A DNA stretch of 63,944 nucleotides, filler included, from Asterionella formosa (Eukaryota): assembly GCA_002256025.1 (NCBI GenBank). It is 9 parts of 9 records of this genome, joined end to end, with 100 filler letters (N's around TTAATTAATTAA, not from the genome) between each part and the next. Parts side by side here need not be neighbours in the genome. Positions count along the whole stretch, not along the records: positions 26,283 to 52,397 come from NKIB01001824.1; 8 more parts are not named here. The stretch is one strand, 5' to 3'. Of the stretch, positions 1 through 63,944 are shown piece by piece. The notes under the pieces were generated by a model. It saw nothing but the letters and a program-made list of their open reading frames with translations. It was not told the DNA's origin and did not search any database. Position 1 is the first letter of the stretch. Each line of letters opens with the position of its first letter. The position numbers were made by a program, and so were the translations under genes.

Positions 1-2
1 AC

Positions 3-131
3 ATCCGAGGCAACTACTTGCTGACTGAATGGGGTCCACCAGAGAAGTTGCCTGATGTCAGTATGCGTGAGTCCTACGAAATGTTCCTTCAAATGCGCTT
101 GAAGGGAATTCGGGCTCATAGTTGGATCTAA
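3..131 (+). CDS. 3' end of a gene entering from the left edge (…IRGNYLLTEWGPPEKLPDVSMRESYEMFLQMRLKGIRAHSWI*), product unknown
   Basis: Open frame from the window edge to TAA at 129-131, protein-like composition, followed by AT-rich UTR-like sequence. Confidence 0.4.
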   Translation: MRGNYLLTEWGPPEKLPDVSMRESYEMFLQMRLKGIRAHSWI

Positions 132-1123
132 GTAGCTGCAATCTTAAGTTTTGATGAGAAGCACTTTTATCAAATGCACATTAAGGGGAATATTCAAGTT
201 TGTGAGTAACATGCAACATTCAATTTAGCGAGCTGGTTGAGAATACAGATATGTTCATTCAATAAAATATGATTAGCATTATTCATTCTCTATTTTTATA
301 TGTGTAATACCTTGAAGATGGACTTACAATGACTAAATGAGCTGCAGTCAACACACTGATATGCCCTATCAATCTGGCTAGACCAGCAACAATCAACTCC
401 TACACACCATTCAAATGAAACTCTTTGTTCACAAACAAAATTGCAAGGACCCTAGCTTTCCCTGTGGTGTATTCTCCTGTTTTGATTTTATAATAAAGTC
501 CAAGATTCAGGGGTGATAGCTCATGTTGTGAAGGAGGGAATGATAGAGAACAATGATAAGGATAAAGGAGGAGGAGGAGGAGAGGATAAGTGTAAATCAA
601 TTAATGGACCTGACAAGCTCAATAGGAGTTTGGAAGGGGGTATGGTAAAAGATTGATAAGATTATATCTAAAGTAGAATATGTCTGAAATTTTGGTGTCA
701 ACTGGTCACTAAAACTGGCTGGATGTCCCTGATTCAGCCTTTATAGTGTCATCTATGCATTGGTGCTGGGATGTATTCATAGCAGTTGTGAAGGTAAGTG
801 ATGAGTTAAAGCTTTTGTTTCCACAGAGTGGCAATTGAAAAATTGTTACACCACAGCAGTTTGTGGTAAGAAGCATTGGTGGAATCAAAAGCATGGCTGA
901 AAAAAACGAAGTCAAATCAGTTTCCTGGGTCTTCCTATTCAGATTTCTACCGTTTTAAGGACTACATGCACACACTATTGTTCTCAGTTTAATTCTGCAG
1001 TTAACGCTGGTGAGTGTTGGTATTAACTATCATTCAAATGGGCTTCCTTGCCACAACTAGCATTCCCATGAGGCAGATATTTGGTTGATGGTGCAAAACA
1101 TAGTTGGAATTGAATAGAATGTA

Positions 1124-3580
1124 CTAAACCCATGGAGTATCACTCATGGTTTTGCTTCGTTTATGGCTTTTATCGGGTGCACCTTGAAATGAACCATAAA
1201 TTCCTTCCCCTCGCTCATTCTTAAGTTTCATCATCATTGGGATACTTAACGTCCGGTGTCGAGTTCGTGGAGGAATTCGAGCCACCCAGTCCAACAGAGC
1301 TGCTCGTTCTTGACGTAGTTCTGCATCATCTAGAGTTGGGTCAAAACCAAGGGCTGTCACTTGACGAGTACGAACATAGGGGCCATGGATGCGGTAGTCT
1401 TCTGTACCTCGACGGACACGGACCAAGGTACCGGCTTCATTGGCTTGTAAGACAGCTGGACTGACAAAGGGCCCATCTAAGAATTCCCGGGTGTCAGGTA
1501 ACATGATGGACATGATGGTGTCGGCAGGTGCAGGTGGCTCTGTTTCACCGGCCACTTTGACGTTGGTCCATTGAGGGAGGCGGGCTATAAATTTGTAGGT
1601 AAAAATGAGATTGACCACAGTCCCAATAATTAAACAAAGGAACCAATATGAAAAAAGCGCAATTTTAAAGGCGCTTCCCGATGGAATGGTAGAGAAGGCG
1701 TCGACGGCACCCCGGTAAGCTTGAACAGCATTGGTATGTGATAGGGTGGGAAAGCAAAAAGCAACATGGGCCGGACTGAATTTGACAAGGCGAAACTTGT
1801 CCCATCTGGACCAAAGACTATGCAGCGCCGATATCATGCCAACCAATGACAAAAGCATCATGAAATGCTGTAGAGGCATGTAGTATTCGTGAAGAATTTG
1901 GTGGTATGAATACTGCATTTGAGCGGAATGTTCAAGTTTATATTCTTGTGATCTTGAAGGTTGCGACACAATCGTGAGGGCGTACAATGTAATGGAGGGT
2001 GCACTCAATTGAATCCAACACACAGGTGCTGCAATTTTACGGTTCAGAGCAACTCGGATCAGACTGATGAAGAAAGTTGTAAAGAAGAATAGCATGCTTA
2101 GCGATAGCATTATTCGACCAACTGTTGGAAAGTAGAGCCAAGTCTTGACTGCAGCGTAACTAATTCCTACAGTCGAAGGAGACCACGAAGGATCAGGAAG
2201 CATTTTGTATTTTCCAATAGCCATGTAAAGAAACCAGAATGCAAAAAGACAATGAAACCCAGATACAAAGATAACAATCCACTCTCCGACAAGTCCCCGA
2301 CCAGCAAAGACACAAACAAGAGTAATACACACCACTCCAACTGGAGTTGCTGTAGTGGGATTGCTCAGTTCATCCACCACCACTTGCCATGCTAAAATCC
2401 CCTTTAGCAAGAATGACATGGCGAGAGTACCACCAATGATACTACATGCATAATGAAAGTAGAGCGCCATTTTATAAACAGAATTGTTCGTATCACAATC
2501 AAAACAACCAGGAAACTCTGGGAAACCACAAAAGGGTGAATTAAAATGAACCGGTTTGCAACTGGATATATTTTCCTCCATAAATTTGAACCATACCACA
2601 CCCATGGTGGTCCAACTGAGAGCGACGGCACCAATAGTAAGGGGTAAGTTTGAAAAAAAAACTTCGGCAATGGCTAAAGCATTGTATATGGCGGCGAAGC
2701 AAGGCTGAATGAATTTAGTGCCTATGGTTTCACGCTGTGCGTTTTCTTGCTGAAGTCGTTTCTCTTCTTTTTCAAATTCTGACTTCCACTGAAGAATCAA
2801 CGATTCTCGTTCCTTTTCCAGTTCTCTCATGTACTCTTTGATGAATTGCTGCTTATCGCCTGGTCTATCACTTATCTCTCGTCCAATTACACCTGAGAGC
2901 CTCCTTTCCATGTCACTTCGTCGCTGCGCATTTCTTTCTTCTCGTTCCATATCAAACCTCCTTTCAAATTCACTTTGATTCATCATATGCTGTGGCGGTG
3001 GCTGAGGCACATGAGTGGACGAATCTCTTGACGAGTCGCAACCACTTCCATCGAGCAAGCTCAAATCATACGAACCATCTGCGAGCGAGCGCATGGACGA
3101 ACTCAACCCACAACTGTCGTCAAACACTTGCTGCATATCCAGCTCAATCCGTTCGATGAGCAACACATCTTCATCGTCATAGTTTTGCTCCCAATCGTCG
3201 TCCCCGATCGATGCCAGCCTCACGGTCCGGCGACAAGCGCGTGGGGACTCTTGTCGATATGATCCAGCTCGCTCTAATTTGACGGGTTTCAACATCGATG
3301 CTTGTTTCAGAAATTGCTGATTCCGGTTGTGAAATTCTTGAGTGACATCTTCGACAGATTGTTTGCGTTGCGTCATGGGAGGAGTGAAGGTCCTCAGGAC
3401 ATTCTGGATGCCTTGATGGATATTGATACCTCCAGACCAGGCGAGATTGAAACTTTCCCTTGGACGCGCTTCGCTGTCTGGGAGTCCGTGATCCTGCGGG
3501 GTGGAACCTTCATGAAGGCTGTTATGGCGTAGATTTCCCTGCTGCTGTCCCTCCGTGATGGTACCTATAGTCGCCTTCAT
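1124..3580 (-). CDS. SLAC1/TDT-family (tellurite-resistance/dicarboxylate transporter) anion channel with a long hydrophilic N-terminal extension
   Basis: About 820-aa ORF (first ATG at 3580; the track starts at a TTG). About 10 hydrophobic helices; SLAC1-like motifs PDPSWSPSTVG, WIQLSAPSI and FSPAHVAFCFPT (TM9 FP motif). Confidence 0.85.
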   Translation of the reverse strand: MKATIGTITEGQQQGNLRHNSLHEGSTPQDHGLPDSEARPRESFNLAWSGGINIHQGIQNVLRTFTPPMTQRKQSVEDVTQEFHNRNQQFLKQASMLKPVKLERAGSYRQESPRACRRTVRLASIGDDDWEQNYDDEDVLLIERIELDMQQVFDDSCGLSSSMRSLADGSYDLSLLDGSGCDSSRDSSTHVPQPPPQHMMNQSEFERRFDMEREERNAQRRSDMERRLSGVIGREISDRPGDKQQFIKEYMRELEKERESLILQWKSEFEKEEKRLQQENAQRETIGTKFIQPCFAAIYNALAIAEVFFSNLPLTIGAVALSWTTMGVVWFKFMEENISSCKPVHFNSPFCGFPEFPGCFDCDTNNSVYKMALYFHYACSIIGGTLAMSFLLKGILAWQVVVDELSNPTTATPVGVVCITLVCVFAGRGLVGEWIVIFVSGFHCLFAFWFLYMAIGKYKMLPDPSWSPSTVGISYAAVKTWLYFPTVGRIMLSLSMLFFFTTFFISLIRVALNRKIAAPVCWIQLSAPSITLYALTIVSQPSRSQEYKLEHSAQMQYSYHQILHEYYMPLQHFMMLLSLVGMISALHSLWSRWDKFRLVKFSPAHVAFCFPTLSHTNAVQAYRGAVDAFSTIPSGSAFKIALFSYWFLCLIIGTVVNLIFTYKFIARLPQWTNVKVAGETEPPAPADTIMSIMLPDTREFLDGPFVSPAVLQANEAGTLVRVRRGTEDYRIHGPYVRTRQVTALGFDPTLDDAELRQERAALLDWVARIPPRTRHRTLSIPMMMKLKNERGEGIYGSFQGAPDKSHKRSKTMSDTPWV

Positions 3581-4301
3581 GATGCTGCGATTTTGAACGA
3601 ACCAATCCAAGGAACATCAGGTGCATCATTGTCCTAATATTTCCAGATTGGTCGTTGCAATGTGCACTCAGGTAGCTTGACCTACTCCAAGTGATGGAGA
3701 AGTCTAGCGGTATGTATTTGTGTGTCGTCGCTTGTTGCTGATCCGCACCGGATGGCTGGCAGTTGCAACATTCAAAAGCGTCGCCTGTTGGCCGACGTCG
3801 TTCTCTGTTCTAGTCTATACCAGGGTACCGGTATACCAGGTATAGGTACAACATACAGTCTCGTCCATTTGTGGTATGGTGGGTGGGAATTCTTTTCCTC
3901 GAGCCCGAAGCAAACGCAAAGGAGCAGCAGGCAGCCAGATTTCGTTTCCCGCAGGCAGCCATACGTACACCGGCCACGGGTGTGCAGGATGAAATGATTT
4001 GTACTACACCTACGTATTTGTACTCCCGGGATACACGTACCAGGTACCTGGTACCTGGTAGTCGCTGATCGATCGTGTTGCACCTAAGATATGTAGCGGT
4101 ATCATTGCTGGCCACATCCTTGGTGCATTACCGGTGGCAGTACATACGGTATAGGCAGCTTCTTGCTTTCCCGCCATTCGCTCAAGCGCTGATGCTTGCT
4201 GTTCCGAGAAACTGTATACCGGTATAAGTGGCACGGAACAAAACATCAAGCGAACACAGCGGTTATAAAACAGCACATTGTGTTGTAGCAAATATAGAGC
4301 A

Positions 4302-4811
4302 ATGGCGAAAACAGAAACGGCAACGGTGGCCGCTAATAGCGAGAGCAAGCGCAAGACATCAGATCCACCTGCCGGTTACGTATGTAGTCTTTGTCATGTT
4401 CAAGGACATTGGATTCAACAATGCCCACAAAAACCAAAAAAGAAGAAGCAAAAACGAAACCATGAACCTGTGGAGGGAGTAGACCCGTCTCCGAAGGACA
4501 TTGATGACGCGAAAGCAATGCAAGCAATCAAACCACCTAAATGCTTTTGTGGAATATCATCGAGAATTAAAAAGGTCAAGAAATCAAACGTCAAGGAAGA
4601 CTCAAGAGCAAATGGGAATTATTTCTTCTTTTGTGCCAAGCGAAAGGACGACCCCACCAAATGCAAACTTGCGAGACCAGCACAAGACGAAATTACGCCA
4701 AAGAGTGCAAGACCGTGTCCTTTCTTTCTCAAAAAGGGAAAGTGTAAAAAAGGGGACAAGTGCATTTTTAGTCATGATTTAACTAACTTAGCGACAGAAC
4801 AAATAAGTTAG
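4302..4811 (+). CDS. Small triple zinc-finger protein: CCHC knuckle, GRF-type finger and CCCH finger
   Basis: GYVCSLCHVQGHWIQQCP (knuckle); CFCG…NGNYFFFCAK…C (GRF-like); CPFFLKKGKCKKGDKCIFSH (C-x8-C-x5-C-x3-H); basic KPKKKKQKR NLS-like run; ATG at 4302. Confidence 0.8.
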   Translation: MAKTETATVAANSESKRKTSDPPAGYVCSLCHVQGHWIQQCPQKPKKKKQKRNHEPVEGVDPSPKDIDDAKAMQAIKPPKCFCGISSRIKKVKKSNVKEDSRANGNYFFFCAKRKDDPTKCKLARPAQDEITPKSARPCPFFLKKGKCKKGDKCIFSHDLTNLATEQIS

Positions 4812-5093
4812 GGAACGGTAGAGATGCCATGATTCGAGTTAAGAGATGCAATGCAAAGGATCCCAGCGATGAAAATACTAGGTTGATCTTGGCGATGCTC
4901 ATTTTTGACTAGATATGTATGGACACGGTATGCTTGCCCATGGTGCAAGCGCAAACAGCACAGCAGTACCATGTGTCACAGTGTAGCAATTTAGACATGC
5001 ATTCACATATTTTAGCAGCCTGGTTAGCGCATTGTTGGCTTGTCTTTCTGTGAGATCAAAATAAATGCCTTAGTATGGAAGTTTTTGTGCCAT

Positions 5094-7358
5094 CTAGCGA
5101 GTTCGACTTCTCTCAAACCTAGTATACTCCTCCAAGACTGTCGGATCGGACAGGACTGGTTTGCAAGCCCTCAGTGCCGTCTCCAGATGAAACTGAGTGA
5201 CTGTTGCAATTTCCTTCCCTTGATGCAATATGCGTTCTTTCAATACTACCATTGCAGCTTCATGACAGGCACCAACCACCTCTGCCCCAGTCATCATACC
5301 ACTTACTTCTCGAGAACACAGTTTTTCAAGGTCCATGTCGGTGCATTGCCACTTTTGACAAAACATGTCTATAATAGCGCGACGACCCTCCTTGTCTGGG
5401 GGTGGCACGTAAATAATATTGTCAAATCGACCAGGCCGTAACAAGGCTGCATCCAATTGACTAGGACGATTCGTCGCTCCTAATACCAGTACTCCATCTG
5501 TCGCCCTAGCATCCACCCCATCCATTTCGTTAAGGAAGGTGGACAAGACCCGACCTTCTGCCGACGTGCCACTCCGACGATTTATGGCACCTCCACTTCC
5601 CAAAATAGAATCTATTTCATCAAAAAATAAAATGCAAGGAGCTGCACTCCTTGCAACGGTAAAAGCACGTCTCACGACCGCTTCTGCTTCGCCAACATAA
5701 CTTGACGAGTACACATCGGCAGGACTGAGGGAAACAAATGCCATCCCGGACGCACCCGCTGCAGCTCGCGCTAAGGAAGTTTTGGCACATCCTGGTGGAC
5801 CGTGCAATAAAATGCCTCGAGGAGGTGCTTGTCCCATCTGACGAAAAGCCGTTCGTCGGGGCCATTCTATTGCCCTACGAAGTGTCGTCTTGGCCCCTCC
5901 TGGATCGCCATGAATATCATCCCATGTAGTATTGGTAGTGTAAGCCACAGCAGCAGCTGATTGTCGGAGTGCTGATGCGGGAACATGTGTCATGGCATCG
6001 TATAAGTGAAAAGCCACGACCTGCCCATTTTGCGACAAAAATCGAGCATGGCGGACAAGGGCGATCAAGTCGGCAGGGACGTACCCGACACAAGCCGTCG
6101 CAATATCTTCCAATTGAGATACTTGATCGTAACGGAGAATTTCGTTCAGTAAAGACAATCGTTCCGTAGCATTGGGTGGTTCGAGTGCGATTTCTCGGTC
6201 CATTCGTCTACGAAGGTAAACCGGAACTGCGTCGATAAGATTTGTCGCTGCAACAAGGATAATTGTCGTGCTCTCAAGTTGATCCAATAAGTAACCCATC
6301 ATGGATGCCACTACATCTGAAGATAGTAATGCTTCGCATTCATCAAGTAAGATCCAACTAATGCCATCCGTGGCCGCGCAGTCGTGAAAGAGCTCTTTTA
6401 ACCTAATCGAGGCATCTGCAGCATGTCCAGTTACTCCAAGGAGTTCCGACCCTTGGATCACGTGCAGGGTTCCGCCCAGAAATGCATGTGCTTGTTTTAC
6501 GGCAAACGTTTTACCAACGCCAGGCGGTCCTGTCAAGAGAAAGGATCGAGGCATGAAGCGAAGGTTTAAATGGCTCGCTGATTCCACCAATAGTTGGGCT
6601 GTCGGAGACAATGACAAAGGCAATGGAGGAGGCGCTTCTTCAACTCCATCCCATATTAATGTTATTATAGTGCTTGGAAATATTTTGTAGATTCTTGCCT
6701 CTTTTGCTCTCGACGAAAGTGCAGCAAGGCGCAGGTGGATCAATTGGTTCTGAAAGTCAATATTCACCATTGTCGATAACTTTCCTTGGTCAAATACAAT
6801 CGGTAATCCCACCAGCTGATGTTTCAAGCTAGCTTGCTGCAGCGTAGTCAATTTCAAACTAGCTTTGTACATAATAGTCGCTGAAAGTGGTATCGTCGGT
6901 TGACAGTGAAAGGTATACAAGAAAGACCTTTCGTCGCTTTCATCGGAAGAAAACGAGAGGGTGGCGTAGTTGTGGTTGCTGTCGGTAACTGTAGCACGAA
7001 GATTGTTCAAGATGCCAAGGAGGTACATGGATGAATGCAATGCATCTATTGGGATTTCATCAAATGAGAATATCTGGATGCTCTTACTCCAGCTCAAAGC
7101 GCCACCTTCGAGAAGAAGAGACGAAAGGCAACAAAGAAATCGCTCTGCGCCGACAGCGACAACAATTGGACTCGAAACGAGTCGACACTGTTTGGTCACT
7201 GATCGTTTTCGTCTCTTGTCTGTAGCAGACGTCTCCATCCGGCATTCTCCGCAACGAAGGGGGGATATTGACGACGACGGGTATGCCATGTCGACTTCGG
7301 CATTTACCTTACCGGTACATCGATAAAAAATGAATTGCTTCGGTAAATACCGGTACAT
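5094..7358 (-). CDS. Double-ring AAA+ ATPase of the CDC48/AFG2 (SPATA5/SPATA5L1-like) group
   Basis: Two AAA modules: GPPGVGKT…LLDECE and GPPGCAKT…FFDEID, plus SRH ATNRPSQLDAALLRPGRFD. True start probably downstream of 7358 (ATG at 7289 or later). Confidence 0.85.
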   Translation of the reverse strand: MYRYLPKQFIFYRCTGKVNAEVDMAYPSSSISPLRCGECRMETSATDKRRKRSVTKQCRLVSSPIVVAVGAERFLCCLSSLLLEGGALSWSKSIQIFSFDEIPIDALHSSMYLLGILNNLRATVTDSNHNYATLSFSSDESDERSFLYTFHCQPTIPLSATIMYKASLKLTTLQQASLKHQLVGLPIVFDQGKLSTMVNIDFQNQLIHLRLAALSSRAKEARIYKIFPSTIITLIWDGVEEAPPPLPLSLSPTAQLLVESASHLNLRFMPRSFLLTGPPGVGKTFAVKQAHAFLGGTLHVIQGSELLGVTGHAADASIRLKELFHDCAATDGISWILLDECEALLSSDVVASMMGYLLDQLESTTIILVAATNLIDAVPVYLRRRMDREIALEPPNATERLSLLNEILRYDQVSQLEDIATACVGYVPADLIALVRHARFLSQNGQVVAFHLYDAMTHVPASALRQSAAAVAYTTNTTWDDIHGDPGGAKTTLRRAIEWPRRTAFRQMGQAPPRGILLHGPPGCAKTSLARAAAGASGMAFVSLSPADVYSSSYVGEAEAVVRRAFTVARSAAPCILFFDEIDSILGSGGAINRRSGTSAEGRVLSTFLNEMDGVDARATDGVLVLGATNRPSQLDAALLRPGRFDNIIYVPPPDKEGRRAIIDMFCQKWQCTDMDLEKLCSREVSGMMTGAEVVGACHEAAMVVLKERILHQGKEIATVTQFHLETALRACKPVLSDPTVLEEYTRFERSRTR

Positions 7359-7619
7359 TACATCATCAGTCGTAATTGTGCTGAAGCTAAATAGTTAGCT
7401 ATCTTTATCCCATATTAAATTGTTTATCTTAGCAAAACGACCGCAACTTAGTACAGTATACCACGAGACGGAATCCAGAATCCATTTGTATGACTCCCTT
7501 GAGCGATGTTTGAATTGAGGGTCACATGACAACGACTTACTGGAATAGAATGCATGCGTGAAATCGTAATGGATTTCCACAGTTCAACCAGTTTACATAG
7601 TATTCAATGCATGACCATG

Positions 7620-9165
7620 TAACTTTAGTCTAGATTTTGAGTTAGGATACTATGTACCAACATGATGCTGTTTCGAGGTGTTGGATATGATCTCCCATCA
7701 TGACAACAAATAGCAATTCAGATCGAAATCAAATTCAGTTTGGGCATGCTAAGATTTAATTGAATAAAACAATTCAATTTGCATCTAATAATTCAATTTT
7801 CAAATACACTGTTTTGATTTGCTAGGTAGCTAAGTTGATCATCATTACAAAGACTAATAATTCAAATGGAATGCAAAAGTCGGTTTGAGTCTGCTGCCAA
7901 ATCAACTCGAAAAATCTGATGATTTGTATCGACTTGCAGGAGGAAGGACGGACCAGCATTATGTTATGAGGTGTTGGATAAAATCTAACGTAAAGATTAA
8001 CAGCAAGAAGAATTCATAGGAAGCAAAGTGAAAATAGATTTGGGGTTCGCTGACAGATTATGTAAAAATCAATCCTATGTGAGTCGAGATTTTTTGAAGA
8101 AGTATTCTTGTCATAAGAAAGAAGAATAATTCGAAGAAGAGTGAAATTCGATTAGAATCTGCTGAGCATTCAAGAACCCAAAACAAACAATTCAATACAA
8201 GAATTCTTTCCAGTAACAGCAACAGCAATGAATCACCTGAATCAATAGTGAAATCGTTGCTGATGTGAAACACTCTTCTCATGCCCAAACCTCATCATCT
8301 GAAAAGGAGGAAGGAGAAACTATATGTATTATTTATGGATTGTAATCTCTAATAATAAAGAATAAGTGTTATGTTGACCTAAATAATTATTCAATTGATT
8401 AGCTCTAGACAATTTCATACCATTGAACTTGAAATGCAAGAATTGGAGCCTTCTCCTTTCCCTTGCATAGAGTGAGCAGACAAGCAGGACAGCAATTCCA
8501 AAAGAAATGCACACAATCATTTATGGAATCAGCTGATTCAGAGAAAAAAAATCCCATCGTTTTGGTTCAAGATCATTCACTCAACAAATTCATGAAAGAA
8601 AATACTTTTCCTTCTCTGCTTATTCCGATGAGTCTCTCAAGTGAATCAAAAGCAAAATACATCCCTTGCTAGAGCTCTCATTGTTGTTGCTAAGACAATG
8701 ATACAACAATCCTATGACTCTTTTCCCTTACTGTTACATTGTTTCCTGGTATCAGCTTCACTAGAGTAGTCCCTGCACATGCCATCGAACGCAATCTCAC
8801 AGGAGAATCGAAATCTGTCTCTGAAAACTGCGTCAGCCAAGTCTTGAATCTGGGTTCTATTGGCTACCTGTAGATGATCTGTCTATGCACTCATCGGCCT
8901 TGACAATGTATTGGGTGTAAAAACTGAACTAATTGATGTTTCAGGACCAAACTGACGCCTTGCCCTCTTCATGAGAACATCATTGAGCGCTGATGCATTT
9001 TATTCATATTCTGAGATTTCCCCAGCAATCAAATCCAATACTTCATTGACTATGACATTATAGAGGGTATCTTGTCAAGGATCTCCAGTGTAATCTTCCT
9101 GTGAGGATAAGGAGGTAAGAATGGTGCTGGCGTGATCAATTGATGATTCCAATCGTTGGGATGCA
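7620..9165 (-). pseudogene. Decayed coding remnant of unknown, possibly transposon, origin
   Basis: Protein-like fragments (…LYNVIVNEVLDLIAGKSQ…, …PRFKTWLTQFSETDFDSPVRLRSMAC…, …RWDFFFSESADSINDCVHFFWNCC…) broken by stops and frameshifts; one GT…TTTTCAG intron-like segment. Confidence 0.3.
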
Positions 9166-9957
9166 TATATATACATGTATATATATTATTAAACTTTGTA
9201 GCAGCACATGCTGGAATGCATGAGTACATAAATTTTTTGTGTTGATAAAAAATCGATATATTCACCAAATACTGTTACCGATGTTATTATATCGTGTGCT
9301 TTGGGTGTGAGATCCGTATTTCCAAGCACGATTAAAGTTTCTGAAGAAAATTGACGATATTTCCGATGTGACTGAAAATATTTTGAGTTTTGGAAATTCA
9401 AAACCTGGAAAACTCAAGTTTTCGATGCGGCATGAAATGATTTTCGGTAAAAAGTAACAGGAAATTTGAGTCTCAAGTTAAATTCTGGAGTGGCAAGAAA
9501 TGGTTGGCAACAAGAGTGTGATCTACTATGTATACTCCCCAAGTATTAATCAATTGCTTGTTTACATGAATAATAATAAATGAATGATAAATAAAGAAAG
9601 GTTTCACTTTTCTTACCCTGCCATAGTATTGTTACACATGCTTGCAGTATGAATAAAAATAGGGAAATATGAAAATTTTATAGTATGCTTTTATTGAAAC
9701 TCAAATGTAATGGAGTTTGTGGAGTCATGCTGGGGATGAAGAGTGAGGTTGAGTTTTCCATAGAGGGACTCTTAGGGGTTGAAGATTGGGAAAAAAGTGT
9801 AGAAATGGTGAGGAAGGGCAAGAATTCCATCTAGGGCTCTTAGAGTGGTCAAAAGTGTGTGTAGAACAGCCGGTATAGGGAATAGTGAGCAGAGAGGAAG
9901 ACCAATCAAAAAATAAAAAGCAAAAATTTAATTTGCATGGAAATTTTGGGAAAAATT

Positions 9958-10489
9958 TTAAAATGAGGATCCAGAAGTGGAAGAATCAATGATAGGAGTA
10001 GCACAATGAAGGGATAAGAAATGAGCAGCAAGAGAAGGGTCTTGGGAGTTGCAGACAGCAGTACATATGGCAAAACGTATTGCCATTTTGGTAAAATTTA
10101 CTTGACAATCCTGGAAGGCAATTGCCAGGATGAACTGTAGTGCAGAAGAATAATGTGAGAGCACACCTGCTGGAATGGTGTTGAGGGCCGGAAGGGTGTT
10201 GTTATTGCATTTTGCTTGCTGATGCCAGGGTAGCAGTGGGATTTTTTTCTTTGTAGCAGTAGTGTCAAGTGATTTAGTGGCATTGTCATTTGGAGTAGAG
10301 ACATGAGACAAAGGCTTTTTTGTTTTGGAACAAAGCGGTGAGTGGTGGGGGGGAAAGCGATCGCATGGCAGTTGAATTATGCACCCAAGTGGGGCTGTCC
10401 AGCGCCGACCGATTTTTGAATGTAGTTTTAGAGGATTGGGAGGATTTTCGTGGGGGATGAACGGGAGTGAAGGAGACAGTGTCAGCCAA
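9958..10489 (-). pseudogene. Frameshifted ORF remnant, possibly the 5' ORF of a retroelement
   Basis: Overlapping short ORFs that join across frameshifts; purine/pyrimidine strand bias; (GGTACCA)3 array just upstream at 10561-10582. Confidence 0.25.
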
Positions 10490-10799
10490 AGGAATATTGG
10501 GAGAAGCGGGGTGAGAGGAGCAGCATTGGCGTAAAGCGCAATGGTTGAATGTGATCGATGCAGGTACCAGGTACCAGGTACCTTACATCAATGATAGCAA
10601 CATAATCATTATGTCGCAAGGTGGCATATTATACTGGTGCTACTATAATAAAACCTAGTACAGGTATAACATCAATACATAAAAGTATACTTTTATGTAC
10701 AATCAATCTCATTTTGGAGGCGTTTTCTCAGTTTGGAGACTTCTTTACTGAATGTAGCTTAACCATGGGTGATAGACTAGTAGTAGAATTAATTAATTG

Positions 10800-11410
10800 A
10801 GGTCCATTTGAGATGGCCTACTAGGCTTTGGTTGGCTTACTTGATGGCTTTTGCTTCTCTATTGGCAAACAAAGCCTGGATGTTCTTGACTTGGCTGTCA
10901 GATTCAGAGTTTGCTTCTGTGGTCGGCTAATTTGTCACAACTATTGGGTGTTTCAGTTGGTGCTCTAATTTTGGATTTTGTGTTGGCGAAACAGTTGGAG
11001 ACATTTTTGGTAGAAAGGTTGGCATATGCGTTGGCTTTGAGATTGGCAATGAAGAAGGTTTCCTACTGAGCAAAAGTATGTAATTGGTGAAGCTTTTGGC
11101 ATAAATAAGGACTGCAGTGAACCTGTAGTTGTGCTAATTGGGGCTGATGAAGGCAAATTACTTGGATTCCGTGTATATTTTGGTTGGCAGTTTAGTAGGT
11201 TCCAAACATGGTGTAGTGGATGGTACAGAAGTTGGTGTGGCAGTAAAAGGCTTAGCAGTTGGTTTTGCAGTGCGTACTAGTAGGCTGAAGAGTTGGTGTT
11301 TCAGTAGAAGGCTTGGCAGTAGCTTTAGAAGGTGTTTGGTGTGGCGGTAGGCCTAACATGTGGCTTAGTAGCTTGTTTTCGAAAAGGCAAAGAAGTTGGT
11401 GATGAAAAAG
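10800..11410 (-). pseudogene. Degenerate duplicate of the Thr/Pro-rich stalk of the adjacent M11 peptidase gene
   Basis: 11145-11330 aligns by eye with 12260-12460 (GATGAAGGCAAAT…CTTGGATTCC…TTGGTTGG.AGTTTAG.AGGT); PTAKPST-type repeats with stops and frameshifts. Confidence 0.55.
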
Positions 11411-12211
11411 GCGTATCAAGATTACTGAAGTTGAACGAGAAAAAGTCGAACATTGACTACTATTCACCCCGAGAGAGAGATACAAGGGCAAGAATGACCA
11501 GTGCACAGAAATCCATGTCATGGAAACTGCGACATCAAACTGACCTGAGGAACGTAATCTAGCTATTGGTCCTCTCCCATATAACAATCCATGCATGAAA
11601 TCAAGACCCTTTTGCTCCAAGTGTGGCGAGAACACAACAGTCCTAGTCCACTTTCGGGTGCTCTAATGATGAAAATCCATGAAAAGCAGAAGCTGATTTG
11701 GAATATTAGGTGGAGATAGTACAGAAACCCAAAGTTGACAAGTTGGATCAACTTCATGCACTGCAAGGGTTTGAGAACAAACCAAGAGAAGCAATGGGCT
11801 TGTTAAGCATACATAGCTATCTTCTTGCTGACGATGATATTGGCGTTGTGACTATCGGCAAGATCATGACAGAATGGAGGACAAAGCTACTCTGAAAAGC
11901 TAGTACAGCATCATGGAATCCGTCCATGAAGACAAGGATATCTGCAAGAAGTATGGAAGTTATGCTAAGCTATTGACATTGTTATGTTGATGTTCACTTA
12001 GGACAACATAAAATAGCGCCACAGAATGCCATCCTTGGCTTGACGAAACATTTCAGTTTATCAAAGAAATTCCTGATAAATTATCAGCCATTGTGGACCC
12101 AACTGTCAGTTTCTGATAATAAGCAAGTTTTAACAGGAATATATGTGAGACAATTAAGCGTCCGGAAGGCCTTGTAAGGCGAGCCTAACAAGCAAGGATT
12201 CATGCCATTCT

Positions 12212-14360
12212 TTATATAAATGAGGGGATCGAGGACTCTGTAAGTGAAGTACTTGGAGTTGATGAAGGCAAATACCTTGGATTCCTTCTCGGTGCTTTGG
12301 TTGGAAGTTTAGAAGGTACCAAAGTCGGTGTTGCAGTAGTGGTTTTGGCAGTAGAAGGCTTAACAATTGGTGTTCCCGTAGTAGTAGTAAGATTTAGGTT
12401 TGCAATTGAAGGTTTTGCAGTAGGTTTAGAAGTTGGTGTTGCAGTAGAAGGCTTGGTAGCAGGCTTGAGAGTTGGTGTAGGCTTGATAGTAGGCTTGGAA
12501 GTTGCTGTTGTATTAGTAGATATACTAGGCGGCTTAGTTGTTGGTATTTGAGTAGTAGGTACAGCAGCTGGTGCTGGTGTAGGGCTCATTGTGACCACAG
12601 TTGAACCAGAGCAATTCGACCTTTGACTACTCAACCGAACTGAGAGATTCACATATTTTGGAACCAATGATGAGGCAGTCACAATCTCACATGTTTCTAT
12701 TGTGTAATTGTCTATCACAACAAATTGCTTTGCTGAGAGTGCCACCAGCATAGATGATTTCGACTTGCTGTCCATAGCTGTTGTAATTGTGACCAAGTTT
12801 GCCTTCTCCTTTACTTGTGCATTAAAGCCCCTAGCTAGGTTGTACTGAATGTACAGTTTTCCAACAATGATGAGAACATATTCCTGCCGTGAAGTTGATG
12901 CTTTGGTATAGTCAACAAAACCCACAAGCTTGCCTGACCAGGCCCCACTTGTTGTTGTGGGGTTCACAGTGATTTGCTTATCAGCATACCAGCCAAGGAC
13001 AAAATTCTTGTGGCCATTAAAGCACATGACTGGCGATCCTGTACCAGAGTAGGAGGAACCCATCATGCAGCTCTGATCGCCATATTCAGAGACATCCTCA
13101 CTTGAATGTTGGAGGCCTAGATTATGTCTGAACAATCAAATGAAAGTGGTAAGAGTAGAAAAAACAATATACAGTTGGGCACATGAAGGAGAGCCAATTG
13201 GAACTCACCCAATTTCATGCATTTTGGCACTGAGACTCGTGCAAAAGTCTGTGATGACAATTCATGAGAATGGAATAAGTATTCATTGCCTATTAAAAGT
13301 TGGAAATTTGCACAACAGAGCTTCAACTCACTTTCGTTATAGTATGAGTATTGACCCAAGATTGTTGTAGAACTGACCCAATTGGTTGAATTGTTTGCTC
13401 TGGATATAGTACCAATTGGCATACAAAACATGATGTTGGAGAAGGTGGTACCAAGGTTAGTAACTCCAAGTATTTTTTTGATTGAAGATATCATGTCATT
13501 GGCAAGGGAAGAGGTGTATATGCCATTTATAGATGATGGAAGGGCAAGGTCAATAACTCCATTTGTGATCATACTAGGAAATCCACTTGCTGTCGTAAAT
13601 GTTAGCTTCCCAGCCGAGCATGAGCTATACTGAGCTGCAAATGAATTCTGCTGACCTCCAGAGCCAAATGCAGCATCTGCAAGGCCTGCACGAGTATTGG
13701 ATTGGGCTGAACCTGGGGCAGCTACACGTACAATGAGTACTGTCCTGTTTCCAGTGGTCTGTACTAGTTGACGCCGACGATTTTCACGGCTTGCAACAAA
13801 GTGTATGTCAGCATTTGGTGGAATAAGAATGAAGTCTGGTTTGCCGAATTCAGTACGGATGGCAGAACCACTAATGATGCAAATTGTAGATACTCCGGAG
13901 TCTAGTTTAAACTTGTAAGCGCTGACAAAAGTAGATGGAAAGTTGATAGAATATGACATCTCCGATTCTTGTCTACCCTCCTGCATCTTATCAGTGAGAC
14001 AGCGGTAACCTGAGGATGGTATACCATCAGTTGACATGACCCTAAAGACTGCAACTTGACAGTACAGGCATTCACCGCCTACCCCGTGAACTCCAGGAGA
14101 GCCCTGCATTCGTTTGGATTGCAAGTAAGTGGTTCAGCAGTGAAGATAGTACGACTCTACACAGGATGAACGCAAAAACCACCAAGCAATCCTTGCGACA
14201 GCGAAACAGAAATACAGTGCAATCTATCGATTATACACGACTGCAAAATGTATTGACTTACATCTTGCGCCACTGCTTTGCCAAGGACAATGGTGCAAAT
14301 GGATGCGAAGACCAAGGCGGCAGCAAGTGTTCTTCGAAACATCAGATGTGGTGTTTTCAT
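12212..14360 (-). CDS. Secreted gametolysin-like zinc metallopeptidase (peptidase M11) with a C-terminal Thr/Pro-rich mucin-like stalk; multi-exon
   Basis: Signal peptide MKTPHLMFRRTLAAALVFASICTIVLG from 14360. Removing GT-AG introns 13249-13331 and 13128-13208 rebuilds YYNENFCTSLSAKMHEIGHNLGLQHS…EYGDQSCMMG (HExxHxxGxxH plus Met-turn). First intron donor at 14261; its acceptor is uncertain. Confidence 0.85.
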
Positions 14361-15107
14361 TTCGTGTTGCTCACCTCGCAAATGGCAAAATGCCCTTTGC
14401 AATTCTCGCTTCTTTCGGATTTGCTAGCCGCAAAGCGACCCAGTCTGCTCCACTACAGCTGAGTACAAATCATTATTGAGTATACTCCAAGATTTTTCTT
14501 CGGTACAAGATATGTAATATTCAACCAGGATAATGATGTTGAAATAAGATCTTATGCTGGACCATGCATGATGATCCGGTATACAAAGTAATTCAAAGCA
14601 ATGGGGTTCACCCCAGGAAGTGTCATGACGAAACAGAATTAATCCTACGACAGGTATATGAATTTCATGGAGAATTATTTACAGAACATTATGTTCAAGC
14701 GCACCTGGTAGGTGTACCTGGTACCTGGTACAGGTACCAGGTACCACCATCAGCACCGGTACAAAGAGCGATATTTAGGTCATGGTTGCAGTTGGTCTTT
14801 ATATACCCGTTATTGTCATTCATTTATCCGTAGATTCATGGGGTCACGTCAATGTACGAATCGTTGCTGAGAACCCGATCTTTCTACATCCAGTACAGCG
14901 CGTTAGTTGTGTCAACTGCCTGCAACATTTTGATACATTTAATACCTGCACCGGTAACCACATCCACGTACGCGGACAGACCGTTGTTCACTCAACTGCC
15001 ACCGTCCATCCAATGACGTACTCGTTCAAAGGGACCGGAGTACCGGTTCCATTGTTCCAGTGCGCTACCCCAGTCGTGATGACCGGTGCCTGATTGATGA
15101 TATGGCC

Positions 15108-17778
15108 ATTCCCGCACCAGCTGTCGTATTGCCATTCGGGTATTTCTAAGTAATTTTTAGGCTCTAAGTAATCGAGTCACTCTACCAGTAGATGAGTATT
15201 GTTAAGTAGCTTGTGATACGAACTCGTAGCTAGTAGAAAGGTAGCAAAGCGCGTTAGTACAAGAAAAGCATTGCTTGGCGGGAATATTGACATCATGGTC
15301 AACGACTATACCACATCTTCAAAGAGTAGGCATTGATACATACGTCGGCCCGTGTGTCGATAATTACAATCAAATCACATCGATATTGCGGAACCACAAG
15401 CAATGATGGAAGCAATCAAAACGGGCCTTGGAAGCAATCAAATCGGAAATTCGACAATTAGTATCTACGATCACATTCAGTGTTTCACTGTTGTACTCAC
15501 CGATCCGCTCTAACAAGTGTAACACACAGCAGACGATGGGCTCATGAGAAAGTCGAAAGTTCCTGTTGCAAGCCCGAATTGAGCAACGGCAGGCAGGATA
15601 GAGTGAGAATTATAATTGTGAGGACGAAATCGGGCACATGGTACGTAAAATCAATCAATATGTGAACGATACAATTTATCATTCTGGTCTCGTAAAGATA
15701 ATACCGAGTCTTCAGCGATAATATTATAATGTGTTCAAAGTAATGGTCTCATGCCTGCGAGTATACATGTGTACTCGGCTGGGATGGCACTCGCAGAGGT
15801 GACCTTCTTGCAGCGCCGGGCATGTAGCCACTGAGAAGGGTATTGTTGAGGCAATTCACAAACTAGCTATCGTCGAGCCATTCGCTTACTTACTGCTCAC
15901 TCATTGAGTGTAAATGACAATTTAAGCTCACAATAGCAGCCCATCAGCATATAAAATATATTTTGTATATTTCCTATCTTCACATCGAAATTTGCAATGA
16001 GTCCAATATTGCCCATCATTAAAATATATTTTGGATATTTCCTATCTTCGCATTTTCGCATTACAATTTGTATCAATCGCCCCTCGGGTTTCCAGTCCTG
16101 GGACCGCCGAAATAGGCAAGGGGTCTGCTTAAGGAAACCGTTTTATATACTATTCAGATTTGAATAATTTATATCTAGAATTCACCTCGTTTTTGTTTGT
16201 CTCCTGAAAAGTGGACTCCGGCAATTCACCTTTCACCATGCCGATCGTCGTCCATCATGACCGGTTTGAAGCGAAATCAGTTCACTGATGACGCCAGTAG
16301 CAATTCGTTGTCTATCGGATGCGGTTGGTTGTTGTTGTGCTTGTCTTCTCGAGGGATTCATGTAGTCGCATCGTCCATATTTCGTCGGACGAACGATGAT
16401 ATCGATACATCTGATGTTGGCAGCAAGTTTTTGCTCCGGTCATGCATGTGATGATGCTTAACGGATATTCTACCGGTAGTCATCTGGCCTACATACGTAC
16501 GTGGTACTGACAACAACCATGCATGGTTTAAGCTGAACTTTAACGCTTACTTTGAACACATTATAATATTATCGCTGAAGACTCGGTATTATCTTTACGA
16601 GACCAGAATGATAAATTGTATCGTTCACATATTGATTGATTTTACGTACCATGTGCCCGATTTCGTCCTCACAATTATAATTCTCACTCTATCCTGCCTG
16701 CCGTTGCTCAATTCGGGCTTGCAACAGGAACTTTCGACTTTCTCATGAGCCCATCGTCTGCTGTGTGTTACGCTTGTTAGAGCGGATCGGTGAGTACAAC
16801 AGTGAAACACTGAATGTGATCGAAGATACAAAATTGTCGAAGTTCCGTTTTGATTGCTTCCATGGTCCATTTTGATCGCTTCCATCGTCGTTTGTCGTTC
16901 CACACTGTCGTTTTGTTTCGATTGTATCTAGATAAGAGCCAATGTATTTATCGATGACTACTCTTTGGCGACATATTGTTGTTGATCATATTTGCTGATT
17001 TGTATAGTCATTTACCATGATGTCAATATTGCCGCCAAGCAATGCTTTTCTTGTACTAACGCCTTTTGCTACCTTTATACTAGTACGAGTTTGTATCACA
17101 AGCTACGTAAAAATTCTCAGCTAAAGAGAGTCGATAGTGCTGTTGCAGCGTGGCAATCACGCTTGCACAGAATGGAATGATCAGGGTTGCTTGTTTGGTG
17201 GGCGGAGGAATGATGACAGTGGCGGAAATACTGCTACTGGTGTCAGGCTACTACAGCGATGCGCATGGTTGCAGCAACCAGACCATTTACGCTACATAAC
17301 AATGCAGGTCTAAATTGGGTTCATCGGTTTTTTCTTCTTCTTTCGGTCTTCGATTGTGTGGTGATGGAAAGTAAAGCAATGTTGCCTGTGTAAGTGCTAC
17401 AATGATTCACAATGCATACGTCTCCATTGAAACTCCTATTTTTTACTTCATTTCTAACCCAATACAATTTTTTCTATTTCTTATTTGATGCAACTTATTA
17501 CATCGCATTTCATACTTTGGTTGCTCCAAACATCATGTTCAATTTTCATTGATGTTGCATGTTGTTACAATCATTCTCGAGTGTTTTATGCTTGTTGTAC
17601 CATCTCCATGCATATTACCGTTATTCTGGTTGTCATGCTAAAAATCAGCAATTTTAATTCCGAAAAATTCGATGTGCCCCATATTGCCCCTAAATAAATA
17701 TTAGTTAAGAAATTAATTAGAGCCTAAAAATTGCTTAGAAGTACCCAAATGGCAAGATGATAGCTGGAGCGGGAATTG
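15108..17778. repeat. Large imperfect inverted repeat (fold-back or non-autonomous TIR element)
   Basis: 15206-15743 is the reverse complement of about 16547-17106; outer termini 15108-15172 match about 17712-17778; about 800-bp spacer; about 600 bp of extra sequence in the right arm. Confidence 0.9.
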
Positions 17779-17779
17779 C

Positions 17780-20700
17780 TGACTGATACACCAGTTGAGC
17801 AAACCGACTTCTCGGAATACAAATAGGAATTACTTCCTACGTTTAAAACTTGTTGACTATGAATAGCATCTGCTTACTACGTGTAGACTTTGCTGACAAC
17901 GACTAGAAATTGCTGAACAATACAAATAGATTTTCTGAATAACCCTTTTGAATTGAAGTTTATTTATAAACAAATGCAACCTGGCGTACTCCTGAAAGAC
18001 TTGATAGCACTATGAGAAAACATTTAGTTATATCGACATACATGGTCACAGTCATGATCACGCCTTGTGAAACAGCCAACATTTGTGACAAATCAGCACA
18101 TACTGTGACCAGTATATATTGAAACTATATTTTATCTTTTAGAGATTGGCATCATTGAATGATCGCTTTAAGTGGTCATTTTCATCTCCCATTGGGGTGT
18201 CATATCTCCAAACTGGAGGGTTACCTATGCAGCAGCTTGTGCGGGTTTGGCACTTGCTGTTGCAGGATGTACTTTTGCTGCTGCACCCGGTGTAATGACG
18301 TCTTGAAGTTTGTTGTGGAGACGCTTCCATGTGGTCCTCGTCTGACTATTCAGATTCCTTGCTGTTCGGAGGTTTTGAGTCAGAATCAGATTCCTGGCTG
18401 GCAGAAGGATTTGATTCCGGCGAGACTGATTTGGTTTTTCCCGTTTTGCTCACAAGTTTTGCGTACGCCTTCCAATATTTGCTAAGTATTCAATCGTCAG
18501 CCTCTTGAACATCATAAACATTACTGCTGGTACATTTTGTTTCATTCTCTGTTTGAAAATTTCATTTAGTAATTCATTGGCATTTTCAAAATGACCCTTC
18601 TTACGATTACTGATCCATTTGGCTGGTGACTACATATAATTAGAATTTGCTGACTACGACTAGAGCTTCCTGACTACGAGTAGAAGCTACTGACTAAGCC
18701 TAAAAGTTGCTGATTGATGCACCAGTCTAGCAAACCGTCCTCCAGATTTTGAATACTCTTGGACGGGTACTGATCGTAGGTGCACACAACTTGGAGTTTT
18801 AGAACACGACTTGGATTTACAGAATGACTATTTAACGGCAAAGTTAATTACTTCAGGAATATTTTTAATGGAAAGCTCGCCTTTTTCGTTTGGCTTGCAT
18901 GGGCAACGAGCCATCAGGAGTGAGGCGAAACTGAAAAGATGCGCGTAAAACGCGACTAACGGGACCTTCCTGGAAGGTCCTGTAACGCACGTTTAATGCT
19001 CACCTTTTCAGTTTCAACTCACTCCCAATGATTTGTCCCATGCCTGCCAGACGAGGTAGGCCAGCAGCTTCGATGGAAATAATATTCCATAAACATTAAT
19101 CTTATTGACCAATGACGATTTGCAGAATCAGTAACTGAACATGACTCGGATTTGCTGACTGATGAACCGGTTCAGGAAAAAATGCCTTAGTTGCATCACA
19201 AATGTGTCCGAAAATGCGCAATGAGTTAGTCAGGGGAATTCATGCCGTAGGAATTTTCTAGTCGCGTAAAAAATAGCTAAGCAATGCAATGCTGCTGTAT
19301 CTACATGAATGTCGATATTTAAATTCAAAATGAGCTGCTCAAGATTCCATAGAAATATTAACCACGACAATCAATACGTGAATGATAATCAGTACAAAAT
19401 TATACATTGAGGTGTTTTCTTTCATTTTGAGATGTTGCGCCCTCTCCGAGATTTCTATCCTTCAAGTTTTCTCAGCTATTCGTACAAAAGATCGAAATAA
19501 TTATCTAATAAAATTTATCAAGGTAGTTACGGCGGACTCAACAATGTCTGGTTTTGTTGGTATCCTCTAAACTGAGAGAACGACGACGACAGCAAATTCT
19601 AGCGGCAATTTCAATTTTTGTTATCAATGCTATTGCAATTTTTTTAATTGAACGATTATCTCATCTATGTTTGGTTAGATAAATGTTCGAAATAGAAATA
19701 GTAGTACATTGTCAATTTTCATTGAGAAATTCGTTCCAATAAGGTAGCCATGGTGGTCAAGACAAGCTGTTTATTCATCGACCTGCATACACAAGGCAGT
19801 ACAAATCAAATTTACTTATGTATGTGAAACCTATATAATATTCCGGAATAAATATTCGTAAATTTTGAACTGGTACCAGTATTCCTAGTACATATGAAAC
19901 AATGATGCAAAGGTTGAGATGCCAGTAAACCGTCTTCTGCCTAGCTTTGTAATACAAATACGAATCATCTCTTTCTACGTTCAGAACTTGCTGATAACGA
20001 CTAGAACTTGCTGACAACCACTAGAACTTACGAATAAAAAGAGATTATTTGAATGACCATTATGGCTGCCTATGAAATAGATTCATGAACAGACACATAT
20101 TAGCTAGGTAACATTATATCTATATATATGGTGGTCTATATACATGGTCACAGCCATTATCACGCCTGATGCAACAGCCTACCAGGGTACCCTGGTACCT
20201 CCATATTTGCAATATCATACATATCACATATCACTTACTGGTAGCTATGGCTGGGATATTTGATATGCTCAGGAAGGTACCCAAAGTCGCCCTTGCAGCC
20301 GCTAGCATATTCTTACTTAGCCTAGATGTTGCAATTTGCTTCTATATATAAAACACTACAGTGTAGTCGTTGAGAGCGACTGTAGAATACTGCATCATGT
20401 CATCTCAGCCTTGACTATGACGAAAATAACGAATTTCTCCATGAAAAATGAAAACGACGCTTTGGTTTTTTGGTACATATATTAAACACGACATAGACAA
20501 TATCATCGTGAAAGAATTAATTTAATAACACTAATATTGACAACGAAAACAGAAGTCGCCAATGGCACTTTTTCCATGTAATTTATGGAAGCGCAATTGA
20601 AAACGATGATGATACGAACAGATTTGGCGCTTTCGCAGTATGCAACACTCTGCATTACAGTAATATGCTGTAGGTCGAAGCGAATTTTGTTTGATTCTCT

Positions 20701-21160
20701 ATTTGAATTATATCAAATAACCCTAACATTTTCAAAATGACTTTTTTGTTTACAATTTATGGTCCAGTTGGTGTCTACTACATACGACTAGAAATCTGCT
20801 GACAATGACTAGAACTTACTGACAATGATTAGAAATTGCTGACAACGACTAGAATTTTGTGACTATACTAACTAGAAATTGCTGACTACGACTAGAAGTT
20901 GCTGATTGGTGAACCTTATAAGCAAACCTTCTTCCAGTTGCTGACTACCATTACCTGTAGTAAGCGGTGAACAAGATTTTGATGATCAGAACACAACTTG
21001 GATTTAATTGATGATCATTTAACATTATAGAAAGTTCCTCAAGAGATTTTGGAATGGAAAGCCAGCTACCTCATCCGGTAGGCATGGGATGAGTCATTGG
21101 AAGTGAGTCGAAACTCAATAAGTGCGGATAAAATATGCACTAATACCGGGCCTTCCTGGT
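17780..21160. repeat. Composite degenerate repeat region with 20-bp tandem units (GACTAGAARTTGCTGACWAC), direct duplications and a central palindrome
   Basis: Unit arrays at about 17890-17915, 18640-18715, 19984-20030 and 20785-20905. 17880-18080 resembles 19990-20183; 18580-18975 resembles 20727-21160. Palindrome centred on 18971. Confidence 0.8.
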
Positions 21161-22623
21161 GATGGTACAAGTACCAGCAAGTTGCAATAATTTCGCTAAA
21201 TGGAAAACGTGATGCAGGAGAAGGCGCTCAAAAAGACAAAATAGAGAACCTCATCAGCTCTCTCTTTGAATTGAGAGTATCACGACTTGTTAGTGACATT
21301 AATAATAATTTCGTCTAAACACGGAAACGTCAAAACAAGGCAAAAGCCTGAAAAAAGAAAATGACAATGACTGGGCAATAGAGGCGCAGCCCAAGGCGAA
21401 AGTAAGCAATTATTGCCAACTTTGCTTTTTCTCTCCAAAGCACTCGGAAGCGGTTGCATATAATTATTTAGTTTAGATTATTCGATTCTTTATTTATACC
21501 ATTATAGCACTACGCAGTAGCTGTACAACGACTACAGACGACTGAAACAATAACATGATTAATTAAAGTAAAAGACGTCAAAAAAATTATTTGTTAGCTT
21601 AGATATGATTGCTTGGATCAACGCTGCAAAAAGGATGCATTGTGACATAGCTAGAAATGATGGAAGCGTGATGGAGATGAGATTTCATAACTGCTTGCTT
21701 ATCAGTATAAGTATCGGTATACAATATATCTATATGTTATCTTCATTATGTAGTCGATAGTCGACATACCTGGATACCCCAGTAACACGAGAGCATGTAG
21801 TGTACATAGTACATAGTTTATAATAGTTATATCGGGTTGTTGGTATGATGATGATGCTGGCAGTTACGAATTTTCCAATCCCAACAACTTTGAGACCGTT
21901 AATTAAGATAGGTTGTTTTCCTCACTTCCACTGGAGAAGGAGAACAATTTTGAGTTTGGAGAGAATAAGGCAAAGTAAGCAAGACTTCGTCTGCAAATTA
22001 AAAGTATCGTCTATGTAGGATCAGGATATCATACGCCAAATGGCACAGGATTTTTCACTTTATGATACTTTTATGATGATATGTATTAGACGATATATTG
22101 AAATTATATGATCAGATGATCATCATTGGCCGTAGGATGCATCATACGAATATGATGATTTCTATTTGCAGACACTCCTTACTTTTGCTTTGGGCCGCCC
22201 CTCTATTGCCCCAGTCATTTTTGTGCATTGACGTTTCCCTGTTTTGAAGAATAAAATTAGCATAAGAGGCGATCTTAACAGAGATGAAAAAAATGTTGCT
22301 CGGCCCAACTTCTTGTATCTCGGACATCCGGAAGGTATGTTGCTTCCAGCAACACATTTTTTGTTGTTCCGAAATGTGTATCTGTGTGTATCGCTGCAAA
22401 TACAGCATTAGGCAACACTCATTTTATAAATTGAAATCGATGTCATGTATTTAAATCAATCAGAAAAGACACCATTTGGATATCTAACAACAACAATAAA
22501 AAGAGTTTTCGGAGGAGGGATCAACAGCAATTATCATTCCTACTCATGTAATTATGATTTTCATGACTGGTAAACTACTTAAGCTTCAAGTAATTGTTGT
22601 TGCTGATGCTGCTACTTCTCACC

Positions 22624-24123
22624 ATGGCATAATTTGATTCTTCAGACAATGAAACTTTCTCTGCACCAAGGAAACTGGATGACCAGTGGGTTACAAGTAT
22701 CACTGATGCTGATTTTTTCACTGATGGCAAAGGATCTTTGACAATGATAAAGGACGTGTTCTTTCAACAGATATCCTTACAACAACTTTGTTGTATTTGT
22801 GTTTACTTTAATGTTGCCGGATACAAAAAACAAAACAAAGGCAATTTCTATTACACAAATTAAGAATTGGTTAAAGACTTTTGATATGATGGGGTACAAC
22901 AGAAGATCATCCAAAAACAGAAGCAGCATCTGAAAAAAGGAGCTCACTTTACTCGTGCTGAATTGTCAGCAAGGAAGTCTCCTCACCTACTATCAAAGCA
23001 ACTTTCTGCCACCACCAGAAGAAGATAATGTCAATGATCATTCTAGTACAGATTCCGAATTATTTCCTTCTCAATTGTCTGTTTTTTCATCTCCAGTCCC
23101 TGCCAATATTTTATTGGATGATGAATCTGAAAAGTCCCAGATTATCAATAAGAAATGTGGACGACCTCCCAAGTATATGAAAAAAGAAATGCTGCAGCTA
23201 CTCCCAAATATGGTAAGAAGAAAGGCACATACATACTACTGAGTCATTAATGTACTCTTTGATGAGAAACATCGTCAAGATGTTTTGGATCTTGTGAATA
23301 CACCAACTATCAGTGAAGTGGATAGAAAGAAATTTCCCCATAAAGCAGTTGTTTGGGACAAGATATTGGATACCTACATGGACATAGACAATGATACAGT
23401 TGGATCCATGGCATTCAAACACAACCAGTTTGAATACCATGGAATTGATGATAACTACCCCCTCAATTTGGAAATGTTGGATAGCAACAATTGTCAGAGG
23501 TTATGGAATTTCTAAATGCGCATTACAAGATCTGTTTCAATAATAACAAAGTTTCTGGTCAACAGGACAATTTTTACCATTTCAATCAAAAACAGTCTTA
23601 TTGTTTGTACTATCATTTATGGCTTCAACAGGTGCCACATTTCTGCGCCTACTCAGTGCCAATGTTAAGTGATGGTGTTGCTATGGACAGTCTTATTCAC
23701 ATTCCTGCAGAGGATGATGTTGCCAAGCTACCTGTTCAACGAAGAAAAGGTAGAAAATATGGCAGCAATGAGTTTGAAAACACATCCAAACAAGTGGTCG
23801 ACGCGCTTATAGAACTTTCAAAAGCAAATGAGCGCCGTACACAAATGACACTTGCCTCTCAAAGCTCCAATGCAGAATTTTCTCGAGCAACTTTTCTTTG
23901 TAAAACAAGAGAAGGAACTAATGGATGTTGTAAGTATGTACCGCGAAAACTTAAAGGAAGCTCGGACTGAAGTGTCACAAAAATGTGATGGTAAAGAGTA
24001 TCAAGAGAATGTCAGTTTTGTTGAATTTTTTGAAGCCAAACGTTTTGAAGGTATGGATGCACTGACCAAGAATTCTGTAGCTCTCATACAAACAGTTGAA
24101 GAGGATGCATCTATTCATAATTA
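22624..24123 (+). pseudogene. Decayed accessory ORF of a PIF/Harbinger element, convergent with the transposase
   Basis: Chain of overlapping ORFs (22955-23242, 23285-23515, 23491-23970, 23852-24124) joined by frameshifts; tail-to-tail with a Harbinger transposase, the usual two-ORF layout. Confidence 0.55.
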
Positions 24124-24189
24124 GGTTAACAATTATATTTCTACTTAGTTCTTGTTATTACCAAATTCCTTCCAGTTATAGTTTGTATG

Positions 24190-25524
24190 CTACATTAATC
24201 CTATTTCAGTCAGTTCACGCCGTCGGCGCAACACATTAGCCTGAGGTCGCCTAAACCCATTGTTGGTGACAATATCAAGAATAATTTGCCGAATCTGTGA
24301 AGTACCTTGTACTACATCCAACTTCCTGACAGTTGGAAGATAAGCCCACCCAAGAGGAGCATTGGGCATTGGATCAACAAGCTCTTAAGTATTCAGATTC
24401 AAAACCATTAGCAAGTTCTTTCTTTTTATCATCATCAATGAGTAGGCAAAAATTGTGTAAGCGGGCACAAGCAGAAAGAATTGCAACTGATTTCTTCATT
24501 CTGAAGGACAAGGATGTCCTCAGGGTCCTCCATTTATTGGTGAGCAATCCAAACGTCATCTCACTTCAAATGAGTAGTTGCGAAAGGAAATAGTGGTTGT
24601 ATGCATCTTTGTTTGTTGATTCCCTTTGATTTCTAACAAAGCGACAGAGGACTTGATCAGTTAATGTGTAAGCAGCATCTGTATTGTCCTGGACAAAGGT
24701 TGGATACAATCTGAAAAAGTTTTGTTCTTTCAAATGACTTCTGATCTGTACATTTTTCTGTTGCTACAACACCAAAGTATAAGGAACAAAAATTAATGAC
24801 GCAAACAGCTTGAACATTCAATCCATACAACATATAATTCCCATTCCAATATGCTTGAGGGAAGCCGTCATCTTCCTTTTTTCTTGGTTTGGCAATAGGC
24901 TGTAAACACCCATCTATAGCGCGCACCAATGCATCCACGAAATAGTTGCCGCTCGCATTTTCAAGAAATCCATTCATCACTGCTTGTTTCTCTTTGTTTG
25001 TTACAGGGAATTGAATTGATAATGCTGTGTAGGAGTTCACTGCATCGAGGAAAGTTTTAGTGATTGCATAAACAGATGGATAAGAAACTCAATAGACGTG
25101 ATAAATGTCTATGAGGTTTCCGCCTGCAAGCCAGCGAAGGCCAACGGCGAGAATCAACTCTGGAGAAATATGCTGATTTGTGCTGTATAAAACGGAACTT
25201 GCATTTGATTTGACAGCATCAACTGTGATGGAAGTTCGAAGTAGTTGCAGTAAGTGATTGAAAGCTTGAAGAGACATGCGATATTCACAATGAAACCTAT
25301 TCTCATGGAGAAGCTTTATTACATGATCATTCCAGGCAAGTCGTTGATGCTCCCATTTTGCTGATTGCACTGGCTTCGAGTTTCGTCCATAGGACTCCAA
25401 AAATGATAATGCAACTGCTGCAAGTAACAAAAAGCTCTGTTGTTCCGCTTGTATTTCTTGTTCTATATCAAGAATTTCAATGACAGCCCAAATGCATGTC
25501 AGGTTCTTCTATTCGATTTTTCAT
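24190..25524 (-). mobile_element. PIF/Harbinger DDE transposase pseudogene (DDE_Tnp_4-like)
   Basis: YRMSLQAFNHL, LAVGLRWLAGG, AIDG, YGLNVQAVC, TFGLLTNKWR, CARLHNFC motifs spread over several frames with stops. Confidence 0.9.
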
Positions 25525-26182
25525 GATTGTCATTTGAGTAATAACGACTAATTCTCATATCAAACAGACGATGGGGAGAATGCTGAACCTATTGTTGTAA
25601 TTAGCGCTATCAAAGGATTCCACATAAAATAGTGATCACAAGTATACAATAGACTTGTTGCATGGGAAAGCTCGAAATTTTCCAGTCAAGAATTACCCAC
25701 CCAGAGAGGGTCAAATGTTGCGATAATCCTACAGGCGGTGTGTACTGGCCGCCTGCATATCACAAGACAAACCTCGCAGGACAACACATAATGGTTCTCC
25801 CCATTAAGCATGCGCCCAACATACGCTGAGGTATACCGAGAATTAACCAATAATGATCATCAGACAGGTTGTATAATTGAAGCGCACATCGCTATTATTT
25901 TTGCTCTGAGCCTGATGCACATGTTTGAGGAGACACGAAAAAATGGTTAACTGTTCATCTAAGCCGCGAAATACGCCACTTTTCGAAATTTCGTCTACGT
26001 ATGAGTGTTAATTATGTGGTACTTCACATGCATTAATGCCACTCTTCACGTAAAAAAGATTACTTTTAACGGTTTCATGTGAAGTTTTAACTGCTTCATG
26101 TGAAGTTTTCACAATGAATTTTGAACGCGAGACTGAATTAGTTGATGTTTCAAATAATTCATTTGACTTTTCGAAATTTCGT

Positions 26183-26282
26183 NNNNNNNNNNNNNNNNNN
26201 NNNNNNNNNNNNNNNNNNNNNNNNNNTTAATTAATTAANNNNNNNNNNNNNNNNNNNNNNNNNNNNNNNNNNNNNNNNNNNN
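26183..26282. other. Assembly linker N…TTAATTAATTAA…N (also at about 52398, 54088, 55778, 57469, 59159, 60848 and 62537)
   Basis: Identical 12-mer giving stops in all six frames, centred in 100-nt N blocks. Confidence 0.97.
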
Positions 26283-28588
26283 GAGCTCATGTATTTTTTT
26301 GTCACATTCATGTACTCCACTTGTTGATCCTCCTCCATCTTCGACATCGTGGCAACAGCTGCCATACTTGCTCCAACAATGGCAGCACCAGTGGCTCCTG
26401 CAATCACTCCAGCATCCACGAAAGGACTTGATGTTTGGGGAGGCGAAGTTCGTTTTGTCATTGCATAAACTTGGGATTTCACTTCGGTTTTTGGGACATA
26501 ATCTTGTGTTTGTGAACAGTACTGCTTTTTCAATTCATCAACCTCGTCACCAAAAGAGGGTGAAACGGACATTGATAAATTGACATGGTCCATGTAGTCA
26601 GGATTTTGAGGTAATTCCATAAAGCTGGCTTTCTCACAACCTGATATTGTCAAGGCAGAACAAGGCACAGTATCAGCAGGAGTTAAGTAAGCACTTTGAT
26701 CATCATCCCCGGTACTCGAAGCAACATCGTTTGCCACAACAACGGAATCAAAATCAGTGAAAAAGGCAGGTCTCATGGTATTGGAAGTTTCATGGACTAG
26801 TGTTTCCATTGACGTATTGGCTTGTTCAACGTGATTACCAGGAATTGGAGTCATTTTACTGTGTGTTGTATGTGCAGGAGCATTTTTTGATTCACTTGAC
26901 TGGCTCTTGTTGTTACCAGAGGATGCTGTGAAAAAATTAGTGAGTGGCAATTCAGGAGAAAAATCATCTGATAACATTGTAGTATTGGTTACAACAATTT
27001 TTTTATTCTCTTCCTTTGGGCTACTATTTGCTGACTTGGAATGAACAAATTCCTCAATTTGATGAACAACATCTAAATTGAAACTCAATGGCATTCTCTC
27101 CAGCACTTTTGAACGTTTATTTCCATCCTCATGTGTCTTATGGTGAGCAAAATCGAATTGTCTCCAATACTCTGCTTCGTTTGCCATCTTGGAGTGCACG
27201 ACTAATTGAGATGCATCAACTACATCAGATCCCATTTTCAATCGAATATGGCATTTGACCCCGTAAGAAGAAACAATCATTTGAAATGCTCGCATATGTG
27301 ACAAGGATGGACAAGCATATTTGTCACGAGGTGTCATTTTTGTTCTCAAGTATGGAATCAAATTAACAATCCATTTCTTGCCTTGTGAAAGTCGTCCCAG
27401 CTGTTGAGCACACTCTAATTCACTGGTGCTTCCTTCCACCATGAGATATTCCATCATAACATTTTGGCGATGGATAATCCTGGTACTTCCAGTATCATTG
27501 GGGTTGAGAGAGTCCGAAGTGACAATACTAATGTCATCCTCGTCATATAGTTGATGCATGTGTTGCTCCGCAGCCTCCAAGAGTCCTTCTAATGGATACA
27601 AGGGTGCCACCAATGGAACCACTTTTTCTCTCAATTCTTGTGTGGGTGCATGTAATCCAATGGCCAAAATCACGGATGGAACATCACGTGTTAAATCATA
27701 CATCCGTGACGTCACTCCTGCGGTTCCAATGGTAATGTGACCCTTCCCTAAATTAAATGTGTGTGCGTCCAACAAGTGGTGACAGGCAGTCACAACATGA
27801 TCGTAATTCATCAAGGGTTCGCCAGTTCCCATAAAACTCACGTTTTGCACTTGGCACCCAGGAAATAAAGTTGTTGCATGAATAACTTGTTCCAAAATCT
27901 CGTAAGCAGTCAAGTTTTGCACAGTGTCTGTTGACACAGCGGAAGGTCCATCATGATGGCCGCAGGGATCCAAGCAATATGATCCCACTTGACTGGATAC
28001 AGTCACACTGAGACAAGTTTGATCCTTGAGCTTGTACTGAGTCACTACAGTTCGGACATGGCGACCAGACGAAGGGAGTACAAGATGAAATTGAATAGAA
28101 TGCCCGCTTGCACTAGCAGCAGTAGAGGCAATGGTCGTTGTCATAGTGCGATACATACCACTGTTGAGCACATAGTCGATTAATCGTAGTGGTATGTGAT
28201 GGCTGACCTGATGGCGTACCGTGTGGCGGAGTTGAGGATGCGTTACTGCCTTGAGAGCTTGGAGTTCATTACGGTAGGATTGGAACAATGTCTCAAGGGG
28301 TGGAAAGCCTTGTTGAAACAGACGAATGTAAAGAGAATCGATTTGTCGTGGTTTGATGATGACGCCAGCATGATCGAGTGCACGTTGAAGGGCGCCTCTA
28401 TCTAGAATGGACTTTATCCCTGATGACGAAGGCCTGATGTCAACGAATTCTCGCGTCATGTTGTCTCGCGAAATGATTTCTGAGACTGCATCAGATATGG
28501 CTGAGGTTGGAGATATCGGCGAGGATGGCGATGAGGATGCTGTAATTATGCTCGTTGATGCATCCTGTGACAAACTTGCTGCAATCAT
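26283..28588 (-). CDS. RlmN/Cfr-like radical-SAM-fold protein, apparently catalytically dead, with a long low-complexity C-terminus; 3' end runs into a gap
   Basis: VSSQVG, NLTAYEILEQV, NVSFMGTGEPLMNY, LHAPTQELR, EYLM and VNLIPY motifs follow RlmN order, but CxxxCxxC and the ACGQL cysteine are missing. Confidence 0.8.
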
Positions 28589-28804
28589 TTTGATTTTGTA
28601 GAATTTTTAATGGAACGATCCAAGAAACAAATGCGAAGATTTCGCAACAAACAAGAAAACCAGTGTATAATAGTGATAGACGGGTCTGCAACCACAAAAT
28701 GGATGCGAACACACAATCCAAGAGCGAACCAGAAGATGAGGGGCGCAGGTGGGAATGAGAATCCCTTTTTAATATGGTGTGTACGGGTACTCGGCTCGTT
28801 CATG

Positions 28805-29212
28805 ATGTGTACCTGGTACCAGGTACCAGCAAGAATGGGATGAAGGTAGCTAAATGTTTAGCTTCAGCACAATGACCGGAACTTGCAGGTTGACATACCC
28901 TCACCGTCCGGGCTGGTGCGTAGATATGTGGTAGATGTGGTAGTCCGTCTACTACGGTACGTTATCACCAGTGGTACCCTGGTACGTGGTACCGGTACTA
29001 GATAGAATTCCTGTACCGGTAGCATATTTTTCATAAGTTCCAGCTGGCAGAATATACACCACAATATCTCTATGTACGTGTTTTTCTGTAGGTAGTCCTA
29101 ATGTTTGTTTGTCTCCCTCCTCCTTCCGCCGATCACGCCCTCTCCCTCATCGGATCGCATAATGGGATCAGATGCAACCTGAGTACCAGGTACCAGAACC
29201 AGTACCTGGTAC
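28805..29212. promoter_or_regulatory. Cluster of GGTACC(A/T)/TACCGGTA motifs in a divergent promoter (representative of several clusters)
   Basis: GTACCTGGTACCAGGTACCAG (28809), GGTACCCTGGTACGTGGTACCGGTAC (about 28973) and GTACCAGGTACCAG…GTACCTGGTAC (29183) lie between the RlmN-like and GOT1 start codons. Confidence 0.5.
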
Positions 29213-29421
29213 ACGATGCTTATCATTGTACTTGACTATTAAATGTCAGGGTCTACAAATCATCTACGGAAATAGATGCAATCATCGTTGCTAAGGATCC
29301 ATTTCAATCATCAATGTCAGCAACAAACGCGTAATCTACCGATAGACTGTTCCTTGCTATATAATTACGAATCCAAAACCAGACAAGGAGCTCTCCACAG
29401 CATCCAGCATCCGTTTTGCCA

Positions 29422-30424
29422 ATGTTCTCATCAAAAGCAAGACTGTCGCTCTTTTCCTGCCTTTGCATCTCGGTATTGTGCTTGGGTTGCGTCGAAGCAC
29501 GACCGGGGAATGCCTTTCAACCAAGGTCAATTGCATTTGAAACTCCGTATTTATCCGTTACTGTTCGAGGAGGATCCGAGCGTTCTGCTGAGGAAGACAT
29601 TTATTATTCTCAACGTAGAAATCCGAAATATGGTCTAGAACAGTCTGAACAAGAGTATTACCGACAAGATGGAAAGTATAATACGGACGACGATAGGTAT
29701 TTCGACAGAGAATATGATGATCGAGGAGGATTTGAACCATCGGTACGTGACTACATTCTTCCAGATGGTCGAGTTTCTGCTATGGTTTTGGTGTAAAAAC
29801 GTTGTAGCTCACAAAGAGGTCGCACTCTAAACATTCGCCTATCATGAATGCAAAATATCACAGCCTCCAACACCAGTCGTTCGAGCAACGACGGAATCCA
29901 TCCAAAACATGTCCAAATTATTAAAAAATGGTAATCGGAAAATTGGTCTTCCCATGTTGGCGGCCGGTGCTGTCTTTACAGTATTAGGTGTAAGTTTGTT
30001 TTTCAATAAATCTCTATTGCGGCTGGGCAATATATTGTTCATTGCAGGCGTTCCCATTACTATTGGACCTGGTCGAACTGCAGGATATTTCTTTCAACCT
30101 AAAAAGTCCCGAGCCACAGGATGCTTGGCGTTTGGAATCTTTTTGGTATTGGTGGGTTGGCCGGTCTTTGGTATTGTTTTGGAAATATTTGGATTGTTGA
30201 ATTTGTTTGGTAATATGTTTCCTATTGTGATAGCCATGCTAAAGCAAATGCCTGTGATTGGACCAATTTTGAAAGGAAATGGAGATAGTGGTAGATCCAA
30301 ACGGCGACGAGAAGAATACTACAGTGATGATGGGTATGGTCGACGAGATGAGCAGTACTACGACGGCGAGGATAATCAACGATACGATGATCGAGAGGAT
30401 CATCGACGCGACCAATATTATTAA
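29422..30424 (+). CDS. GOT1: Got1/GOLT1-family vesicle transport protein with an N-terminal signal-peptide-like extension; 2 exons
   Basis: Exon 1 29422-29742, GT-AG intron 29743-29863, exon 2 29864-30424 in frame. KIG…LGVSLFFNKSLLRLGNILFIAG…FF…GWPVFGIVLEIFGLLNLFGNMFP is the Got1 signature. Confidence 0.85.
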
Positions 30425-31104
30425 TAATTATTGAAACTGAATTAGGCAAGGATTTCGCTTGATGAACAATATCAGCTAAGTTATTACTTGTACCGGGTAG
30501 CATTAAATTTGATATGGTCACCTCGAACTCATTCTAATTTCCATGTTGGCTAAATATTGGACCTGCTGGGGCTAGCCCTGCTTTGTGCAATAGAATACCG
30601 CTAGTTATCCGATAGTTTCGATCGTCGTTCGTGATGAGGCCGCCCCTATTTTCTGTTGACCAAGCATGCAAAAGATAGATGCCTGCAATTGCGAATCGGA
30701 CGATAAATGTATAAAATTAAAATATACATAGTTTCAACCGTTTACCCGCCACCTGCTGCACGGAACTCGTTCATATACAAAATGACTGCATCAACTACAG
30801 CTTCCGGTACAATAATGGTGGAATATGGATCTTGCTTCAATCGAGCTTCGCCATTTGTCCGGGACATTCAAATAGCCAATCATTTTTCGAGTCATCCCGG
30901 TCGAACACTCTTTCTACGTCAGCAACGTAAGACCGCGTCTATGTAATATCCGAGTCGAGGACTCGAGGGCATAACAAATAGTAGCAATGGTGGCAGCGGG
31001 TCCGGCGATTATAGTCCTCTCTTGTTAAGCTCTCCAAAATGTAAGATCATTAGTGAACAATCCTCGATTCACGTGGTCTCTGCGATTGTCGTGCTTTCTT
31101 AAGC

Positions 31105-33399
31105 ATGTCCATTCACAACAAACCAGGACCAGCAGAGAGGATGGCAACAACAATGATACTAACCAATGACGCTGGTACTACTAGTCCTAATGGTGGTCCT
31201 TTTCATGAGCCACATTTCGAAGACCAACAACCGGTAGAAGTAGATACTATAGCTGCCAGTTGCGTGCCACGTGATAATGTTATGGACCATGATGACCCAT
31301 GGATCGATTTGGATGATCCCGAGCGTGATGCCCAAGGAGTCCACAAAAGCCTTGGAATCTGCGCTTTGTCTTGGACTTGTTGGTGTCCGGCCATGCTTTT
31401 GTTTATGCTAGTGATTGGTACCGTAGTCTTGACGAATGTTATAACGCAAAACAAGAATAACAGCATCAGCAGCATGAACAATGATACAAAGTTGCCAACA
31501 GAACCTCCCTTGGACTCGGCACAACTACAACTCCTACTTCAAGAACGTCTGCAAGTGCACTCTTCCTCAGCAGCGTTTCTTCAAGTGACTTCCCCTCAAG
31601 CTCAAGCACTTCAACGGATGCTGTCAGACCAGGACGGATCAGACAAATACAGGGCACTTCTTCAAGCCCCAAATTTGGAACAACGATTTGCTCTCTTGGT
31701 TTTTGCCATGTCCTGTGGAGTCAATGACTGGAATGAAGGCGTTGTGGTTCCATGGACTAAGATGGACCCACAGACTCATGAATGTGATTGGGATGGGGTG
31801 CAATGTACTTTGGACAACAGCAGCAACAAGGTCGTCACGTCTATTCAGCTGCCTGAAGTGGATTTGGTGGGGACACTTCCTGCCGAATTAGCATTTTTGA
31901 CCCACATCACGTCACTAGACTTCTCGAACAATCGGCTAGAAGGAGCCTTGCCTGACGCTTTGTTTGGAATTGGATCATTGGGTAAGTTCAGAAACTATAG
32001 TACTGTACCTGCTAAGATTTGTAATTTGGGGAACTGATTTTGGCATATACGTTTAACATGAACTCGCACGAGGATCGCTCGTTTAAGTTGTCACGCAGTG
32101 GTGCCCAATTCGCCCTTGTGACACATGTCAATGCGCATTTCCTAATACATAAATCCTCCTCTCCGCACCCTACGCACAGAATCTTTCGTTGTATCATATA
32201 ATAAGCTGGCCTTTTCGATAAATCCTCTCCCCGTGTGGAAATTGACCAACTTGAAACACCTTAAATTGGATAACAACTTCATTTCTGGACAACTTCCAAC
32301 AGAACTCAAAATCATGACAACATTAGGTACGTTCTACGAAGTTGCACTCACACTAATACCAAGTGCAGTTCCAAAAAAGTATTCGATACCAAAAATCATG
32401 CCCCTATACTTACTAAATACTGACAATGTATTGCTATCTAAAATGAACTCATTTACATCCTCCCCTCCCAGAAACTTTCGATGCCACAGGAACGACCATC
32501 CAAGGCCCCATATTTGACTTCATTTCTTCATGGACCAACGCAGTTACAATTAACTTGGATTCTACCCTTCTGACTGGTACCATTCCTTCAACTTTGGCAG
32601 ATCACAACGACAAGCTTCGTTTTCTCAGTCTCAAAGGAATATCCCTAACAGGAACCATTCCTACTGAATTGGGACTCTTGACATTATTGACTGCTTTGAG
32701 TTTGGGAGAGCACGGTATTACGATTAACCATGCAGAAGATTCTATATTTAGTGGGAAAAAGCTTCTAGAAGGAACTATTCCAAGCGAACTGGGGAACATG
32801 AAGAGTTTAAGTGAGTTGTGTGAACACATGGCATTTTTGCTAGACGCTATTTGGAGTTTCGTATTCTTTTCCCCTCATGGGCTGCTCTAACAGTACAGTA
32901 TTCTATATAAACATGCAGGCCAACTTTTTCTGGAAACTACCAATATCGAAGGAACACTTCCCTCGTCATTGGGAAGGTTAACTGACCTTTATTTACTCTA
33001 TATGGACTACTCTCTATTGAATGGGACAATCCCAGATGAATATGCCAACTTGAAACATTTACGATATTTTTCTATGAGTCACAGCAACGTGGGTGGGGCG
33101 GTGCCAGCGTGGCTTGCTGATTTGGTTGACCTAGGTGAGAAATATGCAACTGATGTTGGTGGTCCTACCTTTATGGGCTCTCGGAAAATGATCTTGATTC
33201 TGACCCTTTTCTATTGATCATGCTGTGGTGCACCAAATTTTACAAACTAGAGGTTGTTGACATGGTTGGGGCAAATTATATAGGAACATTCCCCGAGGGA
33301 TTCTGTCCAAGCGCGCAGTTAGCAATTCACCGAAGCTGCAATAACATTTGTGCATGTTGTGATTTGATTGGCAATAATGAAACTTGTGACAAAGCCTGA
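31105..33399 (+). CDS. Type II membrane leucine-rich-repeat protein (plant-type LRRs); 5 exons
   Basis: TM helix near aa 90-112; HECDWDGVQC LRR N-cap; repeated LxGTIPxELGxL units. GT-AG introns at about 31982-32179, 32328-32471, 32811-32918 and 33135-33250; Cys-rich C-cap (CNNICACC). Confidence 0.85.
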
Positions 33400-33629
33400 C
33401 GAGCTTTTCAACATGGGCAAGGGATGGATGGATCACAGCTAGCTAGCTAGCTAGTGCCAAATAATGAAACACTTCTGGACTCCAAACATAACATCTCAAT
33501 AGCTGTATCATGCATTTTCAATAGGGATATGCGACATCAAGGAGAATGAAATTTAAAAAATGATACATCGCCACACTCCATGACATTATACCAACAAAGG
33601 AATTGGGAAAGATAGTGTGTCATTTGTAC

Positions 33630-34916
33630 CTAAGGTGCAGAACGACCCCACGACAAAATCATCCCATCCATACCCCCACTCATAAAATCAAAGGAAAAAG
33701 GCTCCATAGTTTCCAAGCAAGTAACGCTATCGAGATGCCCTTGTATTGTACGTACAGGCTTTCCTCCGAGCTGAACATCAAAGCCATATATGGTCTTGCC
33801 ATTTCCCGTCCATGCTATTGTTTGTTTACCACAATTTTGGACCAAAAGAGGAACATTTTTATTGCTCGATTGAATCGGCGGTTGGCTTCCATGCGAGTGA
33901 AAGTTAAGAGGGATCAAATTCGCATTCGTTCGCAAATCCCAAACTTGTAGCTTACCGTCTTTACCAGTACTTATGATAAAATGTCCATCTGGCGTAAACG
34001 ACATGGCTGAGATGGGCCCACCATGCGATACAATAGTCTTGTTTTCCACAGAATGATAATTGTTGGGTCCTTCCATAATGGTTTTTTTCTTTCTAAGATG
34101 CGCATAGTCACCTTGATACCTCCGACTGTGGTTCAACTCATGAGTGTTTCTATTCAAAATGGCCATACAAGCCCTTGATCCCGACTTTCGAATATCCCAC
34201 AATCGTATAGTCCCATCCAGTCCTCCACTCATGAGAATGACATCACAAGTCGGAGACCATTTTAACTGCGTAATCCCCCTCATATGCCCCAACAATGAAT
34301 GAGATGCTCCGCCAGATCTCATGTCCAACAATTTAACAATGGTGGTGTCAAACGAGCCTATTGCTACTAGGGACAGGGATCTATCCAGTGATCGTGATAA
34401 GTCTAAGCAGCTTAATATTTTGTTTTCCATTGGTTTCCACTTGACGACTGGTGTCATGGCTTGAGTGTCCCATACAAGAACAGCTCCATCTCGTGCGCCA
34501 GAGAGGAAGGCCCCAGTATCTACTGGATGCCATTGTGCAGCTACAATAGATGATGCATGGCCTCTCTCTGAATTGAACGCGACTCTCAATGATTGTGCCA
34601 CTGGCTTATGCAGATTTCGTTGATTGATATTGTAGTGATGGGTCGCTTCATCTTTACCCCATTTGGACAAGTCGTAGATACTAATGATAGCGTCCATTCC
34701 GCCAGCAAGCAAGAATCGGTGTTCCGTTCGGTCCATGCACAGCGAGGGAATTCCAGACTTGTGAGGTGATGCTATTTCTGGTATTTCGAGCAACGCGACC
34801 CGAGAAGAATGGAATGACGCTATATCACTCCAGAACCCGATGGGGGTCCTCATTCCCAGTTCACGCTCTTTCAACAGCAGGGGCAATGAAAGCTTGTTGT
34901 TGTTGTTGTTGTTGTT
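33630..34916 (-). CDS. ERCC8: WD40 protein, DNA excision repair ERCC8/CSA (Rad28) homologue; start lies in or beyond the N gap
   Basis: RFLLAGGMD…IYDL, QWHPVDTGAFLSG…VWDT, LLDMRSGGASHSLLGH, IRLWDIRKSG match the CSA pattern; (AAC)n poly-Asn tract abuts the gap. Confidence 0.8.
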   Translation of the reverse strand, partial: NNNNNNNKLSLPLLLKERELGMRTPIGFWSDIASFHSSRVALLEIPEIASPHKSGIPSLCMDRTEHRFLLAGGMDAIISIYDLSKWGKDEATHHYNINQRNLHKPVAQSLRVAFNSERGHASSIVAAQWHPVDTGAFLSGARDGAVLVWDTQAMTPVVKWKPMENKILSCLDLSRSLDRSLSLVAIGSFDTTIVKLLDMRSGGASHSLLGHMRGITQLKWSPTCDVILMSGGLDGTIRLWDIRKSGSRACMAILNRNTHELNHSRRYQGDYAHLRKKKTIMEGPNNYHSVENKTIVSHGGPISAMSFTPDGHFIISTGKDGKLQVWDLRTNANLIPLNFHSHGSQPPIQSSNKNVPLLVQNCGKQTIAWTGNGKTIYGFDVQLGGKPVRTIQGHLDSVTCLETMEPFSFDFMSGGMDGMILSWGRSAP

Positions 34917-35984
34917 NNNNNNNNNNNNNNNNNNNNNNNNNNNNNNNNNNNNNNNNNNNNNNNNNNNNNNNNNNNNNNNNNNNNNNNNNNNNNNNNNNNN
35001 NNNNNNNNNNNNNNNNNNNNNNNNNNNNNNNNNNNNNNNNNNNNNNNNNNNNNNNNNNNNNNNNNNNNNNNNNNNNNNNNNNNNNNNNNNNNNNNNNNNN
35101 NNNNNNNNNNNNNNNNNNNNNNNNNNNNNNNNNNNNNNNNNNNGAGGACCGTTGACAATGAATGATGACATGATGATTATCATGGGACGGAAACGAAGTA
35201 CCGCATGCAAATCTTTTTGTTTGTGACAATAAAAAAAACCTTATTACTTACCGGTACGGTATAATCAGTAATATCATAGCTATCTATGTAGGTGATTGTT
35301 GTAACAGGTTTCATGATGTCAGATGACATCATCATCAGGGTATCGTTCTTGTACCACTCATTTATGACGGCATATATACCGAAATAAATAATGACAAAGA
35401 AGCCCATGTACAAGCCAATTATTGAATATGAAAAAAGGTTCAACAAAGGTTATTTCACCTTTTTTTTGATAGCATAGGCCCCCCCCTCACCAAAGTAGGT
35501 GAGCATCCAGATGTGTCCCACTGATTTCGGCTTGGACACCACAGGGTGGGAGTCCTTAAGGCCCGAGAAGGTTGAATTCTACCTGAGCGAGTGAAAGCAA
35601 CACTATGCTGCTGCTAGATATTTGGTGTGCAAACCAAACAGGATGGTGTATTTATATGGCTGGCTATACTACGGTACACTGAGCGCATGAGCTCTGAGCA
35701 GGCGTCACCCTGTGGTGTTTAGCAGAAAGGCTGCAAAAATGACTGTCAAACAACTGCATACTTGTACAGTGCCATGATTTCATCTTCCGGAAAGAGGTAT
35801 TTGACGAGTAAGGCTGGAACAACATTGCATGTCCTACCTTTTTTAGGCCTCAAATGGCGTGAGCGAGAACCATGAATTGGAGACAGCTTACAGACTTTGC
35901 TGTCAAGAAGGATTCCACATGCCTCTTCCTTTTACAGCTAGGTTCTAGCCAGTGAATGATGAGTAGCCAAATGTATGAACACAA

Positions 35985-37106
35985 CTATAGAGATGCTCGA
36001 GTATATCGAATGACTGGACCTCCACTTGGGTGCCTTGTAATCAGATTTCTAGTAATGTCCGCCACACTTTGACATCCACAGAGAGCCATTGCGGCAGCCA
36101 CCTCAGTCTTCAATAGATGTAGCATGTGCTTGACACCGTCTTCTCCATTGACGGCAAGAGCAAAGAATACTGGTTTTCCAATGCCCACGGCAGTGGCACC
36201 AAGGGCCAGGGCCTTGACAACATCTGTGCCCCTTCGGATCCCTCCATCAAGTAAAATAGGCACACGACCTCGCACGACCTTCGAAATCGCAGGGAGTGCA
36301 TCAATAGTCGCCAAACATCCGTCCAACTGTCGGCCACCATGATTTGATACCATGATTCCATCAGCACCATGTTCAATCGCCAATACTGCATCCTGAGGCG
36401 TCATGATACCTTTGACGATCAAGGGCAGACCAGCACAATGATTCTTGATCCACTGAACATGGTCCCAAGTGACATTAATGTCAAAAAGGGTTTCTGTCGT
36501 TTGGTCCCATGCAGGTGATTCTTGAGCATTGTATGATTGGTCGAAGGACGTGCCATCATAGTTTGCCAGTCGATGTGGGTCTGGGAGGGCATTCCACCCA
36601 TTTCTCGCGTCGGCTTCTCGATAGCCCAATCTGACACTATCTACAGTCAAGACGATGGCTTGATATCCACATTGAATGGCTCGCTGGATTAGGTCCAGCG
36701 TCAACTGCTTGTCTGTGAGAATGTAGGATTGATACCATCGCATGGTGTCTGGTGCCGCATGTGTCACTTGTGCAATGCTCTTGGTGGCATGCTGCGAGTG
36801 ACCAAAGGCAATGCCCGCATGACCGCACGCTCTAGCTGTGGCGCATTCTCCCTCGGCGTGACACAAGGCTTGCACTCCGGCTGGACAAGTGAACACTGGC
36901 ATGTCCAACGTCCTACCAAACAGTTTGGTGGCTGTGGACAAGTGTTCCATGGGTACCATTACGCGAGGCAACAAGTACCAGCCCTTGAAGGCTGATACGT
37001 TTTCTGTCAGAGTCTGCTCATCATCTGTGCCAGATGCGATGTATTCGAAAAGAGGCTTGGGGAGCTTGCGTTTGGCTTCTTTCTGGTAGTCGTCGAGGTT
37101 GAACAT
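35985..37106 (-). CDS. FMN-dependent alpha-hydroxy acid oxidase (glycolate oxidase-like), probably peroxisomal
   Basis: LTVDSVRLGYRE, LIVKGI, VSNHGGRQLD and DGGIRRGTDVVKALALGA motifs intact; C-terminus …TRASL resembles a variant PTS1. Confidence 0.92.
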   Translation of the reverse strand: MFNLDDYQKEAKRKLPKPLFEYIASGTDDEQTLTENVSAFKGWYLLPRVMVPMEHLSTATKLFGRTLDMPVFTCPAGVQALCHAEGECATARACGHAGIAFGHSQHATKSIAQVTHAAPDTMRWYQSYILTDKQLTLDLIQRAIQCGYQAIVLTVDSVRLGYREADARNGWNALPDPHRLANYDGTSFDQSYNAQESPAWDQTTETLFDINVTWDHVQWIKNHCAGLPLIVKGIMTPQDAVLAIEHGADGIMVSNHGGRQLDGCLATIDALPAISKVVRGRVPILLDGGIRRGTDVVKALALGATAVGIGKPVFFALAVNGEDGVKHMLHLLKTEVAAAMALCGCQSVADITRNLITRHPSGGPVIRYTRASL

Positions 37107-37486
37107 GAGTTATTCGTTTTGTATAATAGTTGTTGTCGATTTCACAGTGTCCAGTTTTGCTGGCTGAGACCCATCAAGATGTATAACAAAATTCAGCAAA
37201 TCATCATCATGAGAAGGATTTTTACGGGGGTCATAAAAAACAAAGTGTCAAAAAACCCCGTACATAGCATGTTACAGAAAATTCCTACCAGCTATATAAT
37301 TATTGTTAAAATATTTATACCGATATACCGGTACCGGTGTATGATGATTATTCCGGACTCCGGAGTATTTTTCAAATGTCCCATAAGTAACTATAATATT
37401 TTAGCTTTAGTCGATTACCGTATCTACCTATTTTACAAACCGCGGTAAGGAATATTTTATGTTGATAGAAAATACTCCCACCCATC

Positions 37487-40400
37487 ATGCCTCCTGTTTC
37501 TGAAACTGATGCCATCCTACAACGTTTGGGTCGACCATCCTCATCAAGCGCATCTTCAGGAAAAGAGCCACCGGATTCTGCCAGGGCGGAATTGGGAAAA
37601 CGCTTGGCCGTTGCTTGGTGCAAACAACAAGACAAGCTCGAAGGGAATGCCATCATTGCTGCGATCCTCCAGAAGAGATGCAATCCTTCCGTACTTTCCG
37701 CCTTTTGTAGACTGTTAGAGGAAACACAACCGCACGCTGTAACGCCTCTCCCCATATTTTGGATATCGGACTGGATCGTACTAGCAGAACCAATACTATG
37801 CGCCGACGACAACCGTAACTACAATGATATGCAGCCTCTGATTCGACTCTATGCGAGACACGCTGTTTCGAATTGCACAGATCATTCAGGGATATTTCCA
37901 GAATTATTCTTTAAACTACAGCAAGCCGTCACTCGTACCAGTCTCGTTAGACAATTGACGCATGTGGCCTTTGGCGGAAACAGCGACGTAACGGCAATTT
38001 TGTCACCGGTCATGGCATGCATATTAAGCCAAAAGTGCCCCCTAGAGGAACGAATGAATTGTCTGCAAGGAATATTTAGAGAATGTTATAAAAGTTCGAG
38101 TTTAAGGAAGGAAATTGTTGTCTGGTTGGTACTTGGACTAGAGATGCATTTGTTGGGCCTGCAAGGCACCACACAAAAACAAACGACTATGGAGATTTCG
38201 TTTCAATGGATGCTCACGGTTTCTGACCTGTTGACAAGGAGCTACTCTGTCAATCTTGACTGGGGAACTCAACTTTCCACGATCATTACGAAGATCCTGC
38301 CACATTATTTCCTCTGTGACAGTTGCTTTTGTTTAGAGCAGGTTTGGTCAAACCTTCATAAATTGGTTATCAAAGGAAAAACTCAAGTGAGTGAAGAGTG
38401 CATTCTTCAGTTGGCGGTCTTTTGTATTTCTACTCCTGTCAAGGAAGAAGTGGTAGGAATTTTGACGCTCCTGGAGGCGTCAGCATCAACAAGTACAAGC
38501 TCAAAATGGATTTCTCAGCTCATGCTGACAATAGCATGCATCTTTCAACAAGATGAAGCAAACGAAGGCCCCGTCAAGAAAATCAATTTGTATCACTCGG
38601 TTCTGCAAACACCCGGAGAGAGTACTGACATACTCCAGCATTTTGGATCTCACTCTGGTGACGCATTGAATTTCATAAATTATACAATCGACTCTATCCA
38701 GAATTTGGACACCATCAACACATCTGTTTTGGATCAGAATGCATTATTTTTACTTTCTTGTGTTCTATTGACGGACACCAATTATAACCTGGCCACATCC
38801 ATGGCGATTGCGCTGCTTAAAAAGTTCCCTTTCTTCGGAATCACCATGCTTCCAATTCTTCTTCAGTCGATTCAACAAGCAACAGACGGAACCAAGCTTC
38901 AACAGCGAGTTACGTTTATGTGTGACTATATTGTCCATGATCCACACTGTGCTCAAGAAGTGTGGAATATTGTGGGGGTTTCGTTCACTGACAAGTATAG
39001 TCCAACTGAGGTTCGTACAATGGCGATTCGATCCTTTCCAAATCTAGTTGCCAGCAATCGACGGCTTTATCGACGTGTCATTGATTCAATTGGGAGCATG
39101 ATAGAAGAGCGAAATACTGAGATTCGCCTGGCGATTGCAGCAACAATCCATGACTTGGCAGCTAGGGACTTGATTCTGGATGTTTCAGATGTGATTGGAT
39201 GGTTACAAACTTTTTTGACTGATGAAAGCAACGCTGTGGTCCATTTGGCCATCCTCGCGTTACACCACCTTATTGTAAATGGAGAATTGGACTTTGACGT
39301 TGTCGTCAAGGTCTTGAGCAAGCGCATATGTCCAGTGGGGGATGTGAATCAAGTCTTGGACTTGCACCTTCTTGTGATTGATGCACTTGTTGTCCTTCTT
39401 GGAGATGGTGAGCTAATTGACGATGTCAATGACAAGGAGATCTTGGCAGAATACGCCGTTTCGGCGCAAGTTCAAAGTGCAGTCAGTACTCTCATTGCCT
39501 TGGCTTTGTCCAGCCGCCTATCTTGCAATGGTGGCCAAGTGTCTGAACCAATTCGTCGTATTCGGTTAGGTATACTAAAATCGCTGGCAAACTATTCGTT
39601 GCCAGCCCTTGGCTTGGACATAGAAGGAGTTCAGTCAGCAACAAAACCACTCGAAGGAGGCAGCGAGACTATTCCTGACGCAGCAAGGAGATACAATTCA
39701 GTGAAAGAATTGACGCTTGAATCTATCGCGGCCGTGGACACCAGTACTGTAGACAACCCGGCTATCCTCCTGGCAAGAAAGATTGTGCTCCTAGAAGAAG
39801 ATGCGTTGGGAACATCAGTCTGGCAGAAAGGACTAAAGCCCTTATCATCAAGAAAGTCTAAATCAAGCACTTCAAAGAAGCAAGACATTTCGTCCTCCCT
39901 TCCCGACCCAGACAGCGTTAGGGAAATGTACGATTCAAACCCATCTCCAGCGACAAGTATTGCTGGCCTTTTGGCATTCGACGGAACTGAAAGAAGCTAT
40001 CTAATGGACTATGCTGGTGATTTGGGCAATGTGAAGCTCAACCCCGTTCAGCAACTTCTGTTGATACAAGGGTGGTTGCAAGCTATGTTAAGAACTTGGT
40101 CAGCTATCTCAAGCGCGACTGAAATAGACGAGATAAAGGATATCATTCAAGAAATCTTGGAATGGCGCACTGTACTCGACGATGCAGACTTTACCTATTT
40201 TGCGCTGTCTTGCCTTTCTCTTCACATGCCTCAGATCGTTTCAAGCAGAAGCGGAAGCGAAATTAACCTGTCAACAGTGGTGGACAATATTCACACGACT
40301 GTCGAGCAGGCCTTCAAGGGTCATGAGTTCCAATCGAAAGACATTGCTTACTTATCATTGGCTTGCATTGCTGTTCGAGCACTGGACGGAGGAGTTCATG

Positions 40401-42694
40401 AGCGCTTCATTAGATGTTTGGTCGAATTGGAAAGCGTTGCCCAGAGTGGCGAGGAAGCATTTGGAGCGTTGTACGGACTGTCAATTATAGTACAACATCT
40501 GGCATCATCGATATCCACTGGTAGAAGTGATGCGTACTTTAGCAAGAAACAGCGTGAAACTGCTTTATATAAGGCAGTCGGTCTCTTGATTGATTGCACA
40601 AATGCCCTTAGTCCTAAGGAGGATGTCAGGGTCATATTTGCTGCCTGTGTACGGACAGGGAAGGCTACCACGGATCTTGCGAAGTCGCTGTCCATGTTGG
40701 CAGTATCAGAGGTTGAATCACAACAAAACAAATTCGATACATTAATGGCAGCCTTTGCATTATGCGGTCCTTCTCTGTCGTTAATCAACCCCCAGCTGGG
40801 CCGGGCCCTGTTCTTTTTCCTTAAAGGATTTCAAGCTGGAATGGTACACTCCTTCGCGTTGTCGTCGCTCTATGAAAGTTGTAAAAGTATTCGGTCCCTA
40901 TCAGAAGGCGAAATAGAAGATTTTGACACAGAAACAAGGAACTTATGGAATCAAAGTGAAAGTTTTTTCTTCATGTCGTCGATGCTGCTTCTTGGCACAG
41001 GAACTGAACCTGCATTGATTCAGGCTCAAATGAATCATCTGAACAATGTTCCGCTAGTTGAAGTGGAACCAAACATGCTTCTGGGCGTCCTTCCTTTGAT
41101 CACAACGCTGCCCACGATCTCATTGGGTAATGGTACATTTAGGGCAGCTGCCCAAACCAAGAACGTTATTGATAAGACGTCGGTGTCGACCTTCGTTGAG
41201 AGGCTTTCATTTCTTGCCGTGGACCGAGGCGATACTAGCGAGGGATCTATGGCAACAATCGTTTATGGCCTATTTGCCTCACTCAAGTTGCCTCCTATTG
41301 AATTAAAAGCAACCCCGGGACTATATTCGGGAGTTCCACGAATTCCAGCTCTCGCCATGAATATCACTAGAATCCCTATTCCACTCGAAGGAACTGTGCT
41401 CTCGGGCCTCATTGCTTGTCTTCGCGAAAGATCAACAAATCAGGATAAGCAATCCTCTATCCTTAAATGTTTGCAACCACTATCGCTGCCAAGTCAATTT
41501 GCCGACGGCTTGTTGGATCCAATCATCATGGACGTTACTCTTGCAGATACCACGCTGAAAGCTGCCGCAATCGATTTATTACTCTCCCAGATAAGCGGGC
41601 GTCGAAGGGCCACATTCGACGGGCGTGAGTTTGTGGGTTTAGCGGCAAGGACGACTGCCACAGATGCATCATCACTTCACTTACTGCTTGGCAGTGCAAC
41701 GTCCATATTGTTGTCTTCAATCAATTTAATAGTTTCCAAAGCTTCAGCAGAATCAATTGCAGCCATTTTGAACGGATCATGGAGTTGTTGTCTCGAAGAA
41801 CAGCCACAAGTTATTATAGGCTGGTTAACTGCGATTCAATCCATTTTATTGGATAGTAGCTCGAGAAATATGTCGCCCAAGGTGGTCAAAGATGTCCGAA
41901 GGTTTCTGGTGAACACAGTGTTCACTGGAATATCTACACTAGACGACAACGCCTTCAGTGTGGTCGAAACTAAATTTGCTGATTGCTTACGAGCGATTCC
42001 ACTTGAGTTCCTTGATCATGAAGAAAAGTTCTTTACCTTCAAAGAAGACGATGAACATTTACGAATGTCTCGAAAAGTAAAATGCTCAATGGGCCTCCTC
42101 TTATCTGGTTACTTTGAGTCGAGAGAGCGTATTCAGAGTGTTTTCCTTTCGGCAATCGCGTGGTTCGTTCGGTTGGAAGCAAATGAAAACTCAGTGTCCA
42201 CATTCAGACGATGTGGAATGGCTATTGCTACAGCCACTGTAGTATTGGATGATTCTGTGAAGAACCAGGTATTGATGCTAATGTTAGAGGCAATGCTGGT
42301 ACAAAAAGCTAGTTCTCCAAACATGGAACTTATCGGGGCTATCACTGGAAAATGGACCCATCAACCGGGGAATGTTTCCAGCTTGTCCACAACAATTTTC
42401 TCAGCTGCGGATCGCGTGCTTAGGCTCGACGACACCTCAATCACTTTGACTGCCTTTGGCTTCTTGAAGACAATTCCTGCTGATATCGGAGCTGTGACCT
42501 CCAAGGGTGGAACAGCATCCATACTTTCAAACCGACTAATTCGCATCTTGGGAACATGGACGAAAAGCAAAGGTGGCGACAGAATTCTCCTGACTTTTCT
42601 TCAGATGTCACTTTCCTGTTTGGCCCATTCTGATTCAAGTGGAGCACTGCAAATGTCCTACGTTATGATGGACTTTCTTAATCAAGTGTTGTAG
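37487..42694 (+). CDS. Large ARM/HEAT-repeat protein, focadhesin/RST1-like (DUF3730-type)
   Basis: Intronless 1735-aa Leu-rich helical ORF; IRLAIAATIHDLA…VIGWLQ…AILALHHLIVNGELDFDVVVKVL resembles the focadhesin/RST1 conserved block. Confidence 0.65.
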   Translation: MPPVSETDAILQRLGRPSSSSASSGKEPPDSARAELGKRLAVAWCKQQDKLEGNAIIAAILQKRCNPSVLSAFCRLLEETQPHAVTPLPIFWISDWIVLAEPILCADDNRNYNDMQPLIRLYARHAVSNCTDHSGIFPELFFKLQQAVTRTSLVRQLTHVAFGGNSDVTAILSPVMACILSQKCPLEERMNCLQGIFRECYKSSSLRKEIVVWLVLGLEMHLLGLQGTTQKQTTMEISFQWMLTVSDLLTRSYSVNLDWGTQLSTIITKILPHYFLCDSCFCLEQVWSNLHKLVIKGKTQVSEECILQLAVFCISTPVKEEVVGILTLLEASASTSTSSKWISQLMLTIACIFQQDEANEGPVKKINLYHSVLQTPGESTDILQHFGSHSGDALNFINYTIDSIQNLDTINTSVLDQNALFLLSCVLLTDTNYNLATSMAIALLKKFPFFGITMLPILLQSIQQATDGTKLQQRVTFMCDYIVHDPHCAQEVWNIVGVSFTDKYSPTEVRTMAIRSFPNLVASNRRLYRRVIDSIGSMIEERNTEIRLAIAATIHDLAARDLILDVSDVIGWLQTFLTDESNAVVHLAILALHHLIVNGELDFDVVVKVLSKRICPVGDVNQVLDLHLLVIDALVVLLGDGELIDDVNDKEILAEYAVSAQVQSAVSTLIALALSSRLSCNGGQVSEPIRRIRLGILKSLANYSLPALGLDIEGVQSATKPLEGGSETIPDAARRYNSVKELTLESIAAVDTSTVDNPAILLARKIVLLEEDALGTSVWQKGLKPLSSRKSKSSTSKKQDISSSLPDPDSVREMYDSNPSPATSIAGLLAFDGTERSYLMDYAGDLGNVKLNPVQQLLLIQGWLQAMLRTWSAISSATEIDEIKDIIQEILEWRTVLDDADFTYFALSCLSLHMPQIVSSRSGSEINLSTVVDNIHTTVEQAFKGHEFQSKDIAYLSLACIAVRALDGGVHERFIRCLVELESVAQSGEEAFGALYGLSIIVQHLASSISTGRSDAYFSKKQRETALYKAVGLLIDCTNALSPKEDVRVIFAACVRTGKATTDLAKSLSMLAVSEVESQQNKFDTLMAAFALCGPSLSLINPQLGRALFFFLKGFQAGMVHSFALSSLYESCKSIRSLSEGEIEDFDTETRNLWNQSESFFFMSSMLLLGTGTEPALIQAQMNHLNNVPLVEVEPNMLLGVLPLITTLPTISLGNGTFRAAAQTKNVIDKTSVSTFVERLSFLAVDRGDTSEGSMATIVYGLFASLKLPPIELKATPGLYSGVPRIPALAMNITRIPIPLEGTVLSGLIACLRERSTNQDKQSSILKCLQPLSLPSQFADGLLDPIIMDVTLADTTLKAAAIDLLLSQISGRRRATFDGREFVGLAARTTATDASSLHLLLGSATSILLSSINLIVSKASAESIAAILNGSWSCCLEEQPQVIIGWLTAIQSILLDSSSRNMSPKVVKDVRRFLVNTVFTGISTLDDNAFSVVETKFADCLRAIPLEFLDHEEKFFTFKEDDEHLRMSRKVKCSMGLLLSGYFESRERIQSVFLSAIAWFVRLEANENSVSTFRRCGMAIATATVVLDDSVKNQVLMLMLEAMLVQKASSPNMELIGAITGKWTHQPGNVSSLSTTIFSAADRVLRLDDTSITLTAFGFLKTIPADIGAVTSKGGTASILSNRLIRILGTWTKSKGGDRILLTFLQMSLSCLAHSDSSGALQMSYVMMDFLNQVL

Positions 42695-42738
42695 GCTCGA
42701 TAGGCACCACTCCAATTTTTTTAATCAATATTAGGCAA

Positions 42739-44124
42739 TTACACTTCCATAAAGTCAGAGTATCGTATTCGAACGAAAGCTGCCGCCAATTCCTCAGCCT
42801 GTTTTTTTAACAAATTCTTGTCATCGTTAGAAAGAACTATAGTCCAAATGAACGAAGGTGTCACCTGTTTGAGTAGCTTGTCCCTCAGTAGTCCAATTAC
42901 TAACTGGAAGAATTGAATGGTTCTCTTCTCGGCACGAATCATGTCAGCAGCGAACGACTGCATCGAAACGCCTTCGATAGCGAGGTATTTCGAAATATCG
43001 TCATTCGTCATATTATAGCTTGACAGCAACGCTACCAGTGCCGCTTCCAGTCCATCAATGGCAGTGAGCTCTGCCTTGACCATTTCGTCTTGCTGCATTT
43101 CCTCCCTCTCTCCAACGTCTCCATAAAGCATATCATCCATGTCATCTTCCTCCTCGCCATTTAGGAATTCTTCCAAATCATTTTCCGAGTCCTCGCTTTC
43201 CTCTCCAGATTCTTCGCTGTGTACGTGAAACAATTCGATCGCTTTACACAGGGGCCCAAAGGTAAAGCTTTTGGGACCTGTCCTCATTTCAATAGGCGGT
43301 TTTCCATCCTTCAGTTTCAACTCAACAATGTCATTGCTAGATCCATCAGGTTCCAGATTGTTGGCAATGCAGAAACCATAGTTGAATAGAAGCTGTGCGT
43401 TGCCTTTTGCTCCATAGGTAATGGCAAGCACACTACCCCTTTCAATGTCTACGCAAGAAGTCACCTCGACGCCTTTGTCAGTGCGCTTGTAAGATATATT
43501 CTTTGTGACATTGCCACGTCGGTGATTACAGAGATCTAGGAGTGGAACCATGGCAATATCGCTGTCTTGACTGGTAGCTCCGAAACCAGCAAATGCACGT
43601 GATGTGACAGCAGCTAGCATGTCATCAAAGTTGGAGAAAGTAGGCACTTGACCACCCAGAGCGTCCTTCACAAGTTCAAAGTCCGTTTGAGCACCATCAC
43701 TGGATTTTTTAATTCGATCCAATATACAAGAACCACCCAGCAACTTATCGCGGTCCTCCTCGGACCATCGCCGTGGCAGCGAATCAAATGAAGCACTTTC
43801 AGGCAGAGTGCTGAGGTAGTTTTGAAAGTCCCCAGTACCTTGTTCAAGCTGTCTGGCCAAATAAACAGCAATCAAAACATCTTGCTCTTCATTGTACAAT
43901 CCTGAATCAATGCGTAACTTCTCAATGCCAGTCGATTCCAAGGATATGATACACTCCTTTGGAATTTCCATCAAAATTGTGTCCTTTACAACATCGTCCG
44001 TCATGATCATCTCTCGTTGTTCTTCCGACCAACGAATCGCGTCATGGATTGTTCCAGTCTTGCTCTTAATCCAATCAACAGTATCATGCCACCACTCTAC
44101 ATCTCGTTTGCGTTTTGTCGTCAT
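42739..44124 (-). CDS. SET-domain protein-lysine N-methyltransferase (Rubisco-LSMT/SETD3/SETD6 class)
   Basis: IPKECIIS, YLSTLP, VTSRAF, MVPLLDLCNH, ITYGAKGNAQLLFNYGF motifs. Confidence 0.9.
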   Translation of the reverse strand: MTTKRKRDVEWWHDTVDWIKSKTGTIHDAIRWSEEQREMIMTDDVVKDTILMEIPKECIISLESTGIEKLRIDSGLYNEEQDVLIAVYLARQLEQGTGDFQNYLSTLPESASFDSLPRRWSEEDRDKLLGGSCILDRIKKSSDGAQTDFELVKDALGGQVPTFSNFDDMLAAVTSRAFAGFGATSQDSDIAMVPLLDLCNHRRGNVTKNISYKRTDKGVEVTSCVDIERGSVLAITYGAKGNAQLLFNYGFCIANNLEPDGSSNDIVELKLKDGKPPIEMRTGPKSFTFGPLCKAIELFHVHSEESGEESEDSENDLEEFLNGEEEDDMDDMLYGDVGEREEMQQDEMVKAELTAIDGLEAALVALLSSYNMTNDDISKYLAIEGVSMQSFAADMIRAEKRTIQFFQLVIGLLRDKLLKQVTPSFIWTIVLSNDDKNLLKKQAEELAAAFVRIRYSDFMEV

Positions 44125-44552
44125 GACGGTTGTGGTGTAAGCGAGCTGGTTTTGCTTGAATAGAATGCTAACCGGTGGCTGACGAGTTACCTAGGTTTTG
44201 TTCCACTTTTTGTATAAATGATATATTTTATGTAAATTAGTTTGATGGACAGGATTTTAGGGTTAAATAATTACAGGTCACGATTTTGCGAGGTTGGGCT
44301 CCCGGTAGATAGGGTTATGGTTTCGCACTTGCTTGGACGCTGGTGCTTGACATCATCCATGCTGGCTTTGTGCTTCCTCAACAATATTCACGTCCCACTG
44401 ACCACCGTATGATCCCAGTGAGCTTTGATTGTTAAATCCCAATACCGGTATCTATTCTCAGAATAAGCTTGCGAATTTTGTTGCTGGTTCATTGAAAGTC
44501 TGAGCTTATAGTGTGAGTCTAATTACAAACACTTGGCCTTGGCGATATTCCA

Positions 44553-45791
44553 TTACTCATTTAAACTTGATAGCATCACATCCACCCCACGAATGTTCGT
44601 CACAAAATCCATGCTCCTCATTTTGAGATGCTTCATGGACATGGATTCTGAAAGTCGATTCAACCAGACATTGACATGTCCAGTCCCTTCTTGAAAGAAC
44701 GCTTCGCCGTAACTCGCAATAAAAGGAAATGATGGCAAGCTGGAAAGTCCCATAAAACTTTGCTTGGCCACCGTCAGTCGAACATAGGCAAGTGGTAAGG
44801 TGTCCTGTTCTTTATCCCGAATAGAAATCTTAGCATTCGGAAAGTCTCGCTGAAGGTATTCAAGCAACGATCGTACCACTTTTTTGCAATTCTCTGTGCG
44901 ATTTTCATCTCCAGGCCGATTTCCATTTAATTCAAATGGCTGGGGAATAAGTCCAATTGTTTTAGTACCCTGGGAAATGAATTTTCGGTATTCCTTGAAT
45001 TTTATAATGCCGTAATCACGTCGTGGACGCTGTAGCATGAGCAAACTGTCACAATGAAAATGAATCGCCGTTTCGTCGAAAACTGTCTTGCCAAAGGCTG
45101 GCGTGTCTATCTCGGTTGATAATGGAGGTTGTCCATAGATGCCAATTGCTCGTTGTACAAAGGTGCGAACTCCCTTCTGAATCTCGTTGCCCATCATGTC
45201 AAGCGGAATATCGGTCGATGACCAAGAGCACACTAGCTGTTCTGTAAGGTTGTAGGGCATCCAGTTGTCTCTATTTGCTGGATAGCATCCTTCAAACCAT
45301 TTCATAACGTGATGGTCCTTGCTTCCTTGCGAACATTGAAATGCAAAGTCAACACCAGAGTAGCTTGTTGCCACGATGGCTTCATAGAGAGCAATCATGT
45401 AGTTTCCAGTGCCAAGTTCATTAAACGAAAGTGTGCAGTCAATAGTCATGTTGACTATTATGTGCGGCCCCTTTGTTCTGCCTTCCACCAGGTTTGTGAT
45501 GCCCTTCGTCTCCCTGATCAAGTCACAAAGCTTTTGCTGACCTTTCCACCAGAAGAAGTGTTCCAGACCAACATTGAGTACGGTCGTGTTCTCTAACATT
45601 GGACATGCATGTGAATCTTTGAATTCGGACCGTCCTGTACGCCTAACGAATACCTCATAATCTTTCATCAAGTCAACATGAGATACAATTGATGTGATAT
45701 ACCAAACACTTATTGCAAAAGCCCGAATGCTTGTGCCACACAAGGTGCCAAAACAGAAAAGACAAATCGCCTTGCCACATTTCGTCATCAT
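44553..45791 (-). CDS. Hypothetical type II membrane protein, possibly glycosyltransferase-like
   Basis: 412-aa ORF with an N-terminal anchor; ELGTGNYM, DETAIHFHCD, DYGIIKF and AKQSFMGLSS motifs recall an expanded diatom family with GT-B-like motifs. Confidence 0.6.
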   Translation of the reverse strand: MMTKCGKAICLFCFGTLCGTSIRAFAISVWYITSIVSHVDLMKDYEVFVRRTGRSEFKDSHACPMLENTTVLNVGLEHFFWWKGQQKLCDLIRETKGITNLVEGRTKGPHIIVNMTIDCTLSFNELGTGNYMIALYEAIVATSYSGVDFAFQCSQGSKDHHVMKWFEGCYPANRDNWMPYNLTEQLVCSWSSTDIPLDMMGNEIQKGVRTFVQRAIGIYGQPPLSTEIDTPAFGKTVFDETAIHFHCDSLLMLQRPRRDYGIIKFKEYRKFISQGTKTIGLIPQPFELNGNRPGDENRTENCKKVVRSLLEYLQRDFPNAKISIRDKEQDTLPLAYVRLTVAKQSFMGLSSLPSFPFIASYGEAFFQEGTGHVNVWLNRLSESMSMKHLKMRSMDFVTNIRGVDVMLSSLNE

Positions 45792-46696
45792 GGAAGTGCG
45801 AGAGGGGGGAGCATGATTAGCGGTTGTCTTTTTTTTGTCGATGCGTGTTGATGATGCAATGTCTACTATTATACATCTATACCGGTATATNNNNNNNNNN
45901 NNNNNNNNNNNNNNNNNNNNNNNNNNNNNNNNNNNNNNNNNNNNNNNNNNNNNNNNNNNNNNNNNNNNNNNNNNNNNNNNNNNNNNNNNNNNNNNNNNNN
46001 NNNNNNNNNNNNNNNNNNNNNNNNNNNNNNNNNNNNNNNNNNNNNNNNNNNNNNNNNNNNNNNNNNNNNNNNNNNNNNNNNNNNNNNNNNNNNNNNNNNN
46101 NNNNNNNNNNNNNNNNNNNNNNNNNNNNNNNNNNNNNNNNNNNNNNNNNNNNNNNNNNNNNNNNNNNNNNNNNNNNNNNNNNNNNNNNNNNNNNNNNNNN
46201 NNNNNNNNNNNNNNNNNNNNNNNNNNNNNNNNNNNNNNNNNNNNNNNNNNNNNNNNNNNNNNNNNNNNNNNNNNNNNNNNNNNNNNNNNNNNNNNNNNNN
46301 NNNNNNNNNNNNNNNNNNNNNNNNNNNNNNNNNNNNNNNNNNNNNNNNNNNNNNNNNNNNNNNNNNNNNNNNNNNNNNNNNNNNNNNNNNNNNNNNNNNN
46401 NNNNNNNNNNNNNNNNNNNNNNNNNNNNNNNNNNNNNNNNNNNNNNNNNNNNNNNNNNNNNNNNNNNNNNNNNNNNNNNNNNNNNNNNNNNNNNNNNNNN
46501 NNNNNNNNNNNNNNNNNNNNNNNNNNNNNNNNNNNNNNNNNNNNNNNNNNNNNNNNNNNNNNNNNNNNNNNNNNNNNNNNNNNNNNNNNNNNNNNNNNNN
46601 NNNNNNNNNNNNNNNNNNNNNNNNNNNNNNNNNNNNNNNNNNNNNNNNNNNNNNNNCTCCTGTCTCACTTTGGGTCTAACCGCATTGATTTCAACG

Positions 46697-48463
46697 ATGA
46701 TGATGAGGGGTGAAGGTTTTGAAACGAGCACTGAATATGACGATGCTGTGCATCTGGAAAGCTCCGACTCTCGGTGGTCTGCATGGGATGGATATGAAGC
46801 AACAACAATCGATCCCGGTATTTGGCTGCTTGTATTCACATGCACTTTCTGCGCCTCGGTAATGCTGGCGATAGTGCCACTTCTGGTTTGCTGGAAAGCT
46901 AGAAGAAAAGAATCAGAAGAGCAGGCAGATCACCAAAAGATCATGCCTGAGAAGACGCTCTTTGATCCAATCGAAGAAGATCCGGTGGAATCGACATTTT
47001 ATGCAGTTGTGAACATTGACGAGGAATCACGGAAAATTCTGCGGATTGCTATTCCCTTTACGTTATCAGGTCTGGTCAGTGCTTCACTATCCAACATTTG
47101 TTTAGCAATGGTTGGTCGCTATATAGGCACCAAGGCAATCACAGCGTATGCAATCGTTCAAATCTTGCTGGGTCTCACAGACGAGTTTCTTCAAGGACCC
47201 ATCGCCGCATTGACGACACTGTGTTCTCACGCGGTCGGGGCTAAAAATTACTTCTTGGCAGGACAGTTTGTTCAACTCGCAATTTTATCTTACTGGATAC
47301 TTTCTCTTCCTGCCTTTGCATTTTGGTTTAACTACATGGATGAAGTCGTCTTGTTTCTCGAATGGGGTGACCAAGAAACAGCCCACATGGCAAATGACTT
47401 CACGCACGTCTATATTTGGTCATTTTTATTGAGAGGAATTTCATCAGGATTGTGGCAATTACTCGAAGTGGCAGATCTAGCTTCCGAAGTTACCATTATA
47501 CGTATTCTAGGGGGCGTTGTCGATGCGGCTGTGATTGTCGTATTGGTTACATCAAGAGAATCGTCCTTGACGCAAGTGGGTTTATGCCATATCGCAACAT
47601 CACTGTTCATTCTTTGCCTTTCTTTTGCCATTGCCGAAATTAATAATTGGCTGGGTCCATTCAAAAAGGGATTATTTGGATCATTTTCATTGAAGAATGT
47701 ATTTGCTATCGACCTCATGATCACGCAAGCCCTTCCTTTGGCCATTGGATCCCTTTTCAGTCACGCAGAATGGGCTACGTTGACATTTTTCGCGTCGCTC
47801 TTGGGTCCTGCTGAAGTTGCTGCCTGGGCTATTCTAGGAAACATTTGGGAAGTCTTTTATTCTGCGACTTCTGGGATTGGAGACGCTGCCGAGTTGAGAG
47901 TGGGAATTCATTTAGGATCCAATCGACCGACAATGGCCAAATTGGCAGGATACAAGGCGCTCGTCTTAAGCATGACCATGGCCAGTATCGTTTCCATTGT
48001 TTTCTTTTCTATACAGGATCGTATTCCTGGATGGTTCACTGTTGATGCAACGCTTCAATCCATGCTGCGAGAGCTCATTCCTTTTGTGGGTATTGCGAAT
48101 TTTACCATGCAATTTGGTATGACTTCATGGTCGTTGATAGGAGCCCAAGGGAAATATAGACTTGCAACATGTGTTAGCTTTCTTTCTAGCTGGGGCATTT
48201 GCATGCCTCTTGCGGCACTCTTTACGCTTTATTTTCGAATCGACCTTCAAGGCTTGATGTCTTCAGTGGTGATGGGGTACGTGACGACGGGAGCGGCTCT
48301 GGCTACGGTGCTGCTGAGTACTAACTGGAATGAAGTGGCACGACAGATTCAAATGCAAAATGTTGACCATAAAGCGCAGTCAATCCTTGCAAGGGATGAT
48401 GAGCATTCCGTCGAAGTGGAGGAGCTGTTGCAAGATGTCGTTTTGGAGAAAGACTGTCGTTGA
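46697..48463 (+). CDS. MATE-family efflux transporter with an extra N-terminal TM helix
   Basis: ILRIAIP, MVGRYIG, TLCSHAVGAKN, EWATLTFFASLLG, RVGIHLGSNRP, LIGAQGKY motifs; about 12 TM helices; start uncertain because of the upstream gap. Confidence 0.92.
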   Translation: MMMRGEGFETSTEYDDAVHLESSDSRWSAWDGYEATTIDPGIWLLVFTCTFCASVMLAIVPLLVCWKARRKESEEQADHQKIMPEKTLFDPIEEDPVESTFYAVVNIDEESRKILRIAIPFTLSGLVSASLSNICLAMVGRYIGTKAITAYAIVQILLGLTDEFLQGPIAALTTLCSHAVGAKNYFLAGQFVQLAILSYWILSLPAFAFWFNYMDEVVLFLEWGDQETAHMANDFTHVYIWSFLLRGISSGLWQLLEVADLASEVTIIRILGGVVDAAVIVVLVTSRESSLTQVGLCHIATSLFILCLSFAIAEINNWLGPFKKGLFGSFSLKNVFAIDLMITQALPLAIGSLFSHAEWATLTFFASLLGPAEVAAWAILGNIWEVFYSATSGIGDAAELRVGIHLGSNRPTMAKLAGYKALVLSMTMASIVSIVFFSIQDRIPGWFTVDATLQSMLRELIPFVGIANFTMQFGMTSWSLIGAQGKYRLATCVSFLSSWGICMPLAALFTLYFRIDLQGLMSSVVMGYVTTGAALATVLLSTNWNEVARQIQMQNVDHKAQSILARDDEHSVEVEELLQDVVLEKDCR

Positions 48464-48805
48464 ATAAAGTACAACATTATTGACCAATTTGAGGACTATA
48501 TTTACGGTATGCACGTACCGTCGTTCGCGCTAAAAAGAGAAAAGAAAAACGAAAGGGTTCGCTTTTCCGGTGAGCCTACTTGTGGAAGCCATATTTAATT
48601 GTGCAGATGATACCATGCTAATGGTGTAGTATTGTCAACTGATAATAGACGGCGGAATACCCGTTAGGGTGGTAAATCCACGTATCTGCTTAACGGGATA
48701 CTCGTGCAGACTTCGACATGAACTACCGGTAGTATACTTGTATATTCTATTCCAGTTTCCAAGTCTAGAGATATTCTGGATATGTGTAACAAAAATTGAG
48801 GGAAA

Positions 48806-51800
48806 TCAGTTTCCGCGCCTAGCACTTCGTTTAAAAGCCGCCAGTTTCTGTGTTCTCGCGGTAAGAGATCTCTCAGCGTTTTGCTGCTGATCATATTCAG
48901 TTCTCCTTGCTACTGTTGCTTGAACTATTGCTCGACGTTGAGATGCAGACTCGGATGCGGCGGCGACTGCTGCTTCCTGTTGCGCGGCACGAGTTTCGGG
49001 ATTAACAAACTCACCAAAGACTCGACGACCTCCCACTGTAATTGATCGGTTTGATGATTTTCCCTTTCTCTTGGGTTTGCTACAGCGTAGCATGGCGCTT
49101 TCGAGACAAGGCACAATCTCAACGGCGGCAAGAACAGAGAAGAGAGTTTTCGGGTCCGCCAGTACTTCATGATCGCTGTCGGGTGCGGAAGTTACTCGAT
49201 TCTTCTCGTTGTTATCAAGCATTGCCAAGGATCTAGCAAGTGCTTTTGTGGATCGTCCGGGACGCTCAGTCTTTGCTACGAGGTGCAATCGGGGAGGTGG
49301 AACCCGTGCTTTCGTGTCGCTCAGATCACAAGATATATGGACCATGACAATATCAAGAGCACGAAAATTCAAGGTTTTAGGCGCGCCTGGGACCAGAATT
49401 TGTAGCGACCGTTTCACTTCGTCGTCATTGTCGTGCATCACACACGTGGCAGCCGGCAGTAGGCGACTGACGCCCGAAGGAGCAAAGCCCAAAGTGGGAT
49501 CCAACCCTGCATTTGAAGAAAGTCCAACAAGGCCAGGATCGATTTGGATGTTGCCATTTATGTCACTGAGAAATACTGGACCCTTGAGGTCAAATTTAGG
49601 CACGTAAACTAGCAGTCCATTGACACGAAGGTCCGTAATGACAGCTGGGACGATCTCTGCGTGAGTCCGAAAGTAAAGCGAGAGGAACAAACGCTGACAT
49701 TCAAACGATGAACGTTTGGCCATACGGTTTTGTTTGTTCAACAAGTCGCAGATAGAAGAAACTTCAGTGCTCTCGTAAACTTTAAGAATGTTTGATTCGT
49801 CAGGAGTTGACAAGTTCTTGGAAAACTTCCTGTTTTCGTTCGTTACAAGTGAGAGCTCGGAAGCTCGATTTACCAAAGAGGCAACGAGTTTGTCTGATTT
49901 ATTATGATCCCGAGTTTTCAAACCCTCACCTTTTTCGATCGAGACGGCCATTGAAGTTGGAATACTCTCAAGTCGATTCTGCATTGGGAATCCAGGAGGA
50001 TGTTTCAAATAACTTTTTGATTTTTTTTCTAGAATTAATGATGCAATCAACTGCTTGTGCACCACAATGTCGGCATAGCGGCGGATAGGTGAAGTAAAAT
50101 GGGTGTACTTATGAATTCCAAGACCATAGTGCGAAAGGCCAGCACCCCTTCCCTGACTACCGGTGCATACGTATAGAGCTTCGGACATGGCTCTCGTTGC
50201 CAATGATTGCCATAGGGAGTTCACGATCGCAGCATTTTTTCCCTCAAGCTTTGCTTGTTTTAGAGACTGTGCCAATGCCATGTTACTACTGCCGTCAAAA
50301 TGAATACCACCAGCTTTCAAAGCACTCTGAAGGTCCTCAAAACGATCTTCGTTCACTGTCGGATGTATTCGAAGCAAAGAAGAATCAGGAAAGGCTGCAA
50401 AAATCTTTTCAGCAACTGACTGATTTGCCATGATCATCATTTCAGCAATTGTGTGATGAATTTCGAGCTCTTGCTTACTTGACACTCTGAATGGATTTCC
50501 GGTGTCATCCAGAGAAAATTTCAGTTCAGTCCCAAAGTCTCCACTAGACAAATCGACAGCGCCGCCAAGCTCTTCTCGTTTCATGCGAAGCTTTCTAGAG
50601 AGGTGAGTAAGGATGCCAAGATCTCGTTTCAAGTTAGGAATCAATTTTCTGTCAATGGGTGCCCCTGCCGTCAACGGGGGCACCCCCATTGTTTTGGACG
50701 GATCATCAGGGGATACATCATGTAAAATATTGTGAGCCTGCTCATATGTCATTGCTTGACAGTTGTGAATTACTGTCCGGCCGTACCAAACTGATTTTAT
50801 GGTCTGGAAGTCTGGTGACATGGTCCAAATGACAGACACAGCCAATCTATCCATGTTACCGTGTAGCGAGCAAAGGTTGCCGCTTAACAAGGAAGGTAGC
50901 ATGTCGAATCTGCGATCCACCAAGTAGAAAGTGGTTCCTCGAACTTGAGCCTCTAAATCAAGAGCCGAATTGTGTGGTACGAAATGCGTCACATCAGCGA
51001 TATGAACACCGACTTCAACGTCTCCATTGAGCAGAACCTCTGCATGCATCGCATCATCGATGTCTTGACAGCCTGGAGGGTCCACGCTAAAGATTCTCCG
51101 ACTTGATCTCAGGTCCCGTCGTCGAGCAACTTCTTCCGGAGTCACACTCCACTCTATTCCTTGGGCTGGGAGGCAAGCTGTGGCAGCTACACTGAATGGC
51201 TCTAATCGAATTTCGTGTTCGTATAGTAAACACGACATCTCAGTTTCCAAGTCACCGATCGCTCCTAAGACTTCCACACAGTGGCCGTTTGGGTAATGAG
51301 AGTCCACGTCCCATCCGTCAATCTCCACCAACAGTCTTTGATTCACGAATCGCTGCCAACCTGCCGTTCGAATGCGAACTCTCGGTATCCTCGTGTCCAT
51401 GGGAATAACAACTACAACCGTTTCATCATCAGCTGGCGAGTCTACCAAAGTTGCAACATAAAGTCGTCGCGACGTTTCAGCAATGGCCACAACACGAGCT
51501 GTTGGAAAAACAGGTCCAACTGGGTCTGAAATGTCGTTTTCTTCGTCATCTCGATGGTGAATTAATCTTCGCTGTCCCACAGGACATTCCCATTGTGATT
51601 CGGGTAACGGTTGAATGATGACCAAATCGTGATGAATAGCCCTGTTGAAATGGAATGCTTCTTGACCTAGAAAGTACCGTTCTTTCGGGGTAGAAACATA
51701 GCCTTCTCTTGCATTTTGCTTCGTCACCTCGAACCTCCCTTTATGTAAAGAACCATTGCGAAGTCCAATGGCAATGGCTTCTTCTGATAGATACAATGAA

Positions 51801-52397
51801 ACCGATGAACCACCAAAATTTTCATCATCATCGGTATGGTGATTGCGCCGTTGATAATAGATTTCACATCGTTTCATTGTTTCTGTTAGTTCATGCAATG
51901 AATTCACCTCCACCATTTCGTGTTGCACGAGAAATTCAATCAGCTCCGCCATGGACATAATCTCCGTCGTTCCATCAGATATAGACTTAATCTCTTTCGT
52001 ATGTTCAACTACAAGGAGGACTCTTTTCGAGTCCAACAACTTATTTGCTCTTAATATCGAATGTTTACATCGATCCTCTGTTGTCATTTCGGAGTAACGT
52101 AGCAAATCCCATTCATCCCATTCTTCCTCCCTCATGGACAGGTCACAAAAGACGTGTATCTGTTTCCTCTGCACCAACTTCTTCAGTCGACTGCGTTCTT
52201 GAATTGCCGCAGACTCTTTGCGAAGATGGAGGGGTGATCCGACAGAGGGAGACGAGTTTCTATAATCCATGCATTCTGCCGCGCTCTCCAATAGGACAAA
52301 GCTACATGATGCATTGCGCTTGCATCGTTCTGTGATGAGAATGAGTAATTTGAGGTATTTTCGCCAGACTAGGCCGTCTGGAACAATGCATGTGGAA
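48806..52397 (-). CDS. DIS3/RRP44-family RNB exoribonuclease; 5' end in gap
   Basis: Catalytic FSVDPPGCQDIDDA, HIADV, HYGLG…YTHFTSPIRRYAD and an S1-like C-terminal region. The frame stays open to the gap at 52397 (…CIVPD…, PIN-like start). Confidence 0.92.
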
Positions 52398-53069
52398 NNN
52401 NNNNNNNNNNNNNNNNNNNNNNNNNNNNNNNNNNNNNNNNNTTAATTAATTAANNNNNNNNNNNNNNNNNNNNNNNNNNNNNNNNNNNNNNNNNNNNCGT
52501 TTTTGTCGTCTTTTCTGCTATCATGGTTGTGTTCTCGTTGTCGTTACCGCTGTCCCTGCTGTTTCTGCTGTCATTTTTCTTGTTCTTATTCTATTGTTCT
52601 TTCGTTATGGTTACTGTGGCTGTAAAACCTTCTCTTCCTTGGTGTTCCTCGCCCTGCGTTTGAACTTGAACATGCATTGTTTGATATGAAATGTAAAAAG
52701 GTCTTGTTTGTTAAAAACCAGCCATCATCTGACTCTGTGAATCTTGTTCTTCGCTTCCAGATAACAAGAAGGACTCTGTTGTGGGCCGGTTCCTCTGGAA
52801 GAAACAGGCAGTTTTTTTTGTTTCTCCTTGCTTGTCATCACAGAAAGGATGCATCTGAAAGTTCGAGAAATTATGGTAAGCAGTTAATATTTTGGGAAAT
52901 GGAAACAGGTCTTTTGTCACATTGCTGTTGTTCTTTTTGTTGTTGCTCTGCACCATCGCTCGTTTTCTTCGTCTTGTGTTTGGAAATATGAATGATTGCT
53001 GTTGTAGTTCCCTTACCTCCATTTCGTTCTTCCTCTTACTTGTGCCTTTTGGAATTGGAAAAGTGGTCA

Positions 53070-53775
53070 GTCATGAACATACTCTGCGAACCTTTTTCTT
53101 TTTCTACAGACAATCAATCTGTTTTTGGCAGGGCAGGGTTGAACCTTGAGAATAATGAAATGCGTCGTGCTCTGCCTGTGTCAGGATGGCTATCCTGTGT
53201 CAGGCAGGCTATCAATCATTTGTTATTTGCATTGTTGAAAGGATTCCTCTGGTGCATAGCTAGGGGACAAATGTATACATGGTAAGCAAGTGCAATGTTT
53301 TCTTACCTTCTGCTGATATTGTTTGCTGTTGCTTGTTGTGGGCAGATCTCCTCTCCTATTCTCCTTCGTCTTTGTTCGGAATTGTTAGCGCAGGCATTGC
53401 CTATTTGTAATGAATTAGAAGAAGGGCTTGATTTTGTGCATGTTAATTGTTGATCACGAACTTACTCTGCAAACGCTGTTCTTTGTCTACAGACAATCAA
53501 TCTGTTGAGCAAGGGATTTGTTGTGAATCAGGCGGCATGGTAAGCACAACAAGAACGATGCCTTTGTAAAAATTGTTCGTCCATGAACTCACTCTGCGAC
53601 CGTTGTTTACTGATTGCAGACAATCAATTTGATGAGGGCTGGGTTGGACATTGGGGAACATGGTAAGGAGCACACAGAACCGAAATCATGGCTTCGCAAC
53701 TTTTGCTATCTCATCAACTCACTCTGCAAATGCTGTTGCCCTCTTGTTTCTACAGCAGACAATCAATCTGAGCAA
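53070..53775 (+). repeat. Four dispersed copies of an intron-acceptor/mini-exon module
   Basis: ACTCTGC…(CTA/TTG)CAG|ACAATCAAT at about 53081-53120, 53464-53503, 53591-53630 and 53721-53770, interleaved with ATG|GTAAG donors at about 53281, 53539 and 53662. Confidence 0.6.
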
Positions 53776-54187
53776 TGAGAATGAGCAGCCGGCTCATTTG
53801 CTATGAATTGATCTACCGATACTAGCAACAGGGACTCCTGCAAGTATGAGTAGCCAGGCAATCTTGTGAGTCGTTACAGCATCCAGCTGCAAGAATGAAC
53901 ATCCATTGCTTGTCGTATTGGTTTGAGAATCACGTTCTATAGAAAGTATCAATATAAACTACTATATAGCGAAGCGATTAATTTGATTGATTTTGCGATT
54001 GTAGAATGAAATTGAAAAAGTGAATTGGTTACACATAATTATTTGTTTGACTAGCATATATATTTGTTTAACCTTGAGGTATTAATGNNNNNNNNNNNNN
54101 NNNNNNNNNNNNNNNNNNNNNNNNNNNNNNNTTAATTAATTAANNNNNNNNNNNNNNNNNNNNNNNNNNNNNNNNNNNNNNNNNNNN

Positions 54188-55777
54188 ACAAACTTGCGCT
54201 CAACAACAACGTTCTGCTGAGGTGTAATTGGTGCTGTGTATTCAATCTGAATACCATGCTTGGTGCATACAGATGACAAATTTTCGAGATTTTCACCTGC
54301 ATTATCACATCGTAGATACTTGATGACATATTTTGCTGCAAATAGCTTGATAAGTAGCTCGTCCACAATTTTGGATAGTAAATTCTTCTTCTTAACAAAA
54401 AAACTCCATGACTTTCCAGAGAATTGATCGACAACAAGTATCCAGTAATTGCTTCCCACAATGGACTTTTTGTACGGCCCTGAAGTGTCCACGAAAATCC
54501 GTTCACCGGGTAGTACAGCCTGTACAGTCAACACTTTTGAAACTGCCTTTGCTTTCGCCTTTGCCTTAGAGCATTCGTCACATGACCGGAGGGTACCAGT
54601 AAGTTCTATCTTCAGTGCTTTGAACGTAGCACGTAGTGCGGCTTCCCCAATATGCCCGTAGATATCGTGTGCCTCGTTGATAACCTGTGACTTCATTTTG
54701 TCCTCCCCACTCATAACTGTATGGGTGTTTGTAGACAAGTTTTTTGGTACTATCGGCCCCCTGGGACAATGGGGCAATAACCATGGATACGACATCGGCA
54801 TAACTCGCGCGGTTTCCTTTAAAATAATAGAGAACTCCATTGCTGCCTTGGTCTCTCTGTTAAATGAAATATGTCCTCCACTACCTTTCTTAACTGTCAT
54901 TGTAGACCCTGTGACTGAAAGTTCAAAACCGTCACGGATTAGGACGCCCAAACTGACGATGTTCTTGTGAAACTTAGGCGTGTACAGGACATCCTTCAAT
55001 GTCATACTAGTCTTCTCTCCGTTGGTGAGCTTGATGTCACCGCGTTTTGTGCATTTAATTTCCGAGCCATCGCCGACGACGACTGTGACACTGACTGGGC
55101 GTACATTTTTCATACCGACATCACTCATTGTGATATGGGCAGTAGATCCAGTATCAGCGAGCCAATTCTCCTGAAGGGCAATAGAGCGAGGAGCAACAGC
55201 AGAGGCACAAAACTCTTTATTATCAAATTTTACATCACAATCATCAATAATTTCCTAGCAAATACCGACGAAAGTCCACTCTTTATCGTCGTTCTCGTTG
55301 TACTTGTCATTCGTATCTTGTTTCTTTTCGTTTGCTTCGATGTCTTCGTAGTCAATCGTACACATGCCAACAAACATGCCGGTCTCTTTCGTTGTAGTAC
55401 ATTCTCGTTTGGGTTTGGGGCAATCTTTGCGATATGTCCGGCATGCTTGTTGCAATTGAAACACTTGACGCCTTTCGGAGGAGGCCTGTTTCCGTCGCCG
55501 TGCGTCTTGTTCTTGACTCGACAATCGGCTGCCTTGTGTCCTTGCTTGCCACCACAATTGCGGCAGAGTCCTTTGAACTTAGTTCCAAAGGAAGCAAGAG
55601 CAAGTTCGCCATCCGACTTTTCGTTCTTAAACTTGCGTTTGAAGAACGCGCGTATCTTGGCCTTAAGGTCTTCTAGTGTTAGGGAGGGCATAGCCTCAAC
55701 CATTGTTACCACTTCTGAGTACTCCTTAGGTAGTTTGTCAAGTATGTGGGCAATCATCTCGAGATCCTTCTTTTCGT
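54188..55777 (-). mobile_element. Ty1/copia (CoDi-like) LTR retrotransposon gag-pol fragment, frameshifted
   Basis: Gag HILDKLPKEYS; two zinc knuckles (CRNCGGKQGHKAADC, CFNCNKHAGHI..C); protease WLADTGSTAH; integrase H…GH…CDEC, VDTSGP, VVDQFS, LRCDNAGEN, PQQNVVVER in copia order. Confidence 0.95.
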
Positions 55778-55878
55778 ANNNNNNNNNNNNNNNNNNNNNN
55801 NNNNNNNNNNNNNNNNNNNNNNTTAATTAATTAANNNNNNNNNNNNNNNNNNNNNNNNNNNNNNNNNNNNNNNNNNNN

Positions 55879-57050
55879 AATCATCATTTCCACACCAGCA
55901 TCTGGTTCCATTGCTTTCGAACTACCAGTTACATGATTCTTGGGACAAACATGTTCCTTGATTGGTTTCTTGTACCGTATAGCCCTGTTGCACACATTAC
56001 AGACCTTAGATTTCACTCTGTAGTCTAGTATCTTTTTCGTGAAGCCGCCAATACAAAAAGCATGTCCACTTACAGAGTTGTACTTATTCCTGCTCGACCG
56101 CTGCTGCCAGCCCATATCGAAACTAACAGTGAGTCAAGGCATATTCAGTACAGACAAGCGATCCGTACCAGTCAGACTGTTCCACCACTGAAAATCACGT
56201 CCTTTGTCAGCCCAGTCTCCTCGTTCATGCACATTGAGTGTCAGATATATTTCCTCCTGACATGCCTCTTTCATTGCAAGAGCGGTTGCAGTAACTTCAG
56301 CGTTTCCTACCAGTTCCTCTACTGCACCAAAGTTACCTTGCTTGCGTAGACCAAAATCCAAAGGTACTAGTACATGGAAGATTCATTGCGGAGCAGATGA
56401 TATCTGCATCTGCTGGTCCCATTTCGGCTTTGTGACAACCCAAAATAAACTGTTTGTTGATAGAAAAGTGTTTTGCTTCTATTGCGTTATTTCTTATCTC
56501 ATCATTTCTGTCTCCATTGCTGTTGCTTCTTGCAGGTTCGAGTTTAGAAATCAGTTTCTGACAGGTCAAACAAGAGACTTTGAATTCGCTTGCCAAGCCG
56601 TAATTTTTGGTAGAGACAACAATCAACGGGTGTTTCATTGTTGAAATCGGAAAGTCAAGCACATCCTGCTCCAGAAATAATTCACATTGCTGTTCAATGG
56701 ATAGCTTTTGTTGTCTATTTGATGTACAGTAAGTTACAAAGTCACGAAGTGATTGTTTGCAATATTCTTTTACAAATTTATTAACACAACTTTTGCAATA
56801 CATATCTTCCTGCAGAAATTTCGACAATGTATTATAGTCGATTATATGATTCATGTTCAGTTGAGAGCCGTCTGTTAATTGGTGACGATGAGATTGCTAG
56901 TTCAATTGGTGAAGTGGTTGTTGTAGGGGGACAAAAAGGCATCTTAGAGGTCCACCAATTTTGATTTTCATCGGACGCTATATTTCGTCCTCCTTGCTGA
57001 CCACCAACACCAATTTCGGAAATGAGACGGCTACCACTGGAACGTGGCAT
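55879..57050 (-). mobile_element. DNA transposase pseudogene of the 'Mutator-like'/Kolobok type
   Basis: LTVSFDMGWQQRSSRNKYNSVSGHAFCIG…KILDY.VKSKVCNVC…HVCPKNH.GSSKAME matches the D-G-W-Q…SK.C..C…H.C.KN..GSS.AME pattern; upstream CxxC pairs; in-frame TGA at about 56134 and frameshifts. Confidence 0.75.
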
Positions 57051-57239
57051 GATTTTGTCTTATAATAGTTGGTGTTGCTGTTTTTTATGGCTGGTTGATT
57101 CGTTAGATTGTGTAAAAATATAAATATATTTGTCATTCATGCCACCTCACTTCTAGAAGGTTTTGAAACATTGTATATAGGTGGATTGAAGTTCTTGATT
57201 TACTAATGAAATAAATGAAAATCGTAAAAGCGCTAATCA

Positions 57240-57468
57240 CTAATAGATTTAGAACATTTAGAATGTTTGGAAGTTGGTTTGAAACCAGTGTAACCTTGCT
57301 TCGTTTGGGTCCTTGTTCTTCAAAAGAGATCGAACCCCCTTCAAACAACAGCCAGGAAGTTGCATCCAAACACCTTTTCCCAATGGACCACTGAAAACTC
57401 TGATTAGAAACTTGTACAGAAGATTGCGGGCTCTTGATGCCGTAACATCTTCATCCTTCAACCTGGTA
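57240..57468 (-). pseudogene. C-terminus of a P2X7-ballast/KolX-like ORF upstream of the transposase
   Basis: RNLLYKFLIRVFSGPLGKGVWMQLPGCCLKGVRSL…; a one-base frameshift then gives GYTGFK, matching the R…Y…G.LG.G….P.C….R…P…G.Y.GF pattern. Confidence 0.55.
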
Positions 57469-57889
57469 NNNNNNNNNNNNNNNNNNNNNNNNNNNNNNNN
57501 NNNNNNNNNNNNTTAATTAATTAANNNNNNNNNNNNNNNNNNNNNNNNNNNNNNNNNNNNNNNNNNNNGACATTAAACAAGACACTGCTTGTTCTTTAGG
57601 TGACTAGAAATACTGCATCGCGAGAACTATCACTAATTCCCCTCACTAACCCATTGTGTATTTTCGGAGGACACATTCTTTGTGAAATGAAGTTACTGGA
57701 CCTTGGGCTATTTGGTGTCATCTGGTGGACCAGGCAATGATAAACATTGCATATTCTTCTTCTAACTCTTTTGCTTTTCCTTTTGTTGTGGAGGAGCCAT
57801 TCATACTGTGCGTTACTCCAATTATTCATGTTATTGTTGTATTATTAGTCTTATGTTTTGTGTGGATACTTTCAAAGTGTTATCAAAGC

Positions 57890-58260
57890 TGCTAGTAACA
57901 TTGTTTTTCAAATTGCGCATCTCTAGTTCACTTGAAAACTGTGCCATCGTCGACTTCAATTTTCGTTGTCTTCAATTTTCATTGTCAATAATAGTGTAAT
58001 TAGGAAATTTCTTTTATGATCCTTCTGTGAATGTTGTTATTGACATAGTTTCAAGTTGCAAAGCGTCGTTCTCATTTTTCATGGAGATGTTTCTTTATTT
58101 TGTGATGGTCAAGGCTGAGATGACATGATGCAGCTCCAGCCGCTCAGAACGACTAGACTGTAGCACTGTAGTGTCTTATATAGGCAAAAATCACGCATCC
58201 TTTGCTAAATAATTACATATTTGTGACTATGAGGAGCGCTACCTTGAGTACCCTGTCATT
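57890..58260 (-). repeat. Dispersed repeat, inverted homologue of about 20270-20605
   Basis: TATATAA.ACACTACAGTG…CTGCATCATGTCATCTCAGCCTTGAC…CTCCATGAAAAATGA.AACGACGCTTTG is shared by both loci. Confidence 0.8.
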
Positions 58261-61200
58261 CAGGGATGATCCATCAAAAGGTAGAGTATGATATAGCAGT
58301 ATGCATTGTATGTATGGGTGGTATGGAGAAGTATAATTAGCAACAGTGTTCCATAGGCAGGTATTTAAATTCTTAATCGCTGGTTGAATGTACAAATAGC
58401 TACGACTCTACCGGTAGTATAACATACTCAGATCAACAAATTTGTGTCATAGTATCATGTATGACCCGGCTGCTCGAAAAAATATTTGACAGTGCATTCT
58501 AGTATTTTACTGGTACGCGCACACTACTATAACCAATGATGATCAGCTACCAGTGTGGCCAGCGTCGGATTGCAAGACCTCGCAGCGAACTAGGCCAACT
58601 GAGGAATGGATGTAAATTTAACCAATCAGTATATGAATAATGAAGCGGGCCCTTACAATGGAACTTTTGTGCAAGAAATTTTACATCTAAAAATTTTAGC
58701 GCAAAACTAACATTCCGATGATGATGTTTTGGCGATTAGTAATTCTGATTCCGATATTTTAGAGAATATAGAGAAGGCCGATTTTGTCGAATTTTTGGAG
58801 AGCAATAGCTCAATGGTCGATGGGTCTGAAGGCGATTTCAATACATAGGTAACCTTCAAATAGCCTCAGTTTATATCTTCCGGTGAGAGAAACTGCAGAA
58901 AGGAATTTCGGATTTTTACTGTACCAAATGAACAGATTTCCTCCGAATTTTCTAGTCTTTTTAGCATTAAAAAACCCCAAGTTCCTTTCTGCAGTTTCTT
59001 GTCAGATCCTATATCCTGAATATATATAAAATGGACCTCCACCCCTACTTTGTCCAAAGACTGTATGTAAGCATATGGATAGGGTGTCTAATGGTGAAAG
59101 CTCTGTTGATCATATATTTTAGACATGAAAAGTACTTGTTTGATTAGTCTGACTCAATNNNNNNNNNNNNNNNNNNNNNNNNNNNNNNNNNNNNNNNNNN
59201 NNTTAATTAATTAANNNNNNNNNNNNNNNNNNNNNNNNNNNNNNNNNNNNNNNNNNNNTTCTATTGGTTTTTAGTTTTACAATCATACGATCCTAAAACT
59301 GTGATGATTTACTGTCCCACTGCAGTAGCAACAGTCCTGAACATATGGTGTTCTGTTGCTAGTTTACTACTCCGACTACCCCCAGTATATCACTTACTAC
59401 CTGCTACTGGTACTCTGTATACATATATGATATATTGTTATTGTCATATGATGTACCGGTACACATGAAGAGCTCCCAACCAAAAAAAGGTGCTTTAACA
59501 ATTTGCTACCAAAACCCTTGCGGTTATGACTTACACCAATTGAATGGTCTAAATAATTAGTTTCAACGGACGTAGAAAATATCGATGCAAACAAATTTCA
59601 GAAACAATACCGGTACACCTAGTCATGGAAAAGAATGGACATATAGTGCATTGAGTATTTTCGAATTATGTATATGCAAGTATGATCATCTCAACCATAT
59701 CAGATGTTCCATATCGAGAGCGCCATTGAATTTTATAAATGTATAACACTTCATATATATATATATATATATTTACAAATATTATTACTTTATTCATGGC
59801 ATATATATTTTTGAAATCGTTCTGTCATGTTAACAAACAATGCCTGCTGCTTCATGAAAAGATACGTTGTAGTAAAGCACATGACAAGAAAAGAAAGTTT
59901 ACGAAATACATGACGAAAAATATGTGGCTTCGACACATTGCGCCTTCGAAGGATGGAGAATGTTCAAAGTAATGAAGCCATCAATGTGGTAGCTACTTGG
60001 ATGACAATCGTTGGAAGGCAGGACAACAACAAATTGTTAACTAAACACAGCCACATTTCCTTTTTTCTCAGTTGATTCAACAGCTCGTTTCGCTTCTTGG
60101 GGAGCACCAATGTAAAACAAAACCAAATTGCGTAAGTGCTCTTGTCGCTCGTTGGACCTATTCACTTCTGTTCGAACAAAACTGACAAAACGTTTACCTT
60201 CTCTCAAAGTTAAGCTGACAAAAATGAACCGGTAAGTTTTATTCAACAACATTGGATACCCGAAACTTACTTATTCAAGAATTTGGCTTACTGACAAGTT
60301 ACTATAACAGACTTATGCATCAGTTGCATTGATTTGTGGTAAGTGAAGCAAGAGGATACGACGGAATTGCGTGTTCTTGTGTCAATGTAACATGACTAGC
60401 TAACAAATCATTCCTTCTCATTGTTACTGTAACTGCATGCATAGGACAATAAAAACAATCAAACAACGGAATAGTCGGCAAGTTCAGAATGACACTTACA
60501 GCAGGGAAAGAGACGCAGCTTCAGTAAGGCACTGCCTCGCACACGATTCAGAACAGAGGAAGAAATAACGAGAAAGGAATATACATTGAGACAAGTGGAG
60601 AGGTGAGAAACATCGGGTAGCTGTCGAAACAGAAGCATCATTGTTAAATTTGTTAATTAATTTACGATCTATTCCAATCCTTTTTGAACAATGCTTCTGA
60701 TTAGAATTATGATCATGTTTAAGATAGATTTACGATTAAAAAATTCACATGATAGCATAGAGTTGAGCTGGTTTTAGGATACGTTGTAGTTATAATTTAC
60801 ATTGGGCAATCACGAGAAGTGAAAATAATATGAGAAGGTTTATGATANNNNNNNNNNNNNNNNNNNNNNNNNNNNNNNNNNNNNNNNNNNNTTAATTAAT
60901 TAANNNNNNNNNNNNNNNNNNNNNNNNNNNNNNNNNNNNNNNNNNNNGGTCGCGGTGGAAGTGATGGCATGCTGGACATGGTGATGGATTACTTGAAATG
61001 GCAGTAAAATAGCACGAACTGTTGAACGTCGAATCTATCAATTTGGATGGATAAATATAGAATGGTACCTGGTAAACTACTCGCTAGGGCGGAATAACAG
61101 TGCCGTGGTACCCTGGTACCTGCAAGTTGCGGTAATGTTGCAGAAGCTAAAAGAATATAGCTATCTTTATCCTAGATTAAAATGTTAGTTTAAGCAAAAT

Positions 61201-61719
61201 GACCGCAACTTGCTGGTGCCAGTTATACCCTGTATTCGCAATTTTTGGTACGTTTTCAACCGCTTTTCGTCCTCAAAATCAACTACAACCAGGCATACCT
61301 TGTATTGGGCATCGCAACGTCTTCCAAGAGAAGGTATCAGTCGTTTGACTTTTTTCAAGACAAGGTGATATATACCATTCCAATACAAGGTTTGTATTGG
61401 CTAAAGGTCGGTGTGTCAAGTCTAAGGGTCGTTCTTATCATTTTTTTTCGTGTATCACGGAATTTGAATTTTTTTGAAAATGTATCAGCAACGGTAACTC
61501 GATTTGAACTGAATTTCATTCATTCCAAAAGTGTCACTGTATCACTAATTTGTGATCACATTGTATCATGGAGTAAAATGAATCTTCAACGGCAACTGGC
61601 TGGCGAAGATCATGTGTATATCCCTCCGGAATATAATGATGGTCTTGATATCAAGCAACAACAAAATATAATTACCGGGAAACTAAATATAATATTAAAA
61701 ACACACATTTGCATGAATC

Positions 61720-62536
61720 ATGTCGTCGCCATTTGATTTACTTGATGATAATGACGATGACAGTAGTGATCTTGATTTCTTCTTCCTCTGTCATTTAGCT
61801 AAGGAAGCAGAGGAAAAAGAACACTCATCCAAACGACAAAGGCGACGCTGTAAACGGCAGCTTCAGTCATCTGAACGACGACGACAACGAAGGCACAAGT
61901 GGCACCACGAAAGAATCTCCTGGCAATCACATGTCGAGAAACTCAATCACGAGATTGCTTTCGAGAAGACATACAGAATGTCACACAGAGCATTCAAAAA
62001 ACTCACCTCCATGCTGGAAATTCAGATTGCAGGGAATTATTCCAAATGTGGCACTTCTGAGCCCATAATTCCCGAAATTGTGGTAGCCATTGGTTTGCGA
62101 TGGCTGGCTGGTGGCAGTTACATCGACATTCGTCATGCCTACGGTTGTAGCATTGCTTCACTTTATCGATGTCGTGATTTGTTCATTGATGCTGTACTAA
62201 ACTGTGGAGAACTCGAAATTGTTTTTCCAAAAGAAAAAGAAGAATTTATCAAATTGGCTTCCAGCTTTGAATGCAAAAGCTCAGAGGGCATGATGAGAGG
62301 ATGTGTTGGTGCTATTGACGGCTTCCTAGCCACCATCAACCGCCCGACTATAGTTGAAAGTGGCAACAACCCTGGTTCATTTTTTTCCGGTCACTACATG
62401 ACTTATGGAATCAATGTCCAGGCTGTTTGTGATGCTGACTCAAGATTTATTTATTTTGGTGTAATTGCACCGGGAAAATGCAGTGACCAAGTAGCTTTTG
62501 AACGAACTTCCATTTTCGATCGAGTTGCAGCATTCA
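61720..62536 (+). mobile_element. PIF/Harbinger transposase, open frame, truncated by a gap
   Basis: FEKTYRMSHRAFKKL, IGLRWLAGGSY, GCVGAIDG, FFSGHYMTYGINVQAVCD, APGKCSD motifs; same family as 24190-25524. Confidence 0.92.
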
Positions 62537-62636
62537 NNNNNNNNNNNNNNNNNNNNNNNNNNNNNNNNNNNNNNNNNNNNTTAATTAATTAANNNNNNNN
62601 NNNNNNNNNNNNNNNNNNNNNNNNNNNNNNNNNNNN

Positions 62637-63075
62637 CTTTCCTACCAGGACGCCAACTCCGAAACCCACTCTACCCCCAACGCCAGATCCAACAATGGCG
62701 CCCACTAAGCTCCCTGGTCTCGCTCCAACCACCGTCTTCCCTACCAGCACGCCAACCATTGAACCAACTTTATCACCAACGCCAATCCCAACCACGCTCC
62801 CTAAAGAAACCCCCAGCGGCACTCTAAGTGGCTTTTCTTCTGGTAGACCAAGCAGAGCACCTACCAAAAAACCCAGTGGAATTCCGAGCCATAAACCATC
62901 TTCTTTGCTATCACCTGTACAAACTCCGAGACCCACAAGAACCCCTACAGTCACAAACAGGCCAGAGAACCTTGAACCTGTATCGAGTCCCTCATCCGGA
63001 AGTACATCGGATCCAACTGATGTGGATGTTCTCCCTAACTTTGGCGATTTGGGAAATTGGAATGGCAGACGATAG
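62637..63075 (+). CDS. 3' end of a gene encoding a Pro/Thr/Ser-rich mucin-like stalk
   Basis: Open frame from the gap with PTxxPT repeats, ending …PNFGDLGNWNGRR*. Confidence 0.6.
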
Positions 63076-63772
63076 TTGCCATTCAGCCTCATGCGTGTAT
63101 CAAAAGAATGCTTGTGTCGAGCCTCACATTTGATAAGTCTTGCATTGAGAAGAACATCAATCAAACAATAGTAAATCGAAATGACTGATGACTCTTGTTT
63201 CAGTGATTGTGTTATAGGGCCAATCTTGCATTCATATACATAAGATTTTTCTGCTTTGATAGCTTTATAAAAATGATTCATTGTCCAGTTAATAATGTCA
63301 ATTATTTATCTCCAATTCGACTTCATTTTGACAAAAGTGATAAACCAAAAGGCAACAGTTAAAAGCTGTCGCAAGTCTTTGCACACAATGGCTTGGACCT
63401 CTTTAAGACTGGAGGAAATAAGAACAGAAACTTCTTTATGTATCTTATAGTAAAATTTCCATTCTTATATCTAATCCAGGATGATTCAGTGAAAGCATGT
63501 AGATTTCTCACTTTTATCAACATTTGAAGTTTTCGAATCAGACTCCAATAAGTGATCTTATGATCTTAACAATAAATCGTTTAGCTAAGAGAATAATTAA
63601 AGAAGAAAAATTGCATGCTGATGCAAACTGGCCTAAACTTTTTAAAATCATCTTTGCAAAGACTGCAAAGAGAGCCATCAGTCACGGAAATACACTGTGC
63701 TTTCCCCTGACGTATCCATTGTAAGGCTCGACACAGGCATTCTTTTGATACACGCAAGAGGCTGAATGGCAA

Positions 63773-63944
63773 CTATCGTCTGCCATTCCAATTTCCCAAA
63801 TCACCAAAGTTAGGGAGAACAACCACATCAGTTGGATCCGATGTACTTCCGGATGAGGGACTCGATACAGGTTCAAGGTTCTCTGGCCTGTTTGTGACTG
63901 TAGGGGTTCTTATGGGTTTCGGAGTTGGCGTCCTGGTAGGAATT
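63773..63944 (-). CDS. 3' end of a convergent paralogue of the Pro/Thr-rich gene, entering from the right edge
   Basis: 63721-63925 is a near-identical reverse complement of about 62923-63128, including the stop codon and about 50 nt of 3' UTR. Confidence 0.6.
   Translation of the reverse strand, partial: IPTRTPTPKPIRTPTVTNRPENLEPVSSPSSGSTSDPTDVVVLPNFGDLGNWNGRR

What the first reader, a model, noticed from the sequence alone, without database searches (positions are those of the whole stretch)
26283..28588. Intact RlmN-fold gene that has lost every catalytic and Fe-S cysteine (candidate pseudoenzyme)
Seen: where RlmN has LCVSSQVGCxxxCxxC this ORF has SVTVSSQVGSYCLDPCGHH (about 27955-28005). 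Where RlmN has GxDIxAACGQL it has MGSDVVDASQL (about 27200-27235). MGMGEP is MGTGEP. The frame is nonetheless uninterrupted for more than 760 codons and the barrel motifs are kept. Known: RlmN/Cfr need the CxxxCxxC cluster plus the two cysteines equivalent to E. coli C118 and C355. Inference: this is a retained non-catalytic paralogue, perhaps an RNA-binding or regulatory protein, or one with a remodelled metal site (CxxxC-GHH), fused to an approximately 300-aa disordered tail.
Basis: partly seen in the sequence, partly recalled or inferred. Interest (0 to 1): 0.75.

Follow-up and report, generated by a model that had tools for sequence, protein, structure and literature searches.

The report
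Catalytically dead RlmN paralogue family, diatom
This diatom gene is an expressed, selected copy of the tRNA-methylating enzyme RlmN that has lost its chemistry but kept its fold and membrane anchor, and it belongs to an old, apparently undescribed family of such dead copies that may bind RNA rather than modify it.

Summary
The ORF (28588-26283, minus) has the RlmN fold. It lacks both catalytic cysteines (C118 is Thr; the C355 loop has no Cys) and the canonical CxxxCxxC, though two loop cysteines survive as CxxxCxxH. RNA-library contigs from two studies match it without introns or restored cysteines. Core polymorphism is mostly synonymous (6 of 8; pN/pS 0.11). The ORF runs into a heterozygous assembly gap. 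Two haplotype contigs complete a 1071-aa protein that ends in a predicted membrane anchor, like the intact paralogue in the same genome and Toxoplasma TgRlmN. Nineteen degenerate sequences (15 groups at 75% identity) form one well-supported clade beside intact tail-anchored RlmNs, and a recent species-specific duplication is rejected. C118 is lost in 19 of 19 and C355 in 7 of 7; the Fe-S motif survives in only 3 of 19. Some relatives carry two dead barrels in tandem. Barrel residues that clamp RNA backbone in Cfr are mostly kept, and a new aromatic-basic motif follows the barrel. Best reading: a membrane-tethered, non-catalytic RNA-binding pseudoenzyme. Binding and location are inferred, not shown. 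My literature searches found no description.

The parts
26283..28588 (-). Pseudo-RlmN ORF, first 768 of 1071 codons; it runs into an assembly gap
   Evidence: identical single copy at G000:C1824; full length from overlap with L088; 1077-aa strain form P0170
28421..28588 (-). Ser-rich N-terminal leader (aa 1-56); a second ATG (M44) lies at 28459
   Evidence: sequence; P0170 starts at M1, P0020 at M44
27182..28420 (-). RlmN-fold region: N-terminal helical domain, beta extension and partial barrel (aa 57-469)
   Evidence: TIGR00048; AF2 pTM 0.81; Foldseek to RlmN 6fz6/5hr7, E 3e-22 to 5e-22
28001..28003 (-). Thr196 at the position of the resolving cysteine C118
   Evidence: Ser in 18 of 18 degenerate relatives, Cys in 48 of 48 intact rows
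27953..27976 (-). Remnant cluster loop C205-x3-C209-x2-H212, shifted by a 2-residue insertion and followed by an insertion
   Evidence: pLDDT under 50 over this loop
27815..27832 (-). MGTGEP motif (M178 column is Thr)
27203..27235 (-). C355 loop without cysteine (methyl carrier lost)
   Evidence: Cys absent in 7 of 7 degenerate C-terminal halves
27137..27178 (-). Derived aromatic-basic motif after the barrel ([FY]W then hydrophobic and K/R-rich), in place of the DIED motif of intact relatives
   Evidence: [FY]W in 6 of 7 degenerate C-terminal halves; low-confidence helix in both models
26283..27136 (-). First part of an acidic low-complexity linker of about 550 aa; includes a Gly/Ala-rich hydrophobic stretch at 26351-26407
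   Evidence: linker net charge -44; best KD19 in the window ORF 1.85 at aa 728-746
26183..26282 (.). Assembly gap; the rest of the ORF, the C-terminal membrane anchor and the stop lie on haplotype contigs G000:C3257 (L088) and C6514 (L087)

Best explanation
An ancient duplicate of the tail-anchored eukaryotic RlmN (the group that matches clade III/RLMNL3, the cytosolic tRNA m2A37 writer). It lost its methyl-transfer chemistry and is kept by selection as a non-catalytic, membrane-tethered RNA-binding protein. Shown here: loss of C118, C355 and the canonical cluster motif; retained fold; expression; selection; one old clade; a C-terminal hydrophobic helix; an intact paralogue alongside. Inferred order of decay: C355 and C118 went first (C118 to Ser with C355 intact would leave a dead-end RNA crosslink), then the cluster loop and SAM pocket eroded to different degrees. 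Inferred function: the barrel faces the cytosol on a long linker from an organelle surface (outer mitochondrial membrane by analogy with TgRlmN) and holds tRNA or a tRNA-shaped RNA without modifying it, as a tether, shield or competitor of the active paralogue. The 'dead, old, selected pseudoenzyme' part is about 0.85 likely. The confidence given is for the whole statement, including RNA binding.
For: Dead chemistry; C118 and C355 are essential (PMC9692996 passages); Cfr C105A/S traps a crosslink (10.64898/2026.02.27.707579). Expression: RNA-library contigs X3, X10 and X13 cover the ORF with no joints and stop at 28455-28638, while the DNA run continues. Selection: 10 of 18 variants synonymous, p 0.003; core 6 of 8, pN/pS 0.11. 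Old clade: 99 SH-aLRT, 100/99; query grouped with its own intact paralogue is rejected, p-AU 1e-11. Anchor: KD19 2.09 ending 12 aa before the C-terminus; similar in P0173, P0183 and the intact P0306; TgRlmN is tail-anchored in the outer mitochondrial membrane (PMC5749711). RNA clamp: positions equal to Cfr S103, S153, S187, N288 and R327, which bind RNA phosphate or ribose, are S, S, T, N and R here; in the family they are S 17/19, S or T 13/19, T 19/19, N 5/7 and R 6/7. Precedent: laboratory-evolved inactive RlmN blocks methylation by the active enzyme (PMC5062987).
Against: No RNA binding or localisation was measured. This copy has lost basic residues that intact relatives keep: K94 is Gln, R114 is Cys, R207 is His, R274 is Asn, and E105 is also gone. 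Its core net charge is -1, against +1 to +13 in eight comparison rows. It sits on the longest branch of the clade (1.0-1.3). The conserved strand residues may be kept for folding alone. The contact positions were transferred from Cfr by sequence alignment, not by structure. P0175 shows no C-terminal hydrophobic helix (it may be incomplete). One of eight strain assemblies is frameshifted at an A run near 26293-26299 (P0167 plus P0172). RNA data are contigs, not stranded reads, and X10 and X13 come from one study. The clade of fast-evolving rows could be partly long-branch attraction.
Confidence: 0.5

Rival explanations
1. A pseudoenzyme kept for a protein-level role with no RNA binding: a membrane-anchored scaffold, or a regulatory partner of the active paralogue or of another protein, using the barrel surface and the new aromatic-basic motif.
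For: Loss of K94, R114, R207 and R274 and a near-neutral core in this copy. A new shared motif after the barrel. Tandem double-barrel forms in relatives (P0035 with P0037, P0180, P0181). A long acidic linker.
Against: The strand residues that clamp RNA in Cfr are mostly kept. K94 stays K or R in 16 of 17 other degenerate rows and R207 in 15 of 18. The RlmN and Cfr papers read here name no protein partner.
Confidence: 0.27
2. A remodelled enzyme: the family or this copy still binds an Fe-S cluster or metal (CxxxCxxH here, CxxxCxxC in some relatives) and does radical or redox chemistry other than cysteine-mediated methylation.
For: C205 and C209 survive with a His at the third position. CxxxCxxC is intact in 3 of 19 rows plus P0147. 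G-E-P, H235 and E278 are kept here.
Against: The loop is eroded in many different ways in 16 of 19 rows, some with no cysteine at all, so no shared metal site exists. N312 is lost in 7 of 7 and S233 is Ser in only 2 of 18 others, and Gly here; their role in SAM binding is recalled, not from a call. The loop has pLDDT under 50.
Confidence: 0.12
3. A duplicate under relaxed selection that is slowly decaying and has no function of its own.
For: The query has the longest branch. It has more lesions than its relatives. One strain assembly is frameshifted in the linker. Mean identity within the clade is 46% against 66% among intact rows.
Against: The 1071-codon frame is open, and 6 of 9 cluster members are 1028-1077 aa. 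Core pN/pS is 0.11. The anchor is kept behind a 550-aa linker. The family has persisted to 35-48% identity with many invariant columns.
Confidence: 0.09
4. An assembly or gene-model artefact: errors or hidden introns removed the cysteines.
For: The assembly is fragmented and the ORF abuts a gap.
Against: Three RNA runs and one DNA run show no change at the motifs and no joints. Six other strain proteins carry the same cluster-loop motif and seven the same C355 loop.
Confidence: 0.02

Closest known systems
RlmN (TIGR00048; E. coli PDB 3RFA, 5HR7), class A radical SAM RNA methyltransferase
   Same: Fold and domain order; GEP, LHAP, EY and NLIP barrel motifs.
   Different: No C118, C355, E105 or canonical CxxxCxxC; 146 bits against a cut-off of 290; a long linker and a C-terminal membrane helix.
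Eukaryotic clade III RlmN-like proteins (Arabidopsis RLMNL3; PMC10838301, passages and section 9 read)
   Same: The nearest intact relatives come from green algae-like, oomycete, chytrid and dinoflagellate records (named rows), which matches the described clade III range. The assignment is inferred from that range: RLMNL3 itself was not in my trees.
   Different: RLMNL3 keeps C118, C345, CxxxCxxC and MGMGE and writes m2A37 on cytosolic tRNA; this family has lost them.
Toxoplasma TgRlmN, tail-anchored in the outer mitochondrial membrane (PMC5749711, passages and section 7 read)
   Same: An RlmN domain facing the cytosol with a C-terminal transmembrane anchor; the same layout is predicted here and in the intact paralogue.
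   Different: TgRlmN keeps CxxxCxxC, and its overexpression phenotype needs it; the target membrane here is untested.
Laboratory-evolved dominant-negative RlmN variants (PMC5062987, passages read)
   Same: Full-length inactive RlmN that is thought to compete for RNA with the active enzyme.
   Different: Those are point mutants selected in E. coli, mostly far from the active site; this is a natural, old gene family with its catalytic residues deleted.

Membership tests
RlmN/Cfr (class A radical SAM methyltransferase) | Partial TIM-barrel radical SAM fold with N-terminal helical domain | tested here: met
   AF2 pTM 0.81; Foldseek top 11 all RlmN or Cfr
RlmN/Cfr (class A radical SAM methyltransferase) | CxxxCxxC cluster motif | tested here: not met
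   CxxxCxxH, shifted by two residues
RlmN/Cfr (class A radical SAM methyltransferase) | Methyl-carrier cysteine C355 | tested here: not met
   No Cys in the loop, here or in 7 of 7 family C-terminal halves
RlmN/Cfr (class A radical SAM methyltransferase) | Resolving cysteine C118 | tested here: not met
   Thr196; Ser in 18 of 18 relatives
RlmN/Cfr (class A radical SAM methyltransferase) | Score above the curated TIGR00048 cut-off | tested here: not met
   146.3 against 290 bits; the intact paralogue was not scored against this model as a control
RlmN/Cfr (class A radical SAM methyltransferase) | m2A or m8A methylation of RNA | not testable with these tools
   needs an assay
Tail-anchored eukaryotic RlmN lineage (by descent) | Groups with intact tail-anchored eukaryotic RlmNs, not bacterial or plastid-type ones | tested here: met
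Tail-anchored eukaryotic RlmN lineage (by descent) | Single C-terminal hydrophobic helix followed by a short basic tail | tested here: met
   KD19 2.09, 12 aa from the end; a weaker Gly/Ala-rich stretch at aa 728-746 could be a second membrane segment
Tail-anchored eukaryotic RlmN lineage (by descent) | Location in the outer mitochondrial membrane | not testable with these tools
   analogy with TgRlmN only
Clade III (RLMNL3) | Clusters with Arabidopsis RLMNL3 | not tested
   RLMNL3 was not among my sequences; inferred from the taxon range
Pseudoenzyme | Expressed, selected, folded protein lacking essential catalytic residues | tested here: met
   no protein-level detection
Pseudoenzyme | Measured absence of catalytic activity | not testable with these tools
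   needs an assay

The most novel reading that the evidence does not exclude
The family is a natural radical-SAM-fold 'reader': a membrane-tethered tRNA receptor derived from a tRNA methylase. It would capture cytosolic tRNAs at the mitochondrial surface (for import or local translation) or set the m2A37 level by shielding A37 from the active paralogue, and tandem double-barrel forms would add avidity. One paper states that diatom mitochondria seem to lack tRNA-Thr and must import missing tRNAs (PMC3423374, passages). A cut-off passage in another suggests that diatom mitochondria encode a full set (PMC4494062), so the need for import is not settled here.
Probability: 0.2. Interest if true: 0.82.

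Novelty: new variant of a known kind. Interest (0 to 1): 0.58.

Why it matters
RlmN/Cfr enzymes are defined by five cysteines that are invariant in all 48 intact rows at the sites they cover. An old, expressed family that dropped the catalytic pair and then shed the Fe-S loop in stages would be a natural pseudoenzyme branch of the radical SAM superfamily. It offers a graded series (cluster kept, half kept, lost) for asking what an RlmN fold does without chemistry, and it bears on why stramenopile and alveolate RlmNs are membrane-anchored at all. In practice these proteins are being annotated as active RlmN (source names), which the missing cysteines make very unlikely.

Tried and rejected
Complex prediction of the pseudo-barrel with the spliced intact paralogue P0306: score 0.00, no verdict, and not evidence either way. 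Metagenome contig scan: 80 loci, none degenerate; it served only as the MG[TS]GEP control. Search for longer forms: 3 hits, only the same gene (P0020) among degenerate ones, so no full-length tandem protein was retrieved and the tandem layout rests on exon-level ORFs. ESM Atlas: generic radical SAM clusters, or unnamed hits under 0.9; nothing specific. Cluster look-ups gave no organism names for the degenerate relatives, so their taxonomy is unknown; 'diatom' for them is inferred from tree position, and for this genome from seven silicon-transporter matches. Earlier findings: nothing. The careful mixture-model tree did not finish and its quick tree is reported. P0147 was left out of the trees because its middle looks frameshifted. 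P0065, P0077 and P0109 lack CxxxCxxC only because they are N-terminally cut. Strain protein variation was lower in the core than in the linker (6 of 436 against 20 of 550 sites, p 0.03), but four linker sites come from one doubtful stretch in P0165, so I give it little weight. Literature: (search listings; PMC12898128 checked by passage) showed no described natural inactive RlmN family. The library lacks most subscription papers, and supplements were not read (the tree and alignment figures of PMC10838301 could hold such sequences). Runs X19-X24, with small or no share, were not used.

Full report
Observation. The minus-strand frame 28588-26283 gives 768 residues without a stop. It matches RlmN (TIGR00048, E 1e-42, 146 bits, cut-off 290) and has no Pfam hit. 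With E. coli numbering taken, the C118 column holds Thr196 and the C355 loop has no cysteine. E105 is Arg, M178 is Thr, S211 and S233 are Gly, and N312 is Leu. The title overstates one point: C205 and C209 remain as CxxxC, two residues out of register, with His212 third. MGTGEP is not a lesion in itself: 70 of 80 metagenome loci had MG[TS]GEP, and 65 of these kept all the cysteine motifs. AlphaFold gives a confident RlmN fold (pTM 0.81) with the cluster loop and the C355 loop under pLDDT 50. The top 11 Foldseek hits are RlmN or Cfr.

The whole gene. The ORF ends at an N gap. Its last 118 bases match the ends of two other contigs of G000 at 100%. These are two haplotypes; the longer one runs to a stop. 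The protein is 1071 aa: leader, RlmN region, an acidic linker of about 550 aa, and a hydrophobic helix (KD19 2.09) ending 12 residues before the C-terminus. Of nine members of its protein cluster, six are 1028-1077 aa. One is N-terminally partial, and one assembly is split by a frameshift at an A run near 26293-26299, which may be an error or a rare allele.

Expression and selection. Contigs from three RNA runs (two studies) cover the ORF with no joints and no change at the motifs. They stop at 28455, 28596 and 28638, whereas the DNA run also covers the upstream intergenic stretch. These are contigs, so strand and level are not shown. Of 18 variants in the ORF, 10 are synonymous (expected share 0.235; p 0.003). 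In aa 55-470, 6 of 8 are synonymous (pN/pS 0.11, p 0.003). X10 and X13 carry nearly the same variants and are not independent.

Intact paralogues. The genome, which is a diatom by inference from seven silicon-transporter matches, holds four other RlmN genes with all their cysteines. The closest, on C7152 (spliced form P0306), also ends in a hydrophobic helix and is 44% identical over the core.

A family. A profile search of 1.84 billion representatives (best 150 listed) and a second search (best 120 of 310 listed) gave further degenerate proteins. I placed 19 rows including the query in trees; they fall into 15 groups at 75% identity, and some rows come from one organism. P0147 was left out. 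The 19 form one clade at SH-aLRT 99, both under LG+G4 and under a mixture model with all catalytic columns dropped (quick tree). A 13-row subset gave 100/99. Holding the query together with its own intact paralogue's lineage is rejected (p-AU 1e-11). So is holding P0006 with P0008, whose longest contigs are both 164,236 bases and are probably the same contig (p-AU 8e-5). The duplication therefore predates these species. Whether the clade is sister to all close intact rows or to the C7152 lineage is unresolved, and the query's long branch calls for care. No relative carries an organism name.

Pattern of loss. C118 is Ser in 18 of 18 relatives and Cys in 48 of 48 intact rows. M178 is lost in 19 of 19. 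Most relatives are cut at an intron after the EY motif. The seven real C-terminal halves all lack C355 and N312. CxxxCxxC survives in 3 of 19, is distorted in others and is wholly gone in some. C118 and C355 are essential (PMC9692996, passages), and a Ser or Ala at the resolving position traps an RNA crosslink in Cfr (10.64898/2026.02.27.707579, whole text read). I infer that C355 was lost no later than C118 and that the cluster loop decayed afterwards. Six of seven C-terminal halves share a new [FY]W aromatic-basic motif where intact rows have DIED; it is a low-confidence helix in both models. P0035, P0180 and P0181 contain the end of one barrel followed by the start of a second, and P0035 and P0037 share a contig length, which indicates tandem double-barrel proteins in some species.

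How it most likely works. The residues that the Cfr-RNA structure shows holding RNA phosphate and ribose (S103, S153, S187, N288, R327) map by alignment to S194, S251, T286, N409 and R449 here, and are mostly kept across the family. TgRlmN is anchored in the outer mitochondrial membrane (PMC5749711, passages and section 7). Arabidopsis RLMNL3 modifies cytosolic tRNA (PMC10838301, passages and section 9). Inactive full-length RlmN can block the active enzyme (PMC5062987, passages). The best reading is therefore a tethered, non-catalytic tRNA-binding protein (0.5). Against it, this copy has lost K94, R114, R207 and R274 and has a near-neutral core; R206, noted as a tRNA contact in PMC5130265 (passages), is not conserved even in intact relatives. 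The kept residues may serve the fold only. The rivals are a protein scaffold or regulator (0.27), a remodelled enzyme (0.12), a decaying duplicate (0.09) and an artefact (0.02). The roles of S211, S233 and N312 in SAM binding are recalled, not taken from a call.

Comparison and novelty. By descent and fold this is an RlmN; by defining residues it is not a member of the active family. Six literature searches showed no described natural inactive RlmN family. The library omits most subscription papers, and supplements were not read. Verdict: a real, expressed pseudoenzyme from an old and apparently undescribed tail-anchored family; a new variant of a known kind; interest 0.58.

Noticed in passing
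window 28835-28890: A dispersed repeat of about 55 bp in the divergent intergenic region upstream of the gene, with matches on at least 39 other contigs at 78-95%. It lies between GGTACC-rich imperfect inverted repeats at 28802-28826 and 29202-29226; possibly a small non-autonomous element.
   Followed up: partly
window 29831-30421 (+): Got1/Sft2-like vesicle transport gene, divergent from the pseudo-RlmN.
   Followed up: partly
P0035 with P0037, P0180, P0181 (other organisms): ORFs holding the end of one dead RlmN barrel and the start of a second: tandem double-barrel pseudo-RlmN proteins. No full-length form was retrieved.
   Followed up: partly
window 24657-25508 (-) and 61717-62589 (+): Transposase remnants: the first is Harbinger-like by eye with no Pfam hit, the second matches DDE_Tnp_4.
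   Followed up: partly
window 26302: A 15-base in-frame duplication in the linker in runs X10 and X13, seen as a five-residue repeat in P0170.
   Followed up: yes
L011, L015-L018, L020, L022-L044, L046-L086: Many apparently prokaryotic RlmNs with intact cysteines carry MG[TS]GEP in place of MGMGEP; a few also end the C355 motif differently (L015, L023, L060).
   Followed up: partly
window 33630-35240 (-): A WD40-repeat ORF that looks like ERCC8/CSA by eye, interrupted by an N gap; not checked against a library.
   Followed up: no
G000:C15220:1-2469: One open frame of 824 aa with several silicon-transporter matches in tandem, possibly a fused multi-SIT protein.
   Followed up: no
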